Source: a virus
Lineage: Duplodnaviria > Caudoviricetes
IMG/VR virus record: IMGVR_UViG_3300005805_006958
Coordinates: 1 to 24,597 of that record
DNA: 24,597 nucleotides
Reading direction: 5' to 3' (one strand)
The position numbers and the translations under genes were made by a program. This document shows positions 1-24,597 of the stretch, one piece after another. Each line of letters opens with the position of its first letter. Position 1 is the stretch's first letter. The notes beneath the pieces are model-generated. The model was not told the origin of the DNA, did no database searches, and saw only the letters and a list, made by a program, of their open reading frames with translations.

Positions 1-1
1 A

Positions 2-67
2 GCAAGTATGGAGGCCATGAGCGGACCGGTTGTAACTACCTATGAAGAATCATCTCATTGTGATTAA
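2..67 (+). CDS. 3' end of an upstream gene (partial; possibly the gp55-like late sigma factor that often precedes gene 47)
   Basis: Open frame from the window edge (ASMEAMSGPVVTTYEESSHCD*) ending at TAA 65-67. Identity is inferred only from T4-like synteny. Confidence 0.25.
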   Translation, partial: ASMEAMSGPVVTTYEESSHCD

Positions 68-1268
68 ACAGCGTCTTTGTAATTTAAAAAAAACCAATAC
101 TGCGTTGCGAGATGTTGTAGATGTGCAAACCATGTGTCCTTTACCATGGACGCATACAAGAATAGGGACTGCTGGTAATCTGTCTCCTTGTTGTTACAGT
201 TCGTTGGTCATAGGCAAGGTTCAAGATCTACAAACAAAAAATTTATTTCATGGCCAAGACATGCAACAATTAAGAGATCAAATGTTGCGCGGCGAACGGC
301 CTTCATCTTGTAACTATTGTTGGAATCGAGAATCGCATAACCAGGCAAGTTATAGACAGCAACGCATGAGCATGCATCATAAAGAATTGTTGTCTGATTG
401 GATATATGATCCTAAAATCCGCAGTCTCGAACTTAAATTGTCCAGCACTTGTAATTACAAATGTAGAATATGTGACATCCCAAATAGTTCGTTGCGCATA
501 ACCGAAGAAATAAAGTTTGCAGACACTCAGCAAACCAAACAATACCTCCAGCAAACGCAAATTTTAGAACAAAATAAATGGTATGATAATATTGATAAAT
601 TTTTACTCAGTATGCAATTAGTCTGGCCAGATTTATCAAATCTTGATTTAGTTGGGGGTGAAACTTTAATTGCTAAAAATTTGCCAACTGTGTTGGATCA
701 TATCATTGATCTTGGCCATGCTGATCATATTTCATTGCAATTAACTACCAATGGTTCTATTTTTCCAAAAGATCTCATTGCTCGACTTAGTCAATTTAAA
801 TTTGTAGATATAGCCATAAGCATAGACAATGTTGAAGATAGATTTGAATTTGAACGTGGCGGTTCTTGGCTCAATGTTGTTGAAAATATACGAGAGTTTT
901 TGTCTTTAGACAAAACCAAATTTAAATCATTTGCATATTGCACAGTGAACATTCAAAATGTACTGTATCTTGATGATATAGTAAATTGGGCTAAATCTAA
1001 AAATATAGACCTTGTTTTTGCTATGCTTGAACAACCAGAGTATTTTTCTATCAATTACCTCACATCCAGGGCAAAGAATTTGGTCATAGAAAAATATACC
1101 AATACTGTTCACCCTGAACTACTGTCCATTGTTCAACAAGTAATGTCCATTGACTGCAGCGATGGACAACTTTTTGTAGCAGAAATGAAAAAGTTTGATT
1201 ATCGACGCACACAAAATTTCCTTTTGACTCACAAAGCCATTGCTGAAGCCATGGGCTTTTATCTATAG
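42..1268 (+). CDS. Radical SAM protein with N-terminal SPASM/twitch-like Fe-S domain
   Basis: N-terminal CPLPW...GNLSPCC...CNYC; CxxxCxxC motif CNYKCRIC; GGE motif (LVGGET); TTNGS; SIDN. True start may be downstream (e.g. MCPLPW). Confidence 0.85.
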   Translation: MKNHLIVIKQRLCNLKKTNTALRDVVDVQTMCPLPWTHTRIGTAGNLSPCCYSSLVIGKVQDLQTKNLFHGQDMQQLRDQMLRGERPSSCNYCWNRESHNQASYRQQRMSMHHKELLSDWIYDPKIRSLELKLSSTCNYKCRICDIPNSSLRITEEIKFADTQQTKQYLQQTQILEQNKWYDNIDKFLLSMQLVWPDLSNLDLVGGETLIAKNLPTVLDHIIDLGHADHISLQLTTNGSIFPKDLIARLSQFKFVDIAISIDNVEDRFEFERGGSWLNVVENIREFLSLDKTKFKSFAYCTVNIQNVLYLDDIVNWAKSKNIDLVFAMLEQPEYFSINYLTSRAKNLVIEKYTNTVHPELLSIVQQVMSIDCSDGQLFVAEMKKFDYRRTQNFLLTHKAIAEAMGFYL

Positions 1269-1329
1269 TGCAGGCAGATTAATCTATGATCAAAGCCGCA
1301 GTCTTCGCAAGCCAGTATGGACACCGTGA

Positions 1330-2496
1330 ATGATCAGTAATCACCGCCTACAAAAAATAAATTCAGTGTATTGCACGGCACCATTCAATGGATTGACCAT
1401 TAGAGAAGATGGGCATGTGCGAACATGCTGTAACGGCAGTGTCAGCCTTGGCAATCTTAATCATACATCTATTGAAGAAATTCAAGGATCACCAATCTTA
1501 AATCAGATTCGTGAGTCCATGCTCAACAACAATTTTCATGACAACTGCAAAATGTGCGTGGAACTGGAACAATCAAGTGGCCTTTCACAGTTGAGAGAAC
1601 ACTATTTAAAATTTTATCCAAATTACAATGGCTTTCAATTAAAAAACATTGACGTGCGATGGAACAATAAATGCAATTTAAATTGCATGTATTGCATTCC
1701 AAAATTCAGTAGTACTTGGGCCGAAAAATTAAACAAACAAAATTCTAGTCCAATAAAAAATTATCAAGATGACTTGTTAAATTTCGTACTGCAACATGTC
1801 GATGAAATTGATGAAATTACATTGGTAGGCGGTGAGCCCATGTTAATGAAACAAAATTATGCGTTGATTGCCGCATTACCCAACTCTGTCAGAATCAGCA
1901 TAATAACCAATCTGTCTTACGATCTAGAAAGATTGCCTTGCATATCAAACTTGTTGGCAAGGCCAAGAGAGAACACTGTGTGGAACATCAGTTGTGAAAA
2001 CATTGATCAACAGTTTGAATATGTTAGAAACGGTGCCAGCTGGGCACAACTAGAAACAAATTTAAAATTTTTAAATCAACACTGGCCTGATATGGTTGTC
2101 ATCAACATAGTATACAGTATGTTTAGTGCGTTTGATCTAGTCGACACTGTTCAACGATTTCATCAACTTGGAATAAAAAAATTCAATTTTCAGTCATACT
2201 TTGGCCACGCTGCTGTAGATGTCTTTAAGATGCCAAGTGCTGTGCAGGCTTCAGCTGAGAAGATTATTGATGAAGTTATAAAAATACATTATGAAAATAT
2301 TCATCCAGAAGATAGAGATTTATATCCTTTGGCAAATCTAGACTTGATCAAAACAAAACTAACACAGACACAAGAACACTCCTGCTCAAAAAAAGCGTTT
2401 TATGATCGAATTGCATGGTATGACAAATGGTCTGACAGTAAATTCAAAGACTTGTGGCCGCATGTGGTTGATCTGGTTGAATTGCATGTTGAATAA
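1330..2496 (+). CDS. Radical SAM protein with N-terminal SPASM/twitch-like domain
   Basis: YCTAPF...DGHVRTCC...CKMC, then CNLNCMYC, LVGGEP, ITN; same architecture as the preceding gene. Confidence 0.88.
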   Translation: MISNHRLQKINSVYCTAPFNGLTIREDGHVRTCCNGSVSLGNLNHTSIEEIQGSPILNQIRESMLNNNFHDNCKMCVELEQSSGLSQLREHYLKFYPNYNGFQLKNIDVRWNNKCNLNCMYCIPKFSSTWAEKLNKQNSSPIKNYQDDLLNFVLQHVDEIDEITLVGGEPMLMKQNYALIAALPNSVRISIITNLSYDLERLPCISNLLARPRENTVWNISCENIDQQFEYVRNGASWAQLETNLKFLNQHWPDMVVINIVYSMFSAFDLVDTVQRFHQLGIKKFNFQSYFGHAAVDVFKMPSAVQASAEKIIDEVIKIHYENIHPEDRDLYPLANLDLIKTKLTQTQEHSCSKKAFYDRIAWYDKWSDSKFKDLWPHVVDLVELHVE

Positions 2497-2517
2497 CTTT
2501 TAGGTATAGTGTACAAT
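2482..2517 (+). promoter_or_regulatory. Two overlapping sigma70-like promoters upstream of gene 47
   Basis: TTGCAT(2482-2487)-17 nt-TATAGT(2505-2510) and TTGAAT(2489-2494)-17 nt-TACAAT(2512-2517); ATG at 2523. Confidence 0.45.
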
Positions 2518-2522
2518 AACGA

Positions 2523-3539
2523 ATGACAAATCTATTCAAGAAGGCTGCAGTCTTTACAGACATACATTTTGGACTCAAATCCAACAGTCAAACACACAAC
2601 GACGACTGTTTGGATTTTGTTAAATGGGCCACTACTACTGCAAAGGAACAAGGTTGTGAAACTTGTTTGTTTCTCGGCGATTGGCACAACAACAGGGCCA
2701 GTTTAAATATAGTAACCTTGAGTTACAGTCTCCGGGCCCTGGAGCACATGAATGACAACTTTGATCGGGTGTATTTTATTCCTGGCAATCACGATCTTTA
2801 TTATCGAGACAAGCGCGATATTCAAAGTGTGGAGTGGGCCAAACATTTACCGAACGTGGTTATATGTAATGATTGGTTCAGTGCTGGTGACGTTGTCATT
2901 GCTCCTTGGTTGTGTGGAGATGACCACAAACGCATACCAAAATTAACAGGAAAATACATGTTTGGGCATTTTGAATTGCCCGGCTACTACATGAATGCCA
3001 TGGTGCAAATGCCGGATCACGGCACAGTACAGCGTGGCGACTTTGGCGGATTTGATCATGTGTTCACTGGACACTTTCACAAACGTCAAACTGCCAACAA
3101 CATCACTTATATTGGCAACTGCTTCCCGCACAACTATGCTGATGCAGGAGATGATGAGCGTGGCATGATGATCTTGGAATGGGGCAAAGAGCCTGAGTAT
3201 CATGCATGGCCAGACCAGCCATGTTACAGAGTGTATGGATTGGCCAATTTAATAGACAACGCAGCCACACTACTGAGCCCCAAAATGCACGTTCGTGTAA
3301 ACTTAGACATTGAAATATCTTACGAAGAAGCCAATTTCATCAAAGAAACTTTTATACGAGATTACCACCTACGTGAAATGGCCTTGATACCAAACAAAAC
3401 AGCCGGCGTAGATGTAGATCTTGCGCCTGGTGATGTGAAATTTGAATCAGTGGATCAAATTGTCACAGACCAACTCACCAACATTGAATCAGAATTCTAC
3501 GACAACCGATTACTGTTGCAAATCTACCAAAACTTATGA
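2523..3539 (+). CDS. gp47: Recombination endonuclease subunit, T4 gp47 / SbcD / Mre11-like metallophosphoesterase
   Basis: Phosphoesterase motifs DIHFG, GDWH, GNHD, GHFH; ATGA overlap with the gp46-like gene. Confidence 0.95.
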   Translation: MTNLFKKAAVFTDIHFGLKSNSQTHNDDCLDFVKWATTTAKEQGCETCLFLGDWHNNRASLNIVTLSYSLRALEHMNDNFDRVYFIPGNHDLYYRDKRDIQSVEWAKHLPNVVICNDWFSAGDVVIAPWLCGDDHKRIPKLTGKYMFGHFELPGYYMNAMVQMPDHGTVQRGDFGGFDHVFTGHFHKRQTANNITYIGNCFPHNYADAGDDERGMMILEWGKEPEYHAWPDQPCYRVYGLANLIDNAATLLSPKMHVRVNLDIEISYEEANFIKETFIRDYHLREMALIPNKTAGVDVDLAPGDVKFESVDQIVTDQLTNIESEFYDNRLLLQIYQNL

Positions 3540-5299
3540 TCTCTATCAAAAATCTCACTGTTAAGAACTTCATGAGTGTGGGTAATGCCACACAAGGCAT
3601 TGACTTTGACCGTCAAGACTTTACGCTGGTGTTGGGTGAAAATTTGGACTTAGGCGGTGATGGATCACGCAACGGCACAGGCAAGACCACTATCATTAAT
3701 GCACTGAGTTATGCCATGTACGGGCAAGCACTGTCAAACATTCGCAAGGACAACCTTGTGAACAAGACCAATGCCAAGAACATGATGGTCAGTCTGGACT
3801 TCTCTGTCAACAGCAAAAATTATCGCATTGAACGTGGGCGCAAGCCCAATGTGTTGCGTTTCTTTGTTGACAGTGAACAAGTCACTGCACAGGATGATGC
3901 ACAAGGCGACAGTCGTGAAACACAAGAAGAAATAGAACGTGTGTTTGGTATGAGCCATGACATGTTTCAACACATTGTGGCCTTGAACACATATACCCCT
4001 CCATTCCTTAGTTTAAAAGCCAATGAACAACGCACAATAATTGAACAGTTGTTGGGCATTACCTTGCTGAGTGAACGTGCCGACCGCATCAAAGAACTCA
4101 ACAAGTCAACCCGAAATGCCATATCCTCAGAAGAGTTCCGCATACGTGCTGTGCAAGAAGCCAACCGGCGTATTGAAGAACAAATAGAAAGTCTACAAAA
4201 ACGTCAACGACTGTGGCTGGCCAAGCGTGATGAAGATGTTGCAAAATTAACACAGGCCATTGCTGATCTAGAACACATAGACATTGATCGTGAAGTGCAA
4301 GCACATCGAGATTTTGAAGCATTTCACATCAAAAAGAAAGCCATCGACGAATGCAATCGTTGGATTCGCAGCATTGATTCAGATGATGCAAAACTCAACA
4401 AAACTGTTGAAAAACTAAAACGAGAAATTGAAGCACTAGACAATCATCAGTGTTATGCCTGTGGTCAAGATCTACATGATACCAAACAAGATGAAATACG
4501 TGTGACCAAACAAGACACTTTGCAAGAAACTGCGCTACAATTGTTGGCCAATGACACACAGCGCATGGAACATCAAAGCCAATTGGCCAAACTGGGAGAA
4601 CTAGGCACAGCACCCACGGTGTTCTACGACACCTTAGAACATGCATTAAATCATCGCAACACTGTGGAAACATTGCGCAAAGATCTAAACACAAGAACCA
4701 CAGATGCAGATCCTTATGACGAACAAATTGCAGACATGCAAGTACAGGCCTTACAGATTGTGAGTTATGATCATCTAAATGACCTTACCAGAATACAAGA
4801 CCATCAAGAGTTTTTGCTAAAGTTGCTCACCAGCAAGGACAGTTTTGTTCGCAAGAAAATCATTGATCAAAACTTGAGTTATTTGAACAGCCGACTCACA
4901 TGGTACCTAGATCGAATTGGACTGCCACACACGGTAAAGTTTCAAAATGACTTGACTGTGAGCATTGAAGAACTGGGTCGCGAGCTGGACTTTGACAATT
5001 TAAGCCGTGGCGAACGTAACCGATTGATTCTCAGCATGTCATGGGCATTTAGAGATGTGTGGGAAAGTTTGTATCATCCTATCAATATATTGTTCATTGA
5101 TGAAATGATCGATTCGGGCTTAGACACACAAGGTGTGGAAAATGCACTAGCCTTGTTGAAGAAAATGACACGTGAACGAAACAAAAGTATTTGGCTTGTA
5201 TCGCATAGAGATGAACTTACCAGTCGTGTGGAAAACATCTTGCGTGTAGTCAAAGAAAATGGATTTACCAGTTACAACACGGACATAGAAGTTGTTTAA
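3536..5299 (+). CDS. gp46: Recombination endonuclease ATPase subunit, T4 gp46 / SbcC / Rad50-like
   Basis: Walker A (RNGTGKTT), coiled coil with zinc hook CYACG, signature LSRGE, Walker B ILFIDE, SH motif. Confidence 0.95.
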   Translation: MISIKNLTVKNFMSVGNATQGIDFDRQDFTLVLGENLDLGGDGSRNGTGKTTIINALSYAMYGQALSNIRKDNLVNKTNAKNMMVSLDFSVNSKNYRIERGRKPNVLRFFVDSEQVTAQDDAQGDSRETQEEIERVFGMSHDMFQHIVALNTYTPPFLSLKANEQRTIIEQLLGITLLSERADRIKELNKSTRNAISSEEFRIRAVQEANRRIEEQIESLQKRQRLWLAKRDEDVAKLTQAIADLEHIDIDREVQAHRDFEAFHIKKKAIDECNRWIRSIDSDDAKLNKTVEKLKREIEALDNHQCYACGQDLHDTKQDEIRVTKQDTLQETALQLLANDTQRMEHQSQLAKLGELGTAPTVFYDTLEHALNHRNTVETLRKDLNTRTTDADPYDEQIADMQVQALQIVSYDHLNDLTRIQDHQEFLLKLLTSKDSFVRKKIIDQNLSYLNSRLTWYLDRIGLPHTVKFQNDLTVSIEELGRELDFDNLSRGERNRLILSMSWAFRDVWESLYHPINILFIDEMIDSGLDTQGVENALALLKKMTRERNKSIWLVSHRDELTSRVENILRVVKENGFTSYNTDIEVV

Positions 5300-6386
5300 T
5301 TTTCACAGCATTAATGAATATCAAATTGAGATTACCTCATATTGCAATGCTGCTTGCCCACAATGTCCACGCAACCATTTAGGAGTGGGTGTTAACCCCT
5401 ACATGCCGCTTGCACATTTGTCACGTGCTGTAATTGATCAAACATTTGACACAGAACTTTGTCAACGTTTAAAGCAAGTGTTTTTCTGTGGCAGTTATGG
5501 CGATCCCATAATGCACCCAGACTTTTTGGACGTCTTGCGTGACTTTAGAAGCAAAAGTCCTCGACTATGGTTGTACATACACACCAATGGTGGTGTGCAT
5601 GAATCAGACTATTGGGCAGAAATAGCCCGCATCATGAACGGCTATGGTCAGATAGACTTTGGCATCGATGGCCTGGCTGATACTTTACATCTGTACAGAA
5701 AAAATGTAAAATACAGCAAGGCCATCAACAATGCCACAGCATTTATACGTGCAGGCGGTAGAGCACAATGGAATTTTATTGTGTTTCGGCACAATGAATA
5801 TCAGGTTGACTTGGTCCAGCAATTGGGCAAGGCTTTGGGTTTTCACCAGGTATTGATACGTAAGACTGGTAGATTTTTAAATCATACCACCATGACTGAA
5901 ATGGATTCTTGGCCTGTGGCCGGTGCAGAGCATGTGTTACAACCGCCCAGCAATGAGCAATATAGAAATCGCAGCATGCAGTACTTGCCTGAATTAAAGA
6001 AACAACACACAAACATCAAAGAATATTTTGACTCTACTGCTATACAGTGCGATGCACTAGCAGGCAAAAAAGTGGCCATCAATGCGGAAGGTGTAGTATT
6101 GCCTTGTAATTTTTTCAATCACAATCTCTATGATGCTAGATTTAGAGATGGATCATTGCCCGGCGCCAATGCACTGAGCATGGTCAATGGTCAAAATCAA
6201 GTGCGTGAGTTTTTGGAACGGTATGGATTGCACAATCTAAACATTCACAACCGATCATTGCCAGAAATATTTGCCAATGACTTTTGGTCAGACCTTGTGG
6301 CATCGTTTGACAACAGTAGCAGGCTGTTTGAATGTGCCATGACCTGTGGTGAAAAGTTTACAAAAGTATGGGATCAATCACGATGA
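5292..6386 (+). CDS. Radical SAM protein with C-terminal SPASM/twitch-like domain
   Basis: CNAACPQC; CGSYGDP; HTNGG; IDGL; C-terminal C...GVVLPC...CAMTCG. TTG start overlapping the gp46 stop. Confidence 0.88.
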   Translation: MFNFHSINEYQIEITSYCNAACPQCPRNHLGVGVNPYMPLAHLSRAVIDQTFDTELCQRLKQVFFCGSYGDPIMHPDFLDVLRDFRSKSPRLWLYIHTNGGVHESDYWAEIARIMNGYGQIDFGIDGLADTLHLYRKNVKYSKAINNATAFIRAGGRAQWNFIVFRHNEYQVDLVQQLGKALGFHQVLIRKTGRFLNHTTMTEMDSWPVAGAEHVLQPPSNEQYRNRSMQYLPELKKQHTNIKEYFDSTAIQCDALAGKKVAINAEGVVLPCNFFNHNLYDARFRDGSLPGANALSMVNGQNQVREFLERYGLHNLNIHNRSLPEIFANDFWSDLVASFDNSSRLFECAMTCGEKFTKVWDQSR

Positions 6387-6973
6387 AAATGCTAGTCACA
6401 GGCGGTAATCGTGGACTGGGTCTACACCTAGTGGATGTGTTTGGTGCAGACACAGTAAGTAGAGCCACAAACTTGGACATCACCAATCAACAAGCAGTCG
6501 CGCTAATTGCTCAACAAAGTTTGAATTATGATGTGTTTGTCAACAATGCATTTGACGGTCCTCCACAAGAATCTTGGGCTAACTTTGCACAAACAAACCT
6601 GTACATGGCAGTATACGACACATGGAAAGACGCTGGCAAAAATGGACATATTTTCAACATTGGTTCAGTGGGAGAACGACATATGGTTGCTGCTGAACCC
6701 AGATTTGAAACATACCGTGTGGCCAAGGCAGCACTGGCACATGCCAGTCAGCAAGGAACACAATCATTCAAACAAAATCTAGTACAGTTTCGGACCACAC
6801 TGATCACTCCTGATCGTCTGGACACAGAATTAAGTCGCAGCCGCCCAACCTGGACTGGAAATGGTATAAATTTAACAGATATCAGCAATTTTATACAATA
6901 CGCTGTCACAGTGTCCCCAAACACCGTGATAGAACAGGCAACTTTTTACGTGAACTTTAATTACAAGGCATAA
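6383..6973 (+). CDS. Short-chain dehydrogenase/reductase (SDR)
   Basis: TGGNRGLG Rossmann motif, VNNA, catalytic YRVAK (YxxxK). Start placed at 6383 (ATGA overlap with the upstream stop) rather than 6368. Confidence 0.88.
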   Translation: MKMLVTGGNRGLGLHLVDVFGADTVSRATNLDITNQQAVALIAQQSLNYDVFVNNAFDGPPQESWANFAQTNLYMAVYDTWKDAGKNGHIFNIGSVGERHMVAAEPRFETYRVAKAALAHASQQGTQSFKQNLVQFRTTLITPDRLDTELSRSRPTWTGNGINLTDISNFIQYAVTVSPNTVIEQATFYVNFNYKA

Positions 6974-6976
6974 CTA
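6969..6976 (+). promoter_or_regulatory. Possible late promoter variant (CATAACTA)
   Basis: One mismatch to the ATAAATA core seen repeatedly in this window; lies at the gene boundary upstream of the GIY-YIG gene. Confidence 0.35.
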
Positions 6977-7006
6977 TAGCACGAAAGGCAAATCCACCCC
7001 AAGCGC

Positions 7007-7435
7007 ATGACATGGCTTTATCAAGACACCCCAGTTGAGACTTTACCTGAAGACTGTGTGGGATTTGTTTACGAAATCACAAATAATCTATCTGGACGCA
7101 AGTACATAGGCAAAAAATTAGCAAAATTTTCACGAACAACGTACAAAACAGTAAAACAAAAGAACGGCACAAAAAAGCGGAAGAAGATACGCACCAAGAT
7201 CGATAGTGATTGGCGTGAGTACTACGGGTCAAGCCCAGAATTAACCGCAGACGTAATCACTTTAGGCACCGAAAACTTCACCAGAGAGATACTCTACTAT
7301 TGCAAAAGCAAGAGTGAGTGCAGTTACATTGAGGCACGAGAGCAATTCAGTAGACGAGTATTGGAATCAACAGATTATTACAACGGCCATATACAAGTAC
7401 GTGTGCATGGCTCACACATCAAAGATAAAATTTAA
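7007..7435 (+). CDS. Small GIY-YIG family nuclease (endonuclease II/Seg-like catalytic domain only)
   Basis: GFVYEITN...RKYIGKK, YYGSS, FTREIL, EAREQ, YYNG; long Lys/Arg-rich insertion (KTVKQKNGTKKRKKIRTK). Confidence 0.8.
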   Translation: MTWLYQDTPVETLPEDCVGFVYEITNNLSGRKYIGKKLAKFSRTTYKTVKQKNGTKKRKKIRTKIDSDWREYYGSSPELTADVITLGTENFTREILYYCKSKSECSYIEAREQFSRRVLESTDYYNGHIQVRVHGSHIKDKI

Positions 7436-7440
7436 ACTCA

Positions 7441-7810
7441 ACTAACACCTAAGGTTGGCGGGCCAGTTTGCAATACCGCTGTGGAAAAACCGGGGCATAA
7501 ACCGGACACGTGACATATTGATGCACTCCCGTGGGTAAATCCCACTATCCTGAAGGGGAAGCGAGTTTGAGGCTAGAACAATAGGGCCAACGCATTGATA
7601 TAGTATGAATGTTAGCATACGAAGACACCGGCTATAAACATCTAAACACTAGGAACGAGGTTTAGAGCGCACTAGCGTATCGTGGTAGGAAGGAAAAGCA
7701 TAGAGTCCTTTAGCATACGGTGTATAATAAATTACCTACTTCCAATGTCTTGGCTGATTCAACTCACATGAAGACACAGACGGAACCGAGCAAAACGGTT
7801 CCGTCTGACT
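7441..7810 (+). ncRNA. Candidate large structured non-coding RNA (alternatively a replication-origin region)
   Basis: No credible ORF. Helices: CCGG 7490-93/7502-05; GTGGG 7531-35/CCCAC 7541-45; GTATG 7603-07/CATAC 7616-20; TCTAAAC 7641-47/GTTTAGA 7660-66; ACACCG-GCTA 7625-34/TAGC..CGGTGT 7711-23; long-range 7563-7597/7743-7765; 12-bp hairpin 7777-7807. Strand inferred from G-U compatibility and the upstream gene. Confidence 0.5.
7777..7807. repeat. Perfect 12-bp inverted repeat
   Basis: CAGACGGAACCG-agcaaaa-CGGTTCCGTCTG; no U-tract on either side; flanked by the direct repeat ACATGAA (7766-7772, 7821-7827). Confidence 0.9.
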
Positions 7811-7909
7811 AAAACAATCTACATGAATACTTTGTCGCTTCGCTCTAGAAAACAATACGTTGATGAGCACAGCGAAATCAACAGATCTCTAAGAGATCTT
7901 AAATATATG

Positions 7910-8647
7910 ATGCAAATTCCATTAACACATTACTACACCAAACACAAAAATAAAACTTTAAGTTGGGTAGATTCAGATTCAGAAGAAGCATTTCTTGAAA
8001 ATATCAAAGATCCTGAGCGTCTAGCTCAATTAAAAAAATATGGGTGGAATCAACCTGGGGCAATAACGTACCAGTTCAACAGTCAGGGATTTCGTTGTAA
8101 TGAATTTGATCATTCCCTGGGTATCATTACCATTGGTTGCAGTTTTACAGCAGGAGTTGGATTACCGTTGACTGATATATGGCCCACTATAGTGGGAAAT
8201 AAACTTGGACTATCGGTATGGAATTTAGGTATAGGTGGTGCTAGTATGGACACCTGTTTTAGATTGTTGTATCATTACATTGATCGGTTAAATGCTCAGT
8301 ATGTGTTGTTGCTTACACCACCCCCCCAAAGGTTTGAGTTGCACACTCAAGATACAGTGCTTTTTTTCCATCCCCAGTCGATAACTCATCCTATTCAACG
8401 ATGGTGGTATGAATGTGAAAGCAATGGACAATTAAATTGGTATAAAAATACTTTGGCATTGCAGCAATTGTGTCAACAGCATAAAAAACGTTTGATAATT
8501 CAGACTCCTGAAAATTCGCTGTTTGTCCTGCCACACAGAGATAAATGGCCTCCGGCACGTGATATGTTGCATGTTGGCACAGAAGCACAAGCCAAATGCG
8601 CGGATATTTTTTTAGATGCGATTAAAACTGATCAGGCCAATCTCTAA
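7910..8647 (+). CDS. SGNH/GDSL-hydrolase-like hypothetical protein
   Basis: YQFNSQGFR, GCSFTAGVG (block I-like), NLGIGGAS (block II-like), C-terminal DMLH (DxxH). Start reassigned to ATG 7907/7910 just after TAAATA (7900-7905), because the ORF-track start 7823 runs through palindromic non-coding DNA. Confidence 0.7.
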   Translation: MQIPLTHYYTKHKNKTLSWVDSDSEEAFLENIKDPERLAQLKKYGWNQPGAITYQFNSQGFRCNEFDHSLGIITIGCSFTAGVGLPLTDIWPTIVGNKLGLSVWNLGIGGASMDTCFRLLYHYIDRLNAQYVLLLTPPPQRFELHTQDTVLFFHPQSITHPIQRWWYECESNGQLNWYKNTLALQQLCQQHKKRLIIQTPENSLFVLPHRDKWPPARDMLHVGTEAQAKCADIFLDAIKTDQANL

Positions 8648-8957
8648 ACAATGCGTGTTGAATGTTTCCTGAAACAAACTGATTGAATGATTGGTGTTTG
8701 GCTTCGAGATCACCTTTGAGTGGAGCAACACGTTTGAATGCTGAGTCCATTTGGCCCATGTCACGGAACTCCATGATGATCATCCATTCAGGCATGTCTG
8801 CAATGCTGCGGAATCCCATTTTGCAACGTGTGATTCTGTAAGTTTCCATACGACCTTCTTCAATCAAATGATCAAAGAAACTCTTCATTCCCGTGACCCA
8901 GTCAATGTCAGAAATGTCGCCTTCTTTGTCTGCCCAAATTGTGTATAAGTCTGCCAT
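8622..8957 (-). CDS. Small hypothetical protein, probable dimeric alpha/beta-barrel (DUF6614-like)
   Basis: 111 aa; GGAG SD; LYTIWAD...YRITRCKMGF...EWMIIMEFRD...LFRDWPD pattern recalled from DUF6614-type proteins; last gene of the minus-strand operon. Confidence 0.6.
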   Translation of the reverse strand: MADLYTIWADKEGDISDIDWVTGMKSFFDHLIEEGRMETYRITRCKMGFRSIADMPEWMIIMEFRDMGQMDSAFKRVAPLKGDLEAKHQSFNQFVSGNIQHALFRDWPDQF

Positions 8958-8960
8958 ATT

Positions 8961-9398
8961 TTACTCCATTGGTCCTAGTATTTCAAATCCGTCTATTTCA
9001 CTTTTGTACAAGTGTGCCTGTTCAAGGTAAAGATACTTGAAGCCTCGTGCTCGGTATATGGCACACTCGGTTTTCATGGTTTCTATGCCCAGTCTCAGTC
9101 GAGGATTGTGATAGGTCCAAGCAAACTGATCGCACAGGGCATTGTGTTCATCGTAGCGTCGGATCAAACTAAATGCCACTAATTTTGCTTGATCGTAGTA
9201 GGCAATCACATCAGTCATGGGGTCGGTGTATCTACTGTCAAATATGGGCATCACACTGGCAAAATGTTTGTGAATACAATACTGTCTGTAGATGGCGTTC
9301 AACGCAGGTATGTCTGGTTGCGTCATGTAAGTCCATTCCACTGTGATTGGGTAATTGGTTTTACTCAAGTCAATTCTGGCAAACTGGTAACTGCTCAT
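8961..9398 (-). CDS. Arginyl-tRNA-protein transferase C-terminal domain-like (ATE1/Bpt GNAT-fold) protein
   Basis: YYDQAKLVAFS...FAWTYHNPRLRLGIETMKTECAIYRARGFKYLYL...YKSEIDGFE resembles the ATE_C signature (SLG...EI..A...G..Y.YLG....YK..F.P.E). ATGA overlap with the upstream gene. Confidence 0.65.
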   Translation of the reverse strand: MSSYQFARIDLSKTNYPITVEWTYMTQPDIPALNAIYRQYCIHKHFASVMPIFDSRYTDPMTDVIAYYDQAKLVAFSLIRRYDEHNALCDQFAWTYHNPRLRLGIETMKTECAIYRARGFKYLYLEQAHLYKSEIDGFEILGPME

Positions 9399-9895
9399 CT
9401 GGGATCCTGTCTATGTGTAAACAACCCAGTGAGATATTCTTCGGGCCAGTTGTGATAAAAGCCTTTGGCAGCCATTTGTTTTGCGGCTGTGTTTAACTTG
9501 CTGAGACTTTGTACCAGCACCAAAGCATACTGGCCTTGGTTCATATTCACACCGTTGACATCCTCTACAGATTCAGGATGATCTTCCAAGGCCAACAAAT
9601 CACGTGCGAGCAAAAATTCTTGGTTGGCTGACTCTATTGCTGAGTGAAAACGTGAGTATGGCCAGTCTGCAGGATCATATGCATACACAACAACTTCATA
9701 TTGCCCCATGCCCCATCTTGCGCGATTGCGCAGATCAAAGTAAGGATCAGCACCGGACAGCACTTGTATGGTGCGATTCAATCGTGCAGACCGTGCAAAC
9801 GGGCATGGGGGCCAGCCACCCAGTGCAGGGTGCGGAACTTCTACAAAGCGTTCACTCCATGTTAATATATCAGCAGTGACAGTTTCAATATCCAT
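9395..9895 (-). CDS. DUF1415-like protein (PCPFA motif)
   Basis: W...FVEVPHPALGGWPPCPFAR, EDHP, C-terminal GFYHNW. Starts immediately after the upstream TAA (TAAATG). Confidence 0.6.
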   Translation of the reverse strand: MDIETVTADILTWSERFVEVPHPALGGWPPCPFARSARLNRTIQVLSGADPYFDLRNRARWGMGQYEVVVYAYDPADWPYSRFHSAIESANQEFLLARDLLALEDHPESVEDVNGVNMNQGQYALVLVQSLSKLNTAAKQMAAKGFYHNWPEEYLTGLFTHRQDPR

Positions 9896-10126
9896 TTAAA
9901 AGTACGGTAATTTTGTTTTGCTGGTGGTTTCCATGTGGTCCTTGACCATGTCAGCAATCATGTGTCGCTCAGCAGAACTCAACTGCATGACTTGATCGTA
10001 TGTCATGCCACCGCGCATGTGCCATGCCATCTTGATACTTTCAGATCGAATTTTGTTGGCCTCCTGATCAAGTTGATCAATGTATTTGGCAACTTCATCT
10101 GCGGTTAAAATCAGGAGGCGGGTCCG
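9896..10126 (-). CDS. gp51-like / tail-chaperone C-terminal segment, probably expressed by -1 frameshift from the gp26-like ORF
   Basis: 76 codons (RTRLLILTADEV...WHMRGGMTYDQVMQLSSAER...KLPYF) in the -1 frame right after A AAT TTT TTC; no ATG/GTG/TTG for the first 32 codons. Confidence 0.7.
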   Translation of the reverse strand, partial: RTRLLILTADEVAKYIDQLDQEANKIRSESIKMAWHMRGGMTYDQVMQLSSAERHMIADMVKDHMETTSKTKLPYF

Positions 10127-10956
10127 AAAAAATTTGCCATGTCCATGCTGAGCACTTGCTCGTAGTTGGTACCGCAGGCAGTGCATTTGAGAGTCACAGG
10201 CTTGATTTCGGCTCGTTGTCTAAGACCAATGGCATGTTCTCGAATGGCGTTGAACACCATGCGATCACAGTTGTTCAAAAACTCTTCAATGTGGTCTGTA
10301 TCAGTGACCACAGCATTGGGAGTTTTTATAGCAGCAATGCTCATTTTCATTGCTTCCATGGTCAACTTAGTGATGTTTCGCATGACTTCGGCCATTTGAT
10401 CCAGTTTTTGTTCGTCTGACACATTTTCTTGCCCAGGTATCATGCGAATGATTCGTTGTTGATCAAACTGACGCAGATTGATGTCGTTCTGCTGTTCATA
10501 GGTCATGGGCTTGAAAACTATTTCCAATTCGCCAGACTGCACATGATCAGTGTAGTCGGGAAACTCCAAGGAGTCCAACACTTGTCGCAGATCTAACTCA
10601 AAATCATCTTCGTTTTTGCATTCGGTACACACAGTGTGAACTTCCATGTTGTGACCATAACTGGCAATTCTTATGCCAATCAGTATGCTGTTGATGTCAA
10701 TGAACGGTGCTGACCACGCATTTTTGATATTGGGCACACAACTGTGAATCACATTGATCACACTCTGCCCGCTGAACAGGGCGTCAGGAGTGCGATAAGT
10801 TATTTCATCCACAGCAGTCATGGGATATATGGGCAATTCTCGATTTTGCGGAAAGTCCACACTGTCTTCGGACCAAAAACTACCATTGCTGGGCAGTTTC
10901 AGATAGATTGCTGGTTGTCTAAAAAACGCTTTCAGCGGATTGGTTAACTGGGTCAT
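10111..10956 (-). CDS. gp26: T4 gp26-like baseplate hub / tail assembly chaperone
   Basis: NPLKAFFRQPAIYLKLPSNG, PMTAVDE, IRIASYG, CxxC...CxxC (CTEC, CTAC), ends in NFF; AGGTGA SD; adjacent to the tape-measure gene. Confidence 0.75.
   Translation of the reverse strand: MTQLTNPLKAFFRQPAIYLKLPSNGSFWSEDSVDFPQNRELPIYPMTAVDEITYRTPDALFSGQSVINVIHSCVPNIKNAWSAPFIDINSILIGIRIASYGHNMEVHTVCTECKNEDDFELDLRQVLDSLEFPDYTDHVQSGELEIVFKPMTYEQQNDINLRQFDQQRIIRMIPGQENVSDEQKLDQMAEVMRNITKLTMEAMKMSIAAIKTPNAVVTDTDHIEEFLNNCDRMVFNAIREHAIGLRQRAEIKPVTLKCTACGTNYEQVLSMDMANFFGPAS
10126..10135 (-). other. Tandem -1 ribosomal frameshift slippery site (A AAU UUU / U UUU UUC)
   Basis: Minus strand reads GCA AAT TTT TTC GGA CCC GCC TCC TGA: two overlapping X XXY YYZ heptamers in the correct phase, 4 codons before the stop. 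Confidence 0.65.
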
Positions 10957-10962
10957 TTGCTC

Positions 10963-10990
10963 ACCTATAAATATAGTTCTACTTATAGGT
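10963..10990. promoter_or_regulatory. Palindromic bidirectional late promoter
   Basis: ACCTATAA(10963-70)...TTATAGGT(10983-90) inverted repeat containing TATAAATA (+, 10966-73) and TATAAGTA (-, 10987-80) between divergent genes. Confidence 0.7.
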
Positions 10991-10998
10991 ACAAAAAC

Positions 10999-13758
10999 AT
11001 GGCCACACTAAATGATCCCGACGCAGTTGCTGAAGCACTGAACAGAGTAGCCGAAGACATGCGTCGTTTTGGCTACGTCACTGACGAAACAGCCCGCAAA
11101 CTAGAAGATGCCAAAACAGGCATTTCAAATTTTGCAAAAAAGGCTGACCAAGCCGCTGACCTAACAATCAAATCATTCACTTCAGTGGCCAGTGCTGGCA
11201 TTGAAGCCGCCAAGGCCATGCACGATGGTGCCAAGGGCAATCAGGCATTCAACTCCAGTTTAGACAAAATGCGCGAAGGTGTGGAGGCCACTGGCGCACT
11301 GCTCACAGCCATAATTCCTGGCGGACCCATAATCAAAGCATTCATTGCTGCTGCCACCTTGGCCACGGGCAAACTGATTGACCTGCAAAAAGTAGCAGGC
11401 AAGATGAGTGATGACCTGTTCAAAGGATTCCAAGGCCTAAGCAAGTCAGGTGCAGCTGCCGCAGATGGCATGACTGGTCTGCAGGCCGGCATGCGCAAAC
11501 TGGGCCTGGGTGTGCAAGACATGGAAAGTTATGTGCGCTTGATCGGCGAAAGCAGCAAAGACTTGGCCTTGTTCAAAGGATCAGTTTTTGCAGGACGCAA
11601 AGAATTTGAGAACATTGGCAAAGGCATGCAACAGTACAACTATCAGTTGCGAGCCGCTGGCCTAACGCAAGAAGAAATCAATGCTGGTACCATGGGGTAT
11701 TTGAAACTGCAGACTCGAGTAGGGTTATCCCAAACTCAAACCACTCAGCAGTTAGCAGAAGGTGCCAAGAAGTATTTGATTGAACAAGACGCACTGACCA
11801 AACTCACTGGTATGAGTCGAGAAGAAGCAGAAAAAACACGAGAAGCAGCTAGATCACAACAGATGTTTAGGGCACAATTAGAAGATATGCGCAACAGTGG
11901 CGATGCTAATCAAATTGCTGCTGCTGATAGACTTGAGGCAACTTACGTCATGCTGGCCAAACGCAGTGCAACAGCAGCCAAAGGCTTTGGCGACATGACC
12001 ACAGGTATGGTACACACTGAAGAAGCGCAAAAACTTGGCATGTCCACCAACTATAAAGCACTGGAAGTGGCGCAAGCCATGGTTAAAGGCCAAATGGGAA
12101 CCATACAAGGATTCCAAATTATTGCTGGAGAAACGGGACGAGTTACTAAACAAATGAATGCACTGTATAAAACAGGTGTAGGCGAAGAAACCTTTTTGAA
12201 GATCAGTGAAGGTGCAGAACTGGGACTGGAGGCCAATCGAAATCTTCAAGGTGAATACGAAAAAATAATAGAAGATCAAAAAAATGCAGGCATAAAAGGT
12301 GGCAAAGCACAAGATGATTTGACTGATGCTAACATCAGATTAGCCAAGGTGCAACAAGATGAAATGCTGAAATTGCAAGGAATCACAGGCAAGATGATGG
12401 AGAGCGCAACAGAAACCAACATCAAGTTGGCTACAGCAGCCGGCGATCTTGCACCATTGTATGATAAGTTGACCATTGTTATGATCAAATTCAATGCCAT
12501 GATGGGCAGAATTATTGAGTACGCATTACCTCATTTGATAGATGCCTTGGAATTGTTAGTTGATCTCATAATGAAAATGCCTGGACTGGGTCCTGACACT
12601 CGACCAGAAAATGTGAAAAAGGCCGACGAGGCTATGGACAAAGCATATAAAGATGCGTCATTTGCACAATACTTTGGTATAGGTACTACCAAAGAACAAG
12701 ATGCCGCTCTTGAGGCTCAGTACAAAGCACAAAATGAAGCAGGGAAAAAAGCAGCCGGTGATATAGACGACAAAATTCTAAAATTCTTGGGCTTCAGAGC
12801 CGACGGTGGACCAGTCAATGCCAACACTCCCTACATCGTGGGTGAAAAAGGTCCCGAACTGTTCATGCCCAAAAACGCCGGTGACATCATCAGCACCAAA
12901 CAATTGCTGGGATCGGGACAGCCCGCCGGCATGCCCGAAGTCAATGCCGAGTATCAAAAAATCACCAAAGCCATTAAGGACATCACCAAAGACATCACTG
13001 ATCGGCGCGACCTGGAAGACAAGTACACTGATCACAACAAAAAATACATTGACGGCATGATATCTTTGTTGGATCAAGACTACAACAACACTGTGACTTA
13101 CATGGAGTCCGGTGGAACTCCGGCTGCCATGAGTTCGGGCATGGGACTGCAATCTGGTGGTGGTGGCCTGGGGCTGCAAGCCAGTGGCAGTCTTTCTGGT
13201 TTGAAAATCAAAAAGGGTGACGTGCATGCTGAAGGTTCGGCACTGAGTCCCAAATTGGTGCAGTTGGCTCAAGCCATTCAAAGCAACATGCCCAACTTCA
13301 ATTACTTTTCAGCATTCAATGACAAGTTCCATCAAGAAAAAGCCAGCAGCAGCAGTCACACACGAGGCACAGCCCTGGACTTTACCTTGACCAAACCACC
13401 CACTCCTGAAGAAGGTCAAGAAATTGTGCGCTACCTCAAGAGCATGGGAGCCAGCCTTGTGATAGACGAATACAACAATCCCAGCAGCAATGCCACTGCC
13501 GGGCACATTCATGCACAAATTCCTGGCTTTGCTGATGGCGGCGTTGCCATGGATCCCACCATTGCCATGGTGGCAGAAAAAGGCCCAGAAGCCATGCTGC
13601 CCTTGACCAGCGATGGATTTTTGGGCAAGCTGGGATCGGCCATGGCAGCCATGGTTCCACAACAACAGACCATGATTGGGTTGTTGGAGGACATACGCCG
13701 CAGTCAGGCAGCCACGGCCACAGCCAGTGAGCGAATGGCCGCAGTGGCCAGCAACTAA
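10999..13758 (+). CDS. Tape-measure / baseplate-hub-like protein with C-terminal M15-like peptidase domain
   Basis: Long Ala/Gly/Lys helical region; two copies of the (R/F)ADGG..V(G/A)EKGPE motif; HTRGTALD (Hx6D) plus GHIH. Start reassigned to ATG 10999 (after the late promoter and AGGT SD). Confidence 0.75.
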   Translation: MATLNDPDAVAEALNRVAEDMRRFGYVTDETARKLEDAKTGISNFAKKADQAADLTIKSFTSVASAGIEAAKAMHDGAKGNQAFNSSLDKMREGVEATGALLTAIIPGGPIIKAFIAAATLATGKLIDLQKVAGKMSDDLFKGFQGLSKSGAAAADGMTGLQAGMRKLGLGVQDMESYVRLIGESSKDLALFKGSVFAGRKEFENIGKGMQQYNYQLRAAGLTQEEINAGTMGYLKLQTRVGLSQTQTTQQLAEGAKKYLIEQDALTKLTGMSREEAEKTREAARSQQMFRAQLEDMRNSGDANQIAAADRLEATYVMLAKRSATAAKGFGDMTTGMVHTEEAQKLGMSTNYKALEVAQAMVKGQMGTIQGFQIIAGETGRVTKQMNALYKTGVGEETFLKISEGAELGLEANRNLQGEYEKIIEDQKNAGIKGGKAQDDLTDANIRLAKVQQDEMLKLQGITGKMMESATETNIKLATAAGDLAPLYDKLTIVMIKFNAMMGRIIEYALPHLIDALELLVDLIMKMPGLGPDTRPENVKKADEAMDKAYKDASFAQYFGIGTTKEQDAALEAQYKAQNEAGKKAAGDIDDKILKFLGFRADGGPVNANTPYIVGEKGPELFMPKNAGDIISTKQLLGSGQPAGMPEVNAEYQKITKAIKDITKDITDRRDLEDKYTDHNKKYIDGMISLLDQDYNNTVTYMESGGTPAAMSSGMGLQSGGGGLGLQASGSLSGLKIKKGDVHAEGSALSPKLVQLAQAIQSNMPNFNYFSAFNDKFHQEKASSSSHTRGTALDFTLTKPPTPEEGQEIVRYLKSMGASLVIDEYNNPSSNATAGHIHAQIPGFADGGVAMDPTIAMVAEKGPEAMLPLTSDGFLGKLGSAMAAMVPQQQTMIGLLEDIRRSQAATATASERMAAVASN

Positions 13759-13759
13759 C

Positions 13760-13767
13760 AATAAATA
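13760..13767 (+). promoter_or_regulatory. T4-type late promoter (AATAAATA)
   Basis: Intergenic; 7 nt before the portal ATG. Confidence 0.65.
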
Positions 13768-13774
13768 ATCTACT

Positions 13775-15568
13775 ATGGCAGACAACAAACAATCCGGTTC
13801 GTGGAAAAAGTATTTCAAGGTAGCAGACACTTCTGGTGTGATGAGCCCTATCTCAGGTAGAAACCAATTTGGCCTGCCTGGCTATGCCCGAAATGACGGC
13901 AACGACACAGGTATGCCTGCAGACTTTATATTTCGTAACTATGCCAGCAGACTGCCTGAAGTTTACTCTGGCCACCCCAATCGTATTGAACGCTACAATC
14001 AGTACGAAAACATGGACATGGATTCAGAGATCAATGCTTGTTTGGATATTATTGCTGAGTTTTCAACACAGATGAACGAGCAAAACGGTACACCGTTTGA
14101 AGTTGATTATAGAGACAAACCCACAGACAACGAAGTGTCGATCATTAAAAAACAACTGCAACAGTGGATCAAGCTGAACAAGCTGGACCAGCGCATATTC
14201 AAACTGTTCCGCAACACCATCAAGTATGGTGATCAAGTGTTTGTGCGTGACCCAGAAACATTTGAAATGATGTGGGTGGACATGAGTAAAGTGGCCAGAG
14301 TTATTGTCAACGAATCAGAAGGCAAGCGTCCTGAACAGTATGTGATCCGTGACATCAACCCCAACTTTCAAAACATGACTGTGGCTGCAAAAACTACCAC
14401 TGACTACATGACCAACCCAGTGACCGGCACCATATCAGGCAATGCCAACTACACCATGCCCAACGGTGGCACCGGTGGCGGTGTGGGCAACAGCAGATTT
14501 ATGACTGCCATGAACGAAGTTTGCTTGGATGCCAAGCACGTTGTACACCTTTCGTTGAACGAAGGATTAGATGTATTCTGGCCTTTTGGACGTAGCATTT
14601 TGGAACAAATCTACAAGGTATTCAAGCAGAAAGAACTGTTGGAAGATGCTGTGTTGATCTATCGTGTGAGCCGTGCCCCAGAACGCAGAATCTTTAAAAT
14701 TGATGTGGGCAACATGCCATCACACTTGGCCATGGCGTTTGTGGAACGTGTGAAAAACGAAATGCATCAGCGCAGAATTCCCACCATGACTGGTGGCGGC
14801 AACAACATGATGGATGCGTCATACAATCCACTGTCAATCAACGAAGACTATTTCTTTCCACAAGGTGCAGACGGACGTGGCAGTAGCGTAGACACATTGC
14901 AAGGCGGACAGAATCTGGGCGAAATTGATGATTTGAAATACTTCAACAACAAAATGGCCCGTGGTTTGCGTGTACCATCAAGTTACTTGCCCACTGGTCC
15001 TGACGACTCAGACCGTGCCATGAGCGATGGCAAAGTGGGCACAGCCTTGATACAAGAGTACAGATTCAATCAATATTGTGAACGTTTACAGAGTCTTATT
15101 GTACAAAAACTCGACGACGAATTCAAGATGTTTATGAAATGGCGCGGGTTCAACATAGACTCTAGCCTGTTTAATTTGAAGTTTAATGCACCTCAAAACT
15201 TTGCCAGTTATCGTCAAAGTGAACTGGATACCACACGTATTGGTGCTTTTACGCAGTTGGAAGCATTGCCTTACATGAGCAAGCGTTTCTTGTTGCAGCG
15301 TTTCTTGGGCTTGACCGAAGAAGAAATCCAAGAAAACGAAGATTTGTGGCGCGAAGAACGTGACGATCCTGAAATGAGCACCAATGCCGGACAAGATCTA
15401 CGCAGCATTGGCATCACTCCAGGTGGACTGGAAGCTGACATTGAAACTGGCGAAGCAGTGGCCGGCATGGCGCCACAGGGTGCTGGTGCACCTCCTGTGA
15501 CTCCGGGTGCTGTACCTGTTGCTCCTGGTGGTGTGATGCCCGCTGGCGGCGGCGCTCCTGCAGTATAA
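13775..15568 (+). CDS. gp20: Portal vertex protein
   Basis: LEDAVLIYRVSRAPERRIFKIDVGNMP, EDYFFP, GGQNLGEIDDLKYF, LRVPSSYL: T4 gp20 family motifs. Confidence 0.96.
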   Translation: MADNKQSGSWKKYFKVADTSGVMSPISGRNQFGLPGYARNDGNDTGMPADFIFRNYASRLPEVYSGHPNRIERYNQYENMDMDSEINACLDIIAEFSTQMNEQNGTPFEVDYRDKPTDNEVSIIKKQLQQWIKLNKLDQRIFKLFRNTIKYGDQVFVRDPETFEMMWVDMSKVARVIVNESEGKRPEQYVIRDINPNFQNMTVAAKTTTDYMTNPVTGTISGNANYTMPNGGTGGGVGNSRFMTAMNEVCLDAKHVVHLSLNEGLDVFWPFGRSILEQIYKVFKQKELLEDAVLIYRVSRAPERRIFKIDVGNMPSHLAMAFVERVKNEMHQRRIPTMTGGGNNMMDASYNPLSINEDYFFPQGADGRGSSVDTLQGGQNLGEIDDLKYFNNKMARGLRVPSSYLPTGPDDSDRAMSDGKVGTALIQEYRFNQYCERLQSLIVQKLDDEFKMFMKWRGFNIDSSLFNLKFNAPQNFASYRQSELDTTRIGAFTQLEALPYMSKRFLLQRFLGLTEEEIQENEDLWREERDDPEMSTNAGQDLRSIGITPGGLEADIETGEAVAGMAPQGAGAPPVTPGAVPVAPGGVMPAGGGAPAV

Positions 15569-15571
15569 ATA
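15564..15571 (+). promoter_or_regulatory. T4-type late promoter TATAAATA
   Basis: Exact T4 gp55 consensus overlapping the portal stop; ATG 4 nt downstream. Confidence 0.75.
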
Positions 15572-15575
15572 CCAC

Positions 15576-15797
15576 ATGCTGTTAAACGAATTTTTTCGCA
15601 AAGACCCCGAAGCATATCAGGATGTTTCACAAGACAACAGTCAAGTGCAACTCAACGACCTGCGCAAAACTCGCCTCACACTGCGTCAACTTAACAAATT
15701 GAGAAAGATGAATGACGTGAGAATGTATGAGTTCAAGGAGAAACTCAAACTGGTGCGAAAACAATACGCACCTCCTCCTGCACCCCCGGCTATGTAA
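15576..15797 (+). CDS. Small basic head-module protein (position of T4 gp67/gp68)
   Basis: 73 aa; RKTRLTLRQLNKLRKM; Pro-rich C-terminus; between portal and core genes with its own late promoter. Confidence 0.7.
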   Translation: MLLNEFFRKDPEAYQDVSQDNSQVQLNDLRKTRLTLRQLNKLRKMNDVRMYEFKEKLKLVRKQYAPPPAPPAM

Positions 15798-15854
15798 TAA
15801 AAATTACATTTATACGACTTTTTGCCCCGTAAACCACGTCTTTTTCTCCTTGTG

Positions 15855-15862
15855 TGTAAATA
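15855..15862 (+). promoter_or_regulatory. Late promoter (TGTAAATA)
   Basis: TAAATA core in the intergenic region; AGGAG SD at 15881-85. Confidence 0.6.
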
Positions 15863-15893
15863 ACAGCACACTTTACCTATAGGAGTTTCCCAT

Positions 15894-16727
15894 ATGAACC
15901 GTTTTGAACAATTGATTGAATATGTAATCAATGACGAAGAGGCCAAGGCCCGCGAACTATTCCACGACATTGTTGTGGAAAAAAGCCGTCAAATCTATGA
16001 AGATATCATGGCTGAAGAAGATCAAGAAGATATCGAAGAAACCAAACACAAAGAAATGGACGAAGCCGAAGAAGAATTAGAAGAAGGCATGGGCGGTGAC
16101 GCTGCTGACGACCTAATCGACGACGTGGAAATGGAAGAAGAATCTGACATGAACATGGAAGCCGAAGAAGAAATGGATATGTCCATGGACGATGGCGAAG
16201 AAGAATTTAGCATGGGTGCCGAGGAAGGCAGCAGCGACGAACCTGCTACCAAAGACGACATTATGAATTTAGAAGACAAACTGGACCAACTCATGGCCGA
16301 GTTTGAAGACCTCATGGGCGGTGACGACATGAGTGATGGTGATGGATTTGGTCCTGACGAAGGCGGTGACGCCATTGAAATGGATGACACCGACGAAATG
16401 GAGCCAGGCATGATGGAAGCTGTGAGTTTAAAAGCAGCCCCAAAGCCAGTGACCAGTGAAGAAGGCGGCGTAAACAAGAAGTCTACCTATGCTGCTAACA
16501 GCGGACAAGCAGGCATGGCCAGCCGCCCAGTACACACTGGTGCAGCCGAAGGTGGACATCATGACACAGCCGCTTACAAAAATACCACAAAAGACTTGAT
16601 CGGCAAAGTTGGTAACACACCTGCACAAGGCACACAAAAGCCTTCAGCAGCACCAAAGCCTAAAATGGGCGCCGGCAGCGAAGGTCAAAACAACAAAAGC
16701 CCACTTCCCGGTGGACGTAAGGCTTAA
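15894..16727 (+). CDS. Highly acidic prohead core / internal scaffolding protein
   Basis: E/D/M-rich low-complexity centre, basic Pro/Gly C-terminus; lies between portal and protease; AGGAG SD. Confidence 0.7.
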   Translation: MNRFEQLIEYVINDEEAKARELFHDIVVEKSRQIYEDIMAEEDQEDIEETKHKEMDEAEEELEEGMGGDAADDLIDDVEMEEESDMNMEAEEEMDMSMDDGEEEFSMGAEEGSSDEPATKDDIMNLEDKLDQLMAEFEDLMGGDDMSDGDGFGPDEGGDAIEMDDTDEMEPGMMEAVSLKAAPKPVTSEEGGVNKKSTYAANSGQAGMASRPVHTGAAEGGHHDTAAYKNTTKDLIGKVGNTPAQGTQKPSAAPKPKMGAGSEGQNNKSPLPGGRKA

Positions 16728-16731
16728 TTAA

Positions 16732-17370
16732 ATGTCATCTAGATACCTAAGAGAAGATCTTACTTTTAGCCAGGCCAACATCCAAGTCTTAGAAGAGGCG
16801 GATGTTTCTGGCAAAAAGAACCTCTACCTCAAAGGCATTTGCATTGAAGGCGACAAGAAGAATGCAAATGAACGTATCTACCCCAGACACGAAATAATCA
16901 AGGCAGTTGAAACCATCAACGAACAGATCCGCGACGGTAACTCCGTGTTAGGTGAAGTGGACCATCCAGATGATCTAAAGATCAATTTAGATCGTGTGTG
17001 CCACACAGTTGAAGGCATGTGGATGGACGGACATGCTGGTTGCGGCAAGTTGAAAATCCTGCCAACTCCCATGGGAGAATTGATTAAAACGCTGTTGACA
17101 TCAGGTGTAAAACTTGGTGTCAGCAGTCGTGGCAGCGGCAATGTAGACGACAGAACAGGACATGTAAGTGACTTTGAAATAGTCACTATAGATGTGGTTG
17201 CACAACCCAGCGCACCCAATGCTTATCCCACAGCAATTTATGAAGGCCTCATGAACATGAAGCACGGTCATAAACTGATGGAAATGGCACGGGAATCTGG
17301 CGAGAGCGACAAAGTGCAGAGATACCTCAAGAATGAAGTTAAAAGACTCATTCAGGATCTCAAAATCTAA
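16732..17370 (+). CDS. gp21: Prohead core protease
   Basis: NANERIYP, GEVDHP, LPTPMG, LGVSSRGSG, DVVAQPSAPNAY: T4 gp21 family. Confidence 0.95.
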   Translation: MSSRYLREDLTFSQANIQVLEEADVSGKKNLYLKGICIEGDKKNANERIYPRHEIIKAVETINEQIRDGNSVLGEVDHPDDLKINLDRVCHTVEGMWMDGHAGCGKLKILPTPMGELIKTLLTSGVKLGVSSRGSGNVDDRTGHVSDFEIVTIDVVAQPSAPNAYPTAIYEGLMNMKHGHKLMEMARESGESDKVQRYLKNEVKRLIQDLKI

Positions 17371-17382
17371 GGAGAACCAGGA

Positions 17383-18471
17383 ATGTTTGATGCAATCAAA
17401 CCCCTGCTCGACAGTGGCCTAATTAACGAAGACGTTAGTAAAGAACTCAACGAAGCTTGGGAAGGAAAACTAAACGAAGCCCGTGAACAGGTACGTGCAG
17501 AACTCAGAGAAGAGTTTGCACAACGCTACGAGCATGACAAAACAGTGATGGTAGAAGCCCTAGACAAGATGGTAACAGAAGGTTTGGCCGCAGAAATTGC
17601 GCAAGTGGCTGCTGAAAAGCAAGCACTGGCGGAAGATCGCGTTCGTTTCCAAGGCAAGATGAAAGAGTCAGCCACAAAGTTCAACAACTTTATGGTGTCT
17701 AAACTTGCAGAAGAAATTGGCGAACTGCGCCGAGACCGTAAAATGCACACCGAAGGAGTTGCAAAACTTGAAAACTTCGTGGTGCAGGCCCTGGCACGTG
17801 AAATCACAGAATTTGCCAAGGACAAACGTGATGTCGTAGAGACAAAAGTGCGTCTGGTACGTGAAGCACGTGGCAAACTTGAACAATTGAAGAGCCGTTT
17901 CGTAAAAGAATCTGCTGAGAAAATGAGTCAAGCTGTTAGCCGTCATCTCAAGGCTGAGTTGAATCAGTTACAAGAAGACATCCAAATTGCTCGTGAGAAC
18001 AATTTTGGTCGTAGAATTTTCGAAGCGTATGCTGCAGAATTTGGTGCTACCCATCTCAATGAGAAGGCGGAAGTGCGCAAACTGTATGATGTTATTGCCG
18101 AGAAAGATCAGAAATTGCGTAAAGCAATTGAACTCACCCAACATGCAAAAGTGGTGGTTGAGTCAAAAGAACGTGAACTGCGTATGATCCGAGAATCCAA
18201 TGAGCGCGAAAGCACCTTGGATGAATTGCTGCGCCCATTGAACCGGGAAAAGCAAGAAGTCATGCGTAATTTACTCGAAAGCGTTCAAACTGCCCGTTTG
18301 AAGTCGGCTTTTGAAAAGTATCTACCAGCAGTGTTGGAAGATAGATCTGCGAAAGCCCGTAAAGTGATTGCAGAATCTGTTACCTCAGTAACTGGTGATA
18401 AAACTACTGTACCCACGGTGTCGGAAGATCGCAGCAATGTCATCGACCTCAAGCGCCTGGCAGGTCTTTAA
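17383..18471 (+). CDS. gp22: Prohead core scaffold protein
   Basis: Coiled-coil protein between protease and MCP; AAGGAG SD; C-terminal LKRLAGL. Confidence 0.85.
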   Translation: MFDAIKPLLDSGLINEDVSKELNEAWEGKLNEAREQVRAELREEFAQRYEHDKTVMVEALDKMVTEGLAAEIAQVAAEKQALAEDRVRFQGKMKESATKFNNFMVSKLAEEIGELRRDRKMHTEGVAKLENFVVQALAREITEFAKDKRDVVETKVRLVREARGKLEQLKSRFVKESAEKMSQAVSRHLKAELNQLQEDIQIARENNFGRRIFEAYAAEFGATHLNEKAEVRKLYDVIAEKDQKLRKAIELTQHAKVVVESKERELRMIRESNERESTLDELLRPLNREKQEVMRNLLESVQTARLKSAFEKYLPAVLEDRSAKARKVIAESVTSVTGDKTTVPTVSEDRSNVIDLKRLAGL

Positions 18472-18490
18472 TCTTAACAAGGAGACTTAA

Positions 18491-19687
18491 ATGTCACAAG
18501 AACTATTAGAAAGTCGTTGGGGCGAAACCAAAGAGGCACTGTTAGAAGGTCTTAATGGAACCAAACGCAATAGCATGAATGTAATCCTCGAGAATACACG
18601 TCGCTATTTGAAAGAGAATGCCAGCGCAGGTTCCACTGCTGCCGGCAACATTGCCACACTCAACCGTGTGATTCTGCCTGTGATCCGTCGTGTCATGCCC
18701 ACTGTTATTGCTAACGAGTTGGTTGGCGTTCAGCCCATGACTGGTCCTGTTGGTCAAATTCACACCCTGCGTGTGCGTTATGCCAACAACTTGACAGACA
18801 ACTCAGCAGCCGCTACTAGTGTGAGTGCTGGTGAAGAAGCATTGAGCCCATTCAAAATTGCTCAAGCATATTCTACTGTGCCTGCAGGTACCACAACTGC
18901 CACTGGCTACACTGGCGGCAACACAGCTACCATGGAAGGCACTGGCGGTAAGCAAATTAGCGTTCAGATCCTGAAACAAGCTGTTGAAGCTCGCACACGT
19001 AAGTTGCAAGCTCGCTGGACATTTGAATCTGCACAAGACGCACAAGCCATGCATGGTATTGACGTTGAAGCAGAAATCATGGCAGCATTGGCTCAAGAGA
19101 TTACCGCTGAAATCGACCAAGAGATTCTCTTGAGCTTGCGTTCACTGGCAGCTACTGAGTTCACATACAACCAAGCTACCGTTAGTGGTACAGCAACATT
19201 TGTTGGTGACGAACACGCCGCTTTGGCTGTGTTGGTTAACCGTGTTGCTAACTTGATTGCTCAACGCACACGTCGTGGCGCTGGTAACTACGCTGTAGTT
19301 TCTTCAGCTGCACTGACAGTGTTGCAATCTGCAACAACTTCTGCTTTTGCTCGCACTACAGAAGGTACATTTGAAGCACCTACCAACACCAAGTTTGTTG
19401 GTACATTGAACGGCAGTATGCGTGTGTTCGTTGACAGCTATGCTGCTGACACACAAAGCGTATTGGTCGGTTACAAAGGTTCTTCAGAAGCTGACGCACC
19501 AGCATTCTACTGCCCATACATTCCTTTGATGAGCAGCGGTGTTGTGCTTGATCCAACAACCTTTGAACCAGTCGTGTCATTTATGACTCGTTATGGGTAC
19601 ATCGAGCTCACTAACACTGCATCATCATTCGGCAATGCCGGAGATTATGTAGGAGAAATTGCCGTGAGCAATTTGAGCTTCTCCTAA
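18491..19687 (+). CDS. gp23: Major capsid protein
   Basis: RRVMPTVIANELVGVQPMTGPVGQI, RKLQARWT, EITAEIDQEI, FYCPYIPL, MTRYG; AAGGAG SD. Confidence 0.97.
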   Translation: MSQELLESRWGETKEALLEGLNGTKRNSMNVILENTRRYLKENASAGSTAAGNIATLNRVILPVIRRVMPTVIANELVGVQPMTGPVGQIHTLRVRYANNLTDNSAAATSVSAGEEALSPFKIAQAYSTVPAGTTTATGYTGGNTATMEGTGGKQISVQILKQAVEARTRKLQARWTFESAQDAQAMHGIDVEAEIMAALAQEITAEIDQEILLSLRSLAATEFTYNQATVSGTATFVGDEHAALAVLVNRVANLIAQRTRRGAGNYAVVSSAALTVLQSATTSAFARTTEGTFEAPTNTKFVGTLNGSMRVFVDSYAADTQSVLVGYKGSSEADAPAFYCPYIPLMSSGVVLDPTTFEPVVSFMTRYGYIELTNTASSFGNAGDYVGEIAVSNLSFS

Positions 19688-19723
19688 TCAGAGAAAAAAC
19701 AACCCAGGGATGGGAAGTTAAAG

Positions 19724-19746
19724 AAACCCGCTTCGGCGGGTTTTTT
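19724..19746 (+). terminator. Rho-independent terminator with C(UUCG)G tetraloop
   Basis: AAACCCGC-TTCG-GCGGGTTT followed by a T-run, downstream of the MCP stop. Confidence 0.92.
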
Positions 19747-19781
19747 GTTGGATTTGTTATGTTGGGGAAATCGCACTCTAT

Positions 19782-19789
19782 CATAAATA
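19782..19789 (+). promoter_or_regulatory. Late promoter (CATAAATA)
   Basis: 5 nt upstream of ATG 19795. Confidence 0.65.
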
Positions 19790-19794
19790 ACTGC

Positions 19795-20418
19795 ATGAAA
19801 CCCTACACTTATCTAATCAAACATCGCCCTACCGGTAAAGTCTATTATGGATATCGTTCTGCTAATAAAGTAGAACCTGCTGAAGATTTATGGAAAAAAT
19901 ATTTTACCAGTAGTCCTAAAATTCAACAACTTATCGAAGAAACTGGTATTGATAGTTTTGATGTAGAAGTACGACAAGTCTTTGAAACTAAACAACAAGC
20001 AAGTGCATGGGAAACTAAAGTTCTTCAACGTTGCAAAGTGTTAACTAATGAACGTTGGATCAATCAAAATATTGCTGGATATGTTATACCAACAGAAGAA
20101 TCTAATAAAAAAATAAGTGCATATTGGAAAGGTAAACCTAAGGGCAAAGAACAAATAGAAAAAATTAGACAATCAAATATAGGCAAAAATAAAGGAAAAA
20201 TTCAAACGGTAGAACACCGACTCAAAAATTCAGAAGCCAACAAAGGTTCTAATAATCCTCGCTATGGGGTAGAAGTATCAGAAGAAACCCGCCGGAGGAT
20301 TAGTGAAGCCAAAAAAGGCAAGCAAGTTGCGCACAACAAAGGTAAGCCCATGAGTGAAGAACAAAAAGCAAAAATACGGGCCACTCTTGCCGCCAAGAAA
20401 AATCAGATCAAACCTTGA
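19795..20418 (+). CDS. Free-standing GIY-YIG homing endonuclease (Seg-like) with NUMOD3-type DNA-binding repeats
   Basis: PYTYLIKHRPTGKVYYGYR, YFTSS, WE..VL, WIN; C-terminal repeats (SEETRRRISEAKKGK, MSEEQKAKIR); AT-rich; overlaps the convergent gene end. Start set at ATG 19795. Confidence 0.88.
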   Translation: MKPYTYLIKHRPTGKVYYGYRSANKVEPAEDLWKKYFTSSPKIQQLIEETGIDSFDVEVRQVFETKQQASAWETKVLQRCKVLTNERWINQNIAGYVIPTEESNKKISAYWKGKPKGKEQIEKIRQSNIGKNKGKIQTVEHRLKNSEANKGSNNPRYGVEVSEETRRRISEAKKGKQVAHNKGKPMSEEQKAKIRATLAAKKNQIKP

Positions 20419-21577
20419 ACCATGACAGATATTGTTCAATCCGCCGAGTAACGCTGGCCCAGTCTCCCATTGAGGGTTGACGGAATATGCGCACAGTGCT
20501 GTACCAAGGCGAACTGTCTCTATCCAACATCCAGCGCCAGTCAGTGGCAAACCACTGCAACATCAACCATGTGGGGCGACCCATGGCTCCTGCCAGGTGC
20601 GTGATGGCAGTGTCTACAGAAATCACCACATCCAGGCAAGCAATCAAACCAGCAGTGTCAGCAAAACTGGCAATGCTGCCAGGATACATGGTCACCCCCA
20701 CAGCAGCCATGGCTGCAGATTCTTCTTCAGTGGCATCTACTTGCAAGTTGATCCACTCGTACTGCGGGTTGTTGCGTACCAGCTCAAACATTGTTTCAAA
20801 CGGCATGCCTTTGTGACGATTTAACCAGGCATCTCTGCGCCCTGACCAAGAAAAGCCCACTCGCATGCGTTTCTTTGCACCCAACAATTGTAGCCAGGCA
20901 GCATGTTTGGCACTGTCAGCGGTTATATACTGCACCTGTGCAGGCAAGTTTTCCAAGGTAACACCCAAGACACCAGGTATGCTCATGATGGGCACCCAGT
21001 AGTCAAACTCAGGTGGTTGATCGGTGTATGTACCAATCCAGGCAATAACAGGACTAGTGTTGAACAGCGGAATCAACCCTGTAGTGGTTTGAAACAATAC
21101 TCGTGCTCCCCCTGCATGCAAGTTGAACAAAAATCTGCAGAACTGTATGTTGTCTCCGTGTCCTTGTTCACCTATGACCAATATAGTTTTGTCTTTTAGA
21201 TCCTGTCCAGTCCAACGAGGTTGAGAATGTTGTGGTAATGAACCTGCCAAGTGCTCATACTGCCAACGTGCTTCGTAGGCCGGCCAACCACGAGCATAGT
21301 CACCCTGAATCAAATAGCTCACTGCTAGATTGAATTGAGCAGTGACATTGGTGGAATCGGCTTCCACAGCGTATTGCAAAAAAGGTATGCCTCTTTTTGG
21401 CTGTCCACATTCACGCATGACATTGCCATAGTTGTTGAATGCCGCGGCTGAATTGGGATCGTGACACATGGCCAGCATGTAGCATTTGAGTGCTTGGTCT
21501 GGGCGGTTCTCGCCGCGCAGTCGGTTGCCTTCTTCGATCAGTTGAGCAACGTCTGTGATAATTTCGTTTGAGTCCAT
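20408..21577 (-). CDS. TPR-repeat protein with GT-B (GT9-like) glycosyltransferase domain
   Basis: N-terminal TPRs (AFNNYGNVMRECG, AQFNLAVSYL); EQGHGDNIQFCRF; DVVISVDTAITHLAGAMGRPTW; DWRW...SPWY. Start set at ATG 21577, 5 nt after TAAATA (21588-83). Confidence 0.85.
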   Translation of the reverse strand: MDSNEIITDVAQLIEEGNRLRGENRPDQALKCYMLAMCHDPNSAAAFNNYGNVMRECGQPKRGIPFLQYAVEADSTNVTAQFNLAVSYLIQGDYARGWPAYEARWQYEHLAGSLPQHSQPRWTGQDLKDKTILVIGEQGHGDNIQFCRFLFNLHAGGARVLFQTTTGLIPLFNTSPVIAWIGTYTDQPPEFDYWVPIMSIPGVLGVTLENLPAQVQYITADSAKHAAWLQLLGAKKRMRVGFSWSGRRDAWLNRHKGMPFETMFELVRNNPQYEWINLQVDATEEESAAMAAVGVTMYPGSIASFADTAGLIACLDVVISVDTAITHLAGAMGRPTWLMLQWFATDWRWMLDRDSSPWYSTVRIFRQPSMGDWASVTRRIEQYLSWFKV

Positions 21578-21582
21578 GGTAA

Positions 21583-21590
21583 TATTTACA
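21583..21590 (-). promoter_or_regulatory. Late promoter (TGTAAATA, minus strand)
   Basis: TATTTACA on the + strand; 5 nt from the GT start codon. Confidence 0.55.
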
Positions 21591-21624
21591 GCATATGCAG
21601 TGCGGTCAATTATTTTACTACATC

Positions 21625-21719
21625 CATAAATACTTGTCAACGCAATTCTGCGTTTTATGCGGTTTAACCCACCGCGTACGGACTAGAACTCCGATCGGAC
21701 TTCTTTAAGGAGAAACAAA
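21625..21719 (+). promoter_or_regulatory. Late promoter CATAAATA followed by a structured ~80-nt 5' leader
   Basis: Hairpins AACGCA/TGCGTT (21639-54), TATGCGGT/ACCGCGTA (21656-78), CGGA/TCCG (21679-93); AAGGAG SD at 21707-12. Confidence 0.65.
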
Positions 21720-22505
21720 ATGGGACGTCCTCTTAAAATACAAAAAACAAGCACAGGATCTGGCAATGGCGGCGCAGCCGTTGGTGTGGATCTTGGTTTT
21801 CCTAACTTTGGATCATTGACTGCACCAGTTGTCAACACTGCCAACACACTCAACGCCACTGAATATCTAGGCGTGGTGGGCGGTGCAGCACCCACTGATG
21901 CACCCTCAGCAACCAATCCCAGAGTTGATGTCACTGTCAACATTGCTGCACCTGATGGTTCAGGTATTGGTGTAGCACAAGGCTACATCATACGCCAAAA
22001 AGGCAGCCACAAATATCTAGTGGGCGATGCCACCGGTGTCAATGACGGTTCATTTGTTGTGGGCCAAGCCTATCAAATCAGCACTGTTGGCACAACCACT
22101 GACTGGCCTGCTGCTGGTGCACCTGCCAACTATGGCCTGGGCACTGTGTTCACAGCAACCTCAGTGGGCGGAGCCGGCAACGGTGCAGCCAACTCAGTGG
22201 GCGTGTGTGTGCTGGACGATGATGTCACACCTGCTGCAGGGCTCATGGCCATTACATTCACTACAGGTGATAGTACAGCCACCACTGTCAGCAAACTTAC
22301 CAACAAGTTCTTGCTGGACTGGACTGGCGGATCAACCTATGCAGCCACTTCGGTGATTGCAGACAAACGCTATGTGACCAACTTCTTCACCGACGAAGGC
22401 ACAGTGATCAAGTCAGGAACCACTGGCGGTGCCAACACAGGCACTGTGGCTGGCGGACAACAAAATCTGTTGGATCTGGCCATTGTGGACAACGTTACTT
22501 CTTAA
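21720..22505 (+). CDS. Putative virion structural protein (Gly/Thr/Ala-rich, beta-rich)
   Basis: Strong SD, late promoter, downstream terminator; composition typical of decoration/fibre proteins; YIIRQKGSHKYLV motif. Confidence 0.7.
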   Translation: MGRPLKIQKTSTGSGNGGAAVGVDLGFPNFGSLTAPVVNTANTLNATEYLGVVGGAAPTDAPSATNPRVDVTVNIAAPDGSGIGVAQGYIIRQKGSHKYLVGDATGVNDGSFVVGQAYQISTVGTTTDWPAAGAPANYGLGTVFTATSVGGAGNGAANSVGVCVLDDDVTPAAGLMAITFTTGDSTATTVSKLTNKFLLDWTGGSTYAATSVIADKRYVTNFFTDEGTVIKSGTTGGANTGTVAGGQQNLLDLAIVDNVTS

Positions 22506-22519
22506 TTTCTAAAGTGACT

Positions 22520-22553
22520 AAACCCTCCCTGATACATACAGGGAGGGTTTTTT
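22520..22553 (+). terminator. Terminator hairpin with a promoter-like loop and the SD in its 3' arm
   Basis: AAACCCTCCCTG-ATACATA-CAGGGAGGGTTT-TTT immediately before ATG 22554. Confidence 0.8.
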
Positions 22554-23141
22554 ATGAGTGCAGCATTTGTTCTGGGCAACGGTGTCAGCCGATTGAGTGT
22601 GGATTTGAATCAGTTACAACCACTGGGCCGAATCTATGGCTGTAATGCCCTGTACAGAGAGTTTGTGCCTGACGTTCTTGTGAGCACAGACAAGGGCATA
22701 GCACACACCATTCAAAACAGTGGTTACGCTGAAAAACATCGCATGTACACCAGAAAACCCTTGCCGGGCTTGGGTGCAAGATCTGTGCCACAGGCATATT
22801 TTGGCTACAGTTCAGGACCCATAGCAGTGGGCATAGCAGCCATGGATCACAACTTGGCCATTTATCTCATTGGATTTGACATGGGACCCACGGCCAACAA
22901 CAGATTCAACAATGTGTATGCTGACACAGAATTCTACAGAAAAAGCACGGCTTTGCCCACTTACACAGGCAACTGGGTGCGACAAATAGTAACCATATGC
23001 AGAGATTTTCCCAAAACCAGTTTTTACCGTGTGATGGGTGACACCACTGCTGCTGTTCCTGAACTTGCCAACATTGACAATCTGCGACACATGCCTATCA
23101 CAGACTTTCTTGACCGCATAAATAACGCAAAGGACCTTTAA
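22554..23141 (+). CDS. Maf/MptE-like (sialyltransferase-fold) putative glycosyltransferase
   Basis: AFVLGNGVSR, YGCNALYR, PDVLVSTD, SSGPIA, IYLIGFD: pattern of MAF_flag10/GT29/GT42-like Rossmann proteins. Confidence 0.6.
   Translation: MSAAFVLGNGVSRLSVDLNQLQPLGRIYGCNALYREFVPDVLVSTDKGIAHTIQNSGYAEKHRMYTRKPLPGLGARSVPQAYFGYSSGPIAVGIAAMDHNLAIYLIGFDMGPTANNRFNNVYADTEFYRKSTALPTYTGNWVRQIVTICRDFPKTSFYRVMGDTTAAVPELANIDNLRHMPITDFLDRINNAKDL
23117..23124 (+). promoter_or_regulatory. Late promoter (CATAAATA) inside the 3' end of the upstream gene
   Basis: Followed by AAGGA SD (23130-34) and ATG 23142. Confidence 0.65.
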
Positions 23142-24597
23142 ATGTCAACAGTCAAACGAGTCAGTGGCGAGTACACTATACAGAGCATTGGTGCCAGCGA
23201 TCCCATCAATTTGATTTCATCGTCAGTGAACATCAACGGTAACTTGACTGTGACCGGCAATGCTGTGCTGGTGGGCAACATCAACGCTGACAAAATTTTC
23301 AACGGTACCACCAGCATGGAAATTCCTGTGACCAACGGCAATGCCAATATTACAATAGGTGGAACTTCAAATGTAGCAGTGTTTGCCACCACAGGTGTGT
23401 TTGTGACAGGATTGGCCAGTGTAACAGGCAATGTTCAAGGCGGTAACATACGCACCGCAGGTCAAGTATCGGCAACGGCCAATATTACTGGCGGTAATTT
23501 GATAGTGTCTAGTGGTAATATCAATATTACCCGTGCATCAACTGCTACAACACAACCAGCAATAAGATTTACTGACTCAAACACTGCTGTGACCACACTG
23601 GGTGCAAATATTGGGTCTATTGAATGGTTTACATCAGACTCCACTGGCGCAGGAGCCAGAGTCACAGCCAGAATTCAAGCAGTGTATGCTGACACCGGAG
23701 GCAACAGCAATCTTCAAATTCAAACTGGCAGCACTGCAACTCCTGCCACAAGAATCACAGTGATTGGTAGTTCAGGCAACGTGGGCATTGCCAACGCTGC
23801 ACCCTTGGATACACTGGCAGTGACTGGAACTGTGTACGTCAGTGGTAACATCACAAGTGCAGCCAACATATCTGGTGGTAATGCACTGATTTCTGGTCAA
23901 GCATCTGCTGGTGGCAATGTCACAGGTGCCAACTTAATCACGGCTGGATTGGCCACGGTCACAGGCAACATCACTGGTGGCAACATTATTAGTCTGGGTG
24001 CTGTGTCAGCAGGCGCAGCAGGCGTCAGCGCCACAGGCAATGTCACTGGTGGTAATGCACTCAGCAACGGTTTAATTTCGGCCACCGGCAACATCACAGG
24101 TGCCAATGTTGTGGGCACATTGGGTGTGTTTTCGGGCAATTTGTCAGCCACAGCCAATACGGTGACATCAAATCTGCAAGTCACAGGCAACAGTTCGGGC
24201 ACAGGTATTGGGGTAGAAAACGTTGTTTGGCAACCAACAACTGTGGCGTTCAACAGTGTGAGCCAGGCCAATGTGGGTGTGTTGGGATTTTTGGTTTTGG
24301 GCGGATACAGTTACAAATACGAAGCATACCTGCCTATCTTGCCCGACGGCAGTACCACAACTGGATTTAGCACGTATTTTGATGCAGGTACCTGTTACTA
24401 CACTGTGGAAGCACAACCTGCTCAAACCACTGCTTTCAGTGCATCAACCTCCAATGTGTCAGGCACCGCAGCGGCTACCCAGTCAATGACTGGCACAACA
24501 CCTAGGGCCGTTAAAATCACTGGCACCATTTACAGTGCTGGCAATGCCAATGTCACAATTCAGGCACAAACCAGTATAGCAAATATCAATATTCAAT
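23142..24597 (+). CDS. Tail/head fibre-like protein with GNITGGN repeats (partial, runs off the window; absent from the ORF track)
   Basis: Own translation: MSTVKRVSGEYTIQ...; no stop to the window end; ~17-aa repeats (TGNITGGNIISLGAVSA etc.); SD and late promoter present. Confidence 0.85.
   Translation, partial: MSTVKRVSGEYTIQSIGASDPINLISSSVNINGNLTVTGNAVLVGNINADKIFNGTTSMEIPVTNGNANITIGGTSNVAVFATTGVFVTGLASVTGNVQGGNIRTAGQVSATANITGGNLIVSSGNINITRASTATTQPAIRFTDSNTAVTTLGANIGSIEWFTSDSTGAGARVTARIQAVYADTGGNSNLQIQTGSTATPATRITVIGSSGNVGIANAAPLDTLAVTGTVYVSGNITSAANISGGNALISGQASAGGNVTGANLITAGLATVTGNITGGNIISLGAVSAGAAGVSATGNVTGGNALSNGLISATGNITGANVVGTLGVFSGNLSATANTVTSNLQVTGNSSGTGIGVENVVWQPTTVAFNSVSQANVGVLGFLVLGGYSYKYEAYLPILPDGSTTTGFSTYFDAGTCYYTVEAQPAQTTAFSASTSNVSGTAAATQSMTGTTPRAVKITGTIYSAGNANVTIQAQTSIANINIQ
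23420..24110 (+). repeat. Degenerate ~17-codon coding repeats (xGN[IV]TG[GA]N)
   Basis: GNVQGGN, ANITGGN, ANISGGN, GNVTGAN, GNITGGN, GNVTGGN, GNITGAN. Confidence 0.8.

Follow-up and report, generated by a model that had tools for sequence, protein, structure and literature searches.

What does a giant phage keep in the one long stretch without an open reading frame (ORF) of an otherwise gene-dense region? The window, by which we mean the whole 24,597-nt stretch of DNA analysed here, is a 24.6-kb piece of a large T4-like phage with gp47/gp46-like genes, portal, protease and major capsid, and belongs to a giant freshwater phage whose relatives have genomes of 330–350 kb. An earlier note on the sequence had pointed to a single long ORF-free stretch, which is borne out: the gap at 7436–7822 measures 387 nt, the next longest in the window 96 nt. 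We find that 7442–7827 is a conserved structured element of aquatic phages, larger than first reported. As a single-copy candidate origin, the element bears on how uncultured large T4-like phages start replication; our analysis leads us to lean towards a ColE1-RNA-II-like role, in which an RNA primes replication and, judging from the sequence, likely holds on to the DNA it was transcribed from so that copying of the genome can begin.

6970..6976, + strand: late-promoter-like heptamer before the nuclease gene, one of seven such motifs in the window
7007..7435, + strand: SegE-type GIY-YIG gene (PF19835, phrog_447), 142 aa, a usual but dispensable neighbour of the element
7442..7827, + strand: whole class-A structured element, from 5′ kissing strand to second repeat, ~390 nt

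The majority of the late-promoter-like motifs lie just 5′ of gene starts. A transcript that starts from the heptamer at 6970..6976, which we take to resemble the T4 late promoter, and runs through the nuclease gene probably includes the element RNA as its 3′ portion. A PDB search with the nuclease returned no significant match.

A conserved pseudoknotted RNA with a revised fold

A 5′ pattern search returned 119 viral loci, which together with nuclease-linked loci gave 60 full-length sequences including the window. Fifty of these were kept at <95% identity and one (L089, with an internal deletion) was dropped, leaving an alignment, A1, of 49 homologues that are 57–87% identical to the window. 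Taken alone, the window sequence folds only mildly better than its shuffles (z = −2.1, with 2 of 100 shuffles as good). The motifs listed in the earlier note are all present at or near its coordinates, and of its fold the inner helices and the pseudoknot are kept, while the outer half of the architecture is wrong. In A1, GCTA/TAGC is 85% paired with two-sided changes at three of four pairs, TCTAAAC/GTTTAGA 84% (five of seven), CGC/GCG 74% (three of three), AGGA/TCCT 99.5% (two of four) and the pseudoknot GTAGG/CCTAC 100% (two of five). Of the proposed 12-bp 3′ hairpin the 6-bp core is supported (99.7% paired, one of six pairs two-sided), and in the closing helix ACACCG-GCTA it is the GCTA part that holds, the ACACCG/CGGTGT part falling in indel-rich columns with a poor column score. 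The outer stack (7563–77/7748–65), CATTG/CAATG and the long-range GTTGGC/GCCAAC are together no better paired than shuffled sequences (70.2% compared to 70.7%), with 2 of 25 pairs two-sided, and outer-stack strand 7563–70 is a gap in 36 of the 49 homologues. The 3′ limit had also been set too short, with the second repeat (7821–27) and a hairpin cluster (7835–7899) lying beyond it. The fold that we draw instead has the following parts.

7442..7620, + strand: 5′ domain, with kissing pseudoknot 7442–47/7610–15 plus helices
7456–61/7476–81, 7481–83/7507–09, 7490–93/7502–05 and 7603–07/7616–20, + strand: helices of the 5′ domain
7515–21/7595–7601, + strand: helix enclosing a variable insert in the 5′ domain, absent from the earlier fold
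7625..7755, + strand: 3′ core, a multiloop closed by 7625–34/7711–23
7641–47/7660–66, + strand: 3′-core stem with near-invariant loop GGAAC (7652–56)
7668–77, + strand: variable arm of the 3′ core
7691–94/7706–09, + strand: 3′-core stem with conserved loop
7685–89/7735–39, + strand: 3′-core pseudoknot

On A1, 95.4% of the cells of the revised fold are paired and 32 of its 68 pairs show two-sided changes, a result that none of 500 shuffles reaches and for which slid controls give 36–41%; because the fold was drawn by eye from A1 itself, these scores lean in its favour. The outcome is the same in a second set, selected by a 3′ pattern that left the 5′ sequence free and sharing some members with A1 (78 full-length elements, 65 of them non-redundant); here helix 7456–61/7476–81, held constant by the first, 5′ pattern, shows compensation as well. 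The kissing helix 7442–47/7610–15, missed in the earlier note, is paired in 294 of 294 cells with two-sided changes at four of six pairs, so that there are two covarying pseudoknots, this new one and the one already proposed at 7685–89/7735–39. As G-U cells outnumber A-C cells by 284 to 9 when read on the + strand, the + strand is the folded one. Covariation, this G-U excess and the lack of any Rfam match together support the earlier claim of a large pseudoknotted functional RNA outside Rfam.

The 3′ arm of a further hairpin, 7797–7809, is near-invariant and complementary both to its hairpin partner and to core loops 7652–56 and 7701–04; with complementarity but no two-sided changes to go by, we consider it a possible folding switch. 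Four candidate loop pairings (7652–55/7740–43, 7652–56/7798–7802, 7701–04/7804–07 and 7703–05/7763–65) are near-invariant, and covariation therefore cannot choose among them. A pairing 7462–66/7749–54 was rejected as weak, with an uncompensated change at 7461.

The class-A element matches no Rfam 15 family (best E = 5, chance level), as the earlier note had anticipated, and ARAGORN reports no tRNA or tmRNA in the gap. For Polynucleobacter-1 (RF01718; gathering 37 bits) there is no match at E ≤ 10 in window positions 7400–7950. A group I or II intron does not fit an element that sits in the gap from a stop codon to the following ORF, interrupts no gene and has no Rfam intron match. Nor do we find a retron msr-msd, as reverse transcriptase PF00078 occurs in none of five near-complete genomes (controls positive in 3 of 14), or an RNA-guided nuclease module, with no obligate linkage or matching variation of nuclease and RNA. 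Our literature search, which covered its sources in part, found no description of this RNA; the alignments supplementing PMC10690425 (Fremin 2023) could hold it, and the portion of those supplementary files that was searched has no match for the element motifs. By blastn, classes A and C and an L822 variant have no meaningful match among cultured phages, and thus no cultured carrier was found, and classes A and B have none among plasmids. Three matches in genome contigs fall on 73–335 kb contigs in metagenome bins with the same gp46–nuclease context, which we read from that context as binned phage.

Element classes share a repeated 3′ end

Behind nucleases 73–95% identical to that of the window stands a class A, B or C element, sometimes after an inserted gene. 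Seven short loci were set aside; of the 73 that extend 400 nt or more past the nuclease, 72 have an element of some class, the exception being L033. Class-C loci L001, L021 and L073, close relatives with their element at this site, score 107–120 bits for RF01718, a motif that makes up the 5′ half (~135 nt) of class C. In profile comparisons, B and C share their 3′ halves and A shares only the end, weakly and over the last ~45 nt with C; some marine class-A relatives have a swapped 5′ domain (L266, L273, L301, L308, L311, L331 and others). The element RNAs are modular and interchangeable. Such mosaics further include L285 and L375, with the class-A 3′ core and another 5′ domain, and L040 and L047, with a B-like 5′ part on a different core.

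7766..7772, + strand: direct repeat copy 1, ACATGAA, after conserved ACTC
7777..7809, + strand: hairpin between the repeats, with the near-invariant 3′ arm
7821..7827, + strand: direct repeat copy 2, ACATGAA, after conserved ATCT

Every class ends in CTC and a 7-mer, a hairpin, TGAC, and TCT and the 7-mer again. An unbiased mutual-information scan of A1 ranked the column pair 7772/7827 third and 7770/7825 thirteenth, both linked by identity rather than complementarity. Surveying this arrangement gave 355 modules, one of which (L345) was dropped for want of an anchor, and the two copies are identical in 350 of the remaining 354 distinct modules (136 of 138 in class A, 100 of 101 in B and 114 of 115 in C), compared to means of 64, 26 and 20, respectively, for permuted pairings under the same best-match selection. 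These modules hold 24 different 7-mers, with the copies 47–68 nt apart. Mapped on a tree of 132 class-A cores, copy 1 changes 39 times and copy 2 38 times, yet 40 joint changes account for both. With so many 7-mers and concerted change, it is the sameness of the copies that is selected, not one particular sequence. Identity drops at position +8, and the three bases before the repeats (CTC versus TCT) never match each other.

What the copies pair with is narrowed by a search for Watson–Crick complements of the 7-mer, which occur in 0 of 354 modules over the 400 nt upstream and the spacer between the copies, and in 7 of 354 downstream; this leaves the template strand as the natural common partner. 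Wobble patterns are suggestive of RNA copy 1 pairing with the template of copy 2: in that direction position +8 is pairable in 318 of 354 modules (104 in the reverse) and +9 in 309 (238 in the reverse). This direction is only suggestive because positions −5 and +10 have no directional bias, +8 is a nearly fixed G in copy 1 and the modules are related. In the four mismatched modules, two of the mismatches would be rG-dT wobbles for RNA copy 1 on the copy-2 template and two would not.

A hairpin cluster follows the second repeat

7835..7899, + strand: hairpin cluster, read as single-stranded DNA, candidate primosome or helicase loading site
7835–45, + strand: alternative pairing partner in the cluster
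7859–7882, + strand: GA-internal-loop hairpin
7883–7899, + strand: perfect hairpin

A GA-loop hairpin stands on the sense strand in 323 of 347 modules, compared to 12 on the antisense strand and 2.5 in shuffled sequences, at a median of 41 nt after repeat copy 2. Run over the whole of ColE1, the same detector finds a single site, on the RNA II sense strand and downstream of two G6 runs. It is negative behind the elements of two complete small phages, G007 and G010, and in 9 of 12 small-phage modules, where other hairpins stand, and it also misses the phiX174 F–G intergenic stretch.

Carriers range from giant to small phages

There is one module per genome in all five near-complete genomes (G001, G003, G004, G007 and G010). 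G007 and G010 are complete (100%) phages of 30–31 kb, and comparison of their 70 ATG ORFs of at least 60 aa with PHROG and Pfam recognises no replication gene, be it for a polymerase, helicase, primase or initiator, and no integrase; searches for PolB and DnaB were negative too. As 41 of the 70 ORFs have no PHROG match, an unknown initiator is possible in these phages, which may also be satellites that borrow the replisome of a helper. They share the class-A element with giant T4-like phages. The three giant phages encode their own PolB and DnaB; a search for the T4 RNase H family had no match anywhere, controls included. GC and AT skew in the three giant genomes tracks the orientation of the genes and does not turn at the element, and in G007 and G010 all genes are co-oriented, so that skew is uninformative there.

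In the small-phage clade, class A is present in 11 of the 29 loci that reach 4 kb or more upstream of terminase, and among 23 terminase-linked loci none has a replication gene in place of the element. Several other terminase-linked loci hold different long non-coding elements (L767:2762–3512, L822:2460–2920, L799:6974–7663, L784:706–1332, L813:1201–1951, L821:301–786 and L754:1712–2136); several of these have similar hairpins behind them, and none has an Rfam match at gathering. Those of L767 and L822 start with a class-A-like 5′ hairpin, and that of L767 has a 9-nt direct repeat.

In RNA libraries, contigs from relatives (80–95% identity) cover the element in X3, X5, X6, X9 and X20, partly in X7 and not in X8 or X13, and two bridge the nuclease stop codon into the element; contigs of this kind are silent on strand, ends and level, and may derive from DNA in the libraries.

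A candidate RNA-primed replication origin

The fold with its + strand polarity, the concerted repeats, the single copy, the downstream hairpins and the presence in small phages without recognisable replication genes are the observations from which we assemble a possible mechanism. RNA polymerase would transcribe through the nuclease gene into the element, whose core would fold. The 7777–7807 hairpin would then loop out the spacer, so that copy 1 of the RNA (7766–72) meets the copy-2 (7821–27) template and pairs with it over 7–9 bases. This seed would keep the following transcript hybridised as an R-loop, and the displaced sense strand would fold the 7835–7899 hairpins and load a primosome or helicase. 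Finally, the RNA end, perhaps trimmed by RNase H, would prime leading-strand synthesis by the phage family-B polymerase or, in small phages, by host enzymes. Against such an origin count the lack of a skew turn in the three giant genomes, the lack of profile similarity to ColE1 RNA II, the negative GA-hairpin results in small phages and the lack of a relative with a replication gene replacing the element.

In ColE1, a long transcript is described as forming a persistent hybrid by rG/dC pairing, being trimmed by RNase H and priming Pol I, while the displaced strand loads the primosome (PMC5043065, PMC4412123, PMC3167613); pairing of the rG stretch with the template dC stretch is described as essential for the R-loop (PMC4412123). 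Like RNA II, the element would give a long folded transcript with an upstream segment repeated downstream and so able to pair with the template, in ColE1 the two G6 runs at L253:928 and 1175. A direct repeat of this kind is present in the 350 modules with identical copies, and from it we infer the pairing. Further on along the same strand, ColE1 has a GA-loop hairpin at L253:1327–44, ~150 nt past the second G6 run, which we take to be the pas site region; most modules have such a hairpin in a similar place, but 9 of 12 small-phage modules do not. The element differs in that its repeat is a freely varying 7-mer ~55 nt apart, whereas that of ColE1 is a G run ~250 nt apart, and in its occurrence in lytic-type phages, three of which encode PolB and DnaB. 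Profiles of A, B and C compared with ColE1 by nhmmer give no match below E 0.35. If the pairing holds, the element would work like RNA II; it belongs neither to the ColE1 family nor to RF01718. Class C, which carries Polynucleobacter-1 at its 5′ end, ends in the same repeat–hairpin–repeat module as class A; the Rfam model excludes the repeats, and in the sources covered in part by our search Polynucleobacter-1 appears only in PMC2864571. T4 oriF and oriG are described as R-loop origins that use a middle promoter plus an unwinding element (PMC4412123). They resemble the element in belonging to a T4-like phage and in that a persistently hybridised transcript would prime the phage replisome, but the available part of that source describes for them no large pseudoknotted RNA or concerted repeats, both features of the element.

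A broader proposal, which we hold more tentatively, is that a modular, protein-free replicon is common to aquatic phages of 30 kb to 350 kb and consists of interchangeable pseudoknotted RNAs with a freely variable 7-nt self-guide, and we regard it with similar reserve that these RNAs (A, A′, B, C with Polynucleobacter-1, and more) dock their own 3′ end, invade the template and prime replication. If so, the initiator would be an RNA without sequence relationship to ColE1 RNA II, and small phages would manage without any replication gene. A second, independent family of RNA replication primers would then stand beside ColE1 RNA II, and the orphan Polynucleobacter-1 motif would gain a function. 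Even if the element is no origin, this new RNA of ~390 nt has two covarying pseudoknots and a repeat pair under selection for nothing but identity, which points to a mechanism of RNA–DNA pairing.

Alternative explanations

The same re-pairing of RNA copy 1 with the copy-2 template could serve transcription instead, by stalling, terminating or realigning RNA polymerase at the end of the gp47–gp46–nuclease operon, with no role in replication. The 7–9 nt match is about the length of the hybrid in RNA polymerase, the element lies near the end of this + strand operon, ~0.8 kb before convergent genes, and the sister motif Polynucleobacter-1 is listed as possibly cis-regulatory in a table of Weinberg 2010 (PMC2864571). 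We nevertheless think transcription control unlikely, as there is no U-tract terminator at the element, flanking genes vary widely among loci, and the strand-specific hairpin cluster and strict single copy would be left unexplained.

Slightly less probable is a signal at the level of DNA, in which sense-strand copy 1 slips onto the copy-2 template, the hairpin is extruded and a bubble opens for packaging, recombination or helicase loading, with the RNA only helping the opening. Slipped-strand pairing predicts the same concerted repeats, and the element sits 3–5 kb upstream of the terminase gene in small phages and adjoins gp46/47 in giant ones. However, upstream lie ~330 nt whose pseudoknotted fold, covarying and rich in G-U, has the character of RNA, and the module occurs both in T4-like phages and in small ones, whose packaging genes are very different.

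The "ribozyme-sized" reading of the earlier note finds no tested evidence that points to catalysis. Size, several pseudoknots and invariant loops would suit a ribozyme or splicing remnant whose repeats are cleavage, ligation or circularisation sites, and two identical sites would suit a shared guide, but we judge this improbable: the RNA has no guide complementary to the 7-mer (0 of 354 upstream), no Rfam ribozyme or intron matches, no gene is interrupted, no joints cross the element in eight RNA runs (of low depth) and none of the five genomes has a reverse transcriptase.

Least probable is that the RNA serves the GIY-YIG protein as partner or guide, or that the repeats are tandem sites for a binding protein: the nuclease gene is directly upstream in most giant-phage loci, but the association is positional only, as the complete 30-kb phage G007 has the RNA and no phrog_447 gene (G010 has both), phages Melnitz and ACP17 encode the protein and lack the element, nucleases 92–95% identical to that of the window go with A, B or C and different 7-mers, and a degenerate binding site would not force identical copies.

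Other features of the window and its relatives

ORF 7823–8647 (+) has its first ATG within the second repeat, and the hairpin cluster covers part of its opening ~28 codons; it has no Pfam, PHROG or NCBIfam match, and its true start is likely at 7907/7910. Behind the baseplate-hub gene, 8622–10186 (−) holds four small genes, one with DUF6614. Three radical SAM genes (two with SPASM) and a short-chain dehydrogenase lie among gp47/gp46, at 42–2496 and 5292–6973 (+). A second GIY-YIG gene, 19759–20418 (+), stands directly behind the major capsid gene; it has NUMOD3 repeats and is a typical free-standing homing endonuclease. Before ORF 21720, freshwater-2 RNA (Rfam RF02980) matches at 21638–21722 (+) with 70.8 bits, above gathering. 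In most elements AGGCA, often in multiple copies, occurs just 5′ of the RNA start (for example, in L082, L256 and L767); in the window it is absent directly before the element and present before the nuclease gene.
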